Source of the DNA: Thermoplasmata archaeon | Lineage (GTDB): Archaea; Thermoplasmatota; Thermoplasmata; UBA10834 | Assembly: GCA_041554135.1 (NCBI GenBank) | Contig: JBFFML010000002.1 | Location: 22,212-86,211, forward strand | Length of the DNA stretch: 64,000 nucleotides | Direction of reading: 5' to 3' | Part shown: positions 1-64,000 of the stretch, piece after piece | Layout of the letters: every line of letters starts with the position of its first letter | Position numbering within the stretch: the stretch's first letter is position 1 | Program-made: the position numbers and the translations under genes | The notes under the pieces: model-generated | The model's database searches: none | The model's input: the letters and a program-made list of their open reading frames with translations, nothing else | What the model was told of the DNA's origin: nothing

Positions 1-219
1 ACTGAATCCCACGCCTTTCTCGTACTCGTCCAACACCCAATCGAGGTCCCTGTGGGAGTAGAAGATGCCTCTGCGGAGCATGATGTGCAAAGGTCCGTGT
101 CGGGCGAACCTGTCCATCAACGCCTCGTCTATCTTCTTGGTACCGAACCTCACGACGAGCTCGTCATAATCGACCTCGCCGGATACTCTGTACGGGGTCA
201 CCTCGAAGTTCTCGTTCAT
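1..219 (-). CDS. trpS: Tryptophanyl-tRNA synthetase, N-terminal part (truncated by window edge)
   Basis: Manual translation MNENFEVTPYRVSGEVDYDELVVRFGTKKID...MLRRGIFYSHRDLDWVL matches the archaeal/eukaryotic TrpRS N-terminus (VTP..V.G.VDY..L...FG; RRGIF.SHRD). Not in ORF track. Confidence 0.9.
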   Translation of the reverse strand, partial: MNENFEVTPYRVSGEVDYDELVVRFGTKKIDEALMDRFARHGPLHIMLRRGIFYSHRDLDWVLDEYEKGVGFS

Positions 220-340
220 TCAGCCACTGCCAGGGGTTAAACGATTCCCTGCTATATTCTTTCGCTCCGTCCCACAGGCGCCGCAAATTTATAAAGCAGA
301 AGAGAGTCGTCTACCGGCTGGAGCCCGGGACGGAGCATGT

Positions 341-1321
341 ATGGCGTTTTGGCGATGGCATAGGACGGCCGCTCTGATGCTGGCAGCATCACTTGTGGGT
401 CTGGCCCCGCAGGCCGAGGCGTGGTCGGTTGACCTGTCTGAAGGCGATTTCTGGACATATGGGTTCCAGGGGACCGTGTCTGGCGTGCCTGTGTCGGGTT
501 CGGTCACCTACGCGTTCGTCGGATACGACTCGCTCACGGTCGGGAGCACCGAGTACGAGGTCCAGGTCCTGAGGGTGACGGGGCGTTTCCAGGGGAACGT
601 CACATCGGCAGGCCTCACGACCTCCGTCGCAGGTGTGTACGACGGCTATCGCTACGAGGTCGCTGGCACGCTCGGCGTCGTGAAGGACGAGACAACGTCT
701 CTTGAGAACACATCGGTGGGATATGATACGCTTGTCATCGCGTCGTCCGTCGAGCGACAAGAGTCGATCTCGTACTCCCCGCCCATCATGTCCGGCTTCG
801 ACCCCCAGACGGCGCGCGTCGGGGACGAATGGAACGAGTCGTTGGAGATCTCAGTGTCCTCATCGTACTTCGACGGCACGGTCCATCTCGACACCAATCA
901 CTCCGCTGCGGAGGTCGTGGGCTTCACGGTCCTGCCAGGAGGGCTCGAGCAGACCGATGCGGGCGAGTTCTCAGTGCTTCGGGTCATGCGGACCCAAGGA
1001 TCGACGAGCGAGACGCTGTCTTACGCGGATGATGCGGGACGGTTCGTGAGGTCTGAACGATACGAGAATGGATCGAGCGACCCGAGTTATGTCGCTGTGC
1101 TCACCGACTACAGCTTCGAGAAGCGTGGAGAGTATTCCGCGCTCGTCACATTGTTGGCCGGCGCCCTGATCGCATCGCTCACAGTGCTGGCGATCGTAGT
1201 CGTATTGGCTCTCGCTCGCAGGCGGAAGGAGTCAGAGCCGCCTGAGGGCGATGGGGAAAAGGATTCGGAGGCTTCACGCCTAGAAAGTGAATGCGAACAC
1301 GACGCGCGGACGGAGGACTGA
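341..1321 (+). CDS. Hypothetical secreted/surface protein with C-terminal membrane anchor
   Basis: Signal peptide (AALMLAASLVGLAPQAEA), S/T/G-rich beta-like body, C-terminal TM helix followed by RRRK and an acidic tail; TTTATAAA upstream. Confidence 0.7.
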   Translation: MAFWRWHRTAALMLAASLVGLAPQAEAWSVDLSEGDFWTYGFQGTVSGVPVSGSVTYAFVGYDSLTVGSTEYEVQVLRVTGRFQGNVTSAGLTTSVAGVYDGYRYEVAGTLGVVKDETTSLENTSVGYDTLVIASSVERQESISYSPPIMSGFDPQTARVGDEWNESLEISVSSSYFDGTVHLDTNHSAAEVVGFTVLPGGLEQTDAGEFSVLRVMRTQGSTSETLSYADDAGRFVRSERYENGSSDPSYVAVLTDYSFEKRGEYSALVTLLAGALIASLTVLAIVVVLALARRRKESEPPEGDGEKDSEASRLESECEHDARTED

Positions 1322-1818
1322 TGGTCATGGTCACAGATAGGGAGAGGCGCACGGTTTCGGAATCGACAGCCACAGTTGCCAGAGTCATGATGCCGCAGGA
1401 CGCGAACATAGCCGGAAACGTCTTCGGAGGGACGATCCTGAAGATGGTTGACGAGATCGCATATGTGACCGCGACGAAGCACGCCAGGTCGAACGTGGTC
1501 ACGGCGTCTCTCGATAGGATGAGCTTCCTCTCCCCCGTGCATGTCGGCGACCTAGTTACCGTGAAAGCCAAGGTCAACGCTGTCTGGAATTCCTCGATGG
1601 AGGTCGGCGTGAGGGTCGAGGCCGAGGACCCGAGGGCGGGCGGTGTCCGTCACACCGGCTCGTCATACGTGACGCTCGTGGCTCTCGATCCGTCGGGCAG
1701 ACCGCACGCGGTTCCGGAGCTAGCCCTCGAGACGACGGATGACGAGAGGAGGAGCAAGGAGGCAGGCTACAGGAGGGCGAGGCGCCTCGAGGAGAAGGCG
1801 ATGGCGAAGCACGCCTAG
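1321..1818 (+). CDS. Acyl-CoA thioesterase (hotdog fold)
   Basis: P.DAN..GNVFGG.ILK.VDE motif; TGATG stop/start overlap with upstream gene. Confidence 0.9.
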   Translation: MVMVTDRERRTVSESTATVARVMMPQDANIAGNVFGGTILKMVDEIAYVTATKHARSNVVTASLDRMSFLSPVHVGDLVTVKAKVNAVWNSSMEVGVRVEAEDPRAGGVRHTGSSYVTLVALDPSGRPHAVPELALETTDDERRSKEAGYRRARRLEEKAMAKHA

Positions 1819-1925
1819 GCCGACGCATGAGCCGTGCCGGACGAAGGGTTTATCTGTGACGGGCGGCCGAAGATGAGAGCGGTTTTATACGTGCATGGGA
1901 TTGAGGGAGCCCGAGGGAGGGCAAC

Positions 1926-3383
1926 TTGGCCAAAGCCGTTTTTTCCCCGTTGACGAGCGAGCAGGAAGACCAGGTGCACGAGTCATCGATCCGTATACTC
2001 GAAGAGATAGGAATCAAGGTCACGAGCAAGACGGTCATGGCCATGCTCAAAGAGCATGGAGCGACGGTCGACGACAAGGGCCAGATCGCGAAGTTGCCCG
2101 AAAGCCTGGTGGAGGAGTCCCTGTCGAAAGCGCCGAAGGAGTTGATGATGTGCGCCAGGGACAAGAGGTACGATCTTAGCCTTCCAGCATCGAAGCCGCA
2201 GGCGGTGAACGACGGTCAGCCCCCTTACATGTGGGACATGGACGGGCAGAGAAAGCGAAGCTCGACGATGCGCGACCTGATCGACCTCACGATCGTTTGC
2301 GACGCCATGCCTGAAGTGGATCTCTACTGGCCAGAGGTGATCGCTACGGACATCCCTCCCGATGTGTCGAGCTGCCACGAGTACGTGGCCGCGATGTTCC
2401 ACACCGGCAAGCATGTCCAGCACGGAGCAGGCAGTGTCACGGAGGCCAAGCTGGAGATCGATGTCGCTGCAGCCATCGTCGGGTCGGAGAAGGAGCTGGC
2501 CCGTAGACCAGTCATATCCATAACGCACACACCGATGACCCCGCTCAGATACGAGGCGGGCGATGTCGACGCTGTCGTGGAGTTCGCAAGGGCCGGTCTG
2601 CCCGTCGTGCACCTGTCGATGGCGATATCCGGTTCCGTCTCGCCTGTATCCCTCGCCGGGACGGTCACGCTCGTTAACGCGGAGAACCTCGCGGGAGCCG
2701 TCATATCCGAGATCTCCGCGCCAGGAGCTCCGATACTCTACAGTTCCGAATCGGGTCCGATGGACATGAGGACCGGCGTGTTCCTCTCGGGCTCGACGGA
2801 AGGATCCCTGATAAACGCCGCTGGATGCCAGATGGCCAGGAGGTACGGCCTGCCGTCCCAGGTCGGCGGCATCGCGGCGTCCGGGTGCGTCCCGGGGTTC
2901 GAGGTCGGCTATCAGAAGGCCATAAGCGCGTTGGTCCCCGCGATGGCGGGCGCCGACCAGATCGTGGGGATAGGCGGCATTGAGCGCTCGGGGTGCGAGT
3001 CCCTGGAACAGGTAGTGATGGACTGCGAGCTGTGGCGGAACGTGCTGAGAGCCTGGCGCGGTATAGATGTGAACGAGGCCACGATGGCCTATGACGCGAT
3101 CGCGCGCGTGGGCCCCGGCGGGTACTTCATGAAGGATCCTCACACGATCAAGCACTTCAGGAGCGAGAACCTCTTCCCTAAGATCGCCATGCTACCCGCA
3201 GAGCCTGGTAGGAAGGAGGAGCCGATGCACTTGGCTGCTGTGAGGGAGGCGAAGAGGCTGCTCAAGGAGCACAGGTGCCTTGAGCTTGAGGGCGACGTCA
3301 AGAAGGAGATCAAGGCGCTGCTCGCCAAGTACGACGAGGGCGTCCTGGGGCGAAGCGTCGCCGTCGACTACTTGGACAGGTGA
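1926..3383 (+). CDS. Trimethylamine methyltransferase (MttB) superfamily protein, non-pyrrolysine type
   Basis: VHESSIRILEEIGI, SPVSLAGT..L.NAE.LAG, MDMRTG, VGPGG.F motifs; no in-frame amber codon. Confidence 0.85.
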   Translation: MAKAVFSPLTSEQEDQVHESSIRILEEIGIKVTSKTVMAMLKEHGATVDDKGQIAKLPESLVEESLSKAPKELMMCARDKRYDLSLPASKPQAVNDGQPPYMWDMDGQRKRSSTMRDLIDLTIVCDAMPEVDLYWPEVIATDIPPDVSSCHEYVAAMFHTGKHVQHGAGSVTEAKLEIDVAAAIVGSEKELARRPVISITHTPMTPLRYEAGDVDAVVEFARAGLPVVHLSMAISGSVSPVSLAGTVTLVNAENLAGAVISEISAPGAPILYSSESGPMDMRTGVFLSGSTEGSLINAAGCQMARRYGLPSQVGGIAASGCVPGFEVGYQKAISALVPAMAGADQIVGIGGIERSGCESLEQVVMDCELWRNVLRAWRGIDVNEATMAYDAIARVGPGGYFMKDPHTIKHFRSENLFPKIAMLPAEPGRKEEPMHLAAVREAKRLLKEHRCLELEGDVKKEIKALLAKYDEGVLGRSVAVDYLDR

Positions 3384-3426
3384 CTCCCCCTCAACTTTTA
3401 AGGGCCATATACGTCTTGTACCTTGC

Positions 3427-4560
3427 ATGTCGGAATCCATCGGCTTTCTGAACGGCGGAGGCTATCAGCGTTCGCTTGTGAAGGCTGCGGACGCCGCTGT
3501 CAAGGAAGTCCTCGCGGTAAGGCGTGACGAGCGCGTGTTGATCATATCGAACTCGAACAAGGGGACGCGCGATATCGCGATGGCATTGTTCGACGCGTCA
3601 TTACGAGCCCGTGCCTCTCCTGTGCTGGCCTTCCAGAAGGAGAAGGGCCAGTTCGATTTCACAGAGGAAGAGGTGATAAAGGCGCTCTCCGCGGAACCCG
3701 ATGTGGTGCTGTCCATTAGCAAGGACAGGCTTGGGATGGACCGGCACGGCCTGAAGCACGGCTATTCTGGCAAGCGCCGCTACGACAGCCTGTTCGATAT
3801 GTTGTGCAACGAGGACAAAGCGAGGGCTTTCTGGTCGCCGGGCATAACCCCCGACATGTTCGCCAGGACCGTGCCGATAGATTATTCCGTCCTTAGGCGG
3901 GATTGTCGCAAGCTCGTACGCTCGATGATGACGGCCGAGGCGATAAGAGTGACAGCGCCTTCGGGCACCGACGTCACGGTCGGCGTGAAGGGACGTGCGC
4001 CCAAATCGGATGACGGCGATTTCAGGAGACCAGGCGGCGCGGGCAACATCCCCTCGGGTGAGGTCTACGTGTCCCCCGCCCTTGGCTCGACCAATGGCAG
4101 GATCGCGTTCGACGGCTCGATCGCCCTGAACGATGGCGAGGTCGTGATCAAGGAACCCATTGTCGCAACGGTTGAGGGCGGTTTCGTGAAGAGGATATCC
4201 GGGGGCGTTGAAGCCGAGATGTTGAGGAAGTCGGTCCGATACGGCCAACAGAACGCCAGACGGATGGCCTCCAAGGGGGAGCTGAAGCCGTCTGAGGCGG
4301 AGGGTTACTACAGGAACGCGCGCTCAATCGGCGAACTCGGTGTGGGGCTCAACAGGAAGGCCAGGATAGTCGCGAACATGCTCGAGGATGAGAAGGTCTA
4401 CGGCACGTGCCATTTCGCCGTCGGGAGCAACTACGACGGCGACGCCGATTCCCTGATACACCTTGACGGACTCGTGAAATCTCCGACCATATCATTGATT
4501 GGCCGGAACGGGAAAGACGAGGGGGATGTCATGGTCAGGGGCAAGCTAGTCTGGGACTAG
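3427..4560 (+). CDS. M29-family (thermophilic metalloprotease-like) aminopeptidase
   Basis: GNIPSGEVY, IGELGVGLN, EDEKVYGTCHFAVGSN and HLDG motifs; start set at ATG 3427 downstream of TTTTAAG. Confidence 0.85.
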   Translation: MSESIGFLNGGGYQRSLVKAADAAVKEVLAVRRDERVLIISNSNKGTRDIAMALFDASLRARASPVLAFQKEKGQFDFTEEEVIKALSAEPDVVLSISKDRLGMDRHGLKHGYSGKRRYDSLFDMLCNEDKARAFWSPGITPDMFARTVPIDYSVLRRDCRKLVRSMMTAEAIRVTAPSGTDVTVGVKGRAPKSDDGDFRRPGGAGNIPSGEVYVSPALGSTNGRIAFDGSIALNDGEVVIKEPIVATVEGGFVKRISGGVEAEMLRKSVRYGQQNARRMASKGELKPSEAEGYYRNARSIGELGVGLNRKARIVANMLEDEKVYGTCHFAVGSNYDGDADSLIHLDGLVKSPTISLIGRNGKDEGDVMVRGKLVWD

Positions 4561-4566
4561 GTCACG

Positions 4567-4574
4567 TTTTTATG
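4567..4574 (+). promoter_or_regulatory. Putative TATA box for the E1 gene
   Basis: TTTTTATG about 25 nt upstream of ATG 4598, the spacing expected for a leaderless archaeal transcript. Confidence 0.45.
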
Positions 4575-4597
4575 CCACCTGCCCCGTCTCCTTTTCG

Positions 4598-5413
4598 ATG
4601 GGGGAAGTGATCAAGCCCGGGGACGTGGACGGCGATAGGTTCGACAGGTCTCGCCGCATCGAGTGGCTGGACATGGACTGCATCGGCGAGGCAAGGGTCC
4701 TCGTGATAGGCGCGGGAGCTCTTGGGAACGAGGTGGGGAAGGATCTCGTCCTCTCAGGGTTCCGAGACATCACGATTGTGGACATGGATCACGTCGTCGG
4801 GTCCAACCTCAGTAGGTGTGTGTTCTTCAGCTCGGCGGATGTCGCGACGAGATCGTGCAAGGCCCAGATATTGGCCGAAGGCATGAACCGTCTCCGCGAG
4901 GACGTGAGCGCGAGATGGGTGGCCGATCGTGTGGAGGAGATCCCCGTGGAGGAGTTCAGCAAGGCGGACATCGTCCTTGGCTGCCTCGACAACATCGCAG
5001 CAAGATCGTACGTCAACGCCGCGTCATACGCCGCTGGCACACTGTACGTGGACGGCGGTATGGATGGCCTGATCGGCAAGGTCATGGTGGTCAGGCCGCC
5101 GGACGGTGCATGCCTAGCATGCGGTATGAACAGGTCACATGCCAAGGTGGCGAACCTGAGGTTCAGCTGCACAGGGTCCGATGTGACGTTCCATGAGCCG
5201 AGGGTCCCTGCGGAGATAACGACGACGAGCGTAATAGGCGCGGTGATGGTTCGGGAGGCGATCAAGCACGCATCGGGCAAGGACGACCTCCTGCTTTCGA
5301 ATGTGTTCTACTATGATGGCAAGATCAACCGCTCAGAAGAGCTGGAGGTGGAGCGCGACCCGCTCTGCGCGGTCCACGCCGAACGGCCAGCTACAGGTAT
5401 TCGAAACCCTTAA
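4598..5413 (+). CDS. E1 ubiquitin-like activating enzyme (ThiF/MoeB fold)
   Basis: GAGALG nucleotide loop, DMD.V..SNL.R, CLDN..AR..VN, Zn site C172/C175 + C257/H260, candidate catalytic C191 in FSCT. Confidence 0.92.
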   Translation: MGEVIKPGDVDGDRFDRSRRIEWLDMDCIGEARVLVIGAGALGNEVGKDLVLSGFRDITIVDMDHVVGSNLSRCVFFSSADVATRSCKAQILAEGMNRLREDVSARWVADRVEEIPVEEFSKADIVLGCLDNIAARSYVNAASYAAGTLYVDGGMDGLIGKVMVVRPPDGACLACGMNRSHAKVANLRFSCTGSDVTFHEPRVPAEITTTSVIGAVMVREAIKHASGKDDLLLSNVFYYDGKINRSEELEVERDPLCAVHAERPATGIRNP

Positions 5414-5415
5414 GG
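5402..5415 (+). promoter_or_regulatory. Putative internal BRE/TATA promoter for Ubl-E2-JAMM
   Basis: CGAAA-CCCTTAAGG about 30 nt upstream of the Ubl start; similar AAA..TTA(A/T) elements precede several other genes in the window. Confidence 0.35.
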
Positions 5416-5446
5416 TCTCTGTGACGGTGTCGCACTGGGTGGTTCG

Positions 5447-5686
5447 TTGCCCTTCCGCATCAAAGTGAAGAACGCCGAGACAGGCGCATCCGTGGAGATG
5501 GAACTCGAGAACGACAACACCGTGGATGAGGTGATAGAGAGTGCTGCCGCCTTCTGGAAGAAGGACATGGGGGCGTATGTCGTCCGGAAGGGGAAGAAGG
5601 TCTTGAGGGGAAGCACTTCGCTCACCGACGCCGGCATCCGAGAAGACGATGTTCTTGAGCTCGTGCCAGATCCCGAAGGCGGATAG
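5447..5686 (+). CDS. Ubiquitin-like (beta-grasp) modifier with C-terminal GG
   Basis: 79 aa, TTG start after GGGTGG; aligns by eye to ubiquitin (I.VK..TG, T(V/I), L.D..I, L.LV....GG); ends PDPEGG-stop. Confidence 0.88.
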   Translation: MPFRIKVKNAETGASVEMELENDNTVDEVIESAAAFWKKDMGAYVVRKGKKVLRGSTSLTDAGIREDDVLELVPDPEGG

Positions 5687-5691
5687 AGGCC

Positions 5692-6222
5692 ATGTCCTTT
5701 CCGCCGCTACCTATCGACATATTGAGGATACGTCTGAGAAACGAGATAGAGGCCTGTCAGCGTGAGCTGAGACACCACATATCGGTTTCCGACACTTCGC
5801 TGAGCGCCTTTCCGATACTGGTAAACATCACACTGATGCGTGTCCCCGGCCCTTCGCTGGTCAACGGCAGAGTGGTTCACAGGTTCGTCCATCGAATGAT
5901 CCTCTTGATCACCGAACAGTATCCTGTGGAGAAACCGATCGTCAAGTGGAGGACGCCGATATTCCACCCAAACATCATGCCGCCAGAGGACGGGGGATAC
6001 GTCTGCACCAAACTCCTTGAGAACTGGGACTTCAACTCCACATTGCTCACTTTCATCAAGGGGATAGAGTGGCTTCTCGCCAACCCGAACGCCGGCAATC
6101 CGTTCGGCAGCGACACGTGTACGCGTGCAGCGGCGCACTTCAACCGATATGGATATGACCCTCCGGACAGCCCCGGCGCGAACGGTCGACGCATCAGGAT
6201 AATAGGTGAGGCGGATGGTTAA
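5692..6222 (+). CDS. E2 ubiquitin-conjugating enzyme (UBC fold)
   Basis: YP..KP.V.W.TPIFHPNI...G.VC..LL..W and LL.NPN..NP motifs; HPN 92-94, catalytic C105. Confidence 0.93.
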   Translation: MSFPPLPIDILRIRLRNEIEACQRELRHHISVSDTSLSAFPILVNITLMRVPGPSLVNGRVVHRFVHRMILLITEQYPVEKPIVKWRTPIFHPNIMPPEDGGYVCTKLLENWDFNSTLLTFIKGIEWLLANPNAGNPFGSDTCTRAAAHFNRYGYDPPDSPGANGRRIRIIGEADG

Positions 6223-6856
6223 GCCGAGGATCGTCGGAGAAGTCCGAAGGGACCCGTTCAGAAGGCCTCCGCCGCACGATATACGCCCTCATCCGTGGTT
6301 CGCGAGTGACACGACGACACTCTATGATGAGGCGTTGGCTGAGGGTTCCGGACTTGAGATATTCATGTCTTCGACAGCGGAGGGCAAGATCCGGCGACAG
6401 TCACTCGACGCCGCGCCTGGGAGGCTCGAGGTCATGGGCCTGCTGCTTGGCGACGTCTGTTCATGGAACGGTAATGAGTATTCGATCATCCGGGATGTGG
6501 GAACCACCGCTCTCAAGAACTCGCCGGCGAAGGTGAAGTTCGACCCCGAAGCGTTGCCAGGCCTCTTCTCCAGCCTCGACGGCGTGGGTTTCGACTATGT
6601 CGTAGTAGGTTGGTATCATTCACATCCCGGTCACACTTGTTTCATGTCGGGAACCGATCTGCGCACACAGAGATCCATGTTCGATCAGCCCTTCCATTGC
6701 GCGGTCGTAATGGACCCTGTCGGGAGGGAAGTGAGGGCCTTCAAGACGAGGGATGGCGTATGCGTCGAAGTCCCGTTCGCGCTGACATCGCCCGGAGGAC
6801 TCAGGGTCAGGAGGCTCAAGTCGGCCGACTCTCTCGGCGTCTCCGGCGGCATATGA
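6215..6856 (+). CDS. JAMM/MPN+ metallo-isopeptidase (Rpn11/CSN5-like)
   Basis: EVMGLLLG, VVGWYHSHPG..CFMS.TD..TQ and AVVMDP motifs; ATG 6215 follows GGTGAG and overlaps the E2 stop. Confidence 0.93.
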   Translation: MVKPRIVGEVRRDPFRRPPPHDIRPHPWFASDTTTLYDEALAEGSGLEIFMSSTAEGKIRRQSLDAAPGRLEVMGLLLGDVCSWNGNEYSIIRDVGTTALKNSPAKVKFDPEALPGLFSSLDGVGFDYVVVGWYHSHPGHTCFMSGTDLRTQRSMFDQPFHCAVVMDPVGREVRAFKTRDGVCVEVPFALTSPGGLRVRRLKSADSLGVSGGI

Positions 6857-6904
6857 TGACTGAGCGCCGTGGTCCCAGAAAGCTTATTCCGTGGCCAGCT
6901 CCTT

Positions 6905-8068
6905 ATGGAATGTCAGAGGGATAGCTTGGAAACGGTCGCCTCGAAGAGTGTCTTCGTGGCAGCGGTCTGCCTGTCGTTGGTCATCGCCTGCCTGCCGGTA
7001 TTTGTGGAGGCGGACTCCGAAGACTACATGCTTTTCGTCAGTGTCGACGACAAGAAGGTGACCATCCTCTCAGGCAACTTCAGCGTCAGGGTCACGACGG
7101 AGTGGCCCAGGGTGATTTTCTGGCACGAGGTCGACCCTTTCAGCCCGTCCTTCGAGGTGAGTTATCCGCGCATGTATATGCACAACGACTCCGATCGTGA
7201 CGGCGTATTCGATAGCGGCGAGGCTGGTCTGACCGTGTTCCTCGACTCCAACCATGTGGAGTGGAACCTGACCAACATCGTTCAGGGGTTCAGCGAGGAG
7301 TGTGGGGAGTATGCCTACTTCGGCATGAGGTCCTCCCTAAACGCCTACTTTGTGGGTGAGAACGAGACCCTCGTAGAGTCCGACTGGGCGAACATGACTT
7401 TCTGGTTCTTCATCGCGGAGCTCCCGATTGAGTATCAAAACTCCATGGGCGGCTATGTCGTCGCGGGGATGACGCAGCTTCGCATGAATTTCACGTTATC
7501 CATCAACAAGAATCTGACAATGGACAATCTTGTCCTTGAGCAGTTCCTGCAGGGCGGGGCATCCACCAGTGTATTCCATCTGTATGAGTCTACGGCCGAG
7601 GGTGACACGGAAGTGAATAAAATCACGTCGACCGTGGACGAACGGCTGCTTGAGGACAACTGCAGCCATATGTTCAATGGCACGGCGAGCCCCATGCAGA
7701 AGGTGCAATTCGCCAAGGAGGACGGGGTGGTCCAGGCGTTCTACCTGTGGAGCTCCGACGCTCTATTGGGAACCTGCGAGAACTACTCGGCGTATCTCGT
7801 CAACTCCTCCTATTTCACGACCGGCAACGGCATGATGCTACACTCCCTCCTGCCAGTCGGCAACGGCACGACGGAGGTCTCCCACGTCTGCAGCACTGGA
7901 ATATATGAGTCCGGGTTCGTCGGCGGCGTCAAGGATTGGCTCAGGGAGGAGTCAGTCATCGCATCCATCATGCTCGCAACGGCCGTCGCCATCTTTGTGG
8001 CGTTATGGGTCTGGCGGAGGAGGCTGCGGAAGTCACAGCCTGAGGATTCCAAAGCGGACGAAGAATGA
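6905..8068 (+). CDS. Hypothetical membrane-anchored surface glycoprotein
   Basis: N-terminal hydrophobic signal, 12 N-x-S/T sequons, DSDRDGVFDSGE Ca-binding-like motif, C-terminal TM + RRRLRK. Confidence 0.7.
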   Translation: MECQRDSLETVASKSVFVAAVCLSLVIACLPVFVEADSEDYMLFVSVDDKKVTILSGNFSVRVTTEWPRVIFWHEVDPFSPSFEVSYPRMYMHNDSDRDGVFDSGEAGLTVFLDSNHVEWNLTNIVQGFSEECGEYAYFGMRSSLNAYFVGENETLVESDWANMTFWFFIAELPIEYQNSMGGYVVAGMTQLRMNFTLSINKNLTMDNLVLEQFLQGGASTSVFHLYESTAEGDTEVNKITSTVDERLLEDNCSHMFNGTASPMQKVQFAKEDGVVQAFYLWSSDALLGTCENYSAYLVNSSYFTTGNGMMLHSLLPVGNGTTEVSHVCSTGIYESGFVGGVKDWLREESVIASIMLATAVAIFVALWVWRRRLRKSQPEDSKADEE

Positions 8069-8071
8069 GTG

Positions 8072-8608
8072 TCAGACCCATATGGCGTGGCGTTTGCGCA
8101 TCGATCCCTCAGTCTGCCCAAGTTTGTCCATTAGCTGAGCGATTATGCCATCGAGGTAGATTAGCGTGGCGTCCTCGAAGAGCGTTCCGAGAGGGGCCAA
8201 GATCCCACGTTTCTCATCCTTGCCAGGCTTGATGTGGATGACAAGGTTCGACGCGTTCGCGAGCTTCGAGTGGACGTTCGCCGTCACGCTGACTACACGG
8301 GCGCCGACCCTTCGCACGATGTTCGCCGTCTGTATGCACGACATCGTGTTTCCTGTCTGCGAGACAATGATCACGAGATGTCCCTCCTCCACTATGGGCG
8401 TGATCGTCTCTCCGACGAAGTAGACTTCGAGTCCCATCTGGACGAGCCTGATGGCGAAAGCCTTGGCAATCAGGCCGGAGCGGCCGACGCCGTATATGAA
8501 TATCCTAGGAGACTTTATCAACATCTCCACGAACTGGTCGGTGCCCTCCACGTCGCCTTGCAGAGTCTCTCGTATGTTGTCTATTATGTAGTTCGTGCTT
8601 CGCCTCAT
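8072..8608 (-). CDS. hxlB: 6-phospho-3-hexuloisomerase (SIS domain)
   Basis: IFIYGVGRSGL, VGETITP and APLGTLFE motifs. Confidence 0.85.
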   Translation of the reverse strand: MRRSTNYIIDNIRETLQGDVEGTDQFVEMLIKSPRIFIYGVGRSGLIAKAFAIRLVQMGLEVYFVGETITPIVEEGHLVIIVSQTGNTMSCIQTANIVRRVGARVVSVTANVHSKLANASNLVIHIKPGKDEKRGILAPLGTLFEDATLIYLDGIIAQLMDKLGQTEGSMRKRHAIWV

Positions 8609-9648
8609 TTGGACCCCGCTTTGTCCTTCTTCGAGTTGTCCTTCATCTCCTTCGAGACCTTCTTGGTCAAGACTCTCTCCAGTATGACTTTCATGTACAT
8701 CGCGTCGTGCTCCAGAAGTGGGGAGCTGGATATCACGGTTATAGGCTTGTTCCTCTCGACCAGGCTTTCCGCCAACGGCTCGAACCGGAGGTCGCCCTTC
8801 TTGATCGAGGTGAAGCGTTTCTCGTTGCCTCCTTCGTGTTCCACACCAGAGAAGTGTGCGTAGAGCTCACCCCTCGAGCATTCGTCGACGGCGTCCAGCA
8901 GCTTGTCGAAGTCCTTGGGCTCTCGGAGCGAACCCGTCTCCCTCGAGTGATAGTGCGCGAAGTTCACGACCGGCACGAGTTCCTTCGACGCCTTGCACAG
9001 CCTGGTCACTTCGCTGAGCGAGCCAAAGACTTCCTGCCTGCCGCTGAGTTCCAACCCGATTGCCGCCTTGAGGTTATGCTTCCTGTACCACTTGGCCAGT
9101 TCCTGAAGCCTCTCCTTGGCCTTCTTGAAGGCGGTTCTATCCGTGATCTCGCCGTAGAGCCCTATGTGTGTGACGACCACCTTGGCGCCAAGCTCGTTGG
9201 CCATCAGGCCGGCCCATCTGATGGAGTCCATGCTCTTGAAGCACAGCTCCCCATCGCCTATGATGTCCATGTAGTATGGCGTGTGTATCGCTAGCTGGAC
9301 GTCCAGCTCGTCCGCCATGACTCTCAACTGCTGCAGTTCCGAGTAGCTTCTCGATATGCCGCTTGACAGCACCACAAGCGTGTCGCCGTTCTTGATCGGC
9401 TCGTCGAGATTCGAAATGGTCTCCTCTTTCAATCCCTTCTTGCGAATGATCTCGATCACGAGATCCGTTTGCAGTTCTCTGGGAGTGCGGCCGAACTCCT
9501 CCGGCTCGGCGCCCCTCTCATTGACGTTCGCCCTCACGAGCTGGGCTTCCATGGCTGTCAGGCCTAGGTTGTGAACATCCTCGATTCCATCTCTGAGGGT
9601 CCTGCCTTTGCACGACAGAGGTATGCCTGCTGGTCCAAAACGTATCAT
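8605..9648 (-). CDS. Endonuclease IV-like TIM-barrel protein
   Basis: MIRFGPAGIP start, HTPYY, GLELSGR...FGS, NFAH.HSR and HFSGVE motifs; start reset to ATG 9648. Confidence 0.75.
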   Translation of the reverse strand: MIRFGPAGIPLSCKGRTLRDGIEDVHNLGLTAMEAQLVRANVNERGAEPEEFGRTPRELQTDLVIEIIRKKGLKEETISNLDEPIKNGDTLVVLSSGISRSYSELQQLRVMADELDVQLAIHTPYYMDIIGDGELCFKSMDSIRWAGLMANELGAKVVVTHIGLYGEITDRTAFKKAKERLQELAKWYRKHNLKAAIGLELSGRQEVFGSLSEVTRLCKASKELVPVVNFAHYHSRETGSLREPKDFDKLLDAVDECSRGELYAHFSGVEHEGGNEKRFTSIKKGDLRFEPLAESLVERNKPITVISSSPLLEHDAMYMKVILERVLTKKVSKEMKDNSKKDKAGSK

Positions 9649-9885
9649 TTTTCCCCGCGACTCCTCTGGCTGACTGGGTTTTCGTGTATCGCTTATGCCG
9701 TATATATCTTCTGTTGACTCGTCGGGCGGTCCTGAGTAGGCCTGAGAGCGTTCAATTCGAGTCGTTTGACGACTCTCCACGGAAGCGTGCAAACGGAGTG
9801 CTGGCCTGGCGGCTGGGTATATCCAAAGCTTTATAAACGGAACGCACATTAAGTCGCCTGCTCTCCGATGTCGGAGGAGTCAGAA

Positions 9886-10251
9886 ATGGGAAAAAACAAG
9901 AGAAAGACGAATCCCCACCTCTTGACCCTGATCCAGCATTTGAAGGATGCTGGTAGGTCCAACGAGGCACCTGTCTGGCGAGACATCGCATTGAGGCTCG
10001 AAGGCCCGGCATGCAACTGGGCCGAGGTCAATGTGGGTAAGCTTGACAGATGTGCCAACGATGACGACGTCATCGTGGTCCCGGGCAAGCTGCTGGGAGC
10101 TGGCGAATTGAAGAAGAAGGTTACTGTTGCGGCATTCAGGTCTTCTGGTCAGGCGAAACAGAAGGTCGAGCGTGCGGGCGGCAAGAGCGTGTCGATCGAG
10201 GAGCTCGTTGAGGAACATCCGAAGGGCTCCAAGGTCAGGATCATGGGGTGA
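9886..10251 (+). CDS. rpl18e: 50S ribosomal protein L18e
   Basis: KTNP.L..LI..LK, VVPGKLLGAG, AAFRSS motifs; GGAGG RBS. Confidence 0.96.
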   Translation: MGKNKRKTNPHLLTLIQHLKDAGRSNEAPVWRDIALRLEGPACNWAEVNVGKLDRCANDDDVIVVPGKLLGAGELKKKVTVAAFRSSGQAKQKVERAGGKSVSIEELVEEHPKGSKVRIMG

Positions 10252-10255
10252 CCTA

Positions 10256-10669
10256 ATGGCAGTCATCGACGCACAGGAGCAGATCCTGGGCAGGCTCTGC
10301 ACACACGTTGCCAAACGCCTGTTGAACGGTGAGGAGATAACCATAGTGAACGCCGAGATGGCGAGGGTATCCGGGAGCAAGTCCCAGGTCCTCGAACACT
10401 ACAGACGCAGGAGGGCCAGAGGGAAGAACTTCAGCGGTCCGAAGTATCCGAGATCTCCTGACATGATACTGAGGCGGTCGGTCAGGGGCATGCTCGACTA
10501 CAGAAAGCCGTCCGGAAAGGAAGCATACAAGCGATTGAAGGTGTATGTCGGAGTCCCGTTGGAGCTGAAGGACATAAGCACGGAGAGCCCCGAATCATCC
10601 AAGAAGTCGATAGCCAGGTCCGTGTATCTCGGGGATATCTCGAGGGAGCTCGGGTCAGGGAGGGTGTGA
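10256..10669 (+). CDS. rpl13: 50S ribosomal protein L13
   Basis: VIDA...ILGRL...VAK.LL.GE, GPKYPRSPD..LRR.VRGML. Confidence 0.96.
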   Translation: MAVIDAQEQILGRLCTHVAKRLLNGEEITIVNAEMARVSGSKSQVLEHYRRRRARGKNFSGPKYPRSPDMILRRSVRGMLDYRKPSGKEAYKRLKVYVGVPLELKDISTESPESSKKSIARSVYLGDISRELGSGRV

Positions 10670-10673
10670 TTGT

Positions 10674-11072
10674 ATGAAGGTTGTCGTTGTGAGCGGCAAA
10701 CGCAAGAGCGCGGTTGCCCGCGCGACCGTTAGGAAGGGACGCGGCCTCGTGCGCGTGAACAGCGTCCCAATCGAGATCTATGAGCCCTACCTGGCCAGGG
10801 TCAAGATAATGGAGCCCCTGACGCTGGCCGGGGATAAGGCGTCTAAGGTCGACATCGATATCAACGTCCAAGGCGGGGGATATATGGGACAGGCAGCCGC
10901 GTCGAGAACCGCCATAGCGAAGGGCTTGGTACAGTTCCTAGGCGATGAGAAACTCCACGAGATGTACACCAAGTACGACAGGTCGCTTCTCGTGTCGGAT
11001 CCGAGGAGGAAGCTCCCGAAGAAGCCTCTCGGGAGAGGCGCAAGGAAGAAGCGTCAGAAGTCATACAGGTGA
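10674..11072 (+). CDS. rps9: 30S ribosomal protein S9
   Basis: [11 protein letters not shown]; C-terminal [11 protein letters not shown]. Confidence 0.97.
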
Positions 11073-11077
11073 GAATC

Positions 11078-11266
11078 GTGATAATTCCAGTTCGATGCTT
11101 CACCTGCGGCAAGGTGATAGGAAGCGCTTTCGAGGAGTTCGTGAGAAGGACACAGATGGGCGAGTCTCCCAAGGAGGTATTGGATGCGCTTCATGTCGAC
11201 AGGTACTGCTGCAGAAGGATGATACTGACGCACGCTGATCTGATCGACGAGATCGCGCCCTATTGA
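11078..11266 (+). CDS. rpoN: RNA polymerase subunit N (Rpo10)
   Basis: [13 protein letters not shown] and RYCCRRM motifs; GTG start after AGGTGA. Confidence 0.96.
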
Positions 11267-11292
11267 GTGCACCGTCACTCATCTCTCCAACC

Positions 11293-11365
11293 GGGCCCGT
11301 GGGGTAGCTTGGAATCCTTCCAGCTTGGGGTGCTGGTAACCTGCGTTCAAATCGCAGCGGGCCCA
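11293..11365 (+). tRNA. tRNA-Pro(GGG)
   Basis: Acceptor GGGCCCG/CGGGCCC, anticodon arm CCAGC-TTGGGGT-GCTGG, T arm CTGCG-TTCAAAT-CGCAG; CCA not encoded. Confidence 0.95.
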
Positions 11366-11445
11366 CTTGGGCGTTTTCGCGACTCGTGGTGAGCGACCGC
11401 CAGTCGTTCGATTGGAGGCGTAGCCATTGCCGACTGAGCGCGGGT

Positions 11446-12300
11446 TCACCTCTCAGTCTTCGCGCGGATCTCCCAGGCGATCCTCAACGCTTGAACGGTC
11501 TCACTGACGTCATGCGCCCTCACTATATTCGCAGAATTCATAGCGGCGATCGCGGCTGCGGCCAGAGAGCCACCGAGCCTTTCACTTGTATTCCCGGTCC
11601 CGCTGAGAGCGCCGATGAAGGACTTCCTTGACACCCCTATGACTATGGGCTTCCCGAGAGACCCGAATTCCGCCAGCCTGGCGATGATCTCGATGTTGTG
11701 GTCTACAGTCTTGCCGAAGCCTATGCCGGGATCGATCATTATCCTGCGGGAATCGACACCGTCTCTCTCCGCTTCCGCCACTCTGTCACCGAGGTATCCG
11801 ATGATGTCCACCACGACGTCCGCGTATCGAGGAGACGCTTGCATGGTGCGAGGATCTCCCTGCATGTGCATGATCACAACAGACGCTCCGTGCCTGGCGA
11901 TGATCTCCCTCATGCGTTCGTCCCGAAGGCCTGACACATCGTTCACGATGGACGCACCCGCTTCGAGCGCGGCCTCCGCCACTTCTGGCTTCGTCGTGTC
12001 GATGGATATCTGACCCGGGTACGACTCTGCTAGTCTGCGGACGACCTCCACGGTTCGCCTGAGTTCCTCCCCCACGGACACGATCTCGGCACCAGGCCTG
12101 GTGGATTCCCCGCCGATGTCCAAGAGCGTCGCCCCCGATGCAATCATGTCGACGCCCCTCCGGAACGCCTCCTCCACGTTCAGATGCAATCCATCTCCGG
12201 AGAATGAGTCGGGCGTGACGTTGATCGCACCCATGACGATCGGCGGCCCGAATACGATGTCCCTGGCGCCGATTCTGACTGTGGAAGCCTTCTCGCTCAA
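11446..12300 (-). CDS. folP: Dihydropteroate synthase
   Basis: INVTPDSFSGDG, DIGGESTRPG, DPGIGFGK, SRKSFIG and RAHDV motifs. Confidence 0.95.
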   Translation of the reverse strand: MSEKASTVRIGARDIVFGPPIVMGAINVTPDSFSGDGLHLNVEEAFRRGVDMIASGATLLDIGGESTRPGAEIVSVGEELRRTVEVVRRLAESYPGQISIDTTKPEVAEAALEAGASIVNDVSGLRDERMREIIARHGASVVIMHMQGDPRTMQASPRYADVVVDIIGYLGDRVAEAERDGVDSRRIMIDPGIGFGKTVDHNIEIIARLAEFGSLGKPIVIGVSRKSFIGALSGTGNTSERLGGSLAAAAIAAMNSANIVRAHDVSETVQALRIAWEIRAKTER

Positions 12301-12321
12301 GACATCTCACGACCTTACATA

Positions 12322-13416
12322 TCACGTGATGAGCAAATCGTCGATCAATTCCGTAATGTCCTTCACTTCTATGTCAACCTTCACAAGCTCATTCCCGAAT
12401 CTCAGGGTACCGGCACAGAACGGACACGAGGTGACCAGGATATCCGCGACCTCGGAAGCAGACAAAATCCTCCGCGAGGCGATTCTCTGAGAAGCCTTCG
12501 GGTCCGCGGCTCTCACTCCGCCGCCTCCTCCACAGCATCTAGCCTGGTCCCTGTTCTCCTTCATCTCCACGAATTCCGCCTCGGGAATGCTTTTCAGCAA
12601 CGAACGCGGCTCTTCGTAGATCTTCATGTGTCTGCCGATGTGGCAAGGGTCGTGGTATGTCACTCTCTTACGGAGCGGTCTCAGCTTGAGGTTCTGTCTG
12701 GCAAGGTACTGGACTACATGCTCCACCTCGAAGTCATATTCGAAGTGCTTAACGTACTCCTCCTTGAACATGTGCAGACATCCCGCGCAAGTGAAGAGCA
12801 GTCGTTTGATCCCGAGCCGCTTAACGGCATCCAGATTCGCCCTCATCAGCTCGAGAATCTCCTTCTTACCCTGACCTATCCTGTGGAGGGTACTTCCGCA
12901 GCACACCTCGTCGACGAGGGTGAAATCTACACCGAGCTTGTTCAGGATAGATATGGTGTGAGTGGCGACCTCCGTTGTGCGGTACCTCGAAGTGCATCCG
13001 ATGAAATAGCCTATCTCCGCCTCCTTGACGGGAACGTCGAAATCCGTCGTCTTCGTCTCGCCATATGGGTTCCCTGTCCGTTCTATGTTGTCCACGATCT
13101 TGGTGTGCGCGGGCAGCATGTGTCCCGCCTCGACGAGATCCCTTCTGACGGCCTTGACGATCTCTATCACTTTTATGTCCGAAGGACATCTTCTCTCGCA
13201 GTCCTTGCATGTCGTGCACTGGTAGATCCTCTTGACAACGGAATCGTCAGGTTCAATTTCCCCTCTCGCCAACCCATAGGCGAGTATGACCTTGCCTCTG
13301 GCGACTGACGGGTCCCATTGGTCATCCTCGAAGTATGGACAGACACTCTTGCAGAAGCCGCAGAACGTGCATGTCAGCATCTCCTTCTCCAGTTTCTTGG
13401 TTCTGTCGGCCTTCAT
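12322..13416 (-). CDS. Fe-S oxidoreductase (HdrD/GlpC/GlcF-like, two CCG domains)
   Basis: Two ferredoxin motifs (CTFCGFCKSVCP, CTTCKDCERRCP), CCG repeats, YHDPCHIGR. Confidence 0.88.
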   Translation of the reverse strand: MKADRTKKLEKEMLTCTFCGFCKSVCPYFEDDQWDPSVARGKVILAYGLARGEIEPDDSVVKRIYQCTTCKDCERRCPSDIKVIEIVKAVRRDLVEAGHMLPAHTKIVDNIERTGNPYGETKTTDFDVPVKEAEIGYFIGCTSRYRTTEVATHTISILNKLGVDFTLVDEVCCGSTLHRIGQGKKEILELMRANLDAVKRLGIKRLLFTCAGCLHMFKEEYVKHFEYDFEVEHVVQYLARQNLKLRPLRKRVTYHDPCHIGRHMKIYEEPRSLLKSIPEAEFVEMKENRDQARCCGGGGGVRAADPKASQRIASRRILSASEVADILVTSCPFCAGTLRFGNELVKVDIEVKDITELIDDLLIT

Positions 13417-13460
13417 TGCGCATCCCCTTGGATCATGGTATGGATTCAAGTGCCAGCGAG

Positions 13461-14708
13461 TCAGTCCGTCTGGATTTTCGGGACTGTAATCACAGCGTCC
13501 ATAATAAAGGTCACCTTGGCCTGTCCGCCCATCGCCTCGATGGCTGAGTCGAGTGCTCGCTGTACATTCGGCATCGGGACCAGATGGGCCTTCTTGGCCG
13601 TCTCTGGATCGAGCTGAGTCACGGCATACATCGTCTTGTCAAGGCCGATTTCAGCCATCTTGGCAGCTTTGTGGTAACCGAGTTTGTACCCTTCGGCAAT
13701 CTTGTCGAGCGCGTCTCTCGATGTCGGGGAGCTCCCCAGCAGTTTCAGGAATGTGTCGGGTCCGACCCCCGTTCTGCAAGCGCTAACGAGTATCAGTATG
13801 CCCCCCTTCTTCACGGCGTACTTGGCGTTGTCAAGGGCTTTCTGTGATTGATACAGGTCGATGTCATGCGGGAACGAAGTCACGGCGACGACGATTTCGG
13901 CCGTGTCTTTTAGTTGGACGACGAATACCTTGTTCGCCCTCTCGACCGCGGCTTCGAAGGTCGCAGCCATTCCGCCAGCGAAAGCGGCGCAGGTCTTATG
14001 GTCTTTGTCCAGGACGGTCATTATCGAGAATACCTTCCTGTCCGCGATGAATTCCATCGCTTCCATCATGTCATCATGAACTGGATTTCCTTCGAGATTC
14101 AGAGCCTGCGCCTCAATCTTCAGTGCCAGCTTGTGGTTCTGCTCGATGGTCTCATACGCCGAGACCCCGGGGATAAACGCCTTCCTCCCGCCGGTGTATC
14201 CCGCGAAGTAGTGTGGCTCCACGCTTCCAATGACGATTATTCGGTCGGCGCCCATGACCATGGCGTTCATTCTGACTTCCACGCCCCTGCTGGTCGTTCC
14301 AAGGTGCAGCATCTCGCTCTTTTTGGAGTCGTGGGCACAGACGGCAGACGATATGCTGTCGTAGATGTCGCCGAATATGAACCTGTATTCCTCTTCGGTA
14401 GGGGCTCGGTGCATGCCGGTCGCGACGATATATCTGACGTCCATGTTTTCCAAGCTCGGGCGTATCGCCTCGAGCACTCTCGCCGTGGGTGTGGGCCTCG
14501 TGGCGTCGTTTACAATGACCAGGACGCTGCTCGCGCCTTCCAGGAATTCTGACAACCCCGTGGGTCCAAGAGGATTCGCCAACGCATCGGTCAGGACCTC
14601 GAATTCATCAGTGTGAGGGCTCTCGTTCGGGTGGACGATCTCTCCGACGTTCTGGTCAGGAATCTCCACGGTCTCCCGTCCTTCGCCGTATGGAATCTCT
14701 ATGCGCAT
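13461..14708 (-). CDS. larA: Lactate racemase family (nickel-pincer) protein
   Basis: IVNDATRPTP, VATGMHR, HD and EPHYFAGYTGGRK motifs. Confidence 0.88.
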   Translation of the reverse strand: MRIEIPYGEGRETVEIPDQNVGEIVHPNESPHTDEFEVLTDALANPLGPTGLSEFLEGASSVLVIVNDATRPTPTARVLEAIRPSLENMDVRYIVATGMHRAPTEEEYRFIFGDIYDSISSAVCAHDSKKSEMLHLGTTSRGVEVRMNAMVMGADRIIVIGSVEPHYFAGYTGGRKAFIPGVSAYETIEQNHKLALKIEAQALNLEGNPVHDDMMEAMEFIADRKVFSIMTVLDKDHKTCAAFAGGMAATFEAAVERANKVFVVQLKDTAEIVVAVTSFPHDIDLYQSQKALDNAKYAVKKGGILILVSACRTGVGPDTFLKLLGSSPTSRDALDKIAEGYKLGYHKAAKMAEIGLDKTMYAVTQLDPETAKKAHLVPMPNVQRALDSAIEAMGGQAKVTFIMDAVITVPKIQTD

Positions 14709-14831
14709 ATTGGGCTACCAGGCAGAGATAATGCTTCGTCTATTAGTACGTTAAGGCGTGTCACGGTCGCGACCTCCACCACAAATGTTGCCCGAAAAGA
14801 CTTAATTACGACATAGGGGCCTGTTCTGTAT

Positions 14832-15809
14832 GTGAAAACCCTAGGCACCTTGGGTGAGCGAGAGGCGATCAGGCTTATTGACCAAATGGTACACTCCGAT
14901 GCAGAGGTCGGCATTGGCGACGACTGCGCCGCCATCGACATCGGCGACAGGTATCTGCTTGTGACAACAGACATGATGGCGACCAAGACGCACATACCGA
15001 AGGGCATGGGGCCCTTCGACATCGGCTGGTCCCTCGTCGCCGTGAACCTCAGCGACATCGCTGCCATGGGTGGAACTCCCATCGGCGTCGTCACGGCCAT
15101 AGGCATTACGCGCGGCCATCCCGTGGACTACCTCGAGTCGATCGTCGATGGAATGAACGAGTGCGCCAAACGCTTCGGGACTTCCATCGTCGGGGGCGAT
15201 ACCAAAGAGCACGAATCGCTTACGCTGTGTGGCACAGCTGTAGGTGAGGTGGCCAAAGATCGTATCATCCTGAGAAAGGGCGCCAAGCCCGGAGATCTCG
15301 TGGTCGTGTCAGGCGAGCTCGGCCTTGCGGGGGCAGGTTATTACTCCATGAAACGCAACCTCGGCCTGACCAACGGCGAGGATGCTCTCAAGAGGCCCAA
15401 TCCGCGGCTTAAGGAAGCAGCGGCACTGGGCGCCTCGGGTTTCGTCACATCCGGCATGGACATCTCAGACGGCCTTTCATCCTCCATATTCGAGCTTTCT
15501 CGGAATTCGGGTATGACTTATGAGATAGACTACTCGCGCTTGCCGAAGGCGAAGGAGGTCGAGATGGCCTTTCACGATGTAGAGAGGCAGAAATCGCTCG
15601 TCCTGAATTTCGGAGACGATTTCGAGTTGCTGTTCACGATTAACCGTGAGGCGGAGAACGAGCTGAGGGGCCTGGCCACAGAGGTAGGCACTCCTTTCAC
15701 GGTCATAGGCAAGGTGACCAGCGGGGAAGAGAACATACTCATCGACAATGACAAGAGAGAGAAGCTGGAGAACCTCGGATATGAGCATTTCCGATCGCGA
15801 CAGTCATGA
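14832..15809 (+). CDS. thiL: Thiamine-monophosphate kinase
   Basis: GIGDDCA, VNLSDIAAMGG.P, GGDT and MDISDGL motifs. Confidence 0.95.
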   Translation: MKTLGTLGEREAIRLIDQMVHSDAEVGIGDDCAAIDIGDRYLLVTTDMMATKTHIPKGMGPFDIGWSLVAVNLSDIAAMGGTPIGVVTAIGITRGHPVDYLESIVDGMNECAKRFGTSIVGGDTKEHESLTLCGTAVGEVAKDRIILRKGAKPGDLVVVSGELGLAGAGYYSMKRNLGLTNGEDALKRPNPRLKEAAALGASGFVTSGMDISDGLSSSIFELSRNSGMTYEIDYSRLPKAKEVEMAFHDVERQKSLVLNFGDDFELLFTINREAENELRGLATEVGTPFTVIGKVTSGEENILIDNDKREKLENLGYEHFRSRQS

Positions 15810-16803
15810 GGCGAAGTTCTACGAGACCGAGGGTGAGAAGGTCAGATGCCTGCTCTGCCCTCACGCTTGCCTGATATCTGACGGGAAGCGAGGCATATGC
15901 GGGGTCAGGGAGAACAGGTCTGGCAAGCTCTACTCTCTGATATACGGCCTGGCGTCGTCAATACATCCTGACCCAATCGAGAAGAAGCCGTTATTCCATT
16001 TCATGCCCGGCACGACATCCCTGTCGTTCGGTTCATTCGGCTGCAACCTCACTTGCAGGCACTGTCAGAACTACTCAATATCGAGGGCATCCGTCGATGA
16101 TGGAGGGCTAATGCCGATATCCTCGAAGGATGTCGTTCTGAGGGCGAGGGAATCAGGCGCAAGATCCGTCTCATGGACATACAACGAGCCCATAATATGG
16201 CATGAGTTCACGACCGTGGCTTCAAAGGCGGCCCACGACGCGGGTATCAAGACCAGCTACGTGACGAATGGCTTCATATCGGAAGAACCTCTGAGGGAAC
16301 TCAGAGGGACAATCGACGCCATGAACGTGGACGTGAAAGCCTTCAGAGAGGATTTCTACAAGAAGGTGTGCGGGGGGCGGCTCGCCCCTGTGCTGAAGGC
16401 CTGTGAGATAGCGACCGATCTCGGCATCCATGTGGAATTGACGTACCTCGTTATACCCGGATACAACGACTCACAGGAGGAGATCAAGGACTTCTCATAT
16501 TGGGTCGCGAACAGCATTGGCCGCGAGACGCCAGTCCATTTCTCCGCATTCCATCCAGATTACAGGTTGCGAGATGCCGAGAGAACTCCTATCACGACAA
16601 TGGGCCTCGCATTCGACTCTGCAGTCGCCGCAGGCCTAGAGTTCGTCTACATAGGCAATGTCCATGCAGGGGACAGGGAGAGCACTCACTGTCCTAAGTG
16701 TGGAGCGCTCGTGATCAAGCGGGAAGGCTTCCATGTCGAAAAGACAGCGCTCAAAGGGAACCATTGCGCGAACTGTGGTGGGTCGATGAACATCGTCACG
16801 TGA
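15781..16803 (+). CDS. amrS: AmmeMemoRadiSam-type radical SAM enzyme
   Basis: CLLCPHAC..G.CGVR, DPIEKKPLFHF, GCNLTCRHCQNY and TYNEP motifs. Confidence 0.88.
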   Translation: MSISDRDSHEAKFYETEGEKVRCLLCPHACLISDGKRGICGVRENRSGKLYSLIYGLASSIHPDPIEKKPLFHFMPGTTSLSFGSFGCNLTCRHCQNYSISRASVDDGGLMPISSKDVVLRARESGARSVSWTYNEPIIWHEFTTVASKAAHDAGIKTSYVTNGFISEEPLRELRGTIDAMNVDVKAFREDFYKKVCGGRLAPVLKACEIATDLGIHVELTYLVIPGYNDSQEEIKDFSYWVANSIGRETPVHFSAFHPDYRLRDAERTPITTMGLAFDSAVAAGLEFVYIGNVHAGDRESTHCPKCGALVIKREGFHVEKTALKGNHCANCGGSMNIVT

Positions 16804-16828
16804 TGCGATCCTGTCGAGGGAGTGGGCT

Positions 16829-17509
16829 ATGCGCCGTTCGATAAGTCTTCTCCACAACGCCTTTTTGAGGGAATATGGCGACCTCCGATGGTGGCCGGCG
16901 GAGACGCCCTTCGAGATTGCTGTAGGCGCGATACTGACTCAGAACACGTCATGGAACAACGTTGAGATGGCTATTGACGCCCTCCGCGCAGAAGGGGCAT
17001 TATCTCCCTCCGGTCTCGTGAAGATTGACGTCTCCAGGCTCGAAGCGCTGATACGTCCATCTGGCTTTTTCCGACAGAAGGCCGGATACTTGAAGGAACT
17101 GGCGACTTATGTGGAACAGCAGTGGTCGGGGAATATACTCGGGATGTCGTGCGAATCGGTTGGCGATGTCCGTGACAGGCTCATGGCCCTGAGAGGAGTG
17201 GGGCCAGAGACGGCAGACTCGATCATGTTGTACGCTCTTCGGATGCCGAGCTTTGTCGTGGACGCCTACACTCATAGACTTCTTCGTCGCACAGGCATCT
17301 ACACCGGCGGGGGCTATGACTCCGTCAAAGCGGCCTTTGAGAGGGCGTTGAGTCATGACGTCGACAGACTAGCCAACGCACACGCCATGATAGTCGTCCA
17401 CTGCAAGAAGACTTGCAGGACGAAACCGCTTTGCGACGTGTGTGTGCTGATGAGTATGTGCTCAGAGGCCGAAGAGCAGGAAGAAAGGATTGCCGATGAA
17501 AGTCGTTAG
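16829..17509 (+). CDS. Endonuclease III-related HhH-GPD glycosylase
   Basis: WWPAETPFE..VGAILTQNT.W.N, GVGPETAD (Glu at the lyase-Lys position), VVDAY, C-terminal 4-Cys cluster. Confidence 0.88.
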   Translation: MRRSISLLHNAFLREYGDLRWWPAETPFEIAVGAILTQNTSWNNVEMAIDALRAEGALSPSGLVKIDVSRLEALIRPSGFFRQKAGYLKELATYVEQQWSGNILGMSCESVGDVRDRLMALRGVGPETADSIMLYALRMPSFVVDAYTHRLLRRTGIYTGGGYDSVKAAFERALSHDVDRLANAHAMIVVHCKKTCRTKPLCDVCVLMSMCSEAEEQEERIADESR

Positions 17510-18364
17510 AATCACACTGATGGATATCGGGACAATGAATGGTATCTTCGGGGTCACCCATATCCTGGAGTGGCCATAGCTACCCAGCAGCGTAATCTCC
17601 TTCGGGAGGTCCTCCTCCATTTTGGGCCTCGTGTAAAGGACGTGCTTGCCCTCTTCGATCCGCTCCATGAGCCAGACGTGCTTGCCAGTCGCCTCGCTTC
17701 CCTCCATTCTGACGCCTAAGAGCATCTGGGGGAATCGCAAGTCTCTCCTGTACAGATTCACAGCGAGGAACACGAGCGGGGCGAAGACCACCAGAATTGC
17801 AGCGTTAACGAGTACGGAGAACGTGAACGGGACGATGGTCTGCAGCATGTCGCCATGAGCACCTATGAGGGGGAATCCGGCAATGACTGGATAGACGGGG
17901 AAGACTATGGAAAGCGCCATAAGCGCCTTTGCGTCCGCGCCGCCCCTTATGACATCCAGTATGTACATGAGCACTATCAGCATCATCATTATCGGAACGG
18001 CGAGGAGGTTCTGAAAGTATCCGTCGTCTGCCCAAGCGGCAGCGAGCGCTCCAATGGCGACGACGGCTATCGCGTACTTGATGAACGGGGCGCTTCTGGC
18101 GAGCGCTGAAGACCCTTCGGCATACCAGAAGACATCGGAGAGTATAACAAGGATCGGTATGAGGACCAGGAGGTACTCGTTTGGCGCATGGTCGACGAGT
18201 ATGCCGACCACTATCATCATGACTCCGACGGCGGAGAGAATGATCCATAGGAAGTTGGGCGCTCTTCTCGTCCTCAGATCCAGTATGGAGGCATATCCGA
18301 GAATCGCGATCGCCGCTGATAGTCGTAGCGCGACCATAGCTTCTGATGAGTCCACATCCAACAA
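17462..18364 (-). CDS. A24 prepilin/prearchaellin peptidase (FlaK/PibD-like)
   Basis: YASILDLRTR and GGADAK catalytic aspartates, multiple TMs, WVTPKIPFIVPI C-terminal motif; start uncertain. Confidence 0.85.
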   Translation of the reverse strand: MLDVDSSEAMVALRLSAAIAILGYASILDLRTRRAPNFLWIILSAVGVMMIVVGILVDHAPNEYLLVLIPILVILSDVFWYAEGSSALARSAPFIKYAIAVVAIGALAAAWADDGYFQNLLAVPIMMMLIVLMYILDVIRGGADAKALMALSIVFPVYPVIAGFPLIGAHGDMLQTIVPFTFSVLVNAAILVVFAPLVFLAVNLYRRDLRFPQMLLGVRMEGSEATGKHVWLMERIEEGKHVLYTRPKMEEDLPKEITLLGSYGHSRIWVTPKIPFIVPISISVILTTFIGNPFFLLFGL

Positions 18365-18420
18365 TCTCTGTTGCCTTACTTAAACAGTTCGAGAACGAGC
18401 GCAACCCAGACAGATGTCAG

Positions 18421-19449
18421 TCATCCTGTGAGGTCTAGTCTGAGCTCTTTGGCGATGCTCAGCGCGGACTCGTACTCGTCCGGTCTGAGGGCACGGGTGA
18501 GGTCGTCGTGCTGTGCCGCGTGGAAGCACGGCCGAAACTGCCCCATGACGTTCACCTTCACGTCACTCAGGTTGTCCGCTATCCATGTGAGGATTGGACG
18601 AGTGCAGCATTCGATGTGGTTGGGGAGGACAAGGTGTCGGATGATCATCTCCGCATCCTCGCAAGCGAGCAAGTGGTTTCTGCGGATGACACTCGTGTAG
18701 TCACCCACGTTCGAGAGGCGCTTCGCACATCCGTCATTGCCGTATTTGAAATCCGTCAGATACACGTCCACCACTCCTTTCAGAAGGCCCATGGCAGTCT
18801 CCGAGAGGTACATGTTCGAATTCCATACCTGTGGAATGTTCGCATGACATTCCATCATCGTCTGCAGTATGAAATGGATGTTCGATGTAGGATCTCCCCC
18901 GACCCAGTTGACGTTCGCGATCCTACTTGTGCCACGCATCTGCCGCACGGAAGGCGCGGAGAATCCCGCCATCGATTCTATCATCTCTGCCAGTTTCCGT
19001 GACGGGATCCATATTCCTGATTCCGGGTTGGTCGATATATCGTAGTTCTGACAGTAGACGCAGTCGAACGTGCACCCCGCGAAGAATACTGTGTAGGACG
19101 GGACGAGTTCGGGCTCTTCTCCCATATGGACGAACTCGCTCGATATCCGAGGTTCCAGCACTCCGCAATGGCCTCTCTCTCCGGCGAGCCGGTTCGCTCC
19201 GCATCTCCTCTCGCATAGGACGCAGTCGGTCAGAATCCGTCTAGCGAGTTCGATCTTCAAGTCCAAGAGCGTCATCTTGCCAGTTGGCGCGGACCCGCGT
19301 AGAAACGCCTCGGATTGGGCCGATAAGAGATATTCGTCGCTGGAATCCATCGTGGCACCGACCATTGTCTCCCTTGATTCAAGATACCGTGCCCTCTCCC
19401 CTCCCTCTCGGATCTTGAAGTAGCGCCGTAGCGCTCCATCTTTCATCAC
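18421..19449 (-). CDS. PflX-like radical SAM protein
   Basis: CVLCERRCGANR, HMGEE, FFAGCTFDCVYCQN, IIRHLVLPNH motifs. Confidence 0.85.
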   Translation of the reverse strand: MMKDGALRRYFKIREGGERARYLESRETMVGATMDSSDEYLLSAQSEAFLRGSAPTGKMTLLDLKIELARRILTDCVLCERRCGANRLAGERGHCGVLEPRISSEFVHMGEEPELVPSYTVFFAGCTFDCVYCQNYDISTNPESGIWIPSRKLAEMIESMAGFSAPSVRQMRGTSRIANVNWVGGDPTSNIHFILQTMMECHANIPQVWNSNMYLSETAMGLLKGVVDVYLTDFKYGNDGCAKRLSNVGDYTSVIRRNHLLACEDAEMIIRHLVLPNHIECCTRPILTWIADNLSDVKVNVMGQFRPCFHAAQHDDLTRALRPDEYESALSIAKELRLDLTG

Positions 19450-19503
19450 CTATCGTACTTGTCTCAGGACACTTTTAATATTTCCAGCAACCTGTGTTTG
19501 GTG

Positions 19504-20475
19504 ATGATGCACGAATCCTTGAAAGATCTTCCCAACCTCTGGTTGGAGGTTAAGGATGTGGTCCGTCAGGTCCCAGCAGGGAGGGTGACGACTTATGGTA
19601 AGGTGGCCGAGGCCTTAGGCGATATTCGTGCATCGAAGTTCGTGTGGCTGGTCATGAGTTCGAGCAGAGAGGTCGAAGCCGTCCCTTGGCACAGGGTCGT
19701 CCGATCAGACGGCAGGGTCGCTGGCGTGAAAGAGTCTGAGGCCATAGCCCGGAAGACGGCTCTACTCGAAGGCGAAGGCACCTCTGTGTCAAGTGGCGAG
19801 ATATCGGACTTCAGAACACTCGTCTTCGATGATTTCGAATCGCCGATGTCTCTGAAACGGCTAAGAGCTCGACAGACGACGCTGAAGGAGTCGCTGAGAG
19901 TACCCAAATCCGACGTCAGGTTCTCAAAGGTAGCCGCAGCTGATGTGTCATACGATGGCGACAAAGCCTTCGCTTCCGTCATTGTCTTGGACTATGAGAC
20001 CGGAGAGGTCGTCGGGGAGCATGTCTGCACGTCGGAAGTGCGTTTTCCATACATACCCTCTTATCTCTCATTCAGGGAGTTGCCGGTCATCTCGCCCCTC
20101 GCGAGGCAGCTCGATGACGGGACCGTTCTGATGTATGACGGCAACGGTATACTCCACCCTGAGGGATTCGGGATTGCGAGCCATGCCGGCGTGATATTCG
20201 GTATCCCTACGGTAGGTGTCGCCAAGAAGTTGCTCTGCGGGACGCTCTCGGGTGGCGAGGATTCGGCCGTATCCAAAGTGGTCCTGCACGGCGAGGTCGT
20301 TGGGTATGCCGTATCGGAGGGTAGCCGAAAGCCCGTGTATGTCTCCCCTGGGCATGGCATCTCGCGCTCCCAGTCGTTATGCATCGTCAGACGGTTCTTA
20401 AGATCGAGGATTCCAGAGCCTCTGCAATTGGCCCACAGGGCGGCCAACATATTGCGTCGTTCGGCGCCTCCCTGA
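19504..20475 (+). CDS. Alkyltransferase-like (ATL) domain fused to endonuclease V
   Basis: N-term VPAGRVTTYG..A and PWHRVV; C-term DVSY, PYIPSYLSFRE, DGNGILHP, GVAK, VSPGH, IPEP..LAH. Confidence 0.9.
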   Translation: MMHESLKDLPNLWLEVKDVVRQVPAGRVTTYGKVAEALGDIRASKFVWLVMSSSREVEAVPWHRVVRSDGRVAGVKESEAIARKTALLEGEGTSVSSGEISDFRTLVFDDFESPMSLKRLRARQTTLKESLRVPKSDVRFSKVAAADVSYDGDKAFASVIVLDYETGEVVGEHVCTSEVRFPYIPSYLSFRELPVISPLARQLDDGTVLMYDGNGILHPEGFGIASHAGVIFGIPTVGVAKKLLCGTLSGGEDSAVSKVVLHGEVVGYAVSEGSRKPVYVSPGHGISRSQSLCIVRRFLRSRIPEPLQLAHRAANILRRSAPP

Positions 20476-20503
20476 TGTCGAGGCGCACTGTCATGGTGGT
20501 CGA

Positions 20504-21412
20504 ATGAGGATTTGTGTATTCGGCGCAGGTTCCCTCGGTAGTGCGATAGGCGCATTGCTGGCAGGGCATCACGAAGTTACGCTCGTCGGTAGGAGTGTGA
20601 ACGTGTCGCCGATTAAAACGGGCGGGCTGAACTTGCAGGGAGCCGTGACAGGAACGGTGAAGATGGATGCTAGAGACAGCGTAGAAGGCATAGTTCCTCC
20701 AGACTTGCTCCTGATTACCACCAAGGCCTACTCGACGTCGTCAGTCATAGATGCATGTGACGGATGGCTGCGCGACGACACGAAGGTTCTGACATTGCAG
20801 AACGGTTTGGGTAACTTGGAGATGCTCAGAGCCTGGAGAGGGGAGATGGCCTTTGGAGGGACCACGACGATGGGGTCATCGTTGATTGAGCCCGGCATCG
20901 TAAGAATCGCTGGTATGGGAAAGACCCTCGTGGGTTCGGACTTGGACCCGGCATCGGCCAGGTCGATCGCGTCAGCCTTCAGGGTTGCTGGCATCTCGAC
21001 GGCAGTCAGGAGTGGGATAACCGGCGAGATATGGGCCAAAGCGATAGTCAATGCCAGCATCAACCCGCTTACCGCCATTCTGAGGGTGCCTAACGGGGAC
21101 TTGGTGAAGAGCAGGACGTTGTCTAGATTGGTGGCAGAGATATGCTCCGAATGCGAGCTTGTCGCCGCCGGTTCGGGCGTCCGGCTGCCCGTGAAATCAG
21201 TGTACCCACGTGCGCGTTCCGTGGCTATCGAGACTGCCAGTAACCGATCAAGCATGTTGCGCGACATCGAACTAGGTAGGAAGACCGAGATCGCGGCCAT
21301 CAATGGACAGATATGCCGCCACGGCGAGGAGGCGGGCGTTCCCACGCCTCTGAACGCGATGTTGGTGTCCGTCATCGAGTCTTTGGAGGCTGGCACCGCG
21401 GAGAAAGGTTAA
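20504..21412 (+). CDS. panE: 2-dehydropantoate 2-reductase
   Basis: GAGSLG, LQNGLG, W.K..VNASINP, SSMLRD...GR.TEI. Confidence 0.93.
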   Translation: MRICVFGAGSLGSAIGALLAGHHEVTLVGRSVNVSPIKTGGLNLQGAVTGTVKMDARDSVEGIVPPDLLLITTKAYSTSSVIDACDGWLRDDTKVLTLQNGLGNLEMLRAWRGEMAFGGTTTMGSSLIEPGIVRIAGMGKTLVGSDLDPASARSIASAFRVAGISTAVRSGITGEIWAKAIVNASINPLTAILRVPNGDLVKSRTLSRLVAEICSECELVAAGSGVRLPVKSVYPRARSVAIETASNRSSMLRDIELGRKTEIAAINGQICRHGEEAGVPTPLNAMLVSVIESLEAGTAEKG

Positions 21413-21448
21413 TATCGTAACATTGTACTCATTGGCTCTGGTGAAGAG

Positions 21449-22087
21449 ATGGTAGATGTGAAAGAGCTGGCAGCGAACGCCAAGATATTGAGGAAGAAGG
21501 GCTTGAGCGTCCGCGAGGTCGCGGATGAATTGCACCTTTCAGTTGATACAGTTAACTACCTCGTGGAATACGGTCCCGAAGGACTCCCGCCGTCCGACGT
21601 CAAGATCGGATGGAGGTCTGTCGGAGTGACCGGGTATAGAGTCGGACTGATGTCCGAGCTTATGGCGGACATAACCCTTGAGGAGCTGGCCAAGCAGGAA
21701 CAGGAAGCAGACGTCATTCTCGGAGTGTCCATCAATGGGATCCCGTTCGCCACCAAGCTCTCCGAGATACTCGGCATAGACCTGGGGGTCTACCGTCCGC
21801 ATGCGGAGAGCCAGAGCGGAGGGGCATTGAGCTCAAACTACGCGTCCGTGGGCAACGGCAAGAAGATCGTCATAGTTGACGATGTCCTTAGCACCGGTGC
21901 TACCATGAAGGGCTCAATAACCGATGTCAAGGAGGCAGGCGGCGTCCCTATCCTCGCCCTGGTCATTGTCAACAAGAGCAGCCTGAACGAGATCGACGGC
22001 GTGCCGCTCAGGGGATTGATACGTGCGAGGTCTCTGGGCGGGACCATCCTAGGCGGTGGCGGCAAGAAGAGCTTCCCTTACGGATGA
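21449..22087 (+). CDS. Orotate phosphoribosyltransferase-like protein with N-terminal HTH (GfcR/PyrE-like)
   Basis: GLS..EVADELHLS.DT HTH, WRSVG, SSNYASV, IVDDVLSTG PRPP motif. Confidence 0.85.
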   Translation: MVDVKELAANAKILRKKGLSVREVADELHLSVDTVNYLVEYGPEGLPPSDVKIGWRSVGVTGYRVGLMSELMADITLEELAKQEQEADVILGVSINGIPFATKLSEILGIDLGVYRPHAESQSGGALSSNYASVGNGKKIVIVDDVLSTGATMKGSITDVKEAGGVPILALVIVNKSSLNEIDGVPLRGLIRARSLGGTILGGGGKKSFPYG

Positions 22088-23388
22088 GACTTCGACGCGG
22101 CCGCTCTGAGGGCCTCGATCACCGGCATGGACTTCCCTAGCATCATCCGTTCGATTGCACCACCGCCGGTGCTGACGTAAGAGAACTTGCCGTTGAAGCC
22201 AAGTTTGTTGACCGCAGCGCTGGAATGCCCTCCGCCTATCACTGAGAACCCTCCAGACGCGGCTATCGCCTGGAACAGCTCCTGAGTGCCTTTGGAGAAC
22301 TCCTCGATCTCGTATACGCCCGGGGGTCCGGACAGGAAGAGGGTCTTCGAGGCAAGTATGACCTCCTTGAACCGAGCTATGGTCTCCGGGCCTATGTCGA
22401 GGATGGTGGCGTCCGCCGGCATTTCTCCAAGAGGGTGGTCTCTCCGCACGTTCGCGTCGTCCACCGCCCCATCGACCGGTAGCTTGATCCTGTCCCCACC
22501 GACGCTCATCAGCTCCTTCGTGGCCTCTCTGACCTCCTCCGTGACCCCCCTGCTCGCCAGGCGTTCTGTCCCGGAGCCGACGCGGTCTCCGAGGATCATC
22601 CGGCACGTGTACCCCACGAGTCCAGCTAGGAGAACGTTGTCGGCCGATTGTGACTCTATCAACCTCCTCACGACGGGGATGGCGTCAACGAACTTGGCAC
22701 CTCCGAATATGAACGTCGCCGGCCTTGTCGGGTTCTCAAGAAGCCCCGATAGGGCTTTCACCTCCCGCTCCATCAGCCTCCCACCTGCCGAAGGGAGTGC
22801 GCTCGAGAAACCTACCAGCGAGGCGTGCGATCTGTGGGAGGAGGCGAAGGCGTCGTTCACGAACAGGTCGAATTCCGGAGATAGCGTCTTCACCATTTCG
22901 GACTGCGCGTGCTCCTTCGGCGACAGCTTGAGCTGCTCGCTCGAGTAGTTGCGCACGTTCTGGAGTAGTACGCATTCGCCCTGACCCAGTGACTCAATCG
23001 CGCTCAGCGCCCGGTTTCCGAAGATGTCGTTCACGTATCTGACCTTCCTGCCCACGAATTCCGTGAGGTAGTCAGCGTGCTCATTCAGGGTGATGAAATC
23101 GTAATCCCCAGGCCGGCCCTGATGTGCCATCACGACGAGGCGGGCGTTCCGATCCATCAGCTCTCTTATCGTGGGCACTGCGGATGCGATTTTGGATCCG
23201 TCTTCGATTCTGAGGCTCTCCTCGTTGACGGGGGAGTTGATGTCTACCCTTAGAAGCACCTTCGCTCCTCTGACATCGAAGTCGTCAAGAGTGAGGAAGC
23301 CCAATCCCGAGGGCGACGAAGAACCTCCTCCGTCTTCATCGTCGAGGACATCCCCTCCCTCGGAATCAGCGGTTCTGATGTTCGTCAT
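22078..23388 (-). CDS. pgk: Phosphoglycerate kinase
   Basis: RVDINSP, AHQGRPG, NDAF..SHR, GGAK and STGGGA motifs; start approximate. Confidence 0.93.
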   Translation of the reverse strand: MTNIRTADSEGGDVLDDEDGGGSSSPSGLGFLTLDDFDVRGAKVLLRVDINSPVNEESLRIEDGSKIASAVPTIRELMDRNARLVVMAHQGRPGDYDFITLNEHADYLTEFVGRKVRYVNDIFGNRALSAIESLGQGECVLLQNVRNYSSEQLKLSPKEHAQSEMVKTLSPEFDLFVNDAFASSHRSHASLVGFSSALPSAGGRLMEREVKALSGLLENPTRPATFIFGGAKFVDAIPVVRRLIESQSADNVLLAGLVGYTCRMILGDRVGSGTERLASRGVTEEVREATKELMSVGGDRIKLPVDGAVDDANVRRDHPLGEMPADATILDIGPETIARFKEVILASKTLFLSGPPGVYEIEEFSKGTQELFQAIAASGGFSVIGGGHSSAAVNKLGFNGKFSYVSTGGGAIERMMLGKSMPVIEALRAAASKSHP

Positions 23389-23592
23389 CCCAGCCCCCTG
23401 CCCCCCGGGCTCGAGTCGGTATCTTAAAGTCTGACAGAGTACCAGATTGAGACCTGCATATAAATCATTGACGAAATCACCATGTGACCCCCACCACGCA
23501 AAGTATTTAGATGCCGTACCATGATAGCTGCAGATACGCATGAGAGACACAGGGTTTTGCTCTCACTTCCGATTGCGCGAGGTGTGTTTATC

Positions 23593-24741
23593 TTGAAAGC
23601 TACAGAGATTGGCGGACTGCTGGTCAGAGACATAATGAGCAAGCCGCGGATGACGGTCACCAAGGGCGAGACGGTATCCGATGTCATTTCAGGAATGAAG
23701 AAAGGCCGCGTGAGGGAAATTCCGGTATTGGACGGCGACAAGCCCTTGGGGCTTGTGAGCTACTACTCACTCCTCTCTCGGAGGAACGTCCCTTTGTCGG
23801 CGAAAGTGGAGCACATAATGATCCCATGTCCTAGGCTGGAGGAGGACATGACCGTCATAGGCGCTGCCGAGGAGCTCATGTCGGCAGGGGTACGAGGCGC
23901 TCCGGTCGTGAGGAACGACAAGATGGTCGGGTTCCTCTCAAGGACCGACGTGATTCGCGTGATGGCCGATACGGACGAGCTCAGGAGGCGGTCGGCCGGC
24001 TCGATAATGTCCACGACGCCCTTGTCGGTGACCGAGGAAGAGTCCGTGAGGAAGGCTCAGATACTCATGAAGGGGCTTAACGAGAAGACGCTCCCAGTCG
24101 TCGAGGAGGAGAGCCGTCTCATCGGAGCGATTGGCATGACCGAGGTCATGGACGTCGTTTGGACCCCCCGTGGGTCCAAGCCGCCGAACGAGGTTCGCGG
24201 CGACAGGGAGCCTGCCGATGTGAGAGTCGGAAGCGTGATGAACAGAAACCCCGTCTTCGTCTCGCCGAACGATCCGCTCGACAAGGCGATATCCGTGATG
24301 CTCTCAAAGAATCTCTCGACTGTGTTCGTCTCCGATGAGGGGAAGCTCGTGGGGGTCGTCTCCCAGACGGATGTAATGGAGCATATCATCAGCCACAGAC
24401 CGCAGGAGGGGGTTTACGTCCAGATCACAGGACTGGACGCTGAGGACCCCGAGATCTATGAGGCGATGTACGAGATGATAGGCAAATCGATGAAAAGGAT
24501 AGACAAGATACAGCCCCCCAAGGTGTTGTCCGTTCACGTGAGCGCATATCATCAGGACGGTCTGAAGAGCAAGTACAGCCTCGGAGCGCGGTTAACGACG
24601 GACAAGGGGATGCACTACTCGAAAGCGAGCGATTGGCAGCTGTACAGGGCGCTGGACACCGCCCTGGAGATGATGGAGAAGGGCATAAAGAAGGAGCATG
24701 AGAAGCAGATCGCCGCAAGGCGGAGGAAGCCGAGTCTATAG
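23593..24741 (+). CDS. 4xCBS-domain protein with C-terminal HPF/RaiA-like domain (candidate archaeal ribosome hibernation factor)
   Basis: Four CBS repeats, then VQITGL...SVHV...KYS..ARL.T..G.....ASDW.LY.ALD.AL; TTG start after GAGGTG. Confidence 0.78.
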   Translation: MKATEIGGLLVRDIMSKPRMTVTKGETVSDVISGMKKGRVREIPVLDGDKPLGLVSYYSLLSRRNVPLSAKVEHIMIPCPRLEEDMTVIGAAEELMSAGVRGAPVVRNDKMVGFLSRTDVIRVMADTDELRRRSAGSIMSTTPLSVTEEESVRKAQILMKGLNEKTLPVVEEESRLIGAIGMTEVMDVVWTPRGSKPPNEVRGDREPADVRVGSVMNRNPVFVSPNDPLDKAISVMLSKNLSTVFVSDEGKLVGVVSQTDVMEHIISHRPQEGVYVQITGLDAEDPEIYEAMYEMIGKSMKRIDKIQPPKVLSVHVSAYHQDGLKSKYSLGARLTTDKGMHYSKASDWQLYRALDTALEMMEKGIKKEHEKQIAARRRKPSL

Positions 24742-25761
24742 GCTCCAATACTCTGAAGCGTTCCTCGCACAGCGTTCAACGATGCCACGTCCGAGGCAAC
24801 TGTTGTCAACCACATCTGTGAATTCGAGGGGAACCTCGACGTCTTGGAACAGGCCCACGGTCGCGGCCACGATCTCCGAGAGCGACGGAATGTCGTATCC
24901 GCCCTCAAGCATGAATGTGACCCTACCTCCGCAAATCTCAGACAGCCGGATGAGCTCTCTTGCGATCCGTACATGGCCATCTGACGAAAGACTCAGCGAA
25001 GCTAGTGGATCCATGTAATGCCCGTCCGTACCGAAGCTCACGAGTATGGCGTCCGGTTTGTATTCTCTGACCACTGGCAACACGACTCTCGAGTACGCCA
25101 GGTCGAATGTGGAATCTCCACATCCAGAGGTGAGGGGCATATTGAGCGTGTAGCCCTCTCCTTCCTCCCGGCCCACGAAGTCCACGTTTCCGGTGCCAGG
25201 AAAGATCCCGCTCTGATGCGTTGATATGTAGAGCACGTCCGCACGGTTTCCGAAGATATGCTCGGTCCCGTTGCCGTGATGAACGTCCGGGTCGACAATG
25301 GCTATCTTCGAGTCGCCACTGCCGAGCAGATAAGCAGCGGCGATGGAGATGTTGTTGAAATAGCAGAAGCCCATGCCATAGTCTGGCCCTGAGTGATGGC
25401 CAGGCGGACGAGTCAGAGCGAACGACGGTCTACCTTCGTCCTTTGAGAACCTCACGGCGTCGATTGCGCACTCGGCCGAAAGCGCCGCTATGTCGTAGGT
25501 CTCGGGGTGAAGGATGGTTTCTGCTGTGAGGTTACATTCTCCACACGTGCGAATGAACTCTATGTATTCCTCGTCATGAACAAGTCGAAGATGGCTGTCG
25601 TCGGCGACCTTCGAGCGGACGATGTCCTTCCATAACCCATGTCCCTTCAATTTGTCAACAATTCCCCTGAGCCGGTCAGAACACTCTGGATGGAACGGAG
25701 TCTGTTCATGAGCCAAGAACTCCTCGTTGTAGAAGACTGCCACGGATATGCTAACGGCCAT
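24736..25761 (-). CDS. Histone deacetylase family protein
   Basis: HPE...RL, RPPGHH, GFCYFNN, D.DVHHGNGT, LEGGY motifs. Confidence 0.93.
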   Translation of the reverse strand: MAVSISVAVFYNEEFLAHEQTPFHPECSDRLRGIVDKLKGHGLWKDIVRSKVADDSHLRLVHDEEYIEFIRTCGECNLTAETILHPETYDIAALSAECAIDAVRFSKDEGRPSFALTRPPGHHSGPDYGMGFCYFNNISIAAAYLLGSGDSKIAIVDPDVHHGNGTEHIFGNRADVLYISTHQSGIFPGTGNVDFVGREEGEGYTLNMPLTSGCGDSTFDLAYSRVVLPVVREYKPDAILVSFGTDGHYMDPLASLSLSSDGHVRIARELIRLSEICGGRVTFMLEGGYDIPSLSEIVAATVGLFQDVEVPLEFTDVVDNSCLGRGIVERCARNASEYWSL

Positions 25762-25852
25762 CGGGCCAATATAGCATTTGTGATGTCGTCGTGCTCTATG
25801 CCACAACAATATTTTTATCTGTAATCAGCATATTTTATGGGAGGATGACCGA

Positions 25853-26461
25853 ATGACATCAAGCGAGATAACCTACTTCGATAGACCCGGTGGACAGAAC
25901 ACGGACGCTCTGCTCGAGGTAGTGCGAAGACGTGCGCAGGCCCTCAGTCTGAAGCACGTCGTGATAGCGAGCAACTCAGGTGACACGGCAAAGAAGGCGC
26001 ATTCGAAATTGGCTGACCTAGACGTCGACATAGTGGTGGTCACTTCCCACTCAGGGTTCGCGGGTGAGGGCGTCATCGACATGGACGCCGGAGTTGAGAA
26101 ATCCATAACGGACTCAGGCGTCAGAGTCGTACGCGCCTCACACGTGTTGTCTGGAGTGGAGCGGTCGTTCACGAGGAGGCTCGGCGGATGTTCCAGGGCA
26201 GAGGCCGTGTCGGAAGTGCTTCGCGCGCTCTTCGGCCACGGGATGAAAGTCTGCGTCGAGATTGCGTTGATGGCGGCGGACAGCGGCGCAATACCGTGTG
26301 GCGATCAGGAAATCCTCGTGATCGGCGGGACGAGCGAAGGTGCCGACACCGCGTGTGTCTTAAGGCCGGCCCACGCGAACGACCTATTCAAGATGGAGAT
26401 AAGGGAGATCGTAGCTATCCCGAGATCGAAGCGCGACGTGGAACAGGAATATATCCGATAG
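25853..26461 (+). CDS. Pyruvate kinase C-terminal-like domain protein
   Basis: YFD.PG..NT, VIASNSG.TA, FG.GMKVCVEI..MAADSG, GGT..GADTA. Confidence 0.82.
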   Translation: MTSSEITYFDRPGGQNTDALLEVVRRRAQALSLKHVVIASNSGDTAKKAHSKLADLDVDIVVVTSHSGFAGEGVIDMDAGVEKSITDSGVRVVRASHVLSGVERSFTRRLGGCSRAEAVSEVLRALFGHGMKVCVEIALMAADSGAIPCGDQEILVIGGTSEGADTACVLRPAHANDLFKMEIREIVAIPRSKRDVEQEYIR

Positions 26462-26479
26462 AGTGCATTGGGTTATACC

Positions 26480-26863
26480 ATGGATGTAATGTGGTTCGTG
26501 CTTCTGTGCATAGCCGTCCTGGTCGTGATGTTGGTCTTCTACTTAAGCGCGGCAATAGTGTCTCAGGATTGGGCGGCGGCGCCTCCCTACATCCTCCGAA
26601 TCCTCATAGTGTCGCTCGTCTTCGTCTTCATCGTCCCGGTCGTCAGTGACCTTGGCAGGGAACAAGGCCTGTCGGATTTCATGTTGCTGCTGTCCTTCGT
26701 GTTCCTGGTAGTCGTCGTGAGATTCGTGATGGTCGAGGAGCTAGCAGTCCACGACGATTGGCTGGCTTCTATGGTGATATCGTTGATAGGCGTCGGTCTG
26801 ATATTGGTCATAGAGGAGGTGTCGAACCGTCTGTTCGATATCGGTCTGCCATCCATAGTCTAG
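26480..26863 (+). CDS. Hypothetical 4-TM membrane protein
   Basis: Four hydrophobic segments; directly follows the upstream gene on the same strand. Confidence 0.7.
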   Translation: MDVMWFVLLCIAVLVVMLVFYLSAAIVSQDWAAAPPYILRILIVSLVFVFIVPVVSDLGREQGLSDFMLLLSFVFLVVVVRFVMVEELAVHDDWLASMVISLIGVGLILVIEEVSNRLFDIGLPSIV

Positions 26864-27948
26864 AGCACGCGCAACTCTTTGGAGCAGGAGGTAAGGACGC
26901 GGCAACCTTTCCGCGTCACAAGGATGTCGTCCTCGATTCTCACACCTCCGTACTTCGGGATGTAGACACCGGGCTCCACGGTCAACACCATGCCTTCCTT
27001 TAATACCATGTCTCTCGCCGAGGATATCGATCCTGGGTCATGGACGGACATACCGAGGCCGTGTCCAGTGCTGTGGATGAACAGCCCTTTGAACTTCGTC
27101 GAGTCGATTACCTTGCGCGCGGCCTCGTCCACGTGGGAGCCATGCACACCGTCGGCTATCTCGTCAATGGCGGCTTCCTGAGCCTCCAAGACTGTGGAAT
27201 GCATCTCCTTCTGCCGCTTGCTGGGCGACTTACACACGAAAGTCCTGGTCATGTCGGATACATATCTCTGGTATTTCGCGCCGAAGTCGAACAGTGCGAA
27301 GTTGCCCGCTTTCAGGCGCCTCTTAGGGGAGGGCGAGTAGTGAGGTTCAGCGCTCTTACCGCCAAAGGCCACAGTTGAGTCGAACCCTGGGCTGGTCGCC
27401 CCTAATCTCATCATGCTGTAACTGAGCTCCGCCGACGCCTCCGTTTCCGTCATCCCCTCCTTCACGACATCGGGGATCGAAGCGCATGTCTTCGAAGCGA
27501 TTGAACACGCCCTTCGAATCCTTGACAGCTCATCCGGCTGCTTGATCATCCTGGCGTCGTGCAGGTCATCGGATATGTCGACGAATTTCGCACCAGCACC
27601 AGCCTTCTTGAGCAGCTTGAGTGCGGAGTGCGTGACCTCTTTGGAATTGAAGCCTATCTTGGCATATCTCGACAGCTTCCGCTTCATGAGTCTCATGCGA
27701 TCATCGCTGTTCTCGAAGACAGATGTCTTGACGCCCGCTTCCATGGCGCTGAGTGCTTCCAGCTCGGATGCGAGGACCTCCACTCGTTTGGGTTCGACCA
27801 AGGCCAGGCACCCTTCGAACAGTCCGTTGGGGATGCCTGTCGCGTAGAAGAAGCTGGTGTCCAGATTTGGGTCAACAGAATTGATCAGGGCTATCGCATC
27901 CACTTCCTTCTTAAGGGATGAGAATATCCACTTCTCCCTTGTAGCCAC
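26860..27948 (-). CDS. Xaa-Pro aminopeptidase (M24)
   Basis: DFGA....YVSDMTRT, HSTGHGLG..VH, TVEPGVY, GVRIEDD. Confidence 0.93.
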   Translation of the reverse strand: MATREKWIFSSLKKEVDAIALINSVDPNLDTSFFYATGIPNGLFEGCLALVEPKRVEVLASELEALSAMEAGVKTSVFENSDDRMRLMKRKLSRYAKIGFNSKEVTHSALKLLKKAGAGAKFVDISDDLHDARMIKQPDELSRIRRACSIASKTCASIPDVVKEGMTETEASAELSYSMMRLGATSPGFDSTVAFGGKSAEPHYSPSPKRRLKAGNFALFDFGAKYQRYVSDMTRTFVCKSPSKRQKEMHSTVLEAQEAAIDEIADGVHGSHVDEAARKVIDSTKFKGLFIHSTGHGLGMSVHDPGSISSARDMVLKEGMVLTVEPGVYIPKYGGVRIEDDILVTRKGCRVLTSCSKELRVL

Positions 27949-27997
27949 AGTACCACTGGCAGAGTATGCCTGCAGACGTATAAAGAAATGGTGCTGG

Positions 27998-28804
27998 CTA
28001 AGCGCCTATCCATGAATTGCCCGTGATCTTCCTTATGGCGGATATCGCGGAAAGAGCCGCCAGGTAACTGGTCTTCGGGTTTCTCGGAGAAGGCACGTTC
28101 CTGGTCACGACATCAATGTCGCCGAACCTGCCCCTGGCCTGGAGATGGTGCTCGTTCGTTTTCACCTGAGGGTCGCACACAATCCGGACTCTCGTTCTGT
28201 CGAATCCGATTCCAGCCAGGGAGATCGTCGCCGCGACATTGATGTTCTGCGGGAAATGCTTGACCGCTTCCCTTGCCGATCCTTCGAAGAGCGTCGTCCT
28301 GACGCGGATGTCGGAAGGGACGATCTTCTTGGATTGGAGGTAAGGGCTATCTCCAAAGGCGGAAGGGGGTTTCGTGGTCGTCAGAGTCACATCTTCGATA
28401 TCCTCTACTTTAGCAGCGGAGAGCGCGTCAACGCCGCCGATGGCGCCGCTGGGAACGAATATCTTGGCATTCTTTCGCTTCGCCAATCGAAAGACGTCAC
28501 TCTGGAATTCCTCATCTCCGAGTACGCCGACGCTCATGAGCAGGACGTCGACTCCGGCGGACAGAGCGATGGGAAGATAGTATCGAGCCGCTTCTTGGCT
28601 CGCGGCTTCCACGATCAGTCTGATGTTTCCGAGAATGGGGACTATGTCTGGTATGTATTGCACTTTCGAGAATCTCTCCTCGAGTTTGGCGGCACACTCT
28701 TGGGATCGATCCGTGAGGTAGACCGCACCGATGTCAGGGATGTTCTCCGCTTCTCGGGCTATGGTCGTTCCTATTGCGCCACAGCCAATCACACAGATGT
28801 CCAC
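27998..28804 (-). CDS. nadX: L-aspartate dehydrogenase
   Basis: GCGAIG, VEAAS, PSGAIGGVD, FPQNINVAA, NPKTS.LAALS. Confidence 0.92.
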   Translation of the reverse strand: MDICVIGCGAIGTTIAREAENIPDIGAVYLTDRSQECAAKLEERFSKVQYIPDIVPILGNIRLIVEAASQEAARYYLPIALSAGVDVLLMSVGVLGDEEFQSDVFRLAKRKNAKIFVPSGAIGGVDALSAAKVEDIEDVTLTTTKPPSAFGDSPYLQSKKIVPSDIRVRTTLFEGSAREAVKHFPQNINVAATISLAGIGFDRTRVRIVCDPQVKTNEHHLQARGRFGDIDVVTRNVPSPRNPKTSYLAALSAISAIRKITGNSWIGA

Positions 28805-28997
28805 GCACAAATGATGGCAAGGCACGATATATACTCTTCTCGTGGGCCAAGGGGGTTCGGCGTTGCGGCCCCTGTCAGATGGATAGGATTCCCGGCACTA
28901 TTTTTACCTGGTATGCGCTATGCCGAGCCGTCCGGGCCACGATTACCAGGGACCATCGCTACAATCGCGAGGGCCCGCGTGCCTGACCGGTGCTCTC

Positions 28998-29687
28998 ATG
29001 TCTGAACGTGCCGAATTGGCTGCCATGAAGAAACGGGCGAGGTTGATCGACTCGAAGCTGACTTCCGAATACGGGCGTAAGGTCCGAACAGATGCCGAAA
29101 ACCCGCTCGACACACTTATCGAGACGATACTGTCACAGAACACCAGCGATGTCAACTCCGGACGTGCCTTCGAGGCGCTCAAGAGGAGGTACCCTGCTTG
29201 GCCCGACATACTCGCAGCACCTCAATGTGAGGTTGCGCAGACTATTCGTTCCGGCGGTTTGGCGGAGATAAAGGCCCGCCGTATCAAGAACGTCCTGCGA
29301 TTACTAATGAATGAGCGGGGCGCCCTCAGCCTGGACTTCCTTGACAGCATGGATGGGAAGGATGCCGAGAAGTGGCTCACCAGCATCGAAGGCGTCGGCC
29401 CGAAGACCGCCGCCATAGTCCTCCTGTTCTCGCTCGGCAGGCCGGCGTTTCCTGTTGACACGCATGTATTCAGAGTCTGCAGGCGCTTGGGCCTCACGAG
29501 CCACACCTCGTCCAGGGAAAACGCGCAGAGGGAACTGGAGCAATTGGTGCCGCTCGACGAGTACTACAACATGCACATTAATCTGATCGAGCACGGCAGG
29601 AAGCGATGCAGAGCCCGCAAGCCTCTCTGTGACGGATGCGTCATCTCGGGAGTGTGCGAATATTTCCGCCTCGGCCTCAAAGGATAG
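28998..29687 (+). CDS. nth: Endonuclease III
   Basis: ILSQNTSD, HhH GVGPKTA with lyase Lys, FPVDTHV.R, C.ARKP.C..C.....C. Confidence 0.92.
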   Translation: MSERAELAAMKKRARLIDSKLTSEYGRKVRTDAENPLDTLIETILSQNTSDVNSGRAFEALKRRYPAWPDILAAPQCEVAQTIRSGGLAEIKARRIKNVLRLLMNERGALSLDFLDSMDGKDAEKWLTSIEGVGPKTAAIVLLFSLGRPAFPVDTHVFRVCRRLGLTSHTSSRENAQRELEQLVPLDEYYNMHINLIEHGRKRCRARKPLCDGCVISGVCEYFRLGLKG

Positions 29688-29720
29688 CCTTGATATACTG
29701 GCTATCGTCCTCCATAACCA

Positions 29721-30125
29721 ATGCGATATCGTCTCTTGGAACACACTGCAGATGCGCTCATCGAAGCGTATGGCGAATCTCTCTCTGATAGGTTCGCAAG
29801 CGCCGCATATGCCATGTTCGACCAGATCACCGACGTCGGTGCTATCGAAGCTGTAGGCGAGGTCAAGATCACAGTTACTGCTGACAGCCGCGAGCGCCTG
29901 CTTGTCGACTTCCTTCAGGAGCTTCTGTATCTGCATGACGCTGAGAACCTCGTGTTCAGCGACTTCGACATCGATATAGACGGTCTGTCGCTCAAGGCGA
30001 ATGCGAGAGGAGAGGAGTTTGACCCTGAGAGGCACTCGAAGAAAGCCGTTGTGAAGGGAATTACATATCACGAGCTGAAGATCGACGATGAGAACAAGAA
30101 GGTAGTAATTCTACTGGATGTATGA
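29721..30125 (+). CDS. Archease
   Basis: LEHTAD start, KGITYH, C-terminal LDV. Confidence 0.93.
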   Translation: MRYRLLEHTADALIEAYGESLSDRFASAAYAMFDQITDVGAIEAVGEVKITVTADSRERLLVDFLQELLYLHDAENLVFSDFDIDIDGLSLKANARGEEFDPERHSKKAVVKGITYHELKIDDENKKVVILLDV

Positions 30126-30136
30126 GGTGACGCTGC

Positions 30137-31096
30137 ATGAGAGCTTCCGCGAAGGCGCATCCGATTCAAGGCCTGATCAAGTATCACGGCCTCAGGGATG
30201 AGGCCCTGAGAATACCGTTCCATGACTCCATATCGGTAGCGACCGCTCCGACCGTGACCCACACGACCATTGAGTTCGGAGACTACGACACAGATTCGGC
30301 GTCCATAGACGGAGTCAAGGCATCGGCGAGGGAGATGGAGCGTATTTTGGCCGTGGTCGACGTCGTGAGGACCAGAGCGGACCTCGACCGACGCTTCAGG
30401 ATGGAGTCCAAGAACAACTTCCCGTCCAACGTGGGTCTGGGGGCTTCAGCGTCCGGCTTCGCCGCGTTGGCTGTATCAGCCTGCGCAGCCGCTGGTCTGA
30501 GACTCACGCATGAGGAGATGTCTGTGATCGCGAGGAGAGGCGCCGGCTCGGCAGCGCGTTCGGTCACAGGGGCGTTCTCCCTGTGGAAGACAGGTCATGA
30601 GGACGAAGACTCTTACTCCTCCCAGATCGCCTCCGAGGAGTTCCAGATGGGCATCGTGGTCGCCCTCATCCCGGCTCACAAGTTCACCGACGACGCTCAC
30701 AGGGATGTCGTCCAGTCCCCATTCTTTCATTCGAGACTGGCCTACATCCACGGCGCGATAGCACAGATGAAGAGCGCCATAAAGCGCAGGGACGTCGGGG
30801 AGATCGGCAGGCTGGCCGAGAAAGACTCGTTGATACTACACGGCATAACGATGACGGGGGTCGAGGAGCTCATCTTGTGGCGCCCCGAGACGGTCAAGGT
30901 CATCCTGGAGGTCAAACGCATCCGAGAAGAGGGTATTCCAGCGTATTTCTCGATTGACACGGGGGCAACTGTCTACGTTAACACGCTTCCGGAGCATGTC
31001 AGCGCCGTTAGGGACCGGATCCACGCCCTTGGGATAGAGACCATGGAGTGCGGCGTTGGTGGAGCCGCCAGGACGACTGAGGATCATCTCTTCTGA
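30137..31096 (+). CDS. mvaD: (Di)phosphomevalonate decarboxylase, GHMP family
   Basis: AHPIQGLIKYHG, NNFPSNVGLGASASGFAA, RRGAGSAARS, FSIDTGA. Confidence 0.88.
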   Translation: MRASAKAHPIQGLIKYHGLRDEALRIPFHDSISVATAPTVTHTTIEFGDYDTDSASIDGVKASAREMERILAVVDVVRTRADLDRRFRMESKNNFPSNVGLGASASGFAALAVSACAAAGLRLTHEEMSVIARRGAGSAARSVTGAFSLWKTGHEDEDSYSSQIASEEFQMGIVVALIPAHKFTDDAHRDVVQSPFFHSRLAYIHGAIAQMKSAIKRRDVGEIGRLAEKDSLILHGITMTGVEELILWRPETVKVILEVKRIREEGIPAYFSIDTGATVYVNTLPEHVSAVRDRIHALGIETMECGVGGAARTTEDHLF

Positions 31097-31842
31097 GTCC
31101 GTTCCCATGATTCCTTCTGTATCCTGATCGCCTCGTCCATCGATATGTTTCCGGTCGCAACTCTGCCGGCGAGTTCCTTTGACACCGTTATCTCGCCGTC
31201 GCTACTGATGCGACTGAGCCTCTGGATGTTGCGTATCTCACCTGGTCCCGGAGATATCCTCTGCTTCTTTCTGGGGGCGTAGCCCGGTTTCAGAGCGATT
31301 TCCACCGCAGCGTCTTCGTGACGGGCCCTCGCTCTCCGAGTTGTGTTCCTCTCATCCACTATCTCGCTGATGTATCCCATGTCCCACAGTATGTTGAAGA
31401 TCCTGTTACGATTCGTCCTGTCCCCGTTGCCGACCCTTATCAGGACGGTGGATGGCTCGTAACGCTCTATGATGTCATACACGGCCCCTCTCACGTCTTC
31501 GGGGCGCGGGACTATGATCTGCGCGATAACGGCCCCCTCCGCCAAGACCGCGATCCCGGTCGTCTGGCCTGGGTCTATGCCGATTGTGAGCTCTTTGACG
31601 CCGTCATCCCCTGCCAGCATACTCTTCGCCTTTGCGATGGCTCGGTCGGGATCCGCGTCCCACACCACTCTGTCAAAAGGGACTCTGTGCCGCTCTCGCT
31701 CCGTAGTCATGATCACGGAGATGTTTGCCGGTATGGGCTCTGAGAAATCGAGCGATCGGTGGGCGATTCCTCCTTCCCTCAGCGCCGTCAGCAGGTCGTA
31801 ATAAGCGCGAGGGTCTTCCGTCAGTATGCCGACCAGCCTCAT
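31084..31842 (-). CDS. Conserved hypothetical protein with YqgF/RNase H-like domain
   Basis: IGIDPG.TTGIAV, IRVGNG, VDE.NTT and D.A.EIA pattern. Confidence 0.65.
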   Translation of the reverse strand: MRLVGILTEDPRAYYDLLTALREGGIAHRSLDFSEPIPANISVIMTTERERHRVPFDRVVWDADPDRAIAKAKSMLAGDDGVKELTIGIDPGQTTGIAVLAEGAVIAQIIVPRPEDVRGAVYDIIERYEPSTVLIRVGNGDRTNRNRIFNILWDMGYISEIVDERNTTRRARARHEDAAVEIALKPGYAPRKKQRISPGPGEIRNIQRLSRISSDGEITVSKELAGRVATGNISMDEAIRIQKESWERTQKR

Positions 31843-31882
31843 TCGACCTCAATCTCTGTTCGGAGGGATAAAGACTTTTTGG

Positions 31883-33034
31883 CTATCCCTTCTTGCGGAA
31901 GCCGCCGAACCGCGATTTCTTGCGGTCAGTCGTTCCATACTGCCCAACGGATTCGGTGAATCGTCTCATCAGCTCCTTCTGGTCCGCCGTCAGCTTGGTG
32001 GGCGTCACCAGCTTCACATTCACGAACTCGTCTCCGTTGCCGTATCCGTGCAGGTCGGGCATGCCCTTACCTTTCAACCTGAAGACCGTCCCTGTCTGAG
32101 TCCCAGGGGGTATCTTGACCAATGCGGTTCCATTCAGCGTCGGCACCTGGACTTCAGCCCCAAGGGCGGCTTCGCCGAAGGATATCGGCACCTCGACGTA
32201 TAGGTTCCTTCCCTGGCGGTCGAAGACCTCGTGAGGGGCTATGTGGACTACTATGTACAGGTCTCCGGGCGGGCCGCCGTTCACGCTCGCCTCACCGCCT
32301 CCCCTGACGCGCAGCCGCATGCCCTCATCCGCTCCTTTGGGGATGGAGATGTTGATCTTGCTCGTCTGGTTGGTGTATCCCGCTCCCTTGCACGCGGTGC
32401 AAGGCTTGAGTATCTTCTTACCCGAGCCGCGGCAATCGGGGCAGTTCGATATCGATACGAAGCTGGTGTACCCTCGCGTCTGTCCTCTCCTGACCTGACC
32501 CGAGCCTTGGCATGTTGGGCAGCTCTCGATGTCCTTCTTGAGCGCGCCTTGTCCGTGGCACGCCTCGCACTGCACCGAACGAGGTATCTTCAGGTCCTTA
32601 TCGACGCCTTCCGCGGCCTCCTTAAGAGTTATCTCGATGTCGTATCTCAGGGAATGGCCTTCCTGTGGGCCGGCCCTATGCCCCCCACCGAAGAACTGGT
32701 CGAAGATGCTCCCTCCGAAGCCAGAGAACCCGCCGAAGATGTCGCTTATGTCCTCGAAATGCGTGAAGTCCGACCAGTCGAAACCGCCTCCTCTGAACGT
32801 GCTCTCGACACCTGCGTGGCCATAGTTGTCGTACTTGGTCCGCTTGTCGGGATCGACCAGCACCTCGTAGGCCTCCGATATCTCCTTGAACTTCTCCTCC
32901 GCCGCCTTCGGCTCGTCCTTGTTCTTGTCGGGATGATACTTCATCGCGAGCTTCCTGTAGGCCTTTCTGATGTCTTCGGCAGAGGCGTCCCTGCCTATGC
33001 CAAGGACGTCGTAGTAATCACGTTTTGAAGGCAT
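31883..33034 (-). CDS. dnaJ: Chaperone DnaJ
   Basis: J domain with HPD, G/F region, four CxxCxGxG repeats. Confidence 0.98.
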
Positions 33035-33126
33035 CTCAAGACCTCGGTTTCAGGTGACGGCTCGAAGGCGCAACCCTGACCATGAAAGACTGAAAGGTGA
33101 TGAAAGAGGTTTTGGTGTGCGCGGGG

Positions 33127-35016
33127 CTACTTCTCCTGGTCCTCGTCGTCCACGATCTTGTATTCGGCGTCGACATAGCCCTTGTCATCGCCTGAGGGCG
33201 CTCCCTCGCCACCGCCGTCCGTGGGCGGCGGCGTCTGCTGCTGCGCCTGACTGGCGGCGCTGGCCTCGTAGACCTTCTTGCCGACTTCCAGGAGGGCTTT
33301 GTCGAGCTCCTCCATCTTCTGCTTGATTGCCGCGACATCGTCTGCGGCCAGAGCAGCCTTCAGCTCCTCCGCGAGTCTGCCCAGGCTGTCCTTCAGGTCC
33401 TGGGGTATCTTGTCGCCCATCTCCTCTATGATATGGCCGACCTCATAGACCTTGGCCTCCGCCCGGTTCTTCACATCCACGGACTCCTTCCGCTTCCGAT
33501 CCTCGTCAGCGAACGTCTCGGCGTCCTTGATCATCTTGTCTATGGCGGTCTGGTCGAGCTTCGTCGTCGCCGTTATCGTGATCTTCTGCTCCTTCCCCGT
33601 TCCCAGGTCTTTGGCCTTGACGTCGATTATCCCATTCGCGTCGATGTCGAAAGTCACCTCTATCTGGGGCACACCCCTCGGCGCCGGCGGGATGCCTATC
33701 AGGTGGAACCTTCCGAGGCTGACGTTGTCGACTGCCATCGGCCTCTCGCCCTGGAGCACATGGACTTCCACGCTTGTCTGGCCGTCCGCGGCGGTGGAGA
33801 ACACCTCGCTCTTACGGGTCGGGATCGTCGTGTTTCTCTCGATCAGCTTGTGGAACACGCCTCCGAGGGTCTCGACTCCCAGCGACAAGGGCGTGACATC
33901 GAGCAACAGGATGTCCTTGACGGTCCCCTCTATGACGCCTCCCTGGATCGCGGCGCCCATGGCGACGCATTCCATCGGATCGACGCCTCGCTCGATCTTC
34001 TTGCCTATGACCTCCTCCACGAACCGCTGGACAATCGGCATCCTCGTCGGTCCGCCAACGAGGATTACCTTGTCCACCTGCTCCGGGCTGAGCTTGGCGT
34101 CTTCGAGCGCCTGCTTCATCGGGCCTTTGCACCTTTCGATGGTGGGCCTCACGAGGTCCTCCAACTTCGCCCTCGTCAGCTTCATGGCCAGATGGCGGGG
34201 TCCCGACGCATCCGCGGTCAGGTACGGAAGGTTGATCTCGGTCTCCATGGTGGTCGACAGCTCGATCTTCGCCTTCTCCGCCGCCTCTCTGATCCGCTGC
34301 GCTGCCATCTTGTCCTTCGAGAGGTCCATCCCGTGCTCGGCGTTGAACTCCTTCATTATGTATTCGACCAAGGTGTTGTCCATGTCAGTGCCGCCAAGCT
34401 GTGTGTCCCCGCTCGTGGAGACGACCTCGAAGACACCGTCGCCGAAATCCATTATCGTCACATCGAGGGTCCCACCGCCCAGGTCGAAGACCATTATCTT
34501 CTGGTCCTTCTCGGACTTGTCCAAACCGTATGCCAGTGCGGCAGCCGTCGGCTCGTTGATTATCCTCACGACCTCCAGACCGGCTATCGTCCCGGCGTCC
34601 TTCGTGGCCTGTCTCTGGTTGTCGTTGAAATATGCCGGGACTGTTATGACGGCCTTGCTGACAGGCACACCCAGGTAGGACTCCGCGTCCCTCTTTATCT
34701 TCTGCAGTATGAACGCGGATATCTGCTGTGGCGTGTACTCCTTGTCCCTCATCTTCACCTTGTGGTCGGTGCCCATCTTCCTCTTGATCCCATAGACGGT
34801 GTTCTCGGGATTCGACACTGCCTGCCTCCTCGCAGGCTCACCGACCAACATCGCGCCATCCTTGGTGACAGCGACGTAGGACGGGAACGCCTTCCCTCCG
34901 AGGCTGGTGCCCTCGGCGCTCGGGATGATCGTCGCCCTTCCGCCTTCTATCACAGCCGCAGCTGAGTTACTCGTCCCAAGATCTATGCCTATGATCTTCT
35001 CCTTAGATTCTGCCAT
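33127..35016 (-). CDS. dnaK: Chaperone DnaK
   Basis: [37 protein letters not shown]. Confidence 0.98.
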
Positions 35017-35037
35017 ATGCAACCTCACCTCTCCTCT

Positions 35038-35631
35038 CTATTCATCATCCGTGTCCTCTTTGTTGGCAACTTCATGATCGTCATCGTTGCTGGTCTCCCT
35101 CTGTGCAGGGGCCGCCACCTTCACCTTGGCACTTCGAATGACCTTCGGGCCGAGCATGTAGCCTTTCTGGAAGACCTCGACCACGGTCCCTTCGTCGACC
35201 CCGTCGTTCTCCTCCCTCATCATGGCCTCGTGGAGGAATGGGTCGAACTGTCCGTCCGTCCGTATCTCGGCCACTCCAGCCCTCTTCAGGGCTTGCACGA
35301 ACTGCCTGCGTATGCCCTCGAGCCCTTCCAGCGGTCTACTGCCCTTGGCCACGTCGTCGGAGCTTGCGACCGCGTTGTCGAGCGTGTCGAGCACGGACAA
35401 CATGTCCGCGATCAGGCTCTCGCTCGCAAGCAGCTTCCTGTTCGCCGCGTCGCGTTCGACGCGCTTCTTGTAGTTCTCGAACTCCGCCTGAGTCCTCTTC
35501 AAGGTGTCGGTGAGCTCATCGATCTTCCTCTCGCTGACCAGCAGAGGGTCTTCCGCCACGTCGGTCTTCTCGCCCTCCTTGGATTGCCGCTCGTCGTCCG
35601 TGGGGATGGAGTCCTCTGCTTTTTCTGGCAT
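35038..35631 (-). CDS. grpE: Nucleotide exchange factor GrpE
   Basis: AEFENYKKR, FDP.LHEA, QKGY......R.AKV. Confidence 0.96.
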   Translation of the reverse strand: MPEKAEDSIPTDDERQSKEGEKTDVAEDPLLVSERKIDELTDTLKRTQAEFENYKKRVERDAANRKLLASESLIADMLSVLDTLDNAVASSDDVAKGSRPLEGLEGIRRQFVQALKRAGVAEIRTDGQFDPFLHEAMMREENDGVDEGTVVEVFQKGYMLGPKVIRSAKVKVAAPAQRETSNDDDHEVANKEDTDDE

Positions 35632-35721
35632 CAGCGACCGCCTCCAGTGCGAGCGCCTGTCACAGCGCTCGGTTCCGAGTGCATGATTCTGGAAATTGAT
35701 TAAGGGGTTTGGAGCGGGGGT

Positions 35722-37353
35722 CTAGTCAAAACCGCCCTCGTCCATGTCGGGTGCGCTGGGTCCGCCCTTCCCGCCGTTGCCTCTTGAGGCGATGACGTCA
35801 TCGATGCGCAGGATCATGACCGCAGCGTCCGTGGCGGAGCTTATGCCCTGCTTGCCGACGCGGAGTGGCTCCAGCACCTTCTCCTTCCTCATGTCCGTCA
35901 CCTTGCCGGTGAAGACATTGATCCCGGCACTCGTCTTGCCTGACTTGTGCGCCTGCCTCAGCTCTATGAGGACGTCGATCGGATCGAGGCCAGCGTTCTC
36001 AGCCAGGGCTGTCGGCACGACCTCGAGGGCGCTTGCGAAGGCGTCGATGGCGATCTGCTCCCTCCCTCCTACGGAGGCGGCGTAGTCCCTGAGTTTGAGC
36101 GCGAGCTCCGTTGCGGTCGAGCCGCCGCCGGTGACGAGCTTCCCGTCCTCCACGGCGACCGACACGACGCTGATCGCGTCGTTCAGCGACCGGTCAATCT
36201 CGTCTATGACGTGCTCGGTGCCCCCTCTGATGAGTATGGAGACGGCCTTGGGGTTCTTGCAGCCTGTCACGAAGGTCATCCTGTCGTCCGCGATCTTCTT
36301 CTCCTCGACGAGGTTCGCCATGCCGAGGTCCTTCGCAGTTAGGTCGTCGAGCTTGGTGACCAGGTTCGCCCCGGTCGCCTTGGAGAGCTTCTCCATGTCG
36401 CTCTTCTTCACCCTGCGCACAGCGTAGACCCCCTTCTTCGAGAGGTAGTGCTGCGCGAGGTCGTCTATGCCCTTCTGACAGAACAGCACGTTCGCGCCGG
36501 ATTTGGTCACGATCTCGACCATCTTCTTCAACATGTTCTCCTCTTCCTCGAGGAACGCGTGAAGCTGACTCGGATCGGTGATCTCTATCTTCGCATCGAT
36601 CTCGGTCTTCTTGACCTCCATGGCCGAGTCTATCAGGGCAATCTTCGCCTTCTCCACGCGCTTTGGCATCGCGGCGTGGACAGCCTCCTTGTCGACGATA
36701 ATGCCCGCAATCATCGCGGTGTCGTCCATGGAGCCTCCCTGCTTCTTTACGACCTGGATGTTGTCGTCGTCGACATGCCACTTGCCATCGTCCTTCTTCT
36801 CGGCGACGGCGCTCACGGCGTCGACGGCCACCTTGGCAAGCAAGCCCCTCGAAGCAGACACGCTCTTGGATATCATCGCTGTCTTTGCGATGTCCAACAG
36901 CACGTCCTTCTTGTCCGGGGACACGTCTATCGCCAACTTCTCCAGGGTCTCCCGTGCCTTCTGCGCGGCCATCCTGAATCCGCCAGAGATCACCGTCGGG
37001 TGAACGTTCTGCTCGATCAGCGCTTCCGCCTTCTTGAGCAGCTCCCCAGCGAGTATAACTGCCGTGGTCGTCCCGTCGCCACACTCGTCGTCCTGGGTCT
37101 TCGCGACCTCGACGAGCATCTTCGCGGCAGGGTGTTCGACGTCTATCTCCTTCAGGATCGTGACGCCATCGTTCGTTATCACAACATCGCCCATGCTGTC
37201 GACGAGCATCTTGTCCATGCCCCTCGGCCCGAGCGTGCTGCGGACAGCGTCCGCGATCGCCCTGGCCGCAGTTATGTTGTTGAACTGGGCGCCCTTTCCT
37301 CTCTCCCTCTTGGTTCCTTCTTTCAGTATAAGAACCGGTGTCTGGCCAATCAT
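35722..37353 (-). CDS. Thermosome (group II chaperonin) subunit
   Basis: [26 protein letters not shown]. Confidence 0.97.
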
Positions 37354-37566
37354 GTCATACCTCCAATCCTGCTACTCTCATTTCCTGGGTTCAGAACGGT
37401 CCTTCCCCAGGCGTCAAGCTCGTATATGTTAGAACTTCTATATAAGCGTTGTCTAACGCGGTCGTCATGGAAAACCCGCGGGGAAACGCACGGTTAGCCA
37501 GCCCGCCCGCGAGCCCGTGTCTGCTGCACAGTTTTATATCCGAAACCGCCTTCGCCAGCCGCGGCA

Positions 37567-38172
37567 ATGAAGACAGTTCCCTTAGTTACGATTGAGAGCA
37601 GGGTTCCGTTCAAGAACTCTCAGCTTAAGCGGAGGATGACGGACGTCGTCGCCGAGCTGTCGAAGGCCTATGACAGCATATACGTCGTCGACGTCGACGG
37701 GATCCTGAAGAACAAACCGCAGCTCGACATCGCGCAGAGGATCTGCGACGAGCTGCCCGCACTCTACGAGGGCGGCGTGAGGTATTCGCAGAACGTCATT
37801 GACATGCTCATCACGGGAGCCGAGAAAGCAGTCGTAGGGACTAGCACTCTCGTCGACTTTTCGGAGCTCAGAGGAGCATTTAAGTTGTCAGAGAACATTA
37901 CCTTCAAAGTAGACTTCCGGGATGGGATCTTGAGTTTTGACCCCGACATTTCGGGCAGGGCCATCTCAGACCTCATAGCGGAGGTCGTCCAGATCGGCAT
38001 CGAGGACATAGTCGTGCCCGCGACGCTCGCAGAGGAGGCCTCACGGGTACGGCAGAGGGAGGACTTCACGTTGGGAGTCATGGCGCCCGTGTCCGAGAAG
38101 GAGCGGCTGGATTCGCTGGAAATCGATTACATGATATCCGAGGATGTCGGGAGCCGGGAGGACCATGAGTGA
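37567..38172 (+). CDS. HisA/HisF-related TIM-barrel protein
   Basis: YVVDVDGI, EGGVR...D.LITGA..AVVGT pattern. Confidence 0.65.
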   Translation: MKTVPLVTIESRVPFKNSQLKRRMTDVVAELSKAYDSIYVVDVDGILKNKPQLDIAQRICDELPALYEGGVRYSQNVIDMLITGAEKAVVGTSTLVDFSELRGAFKLSENITFKVDFRDGILSFDPDISGRAISDLIAEVVQIGIEDIVVPATLAEEASRVRQREDFTLGVMAPVSEKERLDSLEIDYMISEDVGSREDHE

Positions 38173-38656
38173 GATAGAGAGGAGCATCGCGGTTTTGTAT
38201 AAGAGGAAGGGCAAGGAGGTTCTGACCGAGAAGGAGTTCGTGTTCTCAGCTTCCATGGACCTGAGGTGGTTCTCTCCCAAGGACGCTCAGAAGCTGCTCG
38301 ACGTCGGCCTTGCCGGTGGGCTGTTGAAGAGGGTCGACGGCAACTTGCTCCCGACCTTCGACTACGGGAAGATCGATGTCCCAATCGATTACAGGCCGGA
38401 CACCAAACTGCTCAAGAACGCTTCGGTGAGACGAAAGGGCGATCTGTTCTCGGAGATGGTGGACACGATATCGAGGTCCCGTTCCGTCCCCAAGAGGGAG
38501 ATCGTGTCCAAAGTCAACAAGAAGCAGGAGAGAATGGGGATAGACATAGAGCCCGCAGTGCTGCTCGTGGCGTACGACTACGGATTGGATGTCGGCGGCT
38601 CCTACCTGGAGCGGGCGACCAACGAGGTCCTCAACCGGGATTCCCAGAGAGGCTGA
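38165..38656 (+). CDS. Conserved archaeal protein (DUF2240-like)
   Basis: EFVFSASMDLRWFSP.DA..L......GLL and FD...I.VP..YRP pattern. Confidence 0.75.
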   Translation: MSEIERSIAVLYKRKGKEVLTEKEFVFSASMDLRWFSPKDAQKLLDVGLAGGLLKRVDGNLLPTFDYGKIDVPIDYRPDTKLLKNASVRRKGDLFSEMVDTISRSRSVPKREIVSKVNKKQERMGIDIEPAVLLVAYDYGLDVGGSYLERATNEVLNRDSQRG

Positions 38657-38674
38657 GTCGCGCACACGCGCGCG

Positions 38675-39178
38675 TCAATCCTTCTTCGTCCTGATGAGGT
38701 CCGCTAGCGTCAGAGACCCTGAGCCGGTGGACCGCGGGGTCAATCGCTCCTCCGCCTCCTCGCTCACCTTCTCCTTGAGCACGATGCCGAGCGCCTTCTG
38801 AAGCTTCTTTATGAGCTTCTCGTCCGGTCTCATGCTCCCCGACTCGATCTTGCTGATGATGGTCTGCTTCTCGTTGAGCTTCATCGCCAGCTCCTTCTGC
38901 GTCATCCCGCTCTTGGCCCTCGCGTTTCTGATCCTCGCGGGGTAGTCGTCGACGAGCTCCTCCTTCTCGCCGTCCGCATACACATCCCTGGGCGTGTGTC
39001 TTCTCTCCCGCTGTTCGAGCCTCTGTCCGATGATGGGAGGAGGTCCCGAATCGGTGTCGGGCCGTTTCTTGGCCTCGTTGCCGAATTTTGCGCATTCGGT
39101 GCAAACCTCAAGAAGCACGCCCTCGATAACCACCTTCTTGCAGAAGGTGACGTCCTTGCCGCACAACTCGCAGACCAT
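38675..39178 (-). CDS. mbf1: Archaeal multiprotein bridging factor (Zn ribbon + HTH)
   Basis: CELCG...VC.ECAKFG, IR.AR...GMTQ.ELA HTH, LTLADL tail; divergent from PAN. Confidence 0.92.
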   Translation of the reverse strand: MVCELCGKDVTFCKKVVIEGVLLEVCTECAKFGNEAKKRPDTDSGPPPIIGQRLEQRERRHTPRDVYADGEKEELVDDYPARIRNARAKSGMTQKELAMKLNEKQTIISKIESGSMRPDEKLIKKLQKALGIVLKEKVSEEAEERLTPRSTGSGSLTLADLIRTKKD

Positions 39179-39286
39179 AAAATCACACTTCTGAACAGAG
39201 TCAGCAAAGGATAAATAGAGTATTTAACCTTATTACAACACAGACCTGGACAAATGGGAATCCACACTAAAACGGGGTGCACCGAA

Positions 39287-40495
39287 TTGGAATCTGAGCA
39301 ATCCTCGGAGCTTTATGAGGAGATTCAAAGAAGGCTGTCTGTCCTTGAAGAGCGCAACCTTGAGCTCGTGGAAGAGGCAAGACGGGTCGAGGGCGAGAAG
39401 AGGTTCATAGAGGGAGAGTTGATCCGCCTGCAGAAGGAGCTGAAGAGGCTCAAGGCGGAGCTAGAGCGATTGAAGGCTCCTCCCCTGATAATAGGTCAGA
39501 TCAAGGATGTGCTCGCGGACGGGCGCGTGGTGGTCAAGAGTTCCACGGGCCCTGACTTCGTTGTCAGCACCTCGGATTACGTGTCTCCGGAGTTGCTCGA
39601 GGCGGGCGCCCGCGTGGCTCTGAACAAGCAGACACTCGCGGTGATGGGCGTTTTGCCGCCCTCTCTCGATCCGATCGTGGTCGGCGCCGAGATAATCGAG
39701 AAGCCCGAGACGTCCTATGACGATATAGGCGGCCTTCAGGAACAGATCGTCGAGATACGGGAGGCGGTGGAGGACCCGCTGCTCAGGCCCGAGCTCTACA
39801 AGCGTGTTGGGATAGACCCCCCTAAGGGAGTCCTCCTGGTCGGACCACCCGGGACGGGCAAGACGCTGCTCGCCAAGGCGGTGGCCCAGCAGACGAACGC
39901 CACCTTCATCAGGTTCGTGGGGTCCGAATTGGTCCAGAAGTACATCGGCGAAGGGGCAAGGCTCGTCAGGGAGCTCTTCGACCTCGCTCGTCAGAAGGCC
40001 CCGTCCATCGTCTTCATAGACGAGCTCGACAGCGTGGGCGCGAAGAGGTTGGAGCTCGCGACATCGGGCGACAGAGAGGTCCAGCGCACACTCATGCAGA
40101 TCCTAGCCGAGCTCGACGGCTTCAACCCGCTCGGCGACGTGAAGATCGTCGGCGCGACGAACAGGCCGGACATACTGGACGAGGCGCTCCTGAGGCCAGG
40201 AAGGTTCGACAGGATCATCGAGATACCGATACCCAGCTTCGACGCGAGAGTCGACATATTCGGCATACACACGAAGCGTATGAACCTCGACGAGTCGGTC
40301 AACATCGATGAGCTCGCGGGCAAGTCCGACTCGGCCACGGGCGCTGACATCAAGGCGATATGCACCGAGGCTGGCATGTTCGCAATTCGCGAGAACCGAG
40401 ATGTCGTGACCATGACCGATCTCGAGAGGGCCATATCTAAGGTGCTCGACGACGGTGACCAGCGGGCTATGGAATCCGGGCCGATGTTCGCCTGA
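39287..40495 (+). CDS. pan: Proteasome-activating nucleotidase
   Basis: Coiled coil, OB domain (VKSSTGP), Walker [25 protein letters not shown]-terminal MFA. Confidence 0.96.
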
Positions 40496-40516
40496 GCCTT
40501 CAGTCACGCCGAGACG

Positions 40517-40708
40517 TCACACGGGCGTATCGTCATCCATGTCCTTCTCCACGACGAAGGCACCTATGTAGCCGCACCTCTTGCAGTGATACTTGTATCC
40601 AGTGATCAGGGCGGCTTCGTAGTACATGTCGGCCGAACCGCACTCGGGGCAGGTCAGCACCGAGCGCTTCCTCTTCTTGTCTCCTGTCAACGGGCAACGT
40701 ATGGTCAT
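40517..40708 (-). CDS. Small zinc-ribbon protein
   Basis: CPECGS...Y.CKRCGY.G; start uncertain. Confidence 0.75.
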   Translation of the reverse strand: MTIRCPLTGDKKRKRSVLTCPECGSADMYYEAALITGYKYHCKRCGYIGAFVVEKDMDDDTPV

Positions 40709-40744
40709 ACTGCTAGACCAACGTTTTCCCGCATGGCGAAGCGT

Positions 40745-42025
40745 TCAGTACTTCGACATGTCCGCCTTCATGTACTCTCGTAGAAGGCAAGTGGCGTAAC
40801 ATCCCTTGTTGAGCGTGAACTCGAACACGGCGCTGTCGTCCCGCACATCGACTTTCAGACCCTTCGTCAACGCCAGAAGCTCCCTCCTCGTCCCCTTGGA
40901 GGACGCCTCTCTCAGGCCGACTATCTGAAAGTCCATGGGGTCGACCTCCTCGCGCTCAACTATCTCCCTCTCTATCTCGCCCATCTCTCCGCCCGCGAAG
41001 CCAGAGTCAGTGCCGTAGAGGACCCCGCTGACGAAGGCTTTCCCCTCCCCGGCGTGCCGGCGGGCCTTCTCCAGGTTCTCTCCTGTCACCTCGATCGGCC
41101 TGTCCTGGTCTGGGACGCCGTTCTTGTCGCGAGGCAGCACTATGTCCCCTTCGATCGGCTCGTGGATCGGCAACCCCCTCCTGAGCCTCTCGCTGAGTAT
41201 CCTGTTGAATATGTACGACTGGTACGCGTGTACGAACATCATCAGGAGATTCCTGGGCAGCTGCCTCAGCGCGCCGACGTAGTCTCCCGGTCTCGCGGTC
41301 AAGTGTGACACCATGGTGCGTTCGAAGGTGAACTTGGAGGGGAGGTCTCCCATGGCCTGCTCGAAGTCGCGGCTCTCCTGGAGGGCCTGTCTGGCCTGAT
41401 CCCCTTCGGAGCCGTCCCCCATCGGGTTCGCGACGTATCTCATGACCGCGCCTTCGAAATCCCCTCTGATCAGGTCCCTTCCGATCAGATGGGTGATGGG
41501 CCTCACGGAACCGAACCTCTGTACCCCGAAGAAGTTGGGGAACCCCCCTATCTCCCCGAGCCTCTCAGTGACGGATTCGCAGACAGCCGCGGCGTCGACC
41601 CCCGGGTCCGTGTCCCACACGGTCACGGCGAAACGGTTCCCTATGAGGTCGCCTATCGAGATCACGCGGTCCGCGGCATATGCGTCCAGGATCTTCACGT
41701 CAGGGATCCCCAGCTCTCTCACGTCGTCGATGGGCGCCTTGAAGGACATAAGCTGGGTGGCCACTGACCTGCCGTCCTTCGTACCGGCGAAGCCTATGGC
41801 TGATCTACCCACTCGGAGGTTGCTGCTCAGCCTCCTGACGAGCCTGTTCGCCTCCCAATTCCTGTGCCAGACACGCGCTATCACCACGGCCCCCGAGGGG
41901 TTCTCGGGAGGTCTGATGGAGACCTCGTCCACCACGAAGTCCTCAGGGGTCCTGCGCAGCTTCCCGCCTATCCCTGGCAGGTCGGCGCAGTAATACAGCT
42001 CGAGTCCCAGCTCCGCCTCGTTCAT
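40745..42025 (-). CDS. truD: tRNA pseudouridine(13) synthase
   Basis: PEDFVVDE, FAGTKD, GNRF, PNFFGVQRFG, GCYAT..LRE. Confidence 0.95.
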   Translation of the reverse strand: MNEAELGLELYYCADLPGIGGKLRRTPEDFVVDEVSIRPPENPSGAVVIARVWHRNWEANRLVRRLSSNLRVGRSAIGFAGTKDGRSVATQLMSFKAPIDDVRELGIPDVKILDAYAADRVISIGDLIGNRFAVTVWDTDPGVDAAAVCESVTERLGEIGGFPNFFGVQRFGSVRPITHLIGRDLIRGDFEGAVMRYVANPMGDGSEGDQARQALQESRDFEQAMGDLPSKFTFERTMVSHLTARPGDYVGALRQLPRNLLMMFVHAYQSYIFNRILSERLRRGLPIHEPIEGDIVLPRDKNGVPDQDRPIEVTGENLEKARRHAGEGKAFVSGVLYGTDSGFAGGEMGEIEREIVEREEVDPMDFQIVGLREASSKGTRRELLALTKGLKVDVRDDSAVFEFTLNKGCYATCLLREYMKADMSKY

Positions 42026-42075
42026 GATGACATCAGAAGAGCTCTGGTGTAAGAAATAGTTGTTTCGGCCCGATC

Positions 42076-42351
42076 CTATCCGAGTTGCTTCTCTATGAGC
42101 TGCTTCGCCTCGAGGTACTGGTTCGACAGCGACTTAGCGGCCTTCTTCAACGCGGCCTGCGGCTTGCCGTCCTTGACGGCGATCGTCAGCACGGGTTTGT
42201 CCAGCTGAGGGTGACCGGTGGAATACCGTGCGTCCTTGACGTTCTTGTCCCGCAGCAGCTCGTGTATGAGTGGGTATATGAGCGTCTCATCGGCGTCGTC
42301 TATCTCTATCTTGATGAGGTCCTTCTTCTTCTCCAGCAGCCTGAACTCCAT
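42076..42351 (-). CDS. rpoL: RNA polymerase subunit L (Rpo11)
   Basis: ETL...L..ELL.D.NV..ARY..GHP....P.L pattern, 91 aa. Confidence 0.85.
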   Translation of the reverse strand: MEFRLLEKKKDLIKIEIDDADETLIYPLIHELLRDKNVKDARYSTGHPQLDKPVLTIAVKDGKPQAALKKAAKSLSNQYLEAKQLIEKQLG

Positions 42352-42435
42352 TGTACTCGACGCTCTCGTATGGACAATTGGTTCATAAAGCTTCCTGCAA
42401 CGGGCTACTTAATGGCTGCCATGGGCCAGACGGGT

Positions 42436-42591
42436 CTACTCTCGCCCCTCGTCCCGGCCTTCGCCCTTCCCTCTAGGGTACTTCATGCCACAGAGCGAGC
42501 AGACATCGACCTCGGAGACGTCGCCGCTCTCCGTGGCCATCGCCTTCAATATGCACTCGCCGTCGCACATGGGACATCTCTTCTCAGTCAT
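42436..42591 (-). CDS. Small CxxC...CxxC zinc-binding protein (51 aa, missed by ORF track)
   Basis: MTEKRCPMCDGECILKAMATESGDVSEVDVCSLCGMKYPRGK...; GGAGG RBS; start overlaps Hef stop. Confidence 0.7.
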   Translation of the reverse strand: MTEKRCPMCDGECILKAMATESGDVSEVDVCSLCGMKYPRGKGEGRDEGRE

Positions 42592-44941
42592 CCGACGCGT
42601 CCTCCTCCCGGAACCTCCTCTTCATGACAGTATGAATGCCCTCTGCAATAACCCTTCCCACGCCGTCCACCTCCATCAGCTGCTCGGGTGTCGCGTCCGC
42701 GATGGCCTTCACGCTGCCGAGCCTGTCGAGGAGCCTCTGTGCCAGTGTGGCAGACACGTTGGGAAGCCCTTGGATCAGGAACAGTTGTCGATTGTCGTCG
42801 TCGAGCCTCGTCTGTCCTCCCTTCCCCTTACCTGAGCGTTCGAGCTCCTGTCTGATGAGTGAAGAGATCGCAGCCGCCGTCTCCCCGGCGTCCGCCGTGG
42901 ACAGGACGGGCATCTTGTAGTCGGCGAGCAACGCGCCCAAGGCGTCATACACGGCTGCGTTGCCTTCTTCGACGCCCTTGCCCTCGGCGGGCCCTTGGAC
43001 TATTAGGACGGGATGCGGATACTCCTGCCTCATCATGGACAGGCTCGAGAGCATGCTGCCGTCCGATATGCCGTCTATGAACTCGCCGACCGTCCGCACG
43101 GCGAGCGCGACCCTGTCCGACAGCACGATGTCCGCGGACTCGGTGTCGTCGGCCTTGAGGGCGAACCCAGAGCCCAGCAGCCTCTCCTCGAGGGCCGTGC
43201 CGCGTATCCTCCGCGAGACGGTCAGGGTCGGTCCCGCGGCGTCTCCCCCCGCTGGTTTGCCGTACTCGGAGAGCGATTTCTGGCCCGGTGCCTCCGCCGT
43301 CTTCTGGGATAGTTGCTCTTTGTCGCTGAGGTCCCCAGGAGACATCATGTCGGCGATCTCGGCCCTTCCGAGGGTCCCACGGCTCTTGGGCTCGCCCTCA
43401 CGCCCATGGGCCGTCCCCCTCCTCGCCCTGAGTTTCTTCCTGAGGTTGTCGAGCTCCCGTCGCATCTGGAGCTCCTTCTTGCGGGACGACCAAAAGTAGG
43501 CCTCGTCCTTCGTGTCCCTGGCCATGAGTATTATGACCTTGCCTGCCTGCGTCCTGCCCGTCCTGCCTCTCCTCTGGATCGTTCGTATCTCCGACGGGAC
43601 GGGCTCGTAGAACACCACGAGGTCGGTAGTGGGTATGTCCAGACCCTCCTCCGCGATCGATGTCGCCACCAGCACGTTGTGCTCTCCGCTCTGGAACTTA
43701 TCTATGACTTCCCGCTGCTCCTTCTGTTTGAGGCCTATGTCCTCTCCCTTGCTCGCCTGGCCGACGAACCTCACGGGTCTGACGCCATCCATCTCGGCGA
43801 GCTTGTTCGTTATGAAGTCGCATGTGTCTCTGTAGTGGGTGAACACTATGACGCGCGATTCCGGTTTGGAGTTGAACTGCGACGCGAGTATCGAGATGAG
43901 CGATTTGAGCTTCGGATGCTCGTCCGACATCGCGTACAACGCCCTCCTCGCCTGCTCGTACCGCGAGTCTTTAACGAGGGTCCTGACGGCCTTAGAGCGC
44001 TTGTTCTCCTCTGCCAGTTTCTCCTGCTTGTCGAGGTAGCTCTCAAGGGCGCCTCTGCCCTGTGTCTCCGCCAGCTCTATGCCGTGATTGACCTTCATCG
44101 CCAAAGCCTGGGCACTCGCGATCGAGAACAGGCCGAAGGACTTCTTGCCAGAGTCCAGCTGCGCTCTTATCGTCGCGCCAGCGCCTAGCAGGTCCCTTGT
44201 CGTGACGGGCTTCTTGGGGTCGAGGTACCCCGCGGCCCTGAGCTTTGTGACCTGCTCGTTCAGTATCTGCTTCAGCAAGGCGACGACGCCGGCCATCCCA
44301 TCCTGCATCTCTACGCTGACGAACTCCGTCTTGACGTCCTGGGTGTAGTCCACCACATCCTCATCGATCTCAGAGCGGATCTCGACCCAGGTTATTCCGA
44401 GGTTCTCGCACACCTCGGCTATCTTCGAGACGTCCGAGCCGGGTGAGGCGGTCATGCCCAAGGAGAGGCCTCCGCGGCTCGAGAACTCCTTGCCGATGGC
44501 GACGTAGGCGTAGTCGCCCGCGGCCCTGTGCGCCTCGTCGAAGACGATTAGGTCGACCTCTGACAGGTCAATCATCTTCGCCTCTATGTCGTTGGCGGCC
44601 ACCTGCGGGGTCGATACTATGAGCCTCCCGCTCGTCCACAAGTCCTCCCTCTTGTCCGGGGGCATCTCACCTGTGAAGACGACCGGGTCGAAGCCTATCA
44701 GATGCGCCTTCAAGAACTTCGCATGCTGCTCGACGAGCGGTTTCGTCGGGGCCAGGAACAGCACGCGCCCGCGCTTTCCCTTGAGGATCTCGGCGATAAC
44801 GAAAAGGGCGATCACCGTCTTGCCCATGCCCGTGGGTAAGACCACGAGGGTGGATTCGCCCAGGGCAGCGCGCGCGATATTGGCCTGATACTCTCTGAAT
44901 TCTATGCTGCGAGGCTTGATCAACTCGTGCTCAAGGAACAC
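42584..44941 (-). CDS. hef: Hef/FANCM-like helicase with ERCC4-like and HhH2 domains
   Basis: PTGMGKT, DEAH, TASPG, AEEGLD, QRRGRTGR; C-terminal ERCC4-like fold and tandem HhH. Confidence 0.93.
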   Translation of the reverse strand: MFLEHELIKPRSIEFREYQANIARAALGESTLVVLPTGMGKTVIALFVIAEILKGKRGRVLFLAPTKPLVEQHAKFLKAHLIGFDPVVFTGEMPPDKREDLWTSGRLIVSTPQVAANDIEAKMIDLSEVDLIVFDEAHRAAGDYAYVAIGKEFSSRGGLSLGMTASPGSDVSKIAEVCENLGITWVEIRSEIDEDVVDYTQDVKTEFVSVEMQDGMAGVVALLKQILNEQVTKLRAAGYLDPKKPVTTRDLLGAGATIRAQLDSGKKSFGLFSIASAQALAMKVNHGIELAETQGRGALESYLDKQEKLAEENKRSKAVRTLVKDSRYEQARRALYAMSDEHPKLKSLISILASQFNSKPESRVIVFTHYRDTCDFITNKLAEMDGVRPVRFVGQASKGEDIGLKQKEQREVIDKFQSGEHNVLVATSIAEEGLDIPTTDLVVFYEPVPSEIRTIQRRGRTGRTQAGKVIILMARDTKDEAYFWSSRKKELQMRRELDNLRKKLRARRGTAHGREGEPKSRGTLGRAEIADMMSPGDLSDKEQLSQKTAEAPGQKSLSEYGKPAGGDAAGPTLTVSRRIRGTALEERLLGSGFALKADDTESADIVLSDRVALAVRTVGEFIDGISDGSMLSSLSMMRQEYPHPVLIVQGPAEGKGVEEGNAAVYDALGALLADYKMPVLSTADAGETAAAISSLIRQELERSGKGKGGQTRLDDDNRQLFLIQGLPNVSATLAQRLLDRLGSVKAIADATPEQLMEVDGVGRVIAEGIHTVMKRRFREEDASDD

Positions 44942-44995
44942 AGACCGTTGAGAGCAGCTATCGCTTATGTAACACTTCCGGGAAGAGCCCTGAAT

Positions 44996-45313
44996 CTAGT
45001 GGCATCCAGCACATGTGCCGCCGCACGACGGGGCGTCCGACTTGACCCTCACGACGACTCCGGGGCCTTGGGGGGTGTCGACGGACTCTATAGTGGCGTC
45101 TTTCAGCGTCTCCTCAAGGGCCTTGTCGTAGATCAGTGTGATGCCGTCATCCTTGAATTCGACATCGCTCTCCTTCTTCTTGTCAAAAGCCATCATATAC
45201 GCGGGTCCAGAACATGAGTATCCCGCGAACACGATCCTGATCGGGTCGTCCTTCTTCTCCTCGGCTACAATGGACTTGATGGTCTCGTTTGCCTTCGGCG
45301 TTATCGTTACCAT
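44996..45313 (-). CDS. HesB/IscA-like Fe-S cluster assembly accessory protein
   Basis: IT.KA, IRI...GYSCSGP, C-terminal CGGTCAGCH. Confidence 0.8.
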   Translation of the reverse strand: MVTITPKANETIKSIVAEEKKDDPIRIVFAGYSCSGPAYMMAFDKKKESDVEFKDDGITLIYDKALEETLKDATIESVDTPQGPGVVVRVKSDAPSCGGTCAGCH

Positions 45314-45396
45314 GGTAACTGCCTCTGGTACTTGTGAGGAAGGGGCCATATTTAAGAGTTTTCGCCTAACATGTCAACATCTGGCGCGATTCGTCG

Positions 45397-46647
45397 TCAC
45401 TGAGCCACCACTCTGTCGAAGCCGGGTGCGCCGATGGGTCTGGTGGCGTCGATACCTACCTTCGCCGTCGTCTCGTCCGCGCTGGGGTCGAGGCTGCTCC
45501 CGCGCGCTCCGGGCACGACCAACAGGTCCTTGTCCCCCTGGAACCGAGTCGCGACCGCCCACTCAACGGCCCTGTCGTCATATATGTCGATGTCATCGTC
45601 AACGACGACGACCAGCTTCATCGACGTGTGCGCCCCCATTGCCGCCATGATAGCGTTGACCGCGTCGCCCTCCTTCTGTTTCGTTATTGAGACGACTCCG
45701 TGTAGCCAACAACAACCGCCCTCCGTCAACCGGACGCCGTGCACTTCGGGCACCGCCACGCTTACAGCCTTCCTTATCACCGGCTCCCTCGGAAGCCCCA
45801 TCATGAGATAATGCTCGAGGGACCCTGGGAGTATGATGTGCAGGATCGCGTCGTCCCTGAAGTACACACGGTCTATCTCGACCACCGGCTGCATCCTCGT
45901 CGGATCCTGTGTCCCCGTGATGTCGACGAAGGGGCCCTCCTCGGCCAGCTTGTCGGTTATCCGTCCTTGGAGGATGTGCTCAGCGAAGGCCGGCACAAGC
46001 AGCCCATTCTCTATCCTCCTGACCGCAACCGGTTCGCCCAGGCACAGCTGTCTGAGGGTGTTCGCTATGGATAGCTCGTCGGTGCCGAGCTCCACAGTCA
46101 TCGCGGCAGGGAGCAGGATCGAAGGGCATAGGCCGATGGCGACGGCGATCTTCAGCTCCTCGCCCTTCTCACGCGCTCGCCTGTGGAGTGCGTGCAGATG
46201 CCTCGGGACCACGCGCATCGTCAGGGTCTTGTCGCCTGTGAGCATTAGCCGGTGAAAGGACATGTTCCTCACGCCCTCGAACTCCGTGATGACGACGCCA
46301 GCGGTGATGTATCGTCCTCCATCGCCGCTGTAGAACTTCGGAACGGCCGATTCTCGGAGGTCGAAGTCGGTCATGACGTTCTCCTCGAAGGGGGCGCTGT
46401 CTATCTCCTGAGGAGGGGTCGGCGAGCTCATGGCCTCCAACATCCTTGCCGAGAGCTCCTCAGGTGTGCACTTTAGGGCCTGCAGGATGCGCTTCCTGTC
46501 GGCCCACAGATTGCCGACAGCCCTATGGCCGTCAAGGTCTTCGAACAACACCGGTCTGTCTCCGGCCTTTGTCAGATACCTGGTGACCTCGAGATCCCGC
46601 GAGACCTTCCCCTTGACGACGACGGTCTCCTCGAAGCCATCCAACAA
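45397..46647 (-). CDS. UbiD-family prFMN-dependent decarboxylase
   Basis: DGGRYITAG, EGPFVDITG, VVVVDDDIDI...VEWAVATRF, K.GIDAT.P. Confidence 0.92.
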   Translation of the reverse strand: MLDGFEETVVVKGKVSRDLEVTRYLTKAGDRPVLFEDLDGHRAVGNLWADRKRILQALKCTPEELSARMLEAMSSPTPPQEIDSAPFEENVMTDFDLRESAVPKFYSGDGGRYITAGVVITEFEGVRNMSFHRLMLTGDKTLTMRVVPRHLHALHRRAREKGEELKIAVAIGLCPSILLPAAMTVELGTDELSIANTLRQLCLGEPVAVRRIENGLLVPAFAEHILQGRITDKLAEEGPFVDITGTQDPTRMQPVVEIDRVYFRDDAILHIILPGSLEHYLMMGLPREPVIRKAVSVAVPEVHGVRLTEGGCCWLHGVVSITKQKEGDAVNAIMAAMGAHTSMKLVVVVDDDIDIYDDRAVEWAVATRFQGDKDLLVVPGARGSSLDPSADETTAKVGIDATRPIGAPGFDRVVAQ

Positions 46648-46808
46648 CGATCTGATTGACAGAAGATCACCGACCTCTGGATAACCGAAACGGCATATCT
46701 AAAGTTTCGTCTGAGCAACCTGGTTCGTCCGCTCATCCGCCGCCCGTCCTCAGACGGGCGTGGTGGCTCTCTCAAACCTTTTTATATATACCCATCCATC
46801 GAGTGACA

Positions 46809-48476
46809 GTGGACACGGAGGCTGTAGTTCGTAAGTACGCCCTCCAGAACGCGGCGTTCTATGACGGAAAGGCGACCGTCGGTGCCGTACTGGGCAAGGT
46901 CATGGCCGAGAACTCCGACCTGCGCTCCGACGCGAAGGCGGTCGCCGCAATCGCGAAGAAGATCGTCACGGAAGTGAACTCCCTCAGCCCGGAGGAGCAG
47001 AAGAAGGCGTTGGAGGCGATCGCCCCCGAGCTCCTCGTGAAGGAGCACAAAGCGAAGTCGACCGAGCTGCCCGAACTGAGAGACGCCTCCGGCGGCGTCA
47101 GGATGAGGATCGCGCCGAATCCGTCAGGCCCTCTGCATCTTGGCCATAGCAGGATGGCGATCCTGAACGACGAGTATGTGAAGAGATACGGCGGAGCGTG
47201 TGTCAACAGGTTCGAGGACACGGACCCGGCTCGGATAGACCCCTCGGGTTACGACTCGATACCGAAGGATCTGGAGTGGCTCGGTGTGAAGATCCACGAG
47301 ACCGTGATCCAGAGCGACCGTTTCGAGACCTACTACGGAGTCGCCCGTAAGCTGCTGGAGGCGGGCCACGCCTACGTATGCACGTGCAGGCCGGACGATT
47401 GGCGCGCGCTCAAGGCCAGGAAAGCGCCCTGTCCGCACAGGGGCGACGCGCTGGAGGATCAGCTCGCGAGGTACGACGGGATGTTCGACGGGACGTTCGG
47501 CCCTGAAGAGGCGTCGTTGGTGGTCAAGACCGACCTCGGGCATCCCAACCCTGCCCTGCGGGATTTCGTCGCCCTGCGAATCGATGAGACGCCCCACGCT
47601 CGGACCGGGACGAGGTTCCGCGTGTACCCGTTGATGAACCTCTCCGTCGCCGTCGATGACCACGAGCTAGCTCTCACTCACATCCTGCGGGGGAAGGACC
47701 ACCTCAACAACACGTACAGGCAGGAGTACATCTTCGATTACATGGGCTGGCAGAAGCCCCGGTACATCCATTACGGGCGCGTGTCGATCGAGGACGCTCA
47801 ATTGTCGACATCCAAGATGGCGGCTGGGATAGCTGAGGGGAGGTACAGCGGGTGGGACGACCCTCAGCTCGGCACTCTCGCGGCGCTCAGAAGGAGGGGC
47901 ATAGAGCCAGGAGCCATAAGACGGTACTGGGTCGAGACCGGTATCAAGGAGGTCGACATAGAGTTCTCGTGGAAGACGCTCCACTCGTTCAACAGGGACA
48001 TCGTCGACGACACTTCCTCGAGGTACTTCTTCGTGGACGAACCTGTTGAGTTCCGGCTGGTCGATTTCCCCGACCTCGAGGCAAGGGCGCCGCTGCACCC
48101 CGGACACGAGGAGCGCGGGAGGAGAGCTCTTAAGGTACCGTCCGACTCGGTCATCTACCTGAGCAGGTCCGACTTGTCGGAGGATCGGCGCAGGCTGCGC
48201 CTTAAAGACCTCTGCAACGTAGAGGTCTCCGGCGATACCCTCCGCTTCGACGGGAACGACCTAGCGGTCCTCAAGGAGGGCGTGCCGATCGTCCACTGGG
48301 TTCCGCAGGATTCTGTCAAGGCCGAGGTCCTAATGCCCGACGGCGCCGTGAGGAGGGGCCTCGCGGAGCGCAGCCTGACATCGGAGAAGGGGGCGGTCGT
48401 CCAGCTGGAGCGGTTCGGCTTCGTGCGAGTCGAGGAGACGTCCCCGAGCATCCGTTGCGTATTCTCGCACAAGTGA
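46809..48476 (+). CDS. gltX: Glutamyl-tRNA synthetase (archaeal type)
   Basis: KYALQNA..Y.GKA, APNPSGPLHLGH, LSTS, GWDDP.L.T; start reset downstream of TTTTATATATA. Confidence 0.95.
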   Translation: MDTEAVVRKYALQNAAFYDGKATVGAVLGKVMAENSDLRSDAKAVAAIAKKIVTEVNSLSPEEQKKALEAIAPELLVKEHKAKSTELPELRDASGGVRMRIAPNPSGPLHLGHSRMAILNDEYVKRYGGACVNRFEDTDPARIDPSGYDSIPKDLEWLGVKIHETVIQSDRFETYYGVARKLLEAGHAYVCTCRPDDWRALKARKAPCPHRGDALEDQLARYDGMFDGTFGPEEASLVVKTDLGHPNPALRDFVALRIDETPHARTGTRFRVYPLMNLSVAVDDHELALTHILRGKDHLNNTYRQEYIFDYMGWQKPRYIHYGRVSIEDAQLSTSKMAAGIAEGRYSGWDDPQLGTLAALRRRGIEPGAIRRYWVETGIKEVDIEFSWKTLHSFNRDIVDDTSSRYFFVDEPVEFRLVDFPDLEARAPLHPGHEERGRRALKVPSDSVIYLSRSDLSEDRRRLRLKDLCNVEVSGDTLRFDGNDLAVLKEGVPIVHWVPQDSVKAEVLMPDGAVRRGLAERSLTSEKGAVVQLERFGFVRVEETSPSIRCVFSHK

Positions 48477-48484
48477 CACCCTCG

Positions 48485-49525
48485 TCAGACATCCCAGAAC
48501 GGTACGATGTCACACGCGAGGCATGCGTTGCACATGGTACGGAACGAAAGCGTCGTAAGCCCGTGCTCGGTCAGGATATCCTTGTGAGTTGTCGCCAGGC
48601 GTATCATCCGTTGTGCGGTAACAGGCTCGAGTGTCCCCAGCCTGGCGGTCAGCTCTGGCAGGTTGAGCCTGTTGACACGGAGGGCCCTCAGGGTGGCGAC
48701 GGCTCCCATGTCCGCGAGCACCTTTGAGCCTCGGAGCACGGTCTCGTCGGACTCCCCCAACCCGAAGATGATGTTCGAGGACACGCGGTTCCGACCGAAG
48801 ACCTCGCAGGCGTGGCCGATGCTCTGGAGAATGCCGTTGTAGTCCCTACCGGGGCAGACCTTCTCGAAGATGTCCTGGTCGAAAGACTCGATGTTGATCT
48901 TGATCTCGTCCGCGCCCGCCTCCTTCATCGCGTCTATGTGGTCCGTCCTCGTGACGTAGGGCTCGACACCGATAGGCGAATCGGGCAGCTCCGAACGTAT
49001 TCGTCGCACAAGGCCGACAATCCTATCCACAGTGTCGGCAGGGGATTCCGAGACGCCGCTCGTCAATGCCACTCCCTCGAACGCGCCGTCCCTTGACGCT
49101 TCCCTTATCATGTCCATTATCTTGTCGTCCGTGAGATGCTTCGAGAAGTCTCGCTCCAATTTGTTGAGGCTGCAGAATGCGCAGTCATATACACATCGGT
49201 TGTCTACGTTTATGAATGCCTGAGACGGTGCGTGACATAGTGTTCGCAGCAACTCGACGGAGTCTATGAACGGTTCGCCTCCTCGTCTCAGGTCCAACCC
49301 CTGGGCCGTCTCCACGAGTTCGAATTCGCCCGCGTCGCGAGACACTTCCTTCTTCGCCCGTGTGCCCTCGAAGGAGAATACGACCTCTGTGATGCCAGCG
49401 CCTGGGCCGGCCGTGGACCTGCTCGGACGGAACGGAAGCCTGAACGGCTTCGGGAGGACGACAGGGCCACCCGCGAGCAGCTCCGCCTTTCGCCTCGCGG
49501 TCTCCGCTCCTACCTTCGCTTCCAT
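48485..49525 (-). CDS. Radical SAM protein (biotin-synthase-like, unknown function)
   Basis: CVYDCAFC, GLGESD, C-terminal CNACLACD. Confidence 0.8.
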   Translation of the reverse strand: MEAKVGAETARRKAELLAGGPVVLPKPFRLPFRPSRSTAGPGAGITEVVFSFEGTRAKKEVSRDAGEFELVETAQGLDLRRGGEPFIDSVELLRTLCHAPSQAFINVDNRCVYDCAFCSLNKLERDFSKHLTDDKIMDMIREASRDGAFEGVALTSGVSESPADTVDRIVGLVRRIRSELPDSPIGVEPYVTRTDHIDAMKEAGADEIKINIESFDQDIFEKVCPGRDYNGILQSIGHACEVFGRNRVSSNIIFGLGESDETVLRGSKVLADMGAVATLRALRVNRLNLPELTARLGTLEPVTAQRMIRLATTHKDILTEHGLTTLSFRTMCNACLACDIVPFWDV

Positions 49526-50916
49526 ACAGCACCATCTTTGGTGTCTTGCACATCGATGCCGACCGCCGCGAGCCCGTCCCTTATACGGTCCGCCTGCTCG
49601 AAATCCTTGCGGCTCCGTGCCTCGTCTCGTACCTTCAAGAGCATCTCGACGAGAGCCGGGGCAAGCTCTGACGATCCCTCCTTTGCGGAGCGCTCCTCGG
49701 TCAGCACCTCGAAAAGGGCATTGAATCGCGAGAAGACCTCCACGATGTTCTTGGTCCCTTTGGCGCTGAGCCGCCCCTCCCCCTTGCGTCGGTTGGCTTC
49801 ACGCGCGAGGTCGTAGATCGCGGCTATCGCCTCGCGAGAGCTGAAATCGTCGTCCATCCGCTCCTCGAATGTCTTCAGGGTGTCTCGGCAAAGGTCTTCG
49901 GCATCGTCATCGCCTTTCGCCTTGTCCATGTGTGAGCGCATCTCGTCATACGAGTTCTGGAGCTTCTCCAGCGCCTTCGCGGACGCCTCCAATGCCCCCT
50001 CAGAGTAATCGAGCGGTTGTCTGTAGCTAGCGTTCAGCACGTAGAACCTCACGGTCTCCGGAGAATGCCTCTTCAGAACTTCCTCTATCAGGAAGAAGTT
50101 CTTCTGGGACTTCGACATCTTCTCGTCCTCGATCGTGAGCATGCCGTTGTGCATCCAGTACTTCGCAAATGGCGCTCCGTTGTACGCCTCGGATTGCAGT
50201 ATCTCGTTCTCGTGATGGGGAAATATGAGGTCCGTGCCACCGCCGTGTATGTCTATGGTCTTGCCCAAGTGCTTCAGGCACATCGCGGAGCATTCGATGT
50301 GCCAGCCAGGCCGACCCTTCCCCCAAGGGCAGTCCCACGACACCTCCCCCGGCTTCGCCGCCTTCCACAGGGCGAAGTCCGACGGGTCTCGCTTGTCCTC
50401 ACTGGGGTCGATCCTCGCGCCGGCCACGGTCTGGTCCAGTGTCTGGCGCGACAGCTTGCCGTACTCTCTCGCTTTGCGCACGCTGAAGTACACGGAGCCG
50501 TTCGACTCGTATGCGAAACCTTTGTCGACCAGTCCCTTGACCATCTCGATTATGTCGTCTATCGTCTCGCTAGCCTTCGGGTAGACGTCTGCCCTGGCCA
50601 CCTTGAGCGCGTCCATGTTGCGGAAGTAGTCCTCTATGACGCTCTTTGACAGCTCAAGAGGGTCGACGCCCAGCTCGTTGGCCCTGGCGATCAGCTTGTC
50701 GTCGACGTCGGTGAAGTTCGTGACATGCTTGACCTCGTAGCCCTTACTCCTGATGTACCTCACTATGAGGTCGAAGTTGATGGCGGATCTCGCATGGCCG
50801 AGATGGCTCTTGTCGTAGGCCGTGACCCCGCACACGTAGATGCCCACCTTCCCCTGTTCCACGGGCTCCAAAGGCTCTTTCCTGCGGGTCAAGGTGTTGT
50901 ACAGAACCAATGGCAT
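49510..50916 (-). CDS. cysS: Cysteinyl-tRNA synthetase
   Basis: YVCGVT, HLGH, GRPGWHIECSAM, FPHHENE, KMSKS. Confidence 0.97.
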   Translation of the reverse strand: MPLVLYNTLTRRKEPLEPVEQGKVGIYVCGVTAYDKSHLGHARSAINFDLIVRYIRSKGYEVKHVTNFTDVDDKLIARANELGVDPLELSKSVIEDYFRNMDALKVARADVYPKASETIDDIIEMVKGLVDKGFAYESNGSVYFSVRKAREYGKLSRQTLDQTVAGARIDPSEDKRDPSDFALWKAAKPGEVSWDCPWGKGRPGWHIECSAMCLKHLGKTIDIHGGGTDLIFPHHENEILQSEAYNGAPFAKYWMHNGMLTIEDEKMSKSQKNFFLIEEVLKRHSPETVRFYVLNASYRQPLDYSEGALEASAKALEKLQNSYDEMRSHMDKAKGDDDAEDLCRDTLKTFEERMDDDFSSREAIAAIYDLAREANRRKGEGRLSAKGTKNIVEVFSRFNALFEVLTEERSAKEGSSELAPALVEMLLKVRDEARSRKDFEQADRIRDGLAAVGIDVQDTKDGAVWKRR

Positions 50917-50949
50917 CGCAAATCGCGCCTCTTATGCCTGGGATAGCTA

Positions 50950-51675
50950 TTAAGGATTGCTTTCGGCTGGACAAGCGCCCTCGTCGGGACTCTTGTCGCC
51001 ATCGCCCTTTGGCGAAATCCTCTTCGGAGCGTCGATGCCCATTTTTCGCTCAATCATCTCGAGCCTATACTCCATCTCCGAGAGGCTGTGGCAGAGGTCC
51101 ACGAACGCGTTCACGACGGGATCGGGGAGCTCTTCATGGTGGAGGTCGATGCTGGTCGTCCCGACCCTCTTGACGATCTTTGCGGGGATCCCGACGACTG
51201 TTGAGTTGGGGGGTACGGATTTGACGACGACAGAGCCAGCGCCTACGCGGACGTTGTCGCCGATCGTGATGGGTCCGAGGATCGTCGCGCCAGCCCCTAT
51301 CACGACGTTGTTGCCTATAGTTGGATGCCTCTTCTTCTTCTCGGCGCTGACTCCGCCGAGTGTCACGCCCTGATAGATCGACACGTTGTCGCCTATCTCC
51401 GAAGTCTCGCCAATCACCACGCCTGTCGCATGGTCTATGAAGAAGTTGCCGCCGATGTTCGCGCCCGGGTGGATGTCCGCGCCCGTCAGCACGCGCGCCA
51501 TATAGTTCACGGCCCTTGCCGTCTTGAAGCGTCGCTTCTCGTAAAGGCGATGGGCTAGCCTGTGGAACCTGAGCGCGTGAAGCCCCGGGCTGAACAGCGC
51601 GGCCTCAGTCCTGCTCTTCACAGCGGGGTCTCGTTCGATGACCGTCTGGACGTCGTCGCTCACTGGCTTGGGCAT
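50950..51675 (-). CDS. cysE: Serine O-acetyltransferase
   Basis: [29 protein letters not shown] hexapeptide repeats. Confidence 0.95.
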
Positions 51676-51679
51676 GGGA

Positions 51680-52606
51680 TTACTCCCCAAAAAGGTCAGT
51701 GCTCAAATACCTTTCCCCAGTGTCTGGCAGTATGACGAGCACGGATTTGCCTGGCCCAATTTCGCTCGCAGTTTCCACCGCGGCATGGGCGGCCGCGCCA
51801 GAGGAGATGCCGACCAGCAACCCTTCCATCTTGGCCAGCTCGCGAGTCATCCGCTTTGCGTCTCCCAGGCTCACCTTCACGATCGTGTCGATTACAGAGG
51901 TATCCAGCACCTCGGGGACGAACCCAGCGCCGATGCCGTGTATTTCGTGCTTTCCGGGTGCCCCTCCTGACAGTACCGGCGAGTCGGCCGGCTCCACAGC
52001 GACCACCCTTACGCTCGGGTACTTCTCCTTGAGTACACGACCCACGCCCATTATCGTCCCACCTGTGCCGACACCGGCGACGAAGGCGTCAAGCGATTCG
52101 AAGACATCGCATATTTCCATCGCCGTCGTCCGTGCGTGCGTCTCCGGGTTTGCGGGGTTGGCGAACTGCCTGAGCATCACGGCGTCCTTCGTAGACTTCG
52201 CCAGCTCCTCGGCCTTATCGATTGCCCTCTTCATCCCTCCCTCGCCTGGGGTGAGGACGACCTCTGCGCCGAATGCCGCAAGAAGCTTCCTTCGCTCAAC
52301 CGTCATGGTGTCTGGCATGGTGAGAATCAGCCTGTAACCCTTCACGGCGCACACCATGGCAAGGCCGATGCCCGTGTTGCCCGATGTCGGCTCCACGATT
52401 GTCGTGCCCTCGCCTATCAGGCCGCGTCTCTCGGCGTCCTCCAACATCCCCTTGGCTATCCTGTCTTTTACCGATCCCATCGGGTTGAACGACTCGACTT
52501 TGGCATGGACGTTGGCCGCGTCCTCAGGGACGACCCTGTTCAATCGGACGATCGGCGTGCGGCCGATAGCTTCGAGGACGCTGTTGGCTATCGCACTAGA
52601 CCTCAT
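51680..52606 (-). CDS. cysK: Cysteine synthase
   Basis: [34 protein letters not shown]. Confidence 0.96.
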
Positions 52607-52703
52607 CGGCAGACCCGTGCAGTGCATCGGCTAGTCGTTATATATCTTAGTTGGCCGGACGGCGACCGGGACAGGTGCTGAGATGCGCCTTGTGTCCCAC
52701 GCA

Positions 52704-53072
52704 TCACTTGCCGCAGATGTTGCACCCTTGCACGTGCGACGCCACTTCGTGCAACCTGCAGAATTCGTCCCCTTCCCGGATGTCTTTGCACGCGGCACAG
52801 AGGACGCTGTACCATTGCTGCCTGTCCTCTCCTGCCATGATCCGTTCGGATATCTCCTCTGCGTACGTCAGTATCTTGGGGAACTTCTCCAGCATCTCCC
52901 CGTTTCCAGCCCGTGCAGAGCTCAGGTACTGGCTCACGGAAGCTTGCGTTATTCCCATCCTCTTCGCAATCTCAGACTGTTTCAGGCCGTGTCGTCTCGA
53001 AAGATCCTTGACGACGGAGGCCCTCAGAGAGGGTAGGATCTTCCCGACCACTAGTTCGCATGGCGTTTTCAT
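52704..53072 (-). CDS. HTH transcriptional regulator with Cys-rich C-terminus
   Basis: PCE......LP.LRA, Q.EIA..MGITQASVSQYL, CAAC...C.LH...CNIC. Confidence 0.82.
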   Translation of the reverse strand: MKTPCELVVGKILPSLRASVVKDLSRRHGLKQSEIAKRMGITQASVSQYLSSARAGNGEMLEKFPKILTYAEEISERIMAGEDRQQWYSVLCAACKDIREGDEFCRLHEVASHVQGCNICGK

Positions 53073-53184
53073 ATGGCACACCCGGTTGAAAGTTGTTCAC
53101 AGGCGACCCAAAGTGATTTTGTGATGCCCGCTGCGGTGATGAATGGGGCCATCGTCTATAAACCTTTCAATCGAATGCGAAGTC

Positions 53185-53258
53185 TGGGGCCGGGAAGGAG
53201 ATTTGAACTCCTGTTTGCGGATCTGCAGTCCGCCACATGGCCTCTCTGTCACCCCGGC
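53185..53258 (-). tRNA. tRNA-Cys(GCA)
   Basis: Acceptor GCCGGGG/TCCCGGC, anticodon arm GCGGA-CTGCAGA-TCCGC, T arm AGGAG-TTCAAAT-CTCCT, encoded CCA. Confidence 0.95.
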
Positions 53259-53395
53259 ATGTGCACGCATCAATCAACAACTCCATATTTATTGTTTTCA
53301 GGACCCGCGCTGGCCCTATCCGCTGTCCGACGGTCGCCAGACCTTTCTCAGGTGTCGAGAACAAGCTATATATCCAGCGATTGATAGCACAGCCC

Positions 53396-54604
53396 GTGAA
53401 TTCGCAGGGTTTGTGCCAATACAACGAGGGCGAGAAGCCGTCGCTCCCCGATAGGATCGTCGTCTACGACAGCACGCTTAGAGACGGGGAGCAGATGCCT
53501 GGGGTTCATTTCAGCCAGGAGCAGAAGGTGGCTATCGCCTCCAAGCTCGACGAAGTCGGCGTCCATCAGATCGAGGCGGGATTCCCGGCTGTGTCGCCGG
53601 GCGAGCTCGACTCGGTCAAGGCGATATCCCGGCTGGGTCTCGATGCGGACATACTGTGTTTGGCGAGAACTCTGGACGACGACATCGATGCCGCTTTGGC
53701 TTGCGATGTCGACATGGTCTTGTTGTTCATAGCGACGAGTGAGCTGCACATGCGGTACAAGCTGAAGACGTCCCCCGAGGCCGTCATCGAACGTGCCGTC
53801 CACGCAACCGAGTACGCCCAATCGCATGGACTCAGCGTCAGTATGAGCACAGAGGACAGCACGAGATCCGACATGGCTCTGATGCTCGAGATATATAGGA
53901 GATGCGAAGACGCCGGAGCATCAAGGATCGGGATAACTGACACCCTAGGCTGTGCGTCGCCGTGGGCGATTGCTCGTATCGTATCAGAGGTTCGTGCGCA
54001 TACGAAGCTCCCGATTTCAGCTCACCTGCACAATGACTTTGGCCTCGCGCTGCCTAATGCGCTGACCGCATTGGCCTCCGGAGCCGGGGCAATAGCCACG
54101 ACCGTCGGCGGCGTCGGAGAGAGGGCAGGCAACGTGCCGTTGGAACAGTTGGTCATGGCCCTCAAGACCCTCTACGGCAAGGACATTGGCGTATCGACCG
54201 AAGGCCTCACGGAGCTTGGGCGGTTGGTGTTCGCCTGCGCGGGCGTGGCCATGCCGCCAAGCCAGCCTTGGATAGGCTCCAACGCCTTTTCTCACGAGTC
54301 AGGCATACACGTCGCCGCGGTCATCAACTGCCCATTGACCTACGAGTGCGTCCCACCCGAGGTAGTCGGCAATCGCCGTCGGCTCGTGCTCGGGAAGCAT
54401 TCGGGCACGGCGATAGTCAGGAGCCGTCTCCAGGAGCGTGGCGTGATGCCGTCGCAGGAGCGGATATGTGACATCGTGCGGGAGATAAAACGACTCGGGG
54501 AGCGACAGGGAAGAGTGTCCGACGAGCAGTTCTGGGACATAGTCGAGGCGGTCCTCTCGCAATCGGATTGCGAGAGACCGCGCGAGGAGGACGCGCGGGA
54601 CTAG
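53396..54604 (+). CDS. Homocitrate synthase / isopropylmalate synthase family protein (no regulatory domain)
   Basis: DSTLRDGEQ, HLHNDFGLA, GERAGN, HESGIH, LGKHSG; start approximate. Confidence 0.88.
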   Translation: MNSQGLCQYNEGEKPSLPDRIVVYDSTLRDGEQMPGVHFSQEQKVAIASKLDEVGVHQIEAGFPAVSPGELDSVKAISRLGLDADILCLARTLDDDIDAALACDVDMVLLFIATSELHMRYKLKTSPEAVIERAVHATEYAQSHGLSVSMSTEDSTRSDMALMLEIYRRCEDAGASRIGITDTLGCASPWAIARIVSEVRAHTKLPISAHLHNDFGLALPNALTALASGAGAIATTVGGVGERAGNVPLEQLVMALKTLYGKDIGVSTEGLTELGRLVFACAGVAMPPSQPWIGSNAFSHESGIHVAAVINCPLTYECVPPEVVGNRRRLVLGKHSGTAIVRSRLQERGVMPSQERICDIVREIKRLGERQGRVSDEQFWDIVEAVLSQSDCERPREEDARD

Positions 54605-54636
54605 GCGTCTCTGGCTCCGTGTATGCAGTCTTCTCG

Positions 54637-55422
54637 TCACTCGACCGGTACGCGACCGCCAGACCGGCTCAACTTCGTCCTGCCCAGGTCGGCGAAGGAC
54701 GCCAGCTCGTCGCCAGAGAACACGGGTCCATCCTTGCACACATGTCTTCCATCGATCGCGCACGAGTCGCAGATGCCTATCCCGCACTTCATGTACCTTT
54801 CTATCGACGCCTCGAGGGGTACGCCGCCTTTCCTTGCGATGTCGACCACCTTCGTCAGCATCTTCTCTGGCCCGCATGCAAAGACATGGTCGAATCGGCC
54901 ATCGCCGATGAGCCGCTCCGCGGCCTCCGTCGCAAGGCCCTTGGCTCCCGCGCTACCATCGTCGGTGACGATGTGTACCTTGGCTCCCGTCCTCTCAGCT
55001 CTTGAGGCCATCAGCAGCTCGGAGGCGGTCCTCGCGCCGACGACGACCTCGACAGAGCTTCCCCCGGCCGCGCGAGCCTCGACGAGGGGTGCGAGACAGG
55101 CCATGCCCGTTCCCCCGGCCACGACGAGCGGGCGCTCGCACTTGGCACCGAAGCCTCTGCCGTAGGGTCCGCGCACTCCGACCTTGTCCCCGACCTCGAA
55201 CGACGAAAGGCGCTTCGTGCCATTGCCCACAATCTTGTAAGTCACGCCGAACCTGTCGCCAGTGTAGGATACGGACATCGGCAGCTCGTCCTCGCCTGGG
55301 ACCCAAATCATGACGAATTGTCCTGGCTGCGCGTCGATCCTGCCGTCGAGCCGTACCGTCCTGCAGGCAGCGTTCTCTTCGACATGCTCGACTATCCGGA
55401 ATATCTCAGGCCCGGTCGTCAT
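54637..55422 (-). CDS. pyrK: Dihydroorotate dehydrogenase electron transfer subunit
   Basis: PGQFVMIW, RGPYGRGF, CGPE.M, MKCGIGICDSC...VCKDGPVF. Confidence 0.95.
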   Translation of the reverse strand: MTTGPEIFRIVEHVEENAACRTVRLDGRIDAQPGQFVMIWVPGEDELPMSVSYTGDRFGVTYKIVGNGTKRLSSFEVGDKVGVRGPYGRGFGAKCERPLVVAGGTGMACLAPLVEARAAGGSSVEVVVGARTASELLMASRAERTGAKVHIVTDDGSAGAKGLATEAAERLIGDGRFDHVFACGPEKMLTKVVDIARKGGVPLEASIERYMKCGIGICDSCAIDGRHVCKDGPVFSGDELASFADLGRTKLSRSGGRVPVE

Positions 55423-56323
55423 GCGCGATCCCCACCATTGCCGCCACCGAATCGTAGCCGTTCTCCCTCATGAAAGTGTCCAATCCGCGGCAAACCTCAG
55501 CGAACACGGCGACGCCTCGCGTCCTGATCGCCGTGCCTATCTGTACGGCCTTGGCACCCGCCATTATGTATTCCAGCGCGTCCCTCGCCGTCGATACGCC
55601 ACCGACGCCTATCACCGGGATCTCCACCGCGTCCGATATCTCGTACACCGCTCTGACACCCACCGTCCTTATCGCCGGGCCAGAGAGCCCCCCGATGCGG
55701 TTAGACAGCACGGGCCTCGCGAGTTCCGGGCATATCGTCATCCCCTTGAGCGTGTTTATCGCGACGACGCCGTCTGCGCCTCCTTCCTCGGCCGCCTTCG
55801 CTAGCGAAGCTATCGAGGCGGTGTTCGGCGTGAGCTTGGCGAAGACGGGTAACGACACGCTGTCCTTGGCTGCGGAGCATATCTCCGCGACCCTCTCAGG
55901 GGTCGAGCCGATTTCCGCTCCATACCCCTCCGCGTGTGGGCAGCTCAGGTTCAGCTCGATCGCGTCCGCGCCGGCCGTCGCCATCGCGCTGCAGACCCGA
56001 GCTATCTCACCCGCGTTCGTACCGATGACACTCGCGATCACCGGCACGCCGCCCTTGCATGCCACGACCAGCTCCGGCGCGTAAGCATCGACGCCGGGGT
56101 TCGGCAACCCCATCGCGTTCAGGAGACCACACTCGACCTCCACGACGCACGGGTTGCCATGGCCGTCCCTCTCCTCCGCGCCTATCGACTTCGTGACCAC
56201 TGCGCCTGCTCCCGCTCTGGCCACTTCAAGCATGCTCTTGCCAGTCTCGTTCAGAATACCGGAGGCCAATATCGTCGGGTTCCTAAGCCGCAACCCAGCA
56301 ATGTCGACTGCCAGCTCGGTCAT
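55406..56323 (-). CDS. pyrD: Dihydroorotate dehydrogenase catalytic subunit (class 1B)
   Basis: NAMGLPNPG, ELNLSCPH, KLTPN, GGLSGPAI. Confidence 0.96.
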   Translation of the reverse strand: MTELAVDIAGLRLRNPTILASGILNETGKSMLEVARAGAGAVVTKSIGAEERDGHGNPCVVEVECGLLNAMGLPNPGVDAYAPELVVACKGGVPVIASVIGTNAGEIARVCSAMATAGADAIELNLSCPHAEGYGAEIGSTPERVAEICSAAKDSVSLPVFAKLTPNTASIASLAKAAEEGGADGVVAINTLKGMTICPELARPVLSNRIGGLSGPAIRTVGVRAVYEISDAVEIPVIGVGGVSTARDALEYIMAGAKAVQIGTAIRTRGVAVFAEVCRGLDTFMRENGYDSVAAMVGIAHDDRA

Positions 56324-56399
56324 CTGCCTCCGAGCTTGATTGGCCCAGCGCCTACAATAACCTTTCTCGGCTCAGACCACACGCAGGGCCGACCCGGCC

Positions 56400-56771
56400 C
56401 TATCCCTTGCGCTTCGCCTCGTAGTCTTTGATGGCTTCCCTAAGCGCGTCCGCAGCCAGGTTGGAGCAATGCATCTTGGCAGGGGGAAGGCCGTCCAAGG
56501 ATTCGGCGACATCACCGCGCGATATCTTCTTCGCCTCCTCCAGCGTCTTGCCCTTCGCGATCTCCGTGATCATCGAGCTCGTGGCGATCGCCGCTCCGCA
56601 GCCAAATGTCTTGAACTTGATGTCCGTGATGATGTCGTTGTCCACCTTGATGTAAAGCCACATGACGTCCCCGCACTGTGGGTTGCCGACCTTCCCGATG
56701 CCGTCGGCGTCCTCGATCTCCCCGACGTTCCTCGGGTTGGTGAAGTGGTCCATCACCTTATCGCTGTACAC
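56400..56771 (-). CDS. iscU: Fe-S scaffold protein IscU/NifU-N
   Basis: YSDKVMDHF.NPRNVG, CGD, FGCGAAIA, LPP.KMHCS. Confidence 0.95.
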   Translation of the reverse strand: MYSDKVMDHFTNPRNVGEIEDADGIGKVGNPQCGDVMWLYIKVDNDIITDIKFKTFGCGAAIATSSMITEIAKGKTLEEAKKISRGDVAESLDGLPPAKMHCSNLAADALREAIKDYEAKRKG

Positions 56772-57975
56772 AAGCCTCACCCTCCTCGATCCCAAGAGGT
56801 CTGTCGCCCTTGAACGGAGATATGTCCCTGAGCTTGGACACGACCCCAGGCAACACCTCTATGAAATAGCCTGCCTCCTCATGATTGTTTTCCCGTCCCA
56901 AGGTCACCCGCAGGCTTCCGCGGGCCTGTTCGTGCTTGAGCCCCATCGCCAGTAGCACATGCGACGGCTCCAGAGAGCCAGTGGAGCACGCCGACCCGGT
57001 GGATGTGGCGATGCCAAGCGTGTCGAGCCCGAGTATCAGCCCCTCCCCCTCTATGAAGTCGAACCTGAAATGCGCGTTCCCCGCCAGCCTCTTCTCGGGA
57101 TGGCCGTTCAGATATGAATTCGGGACCGTCGCGAGCACCTCCTTCACGATCCTGTCCCTCAGCCCGCACATGTGCTCGGATACCGCGTCCATGTCCTCTC
57201 CAGCTATCTCGGCGGCCTTGCCGAAACCGACGATCCCGGGGACGTTCTCGGTCGACGATCTCAGGCCCCGTTCATGTCCTCCGCCGTGGAGTATGGGCTC
57301 GATGTCCGTGCCATCCCTCACGTAGAGCGCACCCACGCCCTTTGGTCCGTGCAGCTTGTGGGACGATATCGAAAGCATGTCCACGCCAAGCCCCTTCACG
57401 TCTATTGGTATCTTCCCCGCGGCCTGTACGGCGTCGGTGTGGAATAGGACATCGGCTTCCTCCGCGATCCTGCCGATCTCGCCTATCGGTTGGATCGTCC
57501 CCACCTCGCTGTTGGCCATCATTATGCTTATCAGGAAAGTGTCGTCCCTTATTACGTCCCTCACGGTCTCGGGGTCTATCAGCGCGTCTTTCGACACGGG
57601 CACCTCCGTGACATCGAAACCGAGGCTCTTCAGATAGGCGCAGGGTTCTAGCACGGCCGGGTGCTCGATCCGGCTAGTCACGATGTGCCCTCCCCTTCTG
57701 TGGCCGTGCAGGGCGGCACCCTTCACCGCGAGGTTGTCCGACTCCGTGCCTCCTGAAGTGAACACGATCTCCGACGGATCGGCGTTGATCAGGCGTGCCA
57801 GTCGTTCCCTGCCTTCCTCCAAGGCCCTCCTCGCCTCTCTGCCGTAAGAGTGGATGCTGGAGGCGTTCCCGCATCTCTCCGAGAAGTAAGGGGACATGGC
57901 TTCGATCACCTCGGGCAGCATCGGCGCCGTCGCGCTGTGGTCGAAGTATATCCTCTTCCTGGAAGTGGTCGACAT
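56758..57975 (-). CDS. iscS: Cysteine desulfurase (group I)
   Basis: YFDHSAT, FTSGGTESDN, SSHKLHGPKG, STGSACS. Confidence 0.95.
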   Translation of the reverse strand: MSTTSRKRIYFDHSATAPMLPEVIEAMSPYFSERCGNASSIHSYGREARRALEEGRERLARLINADPSEIVFTSGGTESDNLAVKGAALHGHRRGGHIVTSRIEHPAVLEPCAYLKSLGFDVTEVPVSKDALIDPETVRDVIRDDTFLISIMMANSEVGTIQPIGEIGRIAEEADVLFHTDAVQAAGKIPIDVKGLGVDMLSISSHKLHGPKGVGALYVRDGTDIEPILHGGGHERGLRSSTENVPGIVGFGKAAEIAGEDMDAVSEHMCGLRDRIVKEVLATVPNSYLNGHPEKRLAGNAHFRFDFIEGEGLILGLDTLGIATSTGSACSTGSLEPSHVLLAMGLKHEQARGSLRVTLGRENNHEEAGYFIEVLPGVVSKLRDISPFKGDRPLGIEEGEACVQR

Positions 57976-58108
57976 GGCGGTTCAGGGTGATTCCTGCGTG
58001 GCGCTTTAAAGCTTTTCGGAGGCGACCTCCAGACACGAGAAGCGAAACCCCAGTGCGCTGCCCCGTCGAAAAGTGAGAAATAGGCCTGAGGGTTATGGCG
58101 GCACCCCG

Positions 58109-59320
58109 ATGGACGTACGACGGCTGAGGAAGGATTTCCCGCTCTTGGAGGCTGCGGGTGACGCAGGACCGCCAATATACATGGACAGCGCGTGCCAGAC
58201 GCTCAGGCCCAGGAGCGTCATACTGGCGATGAACGAGTACTATGAGTCGTTCCCAGCCTGTGCGGGAAGAAGCGCCCACAAGCTCGCGACCGAGCTTGCG
58301 ATAAGGTGCGACGGCGTCAGGTCAGTGGCCGCGGAGTTCTTCGGCGCGCGGGACCCGTCTGAGATAGCTTTCCTCAAGAACGCGACCGAGGGCCTCAACA
58401 CCGTCATCCTCGGCTCTGGCTTGACGAAGGGCGCCGAGGTCGTGACCACGGATTACGAGCACAACTCGGTGCACGTGCCCCTTCTCCAAGCTGTGGAGTC
58501 GTGTGGAATACGACGCAAGGTCGTGCCGTCGCTGCCTGACGGGACCTTCGACCTGGAATCATTCGAGCAGACGATGAGCTCGAAGGTCGAGCTCGTGGCC
58601 ATGTGCATGACTTCGAATGTCACGGGATACACGCTTCCGGCCAGGGAGGTCGTGGCCATCGCGCACTCCTATGGCGCCAAGGTGCTCTTGGACGCGGCGC
58701 AGACCGCCCCCAGCAGAACGATCGACGTCGCTGCCCTGGACGTCGATTACCTCGTCGCGTGCGCGCACAAGATGCTCGGCCCTTCCGGCGTCGGGATCAT
58801 GTACGCGAAGAAGGAGCTGTCCGAAGCCCTCCAGCCGCGGATGTTCGGCGGCCACGGCGTCGGGCGTGTCGGGAGCGACTCGTTCGACCTGCTACCGCCG
58901 CCTGAGCGCTTCGAGGCCGGGTTGCAGAACTACGCCGGCATTGTCGGCACGGGAGCTGCCCTGGAATATCTGACGACGGTCGGCATGGACGCGATATCCG
59001 AGCACGAGGCCTCGCTGAACCGGCGGCTGACAAGGGCGCTGAGGTCGATCCCGGGCGTCAGCGTCCTGCAACCGAGCGACCCGAACTTGCGCGGCGGCAT
59101 ACTCGGCTTCAACATGGACGGGTTCCTTCCTCACGACGTCGCGGTCATACTCGACCATTCACGGGGAATAATGCTCCGGGCCGGGAAGCACTGTTGCCAC
59201 TCGCTCTTCGAGTCGCGGGGGCTCGACGGCTGCGTGCGCGCCTCGCTCTATGTGTACAACACCGCCGAGGAAGTGCAGGCGCTCGCGTCCGCCGTGGAGG
59301 CCATCGCATCTTCGCTCTGA
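58109..59320 (+). CDS. Cysteine desulfurase-like aminotransferase class V (group II, SufS-like)
   Basis: EHNS, DAAQ, HKMLGPSG, RAGKHC, RASLY.YNT. Confidence 0.88.
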   Translation: MDVRRLRKDFPLLEAAGDAGPPIYMDSACQTLRPRSVILAMNEYYESFPACAGRSAHKLATELAIRCDGVRSVAAEFFGARDPSEIAFLKNATEGLNTVILGSGLTKGAEVVTTDYEHNSVHVPLLQAVESCGIRRKVVPSLPDGTFDLESFEQTMSSKVELVAMCMTSNVTGYTLPAREVVAIAHSYGAKVLLDAAQTAPSRTIDVAALDVDYLVACAHKMLGPSGVGIMYAKKELSEALQPRMFGGHGVGRVGSDSFDLLPPPERFEAGLQNYAGIVGTGAALEYLTTVGMDAISEHEASLNRRLTRALRSIPGVSVLQPSDPNLRGGILGFNMDGFLPHDVAVILDHSRGIMLRAGKHCCHSLFESRGLDGCVRASLYVYNTAEEVQALASAVEAIASSL

Positions 59321-59331
59321 CACCGACTCTG

Positions 59332-59796
59332 TCAGGATACCGAGGCGAACGCCATCAGAGTCGGTGAGGAGTCCACAGAGACCCATTTCGTGGATACGCT
59401 CAGGTTGTCGCCGGAGGTCGCGACGACGCAGCAATGCGCCTGGTCGAGCTGGTAGATGGCGGACGACCTCATCGCCGAGCCGTTCCATTGCCACAGGTGA
59501 AGCGCTGTGATAGGGTGGGCGACCACCACGTCCTCCGTGGACCGCAGTACCAGACTATGCGTCCTGACCTCGAGCCAGATGCGGTCGCCCGCCGACGTTG
59601 CTGTTATCGGGAAATCGAAGCCCGTATCCGCGCCCGTGAGCGTGACGGTGGACACGGCGTCACAGAGTCGCGTCATCATGTCATCCAGCTCCCCATCGCC
59701 CGCTGACATCATACCGCCGATGATGGCTGGCCCGAGAGCAGTGGCGACCATGAGGGCGCAGACGGACATGGCGACCTTGGAGATCACGAAGTCCAG
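59332..59796 (-). CDS. Pilin-like/secreted hypothetical protein
   Basis: N-terminal hydrophobic helix; overlaps upstream pilin-like gene; probable non-ATG start (CTG after GAGGTGA), uncertain. Confidence 0.55.
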   Translation of the reverse strand: MDFVISKVAMSVCALMVATALGPAIIGGMMSAGDGELDDMMTRLCDAVSTVTLTGADTGFDFPITATSAGDRIWLEVRTHSLVLRSTEDVVVAHPITALHLWQWNGSAMRSSAIYQLDQAHCCVVATSGDNLSVSTKWVSVDSSPTLMAFASVS

Positions 59797-60272
59797 GGCA
59801 TCACCTCGCACACGACGACCGGCCCGGAATCGCCAAGCTCCCAAGCCAAGGCCACATCGAACCTGTCGGAGCGCACTTCGAGCCTGCCGAGTTGGGACGA
59901 GGCAAGCCAGACGGCAGGCTCGTTGGCGGACCGTATCAGGCTCCTTCCTGATGACAGCTCGAGCACTACACTAGTCATGTACGGGCTGCCCCATTCGCCG
60001 CCTATCATGACGGCGTCGACGCGCAATGCGCCATCCGAGGCGAGGTCGACATCGACCGTCCTCCTCGAACCGGAACCCTCCAGGAGCACGGCCTGTGAGG
60101 CTCTGACAAGCTCTTCGAGTTCGAAGTCGCACCTCTGAAGGAAGCTGCGACTCTCCAACGCGTTCAAAGCCTCTGCAGCAGGCGCGATCGAGAGGCCGGC
60201 CACTATCGCAACGATCATCAGCCTGAGAGGCAGCGATTCCAGCCCCGCGGGGTCAGACGCCAGTGTCACCAT
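59784..60272 (-). CDS. Pilin-like protein with class III-like signal peptide
   Basis: SDPAG|LESLPLRLMIVAIVAGL, then amphipathic helix and GSGSRRTV.V motif. Confidence 0.65.
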   Translation of the reverse strand: MVTLASDPAGLESLPLRLMIVAIVAGLSIAPAAEALNALESRSFLQRCDFELEELVRASQAVLLEGSGSRRTVDVDLASDGALRVDAVMIGGEWGSPYMTSVVLELSSGRSLIRSANEPAVWLASSQLGRLEVRSDRFDVALAWELGDSGPVVVCEVMPWTS

Positions 60273-60275
60273 CCA

Positions 60276-60752
60276 TCAGCTCGGTATCACTGGTATCTCG
60301 AAGCTGGAGTCCATGCCGTAGTCCCCCTTGGCCACTGTTACGGTTATAGTCGTGAGCGTGGGCCCGAAATGCTCTATGACGAGGTCCGTGAACACGACGC
60401 AGCCCCTGCCGTCCGTCACACCCCTGACAGGGTCGCCCCCGCTCGTCCTTATGTTACCCCCCTCCAACAACACGGTCGCGCCCTCCAGCCGGTCACCGCT
60501 CTGATCGGTGACGATCACGGTCATGGCCAGCCCCTCCCTTAGGTACAGGCCGTCACCATCAGAGTCGAAGACCAGGATCTCCCCCGGCGTGACGTGTATC
60601 TCCCCTATCGACCTGGGACCCGATATCGAGCTCATCCATCCCATGAGGATCGTCAGTCCAAGGCCGGCTATCACAACCATTATGAGCAGCTGGAGCGGAA
60701 GCCCTTCCACCCCTCCTCGCGGATCCGAGGCGATAGCCCCTCGATCGCCCAT
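60276..60752 (-). CDS. Pilin-like protein with class III-like signal peptide and Ig-like domain
   Basis: DPRG|GVEGLPLQLLIMVVIAGLGL; VTDQSGD.LEGATV.L...TDGRG Ig-like pattern; GGTGAT RBS. Confidence 0.68.
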   Translation of the reverse strand: MGDRGAIASDPRGGVEGLPLQLLIMVVIAGLGLTILMGWMSSISGPRSIGEIHVTPGEILVFDSDGDGLYLREGLAMTVIVTDQSGDRLEGATVLLEGGNIRTSGGDPVRGVTDGRGCVVFTDLVIEHFGPTLTTITVTVAKGDYGMDSSFEIPVIPS

Positions 60753-61009
60753 GTCACATATCACCGTCCTGCCCTGCATGCAGGGCGTCAGAAGCATCGC
60801 GGCGCCGGCGTATTTAGGGCAGCCGCTGCATGTACGCTTCAGACATGCTGGCAACCACGCTGCCATCTGGGATCACAAAGATTATCAACCTTGATTCTCA
60901 GGATGACATGTTCATATACGCTCGGGGCGACTAATTTTCACAAGAAGGGCAGGAAGAAATGGGAGGGTCGTCTCCCGTTGGCTGATGCCTGCTGGAATGA
61001 CCGGAGCTG

Positions 61010-61735
61010 ATGAGGATGGAAGCATCGAAGTGTCCGAAGTGCGGCGAAGAGCCGAATTTCCTGGAACACATGGAGAAGTGGTACTGCTACGAGTGCAACT
61101 CATATGTGGACGATCCCGAGGCCGAGGAAGAGGCTATCGAAGCGGAGGCCACCTCCGAACCTACGGTCCAAGAGGCCGTGGAGGGGGAGTCTTCGCCTGC
61201 CAAGGAGGCCAAGGCCCCGACCGAGGTCAAGATGTGCCCGAACTGCGGCCAGCCGTTGAAGTGGATCGAGAAGTACCAGAGGGACTACTGTTACAGCTGC
61301 AAGAAGTACGCCCCTGTGAGGAAGACGGCGACGCCCAAGCCCGAGGCCAAGCCCGACTCCGTGGCCGCCGGGAAGTCCGAGTCCGTCAAGGTCTGCCCGG
61401 AATGCTCAGGCGAGATGAAGTACATCGAAAAGTACACTGAATGGTACTGTCACGCGTGCAGGAAGTACCCACTCCACAAATCCAAGCCCAAGGCGGCCGC
61501 CGAAGCTCCGAAGGCCGATCCGAAATGTCCGAAGTGCGACGGAGCCGTGAGATACATAGAGAAGTACCAGAGGCATTACTGCGACGCGTGCAAGGAATAC
61601 GCCCCCAAGGGCGCGGTGAAGACCTGTCCGGCGTGCAAGTCGGAGCTCAAGTACATCAAGCAATACAACGAGTGGTACTGCTACAAATGCAAGAAATACC
61701 CGCTCCGGCCGAGCAAGCCTTTGCTGCTCCTCTGA
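61010..61735 (+). CDS. Protein with five tandem zinc-ribbon repeats
   Basis: Five copies of CPxC-x14-CxxC with (L/M)KYIEKY..WY-like consensus. Confidence 0.85.
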   Translation: MRMEASKCPKCGEEPNFLEHMEKWYCYECNSYVDDPEAEEEAIEAEATSEPTVQEAVEGESSPAKEAKAPTEVKMCPNCGQPLKWIEKYQRDYCYSCKKYAPVRKTATPKPEAKPDSVAAGKSESVKVCPECSGEMKYIEKYTEWYCHACRKYPLHKSKPKAAAEAPKADPKCPKCDGAVRYIEKYQRHYCDACKEYAPKGAVKTCPACKSELKYIKQYNEWYCYKCKKYPLRPSKPLLLL

Positions 61736-61783
61736 CCGAAACCCCCCCAACCACTCACCCGGTGGCCGAGCCTGATCGTTGTG

Positions 61784-61856
61784 AGCCACCGGGGAGATTT
61801 GAACTCCCGACCTGCTGATTACAAGTCAGCTGCTCTCCCAGCTGAGCTACGGTGGC
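61784..61856 (-). tRNA. tRNA-Thr(TGT)
   Basis: Acceptor GCCACCG/CGGTGGC, anticodon arm GCTGA-CTTGTAA-TCAGC, T arm GGGAG-TTCAAAT-CTCCC. Confidence 0.96.
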
Positions 61857-61917
61857 GCGTATGCGAGCTGCTGAGTATTTGTAGCGCGCACTTATAGCTT
61901 TTGACAGACCCGGACGC

Positions 61918-62547
61918 TCATATCAGCGCTTCGATCATGAAGCATATCACGAACGCCGCCAGGCCTATCAACGCCATCCTCAGCCCTCGCAGCCAAGCGA
62001 ACCGCTTCCCGCTCCTGCCCAGCATCGTCCCCGTCAAGAACAGCATACTCAGCGCGAGCGCCACGGCGACATAGCCAGCGAAGTGGATGTTCTCCTCCCC
62101 GAGGACGAGGAACGGCGTTATCACGATGCCGCACACCATCAGCGGCGTCGCGAAGTTCGCGGCGGCGATAATCCTCTTGCTCGCCCCCGAGCTCCTCTCG
62201 ACATCCGTGTCATCCAGCTTGGTCAGCATAGCCTGCTCCAGCCGCTCCACCTTCCTCTCCTGCTCCATGGACTCCCCCTCGTAGACGCTCACGCCGGTGG
62301 ATATGGCGAGGGCCACGCTGCTCGTCAGCATCGTGCCTATCAGGAGCCTGAAATCCGGGTCCGGGGAGAACGCCAGGCCTATCACCACGCCCAGGATGAC
62401 GAAGGTGGCGTCGAAGATAGTGTTGACCATGTAGCGCCTTAGGGCCGGTCCCGTGCCTGGCGACCTGACCGTCTCCCGAATCCTCCTCGGAGCGACCCGG
62501 ACGGCGGACCACCCACTGTTGTCGCTTGGCATTCGCTTTTCGGCCAT
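61918..62547 (-). CDS. VIT1/CCC1-family membrane transporter
   Basis: RRY.VNTIFD..FV.LG, ALAISTG.S.YEGE pattern, five TM segments. Confidence 0.75.
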   Translation of the reverse strand: MAEKRMPSDNSGWSAVRVAPRRIRETVRSPGTGPALRRYMVNTIFDATFVILGVVIGLAFSPDPDFRLLIGTMLTSSVALAISTGVSVYEGESMEQERKVERLEQAMLTKLDDTDVERSSGASKRIIAAANFATPLMVCGIVITPFLVLGEENIHFAGYVAVALALSMLFLTGTMLGRSGKRFAWLRGLRMALIGLAAFVICFMIEALI

Positions 62548-62724
62548 TGATTGAGCGTAGTCCCTTATCACAGTTGCGGTCCCCCGGGCGGTGCGGTGGC
62601 CACCGTCGCCATCGCCGACACTGGCCAGTTCGATCGTACGGGGCTTCCCGCGCGCCGGTGCGACCCATAACCTTTAAATCGAGGCTGCGTATCCGCAGGA
62701 TTGCGCTAACGACGGTGATTTCAC

Positions 62725-63594
62725 ATGACCGACAAGGAAGGTGCTAAGAAGCACCATGAGGGGAAGGAAGAAGCGCAGAGCGACAAGGTGGGGGAGGGCG
62801 ACCTCGTGATGGCCGAGTTCAGCGGCTGGATAGAGGAGTCAGACGAGCTCTTCGACACCACGGACGAGACGGTGGCCAAGGAGAACGACACGTTCGACGA
62901 GAAGATGACCTACGGTCCTCAGCCACTCATACTCGGCAAGGAGCGGCTCTTCCCGGGGCTCTACGAGCACATGTTGAAGGCCGAGATCGGCAAGGAGTAC
63001 GAGGTGGTCATCCCGCCGGACAAAGCCGCGGGGCCGCGGGACCCGAAGCTCGTCGAGTTGCACCCGATGCGGGAGTTCCTCAAGCAGGACATAGAACCCG
63101 AGGTCGGCATGGAGGTCACCGTGAGGAACCGCCGCGCGACGATAGTGGCCATGACCGCCGGCCGTGTCAGGATAGACTTCAACAACCGCCTCGCGGGGCG
63201 GACGCTCAAATACAAGTACAAGATCGTCGGCAAACCATCGAAACCGAAGGAGATCGTGGAGCTCTTGCTGAAGATGTCATATGGTACTCATGAGGGCTTC
63301 GACATACACCACCACGGCGATGATTTCCGCATAACGCTGCCAGATGTCTGCAAGTACGATCAGAAGTGGCTGCTCGCGAAGTATCGGGTCGTCACGGACA
63401 TGAGGGAGGTCCTTGACGCGGAGAAGGTCTCGTTCGTGGAGGAGTACGCCAAGCCGAAGGCCAAGGAGGACGAGCCCAAGGAGGAGCCTGAGACGGAGTC
63501 GAAGCCCGCGTCCGATGGGGGGCCGAAGGAAGCTGAGCCCGAGGTGGCATCCGAGGAGCGCGCTCCCGAAGAGCTGTCCGACGACGAGAGATAG
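62725..63594 (+). CDS. Long-type archaeal FKBP peptidyl-prolyl isomerase
   Basis: LFDTT, IPP.KA.G.RDP, GRV.IDFN..LAG.TL.Y motifs; acidic tail. Confidence 0.92.
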   Translation: MTDKEGAKKHHEGKEEAQSDKVGEGDLVMAEFSGWIEESDELFDTTDETVAKENDTFDEKMTYGPQPLILGKERLFPGLYEHMLKAEIGKEYEVVIPPDKAAGPRDPKLVELHPMREFLKQDIEPEVGMEVTVRNRRATIVAMTAGRVRIDFNNRLAGRTLKYKYKIVGKPSKPKEIVELLLKMSYGTHEGFDIHHHGDDFRITLPDVCKYDQKWLLAKYRVVTDMREVLDAEKVSFVEEYAKPKAKEDEPKEEPETESKPASDGGPKEAEPEVASEERAPEELSDDER

Positions 63595-63707
63595 GGTCCA
63601 TCACCGTCCTCTCCGGCGGTAGGACCTGCACAAACATCTTTACGAGCCTCTCGCATTAAACGTTCCAGGACTTCGTCCGAGCGTCGAAGCCGGCGGATAC
63701 GTCTCGA

Positions 63708-63781
63708 GGGCGCGTGGCCTAGCTGGATATGGCACTTGCCTCCTAAGCAAGCGGTCAAGGGTTCGAATCCCTTCGCGCCCG
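63708..63781 (+). tRNA. tRNA-Arg(CCT)
   Basis: Acceptor GGGCGCG/CGCGCCC, anticodon arm CTTGC-CTCCTAA-GCAAG, T arm AAGGG-TTCGAAT-CCCTT. Confidence 0.96.
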
Positions 63782-63894
63782 CTCCTCTTCTCCTGTCAGG
63801 TACGCTCCGGCGACGACGGCTGAGCACGGGAGCAGGTATTCCTGGGCAGAGTATTTGAGTTCGAAGCGCCATCCGTGGCACGGAGGAGTGGACG

Positions 63895-64000
63895 ATGGCG
63901 AGGTGCCAGAATTGTGGGTCGGAGAACCCCGGAGAGGCTCTGTATTGTCAGAGATGTGGTCTCTCCTTCGCGCCGAAGGAATCGGCACTGCGAGGACACG
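63895..64000 (+). CDS. Zinc-ribbon domain protein, N-terminal fragment (truncated by window edge)
   Basis: MARCQNCGSENPGEALYCQRCG after GGAGG RBS. Confidence 0.75.
   Translation, partial: MARCQNCGSENPGEALYCQRCGLSFAPKESALRGH

What the first reader, a model, noticed from the sequence alone, without database searches (positions are those of the whole stretch)
4598..6856. Compact eukaryote-like ubiquitin conjugation cluster (E1-Ubl-E2-JAMM) in a probable Thermoplasmatota archaeon
Seen: four adjacent co-oriented genes (gaps 33 nt and 5 nt, then an 8-nt overlap) encode an E1 with adenylation motifs and candidate catalytic C191, a GG-terminated ubiquitin-fold protein, a UBC E2 with HPN and C105, and a JAMM protease with intact E72/H135/H137/S145/D148. 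Established: most archaea use E2-independent SAMP/Urm1 conjugation by UbaA. E1/E2/RING-E3/JAMM operons are known from Ca. Caldiarchaeum subterraneum and Asgard archaea, and bacterial E1/E2/JAB systems (Bil, CBASS Cap2/Cap3) act in phage defence. Inference: this is a complete, reversible Ubl-conjugation system outside the TACK/Asgard lineages. It sits among housekeeping genes with no mobility or defence neighbours, so it looks resident. I cannot confirm from here whether this variant has been described.
Basis: partly seen in the sequence, partly recalled or inferred. Interest (0 to 1): 0.95.

Follow-up and report, generated by a model that had tools for sequence, protein, structure and literature searches.

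The report
Archaeal ubiquitin-like tagging gene cluster
Four neighbouring genes in a Thermoplasmata archaeon encode the parts of a eukaryote-style ubiquitin-like protein-tagging system, which turns out to be a widespread, inherited but untested feature of this archaeal group rather than a one-off.

Summary
Window 4598-6856 (+) holds four tightly packed genes. They are a 271-aa ThiF-family E1, a 79-aa ubiquitin/SUMO-fold protein ending in Gly-Gly, a 176-aa UBC-fold E2 with HPN and Cys105, and an Rpn11/CSN5-like JAMM protease with a full metal site.

The cluster is not an oddity of this contig. E2 relatives occur in 152 of 401 sampled genomes of the same class and in 95 of 401 of the phylum. Of 80 related loci, 67 carry E1, Ubl, E2 and JAMM; the order is the same wherever I compared it. 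Most of these loci lie next to the same SIS/TIM-barrel genes and the L18e-L13-S9-RpoN ribosomal block, and 26 of them are labelled Methanomassiliicoccales. It therefore looks resident and vertically inherited, not a defence island.

Best reading: a reversible E1-to-E2 Ubl conjugation system with a minimal E1 and no E3 gene in the cluster. A separate MoeB/UbaA-type E1 and Prok-JAB genes coexist in the genome.

Novelty is limited. Thermoplasmatota E2s already appear as a deep clade in one preprint tree. Fuchs 2018 mentions Rpn11-like JAMMs in Ub/E1/E2 operons. NCBI names some relatives as E2. No biochemistry was found in my searches.

A possible E3 (Prok-RING_1 proteins encoded elsewhere) remains only a lead.

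The parts
4598..5413 (+). E1-like Ubl-activating enzyme (271 aa), a minimal ThiF-fold adenylation domain. It has GxGxxG at 38-43, a CxxC at 172/175 with C257/H260 as the likely Zn site, and the candidate catalytic Cys191 in the crossover-loop position.
   Evidence: Pfam ThiF 2.3e-42. No NCBIfam equivalog is reached (UbaA 69.8 bits against a cut-off of 450). Best PDB matches are SAE2/UBA2 at 8.4e-19, ThiF/MoeB at about 5e-17 and UBA3 at 4e-16, with Cap2/BubCD at only about 1e-5. Invariant residues are listed in alignment A2. In one search, 66 of 67 orthologues match the CxxC...[SA]CTG pattern and the 67th reads GCTG, so the Cys is kept in all 67.
5447..5686 (+). Ubiquitin-like modifier (79 aa, TTG start). 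It has a beta-grasp fold and ends ...ELVPDPEGG with no residue after Gly-Gly, so it is encoded in mature form.
   Evidence: Pfam ubiquitin 2.5e-4, below the cut-off. AF2 model pLDDT 88, pTM 0.74, with beta-beta-alpha-beta-beta-beta order. Foldseek best hits are SUMO1, ubiquitin, ISG15 and CsUb, TM 0.79-0.88. Alignment A3 has P74 D75 P76 G78 G79 invariant and K39 and K50 nearly invariant. Of 75 orthologues, 51 end at GG and 24 carry tails of 1-10 aa.
5692..6222 (+). UBC-fold E2 conjugating enzyme (176 aa) with HPN at 92-94 and catalytic Cys105. The C-terminal roughly 13 residues are predicted to be disordered.
   Evidence: Pfam UQ_con 45.2 bits, above the cut-off of 27. No PADLOC or Prok-E2 match. 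The 60 best PDB sequence matches shown are all E2 or SUMO-E2 entries, none named Cap2, Bil or Bub. AF2 model pLDDT 89.1. The Foldseek hits shown are E2s from eukaryotes (Rad6, UBE2S, Ubc9...), TMt 0.51-0.72. All 81 orthologous ORFs keep HPN...C.
6215..6856 (+). JAMM/MPN+ metalloprotease (213 aa from the ATG at 6215; a GTG at 6206 would give 216 aa). It has E72, H135, H137, S145 and D148. It is the likely deconjugase and, in lineages whose Ubl carries a tail, the precursor-processing enzyme.
   Evidence: Pfam JAB 3.2e-9 and Prok-JAB 1.6e-5. Best PDB matches are Rpn11 at 7.3e-13, CSN5 at 3.9e-12, the Caldiarchaeum Rpn11-like protein 6fjv at 3.8e-9 and AMSH at about 1e-5. The HxHx7SxxD motif is present in 72 of 73 orthologues; the exception is cut off by a contig end.
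3433..4560 (+). Context, probably not part of the system: an M29-family aminopeptidase gene 37 nt upstream on the same strand. It is a conserved neighbour only in the closest relatives.
   Evidence: Pfam Peptidase_M29 2.6e-11. It was found beside the cluster in 33 of 80 loci by ORF clustering.
6869..8068 (+). Context, probably not part of the system: a 399-aa protein of no known family with hydrophobic N- and C-terminal stretches and many NxS/T sites. It starts 12 nt after the JAMM stop. It is a neighbour only in the closest relatives.
   Evidence: No Pfam match. It was found beside the cluster in 34 of 80 loci.

Best explanation
This is a chromosomally resident, vertically inherited ubiquitin-like protein conjugation system of Thermoplasmatota archaea.

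Inferred mechanism. The minimal E1, probably a homodimer like MoeB, ThiF and Uba5, binds ATP and adenylates the C-terminal Gly79 of the Ubl. The Ubl is then passed as a thioester to Cys191 in the E1 crossover loop and on to Cys105 of the UBC-fold E2. The E2 transfers it to lysines of target proteins, either directly or with an E3 encoded elsewhere. The Rpn11/CSN5-like JAMM protease removes the Ubl again. In the relatives whose Ubl gene encodes extra residues after Gly-Gly, the JAMM also trims the precursor.

Shown here: the gene set, the folds, the catalytic residues and their conservation, the synteny and the distribution.

Inferred: every chemical step, the targets and the physiological role. 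Protein turnover or quality control is the likeliest role, by analogy with known systems.
For: The Ubl model is ubiquitin/SUMO-like and matches Caldiarchaeum Ub. The E2 model and sequence match E2s from eukaryotes only. The JAMM is closest to Rpn11, CSN5 and CsRpn11.

The four genes are separated by 33 nt, 5 nt and an 8-nt overlap. tblastn finds all four in 67 of 80 related loci, and they stand in the order E1-Ubl-E2-JAMM in all but one locus where ORF clustering found them. The downstream SIS and TIM-barrel genes were found in 61 and 57 of 80 loci, and the L18e-L13-S9-RpoN block in 42-48 of 80. These include loci among the 26 labelled Methanomassiliicoccales, -coccaceae or -coccus. That pattern argues for inheritance rather than mobility.

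E2 relatives occur in 152 of 401 class genomes, in 48 of 105 genera, and in 42 of 45 genomes of the window's own family. UQ_con scores above the Pfam cut-off in 95 of 401 phylum genomes and in 0 of 14 control genomes.

The genome has a separate MoeB/UbaA-type E1 (249 bits to ThiF, with two CxxC pairs) next to a gene I read by eye as ThiI-like, not scanned. It also has two further Prok-JAB genes. The sulfur-carrier/SAMP-type job therefore appears to be covered elsewhere.

Tails after GG in 24 of 75 orthologues parallel the CsUb precursor that CsRpn11 trims (PMC6043591, passages seen).
Against: There is no biochemical or expression evidence.

The E1 is only 271 aa. It has no ubiquitin-fold domain and no separate Cys domain, so how it recruits the E2 is unknown.

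No E3 gene lies in or beside the cluster in any of the 80 loci.

By sequence the E1 is about as close to ThiF/MoeB (65 and 64 bits) as to SAE2 (71 bits).

The Pfam ubiquitin match of the Ubl is below the cut-off.

E2 model TM-scores to solved E2s are moderate (TMq 0.49-0.61), so the fold has lineage-specific features.

In 6 loci with ample upstream sequence (L038, L039, L040, L044, L063, L065) no E1 was found beside Ubl-E2-JAMM.
Confidence: 0.75

Rival explanations
1. A Bil-like or CBASS-like antiviral defence module. In this reading the E1/E2/Ubl/JAB set tags phage proteins, or primes an effector, on infection.
For: The gene content is the same as in bacterial type II BilABCD (10.1101/2023.09.26.559546, passages seen). 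The E1 matches PADLOC 'E1-E2' (Cap2-type) models down to 5.3e-13, over the adenylation region only, and the JAMM matches PADLOC JAB models weakly at 0.006.
Against: The E2 and the Ubl have no PADLOC match. The E2 belongs to UQ_con and carries HPN; BilB has a CEHH motif instead (PMC11354881 passage). The JAMM is closest to Rpn11/CSN5.

The cluster keeps one chromosomal position next to ribosomal-protein genes across orders. It is near-universal in the window's own family, 42 of 45 genomes. That pattern is unlike the patchy distribution of defence islands. I saw no mobile-element or defence genes among the 12 neighbouring ORFs I scanned in 1-16 kb.
Confidence: 0.07
2. A sulfur-carrier system. 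In this reading the Ubl is thiocarboxylated by the E1 for tRNA thiolation or cofactor synthesis, and the E2 and JAMM are accessory.
For: The E1 is a minimal MoeB/ThiF-like protein. ThiF, MoeB and UbaA models all match it, though below their cut-offs. Archaeal SAMPs are known to serve as both sulfur carriers and protein modifiers (established knowledge; mentioned in PMC6043591).
Against: A canonical MoeB/UbaA-type paralogue sits elsewhere, next to a gene I read by eye as ThiI-like. The Ubl model's best matches are ubiquitin, SUMO and ISG15; no MoaD, ThiS or SAMP entry is among the rows shown. All 81 E2 ORFs keep the HPN...Cys active site, which implies selection on transthiolation. No rhodanese or sulfurtransferase gene is among the conserved neighbours.
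Confidence: 0.05
3. A conjugation system whose main acceptor is not protein lysine, or which acts mainly through non-covalent Ubl/E2 binding. Possible acceptors would be a lipid, a sugar or a nucleic acid, as with ATG8 lipidation or non-protein ubiquitylation.
For: No E3 or substrate adaptor lies in the cluster. In one sister family the E2-like protein has lost its catalytic Cys yet is retained beside a giant RING-like protein. This shows that non-catalytic roles for this fold exist in the group. The acidic PDPEGG tail is unlike the tails of ubiquitin and SUMO.
Against: In the window's own family and in most relatives all catalytic residues of E1, E2 and JAMM are kept. The JAMM resembles isopeptidases that act on protein conjugates.
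Confidence: 0.08

Closest known systems
The Caldiarchaeum subterraneum (Aigarchaeota) and Asgard eukaryote-like ubiquitylation operon: Ub, E1-like, E2-like, small RING finger E3 and Rpn11-like JAMM. It was reconstituted in vitro (PMC5654768; PMC6043591).
   Same: Both have a single-domain ubiquitin-fold modifier with a Gly-Gly end, a ThiF-type E1, a UBC-fold E2 with HPN and Cys, and an Rpn11-like JAMM, all in one compact operon of an archaeon. The window's JAMM matches the solved CsRpn11 at 3.8e-9, and the Ubl model matches CsUb with TMq 0.87.
   Different: There is no RING E3 gene in the cluster. The gene order is E1-Ubl-E2-JAMM, against rpn11-Ub-E2-E1-srfp (Csub1473-1477, Methods passage). 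The E1 is minimal at 271 aa, with its Cys in the crossover loop rather than in a separate roughly 60-aa Cys domain (PMC11354881 passage). The Ubl is encoded in mature form here, whereas CsUb needs trimming. The C-terminal tail is acidic (PDPEGG). The host phylum is Thermoplasmatota.
The 'JAMM-3' group of Fuchs et al. 2018, and the 'Ca. Thermoplasmatota E2' clade of bioRxiv 10.1101/2023.07.25.550441.
   Same: Fuchs describe prokaryotic JAMMs more similar to Rpn11/CSN5, and say that JAMMs clustering nearer Rpn11 lie in operons with Ub, E1 and E2 homologues, with E3 added only in Caldiarchaeum and Asgard (section 6). That matches this cluster. The preprint places Thermoplasmatota E2s as a deep branch of the archaeal E2/UEV clade.
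   Different: Neither passage names this operon, its synteny, its distribution or its residues. Fuchs names no taxa in the text I read. I could not see the figures or supplements, so the identity of JAMM-3 with this family is an inference.
The bacterial type II BilABCD and Bub operons, and CBASS Cap2/Cap3.
   Same: They share the E1 + E2 + Ubl + JAB gene content and the reversible conjugation logic.
   Different: The bacterial E2s belong to other families. The window's E2 matches only UQ_con and no PADLOC model. Cap2 and BubCD match the E1 only at about 1e-5. The bacterial systems sit in defence contexts, whereas this cluster sits in a conserved housekeeping position. Cap2 is an E1-E2 fusion, and here the two genes are separate.
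The archaeal SAMP/UbaA (and Urm1-like) system with JAMM1 desampylase.
   Same: Both have a beta-grasp modifier with a GG end, a ThiF-type E1 and a JAMM protease that reverses the modification.
   Different: Sampylation needs no E2. The window's E1 scores 69.8 bits against the UbaA equivalog cut-off of 450, and the JAMM scores 27.1 bits against the desampylase cut-off of 130. The genome carries a separate MoeB/UbaA-type E1 and two other Prok-JAB genes.

Membership tests
Pfam UQ_con (UBC-fold E2) | Score above the curated cut-off, an HPN motif followed by the catalytic Cys, and a UBC fold | tested here: met
   The score is 45.2 bits against a cut-off of 27. H92, P93 and N94 are invariant and C105 is present in 16 of 17 aligned sequences. 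All 81 ORFs keep HPN...C. The AF2 model has pLDDT 89.1, and the Foldseek hits shown are all E2s from eukaryotes.
Ubiquitin-type beta-grasp modifier | A beta-grasp fold of the ubiquitin/SUMO type with an exposed C-terminal Gly-Gly | tested here: met
   By sequence alone the match is below the Pfam cut-off (21.2 against 25.4 bits). By fold it is met: pLDDT 88 and TM 0.79-0.88 to SUMO1, ubiquitin and CsUb. G78 and G79 are invariant.
E1 superfamily (ThiF fold), conjugating type | An adenylation domain with a nucleotide-binding Gly motif and Arg/Asp catalytic residues, plus a Cys able to form a thioester | tested here: met
   ThiF 145 bits. G38, G40, G43, D62, R73, K88, D131 and C191 are invariant. 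Thioester chemistry itself cannot be tested here.
Canonical eukaryote-type E1 (as also described for Caldiarchaeum E1) | A separate catalytic Cys domain and a ubiquitin-fold domain that recruits the E2 | tested here: not met
   The protein is 271 aa and one ThiF domain covers residues 26-258. The PDB matches cover only adenylation domains. There is no room for either extra domain.
JAMM/MPN+ isopeptidase, Rpn11/CSN5-like | The E...HxH...S...D metal site, and closest similarity to Rpn11/CSN5 | tested here: met
   E72, H135, H137, S145 and D148 are present. Rpn11 matches at 7.3e-13 and CSN5 at 3.9e-12. The motif is present in 72 of 73 orthologues.
Caldiarchaeum/Asgard-type ubiquitylation operon | A RING-type E3 (small RING finger protein) encoded with Ub, E1, E2 and JAMM | tested here: not met
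   ORF clustering of 80 loci found no conserved zinc-finger gene beside the cluster. Prok-RING_1-like proteins exist elsewhere in the genome, but their presence does not track the E2 across families.
Bacterial Bil / CBASS Cap2-Cap3 defence systems | Matches to defence-system models for the E2 and Ubl, and a defence-island or CD-NTase context | tested here: not met
   PADLOC gave 0 families for the E2 and 0 for the Ubl. The neighbours are M29, SIS, a TIM-barrel protein and ribosomal proteins. I did not search specifically for a CD-NTase.
SAMP-activating E1 UbaA (NCBIfam NF047750) / desampylase (NF041370) | Score above the equivalog cut-off | tested here: not met
   The scores are 69.8 against 450 bits and 27.1 against 130 bits.

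The most novel reading that the evidence does not exclude
The E1-Ubl-E2-JAMM cassette is ancestral to Thermoplasmatota and represents an E2-dependent ubiquitin-like cascade that arose before, or independently of, the Asgard/TACK systems. It works with a minimal E1 that has no ubiquitin-fold domain. Its E3s are the Prok-RING_1 (C4HC3) proteins scattered in these genomes, above all a conserved protein of about 1500 aa that is rich in coiled coil. In one sister family that protein is kept divergently adjacent to a Ubl-fused, Cys-less E2 variant. If so, RING/E2 partnership and UEV-type degeneration both evolved in Euryarchaeota-grade archaea, and labelled relatives of cultivated methanogen groups (Methanomassiliicoccales) would offer a route to studying it in living cells.
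Probability: 0.25. Interest if true: 0.75.

Novelty: new member of a known kind. Interest (0 to 1): 0.55.

Why it matters
Ubiquitin-type tagging through an E2 is usually presented as a trait of eukaryotes that is foreshadowed in Asgard and Aigarchaeota. This window shows the same core machinery as an inherited housekeeping feature of a large euryarchaeal-grade phylum. It is present in the window's own family and in MAGs labelled Methanomassiliicoccales.

That widens the base from which the origin of the ubiquitin system must be reconstructed. It also offers a simpler natural version to dissect: a minimal E1, a mature Ubl and no operon-encoded E3. Such a system could show how an E1 without a ubiquitin-fold domain hands its cargo to an E2.

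It is an incremental rather than a surprising result. The E2 clade and the operon type have already been glimpsed in print and in database annotation.

Tried and rejected
E3 search. Pfam zf-RING_2 gave only sub-threshold hits in the own genome. A regex scan found three C4HC3 fingers: C4:90993-95516, C7:14288-15304 and C14:29969-31807. Two of the three match Prok-RING_1 at 23.7 and 25.8 bits, below the cut-off of 29.1; the C7 finger itself matches zf-RING_2 at 15.9 bits, below 27.3.

Across 401 class genomes, Prok-RING_1 (199 of 401; this count includes a weak hit in the unpublished genome G212) does not track the E2. Families f10 (7/7), f14 (8/8) and f20 (6/6) have the RING but no E2 match. 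Families f26 (RING 1/8) and f6 (RING 8/48) have the E2 with few RING matches. Co-occurrence therefore gives no support.

Complex prediction with the E2 and the RING domain of the C4 protein returned 'no answer' (median 0.28, mark 0.32). I do not use it as evidence either way.

I therefore built no labelled E1/E2/JAMM trees, and placement relative to Asgard, TACK and eukaryotes rests on the preprint passage and on PDB ranking.

The Atlas search listed only archaeal E2 clusters, from Thermoplasmatota and Microcaldota.

Literature searches with no specific result:
- 'archaea + ubiquitin-conjugating + ubiquitin-like + Thermoplasmatota': 0 papers.
- 'Methanomassiliicoccales + ubiquitin': 6 papers, none relevant by title or abstract.
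- 'Thermoplasmat + ubiquitin + E1-like + E2-like', at least 3 of the 4 terms: 740 papers, none of the 25 listed specific.
- 'ubiquitin-conjugating + Euryarchaeota + archaeal': 10 papers.
- 'Prok-RING...': 9 papers, irrelevant.

Supplements were closed. The E2 trees and Supplementary Fig. 1 of PMC5654768, and the cluster maps of PMC6043591, may already show these sequences. PMC5881585 is not held. What I say about the origin of the Prok-RING_1 family (Burroughs, Iyer and Aravind 2011) is recalled and was not read.

I rejected eukaryotic contamination or recent transfer from eukaryotes. The cluster has the window's G+C content (0.58-0.59 against 0.55-0.64 across the window), and it is syntenic across 80 archaeal genomes.

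Full report
OBSERVATION. The window holds, on the + strand, ORFs at 4598-5413 (271 aa), 5447-5686 (79 aa, TTG start), 5692-6222 (176 aa) and 6206/6215-6856 (216 or 213 aa). The spacings are 33 nt, 5 nt and an 8-nt overlap if the last gene starts at the ATG at 6215.

Pfam assigns ThiF (2.3e-42), UQ_con (9.3e-12, 45.2 bits against a cut-off of 27) and JAB (3.2e-9). The ubiquitin match is weak (2.5e-4, 21.2 bits, below the cut-off of 25.4). An AlphaFold2 model of the small protein, built on 14 orthologues, has pLDDT 88 and the beta-beta-alpha-beta-beta-beta order of a beta-grasp. Its best Foldseek matches are SUMO1, ubiquitin, ISG15, Hub1 and Caldiarchaeum ubiquitin, at TM 0.79-0.88. The E2 model (pLDDT 89.1) matches only E2s from eukaryotes among the rows shown.

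WHOSE GENOME. The window is contig C2:22212-86211 of a 1.69-Mb genome in 40 contigs, 81.6% complete. Close E2 relatives (241 clusters at E<=1e-3 among 280 candidates) are labelled Thermoplasmata archaeon, Methanobacteriota archaeon or Euryarchaeota archaeon RBG. Some are already named 'ubiquitin-conjugating enzyme E2' by NCBI or JGI.

A scan of species-representative genomes found 159 stretches encoding a relative, and 80 were kept as loci. All 80 come from Thermoplasmata or Thermoplasmatota-type records or from less specifically named archaeal MAGs. Of these, 26 are labelled Methanomassiliicoccales, Methanomassiliicoccaceae or Methanomassiliicoccus sp..

CONSERVATION AND CONTEXT. tblastn with the window's proteins finds, on the E2's strand, Ubl in 77, JAMM in 76 and E1 in 68 of the 80 loci. 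All four are present in 67. Several of the misses lie at contig ends, but 6 loci with ample upstream DNA lack an adjacent E1. In one locus (L026) about 3.9 kb separates E1 from Ubl.

Independent ORF clustering gives E2 in 80, Ubl in 75, JAMM in 73 and E1 in 67 loci. The four stand in the order E1-Ubl-E2-JAMM in all but one locus where they were found. It also shows a conserved downstream neighbourhood. A SIS-domain gene was found in 61 loci, a xylose-isomerase-like TIM-barrel gene in 57, and then L18e, L13, S9 and RpoN in 48, 46, 44 and 42 loci (Pfam for the window's copies). This neighbourhood also appears in loci among the 26 labelled Methanomassiliicoccales. The upstream M29 aminopeptidase and the downstream 399-aa protein of unknown family are neighbours only in the closest 33-34 loci.

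No transposase, integrase or defence gene appeared among the 12 neighbouring ORFs I scanned between 1 and 16 kb. G+C content is even across the window.

In a sample of the class, an E2 relative (E<=1e-5) is present in 152 of 401 genomes. That is 86 of 259 high-quality genomes, 48 of 105 genera, and 42 of 45 genomes in the window's own family. No match was found in some families (0/59, 0/43, 0/33). In a phylum sample (completeness at least 80), UQ_con scores above its cut-off in 95 of 401 genomes. Several families outside the class are included (for example 15/15 and 4/5). None of 14 control genomes matched. The cluster is thus a resident, largely vertically inherited feature with losses.

RESIDUES. 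In the E1 alignment (11 orthologues plus the genome's other ThiF paralogue) G38, G40, G43, D62, R73, K88, D131, C172, C175, C191 and C257 are invariant, and H260 is nearly so. C172/C175 with C257/H260 occupy the place of the two CxxC zinc pairs of MoeB and ThiF. C191 lies 16 residues after the first pair. By my knowledge of those structures, that is the crossover loop, which carries ThiF Cys184 and into which eukaryotic E1s insert their Cys domain. All 67 E1 ORFs keep this Cys: 66 match the [SA]CTG pattern and one reads GCTG.

E2: H92, P93 and N94 are invariant, and C105 is present in 16 of 17 aligned sequences. All 81 ORFs from the 80 loci have HPN...C.

Ubl: the tail ELIPDPEGG is almost invariant, and K39 and K50 are nearly invariant. 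Of 75 orthologues, 51 end at Gly-Gly, as the window's does, and 24 have 1-10 further residues. This implies a processing step in those lineages.

JAMM: 72 of 73 orthologues have HxHx7SxxD, and the exception is cut off by a contig end.

WHAT THE PARTS RESEMBLE. Against all PDB sequences, the E2 finds only E2 and SUMO-E2 entries in the 60 rows shown (best 7.7e-11; with the family profile, 1.4e-12).

The E1 finds SAE2/UBA2 (8.4e-19), then ThiF and MoeB (about 5e-17), UBA3, UBA1/6/7 and UBA5. Bacterial Cap2 and BubCD match only at about 1e-5. The E1 is therefore about equally far from sulfur-transfer E1s and from conjugating E1s.

The JAMM finds Rpn11 (7.3e-13), CSN5 (3.9e-12), the Caldiarchaeum Rpn11-like protein (3.8e-9) and then AMSH.

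NCBIfam reaches no equivalog. UbaA scores 69.8 bits against 450, and desampylase 27.1 against 130. PADLOC matches only the generic adenylation region of the E1 and, weakly, the JAB. It finds nothing for the E2 or the Ubl.

The same genome has a second ThiF protein (249 bits) with two CxxC pairs, next to a gene I read by eye as ThiI-like and not scanned. It also has two other Prok-JAB genes. A SAMP/MoeB-type apparatus therefore seems to coexist with this cluster, as reported for Caldiarchaeum (PMC6043591, passages seen).

MECHANISM (inferred). The E1 adenylates Gly79 of the Ubl, takes it as a thioester on Cys191 and passes it to E2 Cys105. The E2 then modifies lysines. The JAMM reverses this and, where tails exist, matures the precursor. 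The steps are inferred from family knowledge; none was tested. Two questions are open: how a 271-aa E1 without a ubiquitin-fold domain binds its E2, and whether an E3 is used.

THE E3 QUESTION. No zinc-finger gene is conserved beside the cluster. The genome encodes three proteins with a C-x2-C...C-x-C...H-x2-C...C-x2-C finger. Two of them match Pfam Prok-RING_1 just below its cut-off, and the third only zf-RING_2 weakly. One is a 1507-aa protein with a long repetitive, charged region that I read as coiled coil, a weak CARDB match and the finger at its C-terminus. Its eight metal ligands are invariant in 11 orthologues.

Prok-RING_1 occurs in 199 of 401 class genomes, but its presence does not follow the E2.

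There is one suggestive link. In family f16, in 4 of 4 loci I fetched, the orthologous giant protein (1452-1461 aa) is divergently adjacent to a 227-254-aa E2-like gene. That E2-like protein keeps HPN but has Lys, Arg, His or Tyr in place of the catalytic Cys. The one I aligned carries a Ubl-like N-terminal extension of about 78 residues. By coordinates alone the same adjacency appears in 10 genomes. Five f16 genomes showed only distant ThiF paralogues (27-30% identity, in 4 of the 5) and no JAMM orthologue with the window's queries. This is a lead for an E2/RING partnership and not a demonstration. The genomes are kin, so it may be a single evolutionary event.

COMPARISON WITH WHAT IS KNOWN. 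The closest characterised system is the Caldiarchaeum operon (PMC5654768, PMC6043591), which is also found in Asgard archaea. The window's cluster differs in five ways: it lacks the RING gene, has a different gene order, has a minimal E1, encodes a mature Ubl with an acidic tail, and sits in a different host phylum. It is unlike Bil, Bub and CBASS in E2 family and in context, and unlike SAMP/UbaA in having an E2.

In print, Grau-Bove et al. (PMC4327156, passages seen) credit Euryarchaeota only with one MGII genome carrying RINGs and a UCH. Fuchs et al. 2018 (section 6 read) describe a 'JAMM-3' group nearer Rpn11/CSN5, and state that JAMMs nearer Rpn11 lie in Ub/E1/E2 operons. A 2023 preprint (10.1101/2023.07.25.550441, passage seen) reports a 'Ca. 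Thermoplasmatota E2' clade at a deep branch of archaeal E2/UEV. My five other searches found no description of the operon, its synteny, its residues or any experiment. Supplements and figures were not visible and may hold more.

VERDICT. This is a real, well-conserved, eukaryote-like E1-Ubl-E2-JAMM system of Thermoplasmatota, and this window carries one ordinary member of it. It is biologically worthwhile and experimentally untouched, as far as I could find. It is neither rare nor wholly unnoticed, so I score interest at 0.55 and novelty as a new member of a known kind.

Noticed in passing
Own genome G000:C4:90993-95516 (locus L087:501-5021), outside the window: A 1507-aa protein made mostly of a repetitive, charged region that I read as coiled coil, with a weak CARDB match and a C-terminal C4HC3 RING-like finger (Prok-RING_1, 23.7 bits by hmmscan and 29-32 bits by genome search). 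Orthologues of about 1450-1630 aa are widespread in the class, including families where no E2 was found.
   Followed up: partly
L088:8289-8999 (+) and L088:3562-7947 (-); also L089, L090 and L091: In a sister family (f16) an E2-like protein keeps HPN but has K, R, H or Y at the catalytic Cys position (UEV-like); the one I aligned carries an N-terminal Ubl-like extension. It is divergently adjacent to the giant RING-like protein. In L088 a small protein with a sub-threshold CDC48_N match follows it. The E1/Ubl/JAMM cassette was not found in 5 such genomes.
   Followed up: partly
Own genome G000:C7:14288-15304 (L082:1315-2328) and G000:C14:29969-31807 (L086:1001-2836): Two further proteins with RING-like fingers. 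One has 338 aa, with an N-terminal finger followed by many zinc ribbons and a weak zf_UBZ match. The other has 612 aa and looks like a membrane protein, with the finger followed by DUF835.
   Followed up: no
Own genome G000:C13:45415-46182 (L084:1468-2235): A second ThiF-family E1 (255 aa, with two CxxC pairs). It lies between a gene I read as serine hydroxymethyltransferase-like and one I read as ThiI-like, both by eye. It is probably the MoeB/UbaA-type sulfur-transfer E1.
   Followed up: partly
window 1926-3383 (+): An MttB-family methyltransferase homologue (259 bits) read through as one 485-aa frame with no internal stop, so apparently a non-pyrrolysine member. A pterin-binding protein (11446-12300, - strand) and a CCG/4Fe-4S protein (12322-13449, - strand) lie nearby.
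   Followed up: no
window 6869-8068 (+): A 399-aa protein with no Pfam match, hydrophobic N- and C-terminal stretches and many NxS/T sequons. It starts 12 nt after the JAMM stop and may be co-transcribed in this lineage.
   Followed up: no
L026:1055-1843 and L026:5750-5986: In one relative, about 3.9 kb separates the E1 gene from Ubl-E2-JAMM. In six others (L038, L039, L040, L044, L063, L065) no E1 lies beside the other three genes.
   Followed up: no
Proteins P0123 (682 aa), P0137 (534 aa) and a group of 222-232-aa proteins: Representatives of the E2 family include much longer, presumably fused, forms. There is also a sizeable group in which the E2 domain starts at about residue 80, matching the N-terminally extended type seen in f16.
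   Followed up: no

Follow-up and report, generated by a model that had tools for sequence, protein, structure and literature searches.

The window analysed here is a 64,000-nucleotide stretch of an uncultured Thermoplasmata archaeon, and the gene under study lies at positions 5447..5686 (+ strand) and encodes a ubiquitin-type modifier of 79 amino acids, hereafter Ubl. The gene starts with TTG, the first start codon past the in-frame TAA (5411-5413) that closes the gene of an E1-like enzyme. A Shine-Dalgarno-like motif, GGGTGG, is located at 5437..5442 (+ strand), 4 nt ahead of the TTG, and GGTGG was found again at the same position in the relatives whose sequence was inspected. The protein ends in PDPEGG followed by a stop codon. 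Because the stop comes immediately after the two glycines, the Ubl is made in its mature form, with the C-terminal Gly-Gly used for activation already exposed.

The Ubl gene is the second of four tightly packed genes on the same strand, in the order E1, Ubl, E2, JAB, and the Pfam matches of all three neighbours exceed their cut-offs. The E1-like activating enzyme (4598..5413, + strand, 271 aa) consists of one ThiF/MoeB-type adenylation domain. Its match to Pfam ThiF (145.3 bits) spans residues 26-258 of 271, leaving no room for another domain, and the ubiquitin-fold domain for E2 recruitment is missing. The best solved relatives of the E1 were SAE2/UBA2 (8.4e-19), followed by ThiF, MoeB and UBA3. 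At least 95% of 65 E1 orthologues share the motifs G.GA.GNE, DMD, GCLDN, C172-x2-C175, C257-x2-H260 and R.SC191TG. The gene after the Ubl encodes a UBC-fold E2 (5692..6222, + strand, 176 aa) with an HPN motif (FHPNIM) and Cys105; it scored 45.2 bits with Pfam UQ_con (cut-off 27), and its best solved relatives were eukaryotic E2s (UBC enzymes, 7.7e-11). Conservation in at least 95% of 75 E2 orthologues covers I-FHPNIM, DGG..C105 and PN...P. The fourth gene (6206..6856, + strand, 216 aa), which shares 17 nt with the 3' part of the E2 gene, encodes an Rpn11/CSN5-like JAB/MPN+ metalloprotease with the motif HSHPGH..S..D. This protein scored 37.1 bits with Pfam JAB and 25.2 bits with Prok-JAB, and Rpn11 (7.4e-13), CSN5 and the Rpn11-like protein of Caldiarchaeum (CsRpn11, 3.9e-9) were its best solved relatives. 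E75 and VGWYHSHP...CF.S..D were retained in at least 95% of 71 JAB orthologues.

The first-pass annotation of this DNA had aligned the Ubl by eye with ubiquitin, gapless from T12 to the end at an offset of +3, and this register was confirmed by residue identities, profile comparison, hhalign and structural alignment. Against one ubiquitin repeat, the first 76 residues of polyubiquitin P0177, the gapless stretch T12-G79 contains 17 identities, which fall on ubiquitin positions T9, G10, E16, E18, T22, D24, V26, K48, L50, L56, D58, I61, L67, L69, V70, G75 and G76; every residue that had been named as kept is among those present in the Ubl. With human-type ubiquitin as the reference, in which position 24 is Glu, the number is 16. 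In 20,000 shuffles of the Ubl sequence, the best gapless register averaged 8.9 identities (sd 1.3) and never exceeded 16, so that 17 was not reached. hmmsearch with a family profile of 211 rows paired A10-G79 with ubiquitin T7-G76 in 70 columns without a gap (21.1 bits), and hhalign of the Ubl family against ubiquitin returned the identical 70 gapless columns with a probability of 92.0 (E 6.5e-7). At the N-terminus the profile alignment has a register of +2, where I5, V7 and K8 are identical to ubiquitin I3, V5 and K6, indicating a one-residue insertion in the first hairpin, before T12. A single-sequence phmmer alignment to PDB ubiquitins (E about 3e-3) placed V46 rather than R47 at the I44 site, with compensating gaps, one of two residues and two of one residue. 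We rejected this register because profile hmmsearch, hhalign and the ranges of the structural alignment all give the gapless one.

The AlphaFold2 model of the Ubl (pLDDT 88.0, pTM 0.74) has a ubiquitin-type beta-grasp fold. All 73 residues of ubiquitin 2zcb_B were paired with model residues 3..76 in the structural alignment, which allows exactly one insertion of one residue, and the strand limits of the model fit those of ubiquitin at +3. Foldseek ranked the Caldiarchaeum ubiquitin 6fnn_C first (1.1e-7, TM 0.85, 23% identity), and SUMO and ubiquitin came next among the best 50 rows, so that the structure prediction sides with the first-pass annotation as well. Pfam ubiquitin (PF00240) matched the Ubl with 21.2 bits (E 2.5e-4), under the gathering cut-off of 25.4, and with 18 bits in a scan of the organism's own genome. 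Fold and residue register together establish the Ubl as a homologue of ubiquitin.

E1, E2 and E3 enzymes, deubiquitinases and ubiquitin-binding domains recognise ubiquitin by its basic tail and its Ile44 patch, and R72 of the tail has a role in E1 choice. In the Ubl, P74-D75-P76-E77-G78-G79 occupy the positions of ubiquitin L71-R72-L73-R74-G75-G76, and the protein ends in P-D-P-E-G-G instead of the basic L-R-L-R-G-G of ubiquitin proper. The gapless profile alignment equates ubiquitin L8 with E11, R42-L43-I44 with V45-V46-R47, K48 with K51, H68 with E71 and V70 with V73; within the hydrophobic patch L8/I44/H68/V70, V70 alone is kept. The PDPEGG tail and the Arg at the I44 position, both pointed out previously, can be read straight from the sequence and the alignment. 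The accompanying statement that the Ubl has no I44 patch was too strong: I44, L8 and H68 are indeed replaced by R47, E11 and E71, but V70 is kept, and aliphatic V45 and V52 stand at ubiquitin R42 and Q49, which lie in the strands that form the I44 face of ubiquitin. Judged from the aligned residues, the I44 face of the Ubl is re-made rather than simply lost, the surface position of R47, E71 and E11 being predicted from the alignment and from strand alternation.

Residue conservation was examined in 211 distinct full-length family sequences, a sample that leans towards close relatives. Position 47 is basic in 207 of these sequences (R in 194, K in 13), E71 is Glu in 204, and position 11 is Glu or Asp in 196 (E in 187, D in 9); position 73, the equivalent of ubiquitin V70, is V or I in the family. 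The counts for the tail were 205 for P74, 207 for D75, 206 for P76, 199 for E77, 208 for G78 and 207 for G79, and PDPEGG was found in 80 of 80 loci from the best 80 of 150 relatives. The invariant acidic tail and the presence of R47, E71 and E11 at the I44, H68 and L8 positions imply a different recognition logic. It may fairly be inferred that the Ubl is read by surfaces other than those of ubiquitin. K39 is the best kept lysine (204 of 211), and K50 and K6 are Lys in 191 and 170 sequences. Lys is replaced by Arg in part of the family at K51, the equivalent of ubiquitin K48 (Lys in 169, Arg in 20), at K8 (163 and 44) and at K48 (160 and 24). The figures for K51, K50 and K48 suggest that a K48-type chain site is possible but not universal in the family.

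A word-index search returned 189 clusters of relatives, with at least 78% identity among the 120 listed; the few clusters with a name are annotated as hypothetical proteins from archaea of Thermoplasmata or Methanobacteriota. When 1.84 billion representatives were searched with a profile, 90 proteins were recovered at E<=1e-3. Divergent members in this search still end in (E/D)L(I/M/V)PDP(E/Q/T)GG, and eukaryotic polyubiquitins were among the matches (8e-8 to 8e-4). In some family members (P0131; look-alikes P0141 and P0149), the GG has been lost and an FHA domain is fused to the protein. We also considered an E1-Ubl fusion in relatives, suggested by the reading frame that the two genes share in the window and by long open frames. 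Examination of eight such stretches revealed five zinc-ribbon/DUF835-Ubl fusions, two cases of E1 DNA read out of frame, and one E1 in frame with the Ubl with masked letters in between, and the fusion was rejected.

Loci were compared for the best 80 of 150 relatives, and the scan used one genome per species. Their hosts are Thermoplasmata, Thermoplasmatota, 'Methanobacteriota' and Methanomassiliicoccales, the remainder being unclassified archaeal and euryarchaeal metagenome-assembled genomes. Within these best 80 of 150 loci, the Ubl gene is accompanied by E2 in 77, by JAB in 77 and by E1 in 67. All four genes follow one another on a single strand as E1, Ubl, E2, JAB in 64 of the 80 loci, and Ubl, E2 and JAB are adjacent in 74. 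The stop codon directly follows GG in 54 loci, and the protein extends past GG by 1 to 12 or more residues in the other 26. The Ubl was the most conserved of the four genes in every one of the 66 loci that have all four, the median identities being 75% for Ubl, 68% for E2, 58% for E1 and 47% for JAB; the identity of the Ubl ranged from 58 to 92% over the 80 loci. Two minus-strand genes follow the operon, encoding an SIS-type protein and a 414-aa protein, and were found in 59 and 53 of the same 80 loci, respectively. The M29 peptidase upstream of the operon and the 399-aa membrane protein downstream of it were found in only 38 loci each, which marks them as neighbours specific to certain lineages.

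Of 401 genomes sampled evenly over the class, 135 carried the Ubl, as did 79 of the 259 high-quality ones. It is nearly always a single-copy gene; within the family to which the window belongs, 42 of 45 genomes have it, and several families in the class sample are free of it (0/59, 0/43 and 0/33 genomes). This distribution and the shared flanking genes are best explained by vertical inheritance of the operon in part of the class Thermoplasmata.

Dedicated E3 candidates were sought in the operon, in related loci and in the genome. No open reading frame for a finger protein was found within positions 4400-8200 of the window. A scan of the best 80 of 150 loci, which covered the C4HC3 pattern, detected a C4HC3 RING-like finger within 4 kb of the Ubl in one locus (L070). 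A zf-RING_2 search of the genome matched two fingers below the threshold, C7 at 20.6 bits and C4 at 15.6 bits, both of the C4HC3 pattern; finger protein C4 scored 27.2 bits with Prok-RING_1, under the cut-off of 29.1. This giant protein was evaluated as an E3 and rejected as a dedicated partner because it does not track the distribution of the Ubl: it is present in 236 of 401 genomes of the class versus 135 for the Ubl, it occurs in families free of the Ubl (33/33 and 37/44 genomes), and in one family with the Ubl in 30 of 48 genomes, just 9 of the 48 were found to have the giant protein. No dedicated E3 was thus found in the operon, the related loci or the genome scanned with zf-RING_2. The E2 may transfer the tag directly, or a partner that escaped recognition may take the role of an E3. 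The genome also encodes PAN (window positions 39380-40456) and two Cdc48 homologues, and nothing ties these to the tag.

The closest known arrangement is that of Caldiarchaeum subterraneum, whose operon contains CsUb, an E1-like protein, an E2-like protein, a small RING finger E3 and CsRpn11 (PMC3082918, PMC5654768 and PMC6043591). The two systems are alike in that an archaeal ubiquitin homologue is encoded together with an E1 and a UBC-type E2, and with an Rpn11-like JAMM protease nearby. They differ in several respects, the Caldiarchaeum features being those described in PMC5654768. The Caldiarchaeum operon includes a RING E3, whereas a small RING finger E3 of the Caldiarchaeum/Asgard type is absent from the operon in the window and 79 of the 80 loci are without a C4HC3 finger gene. 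The legend of Fig. 1 in that paper refers to E1-like proteins with a C-terminal UBL domain, whereas the E1 here is a bare adenylation domain of 271 aa. The CsRpn11 gene is divergently oriented, whereas the JAB gene here lies inside the operon on the same strand. CsUb is a precursor that is cut by Rpn11, whereas the Ubl is already mature. According to the same source, CsUb has an exposed hydrophobic patch (T46 corresponding to I44) that is needed for the cascade, and its tail leaves 'TVGG' after trypsin; the Ubl has Arg at this position and the tail PDPEGG. Compared with eukaryotic ubiquitin and NEDD8, L8, I44 and H68 are changed to E11, R47 and E71, LRLRGG is changed to PDPEGG, and equivalents of K11, K27, K29, K33 and K63 are absent in the profile alignment. 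Unlike eukaryotic ubiquitin, the Ubl is encoded by a single gene, with neither a polyubiquitin arrangement nor a ribosomal fusion.

These findings suggest that the Ubl is very probably the tag of a ubiquitylation cassette of eukaryote-like type, passed on vertically in part of Thermoplasmata. In the proposed pathway, the E1, probably a homodimer like MoeB and ThiF, would adenylate G79, and an E1-Ubl thioester would then form, probably at C191, which is the best candidate. The tag would be handed to C105 of the E2 and from there to substrate lysines, either directly or via an E3 encoded elsewhere. The JAB protease would take the tag off and, in the relatives that extend past GG (26 of 80 loci), may also trim the precursor. 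The E1, the E2 and the protease would recognise the Ubl by its reversed charges rather than by a basic tail and a hydrophobic patch.

An alternative is that the cassette serves anti-virus defence of the Bil type and tags virion proteins rather than carrying out a housekeeping modification. As described in PMC10557695, Bil operons are sets of E1, E2, Ubl and JAB-DUB that modify a virion protein, and BilABCD types I and II consist of the same four parts as the operon here, E3 being absent from both. The Bil Ubl is likewise structurally nearer to ubiquitin than to ThiS/MoaD, the Bil E1 also has no UFD, and the E1 in the window matches the generic 'E1-E2' models of PADLOC, with values up to 5.3e-13. 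However, the same source describes a multidomain Bil E1, with inactive and active adenylation domains and a Cys domain, and a diverged E2 of the 'CEHH' type; the operon here encodes a single-domain ThiF protein of 271 aa and a canonical HPN-type E2. Bil Ubls are structurally varied and end with one conserved Gly followed by up to nine residues (PMC10557695), whereas the Ubls here are 58-92% identical and carry GG. PADLOC gave no match for the Ubl or the E2 and a weak one for the JAB (E >= 0.0058), with the limitation that its 2023 library may lack Bil models. In addition, the Thermoplasmata locus is syntenic, with the same chromosomal neighbours in 59 and 53 of the best 80 loci, the cassette is single-copy and present in 42 of the 45 genomes of its family, and the tag gene is better conserved than the other three in all 66 loci. 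Synteny, single copy number and conservation are more in keeping with a set of core genes than with a mobile defence island, and we consider a defence role improbable.

Another reading concerns sulfur transfer: the ThiF-type E1 would thiocarboxylate the Ubl, as in a sulfur carrier or in a SAMP-like protein of dual function, and tagging would be secondary or absent. The SAMP/UbaA and MoaD/ThiS systems do share with this locus a small beta-grasp protein with a GG end, a ThiF/MoeB-type E1 and JAMM proteases that remove the tag, and the minimal E1 here has the Cys-x2-Cys zinc site that is usual in such enzymes. An E2 is absent from those systems, whereas the Thermoplasmata operon encodes one, and the UBC E2 and the Rpn11-like protease, which have no use in sulfur transfer, adjoin the Ubl in 74 of 80 loci. 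No ThiS or MoaD match to the Ubl was obtained from Pfam at E<=1. The genome has three ThiS/MoaD-type genes of its own, whose products end in SGG, and a second ThiF gene that fits the family better than the operon E1 (249 versus 145.3 bits), which indicates that a separate SAMP/MoaD set exists. The Ubl family profile scored 22.8 bits on ubiquitin versus 1.3-3.7 bits on these three proteins, and hhalign gave probabilities of 92% versus 2.7-12.7%. The Pfam, Foldseek, profile and hhalign comparisons thus bear out the earlier proposal that the Ubl is of the ubiquitin type rather than the SAMP/MoaD type, and a sulfur carrier is very improbable. We regard as equally remote a YukD-like adaptor that is not conjugated and just binds partners, with an incidental GG. 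Pfam YukD (PF08817) does score the Ubl as well as Pfam ubiquitin does (21.5 versus 21.2 bits; E 3.9e-4, under the YukD cut-off of 27), and the members without GG that are fused to an FHA domain would suit such a role. Against it, the two glycines are nearly invariant (G78 in 208 and G79 in 207 of 211 sequences), PDPEGG is constant over the best 80 of 150 loci, and the catalytic residues of the adjacent E1, E2 and JAB are conserved.

Literature searches found no published description of this modifier, its tail or its patch in this lineage. Supplementary Fig. 1 of PMC5654768 has three clusters of archaeal operons, which might include this lineage; a deep-branching Thermoplasmatota E2 clade is mentioned in bioRxiv 10.1101/2023.07.25.550441, and passages of PMC4327156 list other archaeal groups only. 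An Rpn11 orthologue has been described in the cultured Methanomassiliicoccus luminyensis (PMC4453063). Together with the relatives of the Ubl in Methanomassiliicoccales, this suggests that the ubiquitylation cassette may be testable in culture. Trypsin would leave 14 residues on a modified lysine, because the last basic residue of the Ubl is R65. Cleavage by Glu-C after E77 is expected to leave modified lysines with a Gly-Gly remnant, so that di-Gly proteomics may be feasible.

By its sequence, the Ubl is a variant, with reversed charges, of the eukaryote-like ubiquitin tag of archaea: it retains the fold, the GG end and the K48 site, whereas the charge of the tail is reversed and position 44 is Arg, and this combination is near-constant over a wide archaeal lineage. 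If it works as proposed, the system would show, as a natural experiment, which ubiquitin surfaces E1-E2 chemistry cannot do without; it might supply protein engineering with an orthogonal tag/E1 pair, and it would add an evolutionary data point outside Asgard and Aigarchaeota. A more speculative proposal, which we put forward with low confidence, is that much of Thermoplasmata, methanogens among them, may use a charge-reversed 'ubiquitin code' that needs no E3. E1, E2 and protease would then read PDPEGG and the R47/E71/E11 face in place of the basic tail and the I44 patch, and chains, should they form, would be linked through K39, K50 or K51. If this is true, the system would be naturally orthogonal to the ubiquitin of eukaryotes, Asgard and Aigarchaeota, and the hallmark recognition surfaces of ubiquitin would not yet have been fixed when E1-E2 tagging arose.

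The Ubl gene (5447-5686) is in frame with the E1 gene that precedes it in the operon, and within window 5411-5449 only one TAA plus 11 codons lie between the two. A true E1-Ubl fusion was found in none of the relatives checked. Upstream of the operon, an M29-type peptidase gene was detected at 3280-4560 (Peptidase_M29, 42.5 bits), beside an ORF at 1926-3383 that we take from its sequence to be MttB-like (trimethylamine methyltransferase family). Both genes are kept in closer relatives only. On the 3' side, a gene on the same strand as the JAB gene begins 13 nt past it (6869-8068) and encodes a protein of 399 aa that is hydrophobic in a stretch at its N-terminus, contains many N-x-S/T sites and carries a membrane anchor at its C-terminus. 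This protein has no Pfam match, and it lies 3' of the operon in only 38 of the best 80 loci among 150 relatives.

Elsewhere in the window, a PAN-type proteasome-activating ATPase is encoded approximately 33 kb away from the operon (39380-40456; TIGR01242, 580.6 bits), and the two Cdc48 homologues are both located on other contigs of the genome. Two finger proteins are also encoded outside the window. A helical-repeat protein of 1516 aa (contig C4:90966-95513) has a CARDB domain and a C4HC3 finger at its C-terminal end; the finger scored 27.2 bits against Prok-RING_1, below the cut-off of 29.1. It was present in 236/401 genomes of the class sample, a wider distribution than that of Ubl (135/401), and its homologue is placed immediately 5' of Ubl in a single related locus, L070 (161-3844). 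The other, a protein of 302 aa (contig C7:14396-15301), begins with a C4HC3 finger, after which come many zinc ribbons; its score of 29.8 bits for the ubiquitin-binding zinc finger zf_UBZ was obtained for the whole protein, and no individual stretch passes.

Other Ubl-JAB arrangements were observed among the Methanomassiliicoccales-like loci L057, L060, L076 and L063. In some such loci, no E2 match separates Ubl from the JAB protein that follows it, which is extended at length on its N-terminal side (243-434 aa), and L063 encodes a tandem-JAB protein of 502 aa whose C-terminus is hydrophobic. Both L057 and L063 belong to one assembly, and that genome therefore carries two Ubl loci.

Fusion of Ubl to other domains was found in L089 (511-1581) and in L090-L093, where a zinc ribbon-DUF835-Ubl protein is encoded as a single open frame in five genomes of two families. 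These proteins comprise two zinc ribbons, a DUF835 domain (92.4 bits) and Ubl as the C-terminal part; the old Met is retained immediately before Ubl, and GG is followed by 1-10 residues. Further architectures of the Ubl family were taken from six proteins of the profile search (P0135, P0176, P0131, P0141, P0149 and P0143). They include Ubl-E2 fusions with an internal GG (UQ_con, 47.4 bits in P0135), Ubl-FHA proteins without GG (FHA, 33.4 bits in P0131), and a member of 1684 aa in which a FYVE-like finger and TPR repeats are combined with a Ubl domain and DUF835.

On comparing codon 1 of Ubl among the best 80 of the 150 relatives, we found ATG in 36, CTG in 26, TTG in 13 and GTG in 3. In L003, at least, the GGTGG motif contains an in-frame GTG three codons 5' of codon 1, and database entries beginning with MVxL are consistent with an upstream GTG start. 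Given this GTG and these entries, the true N-terminus of Ubl may be extended by three residues in some relatives.
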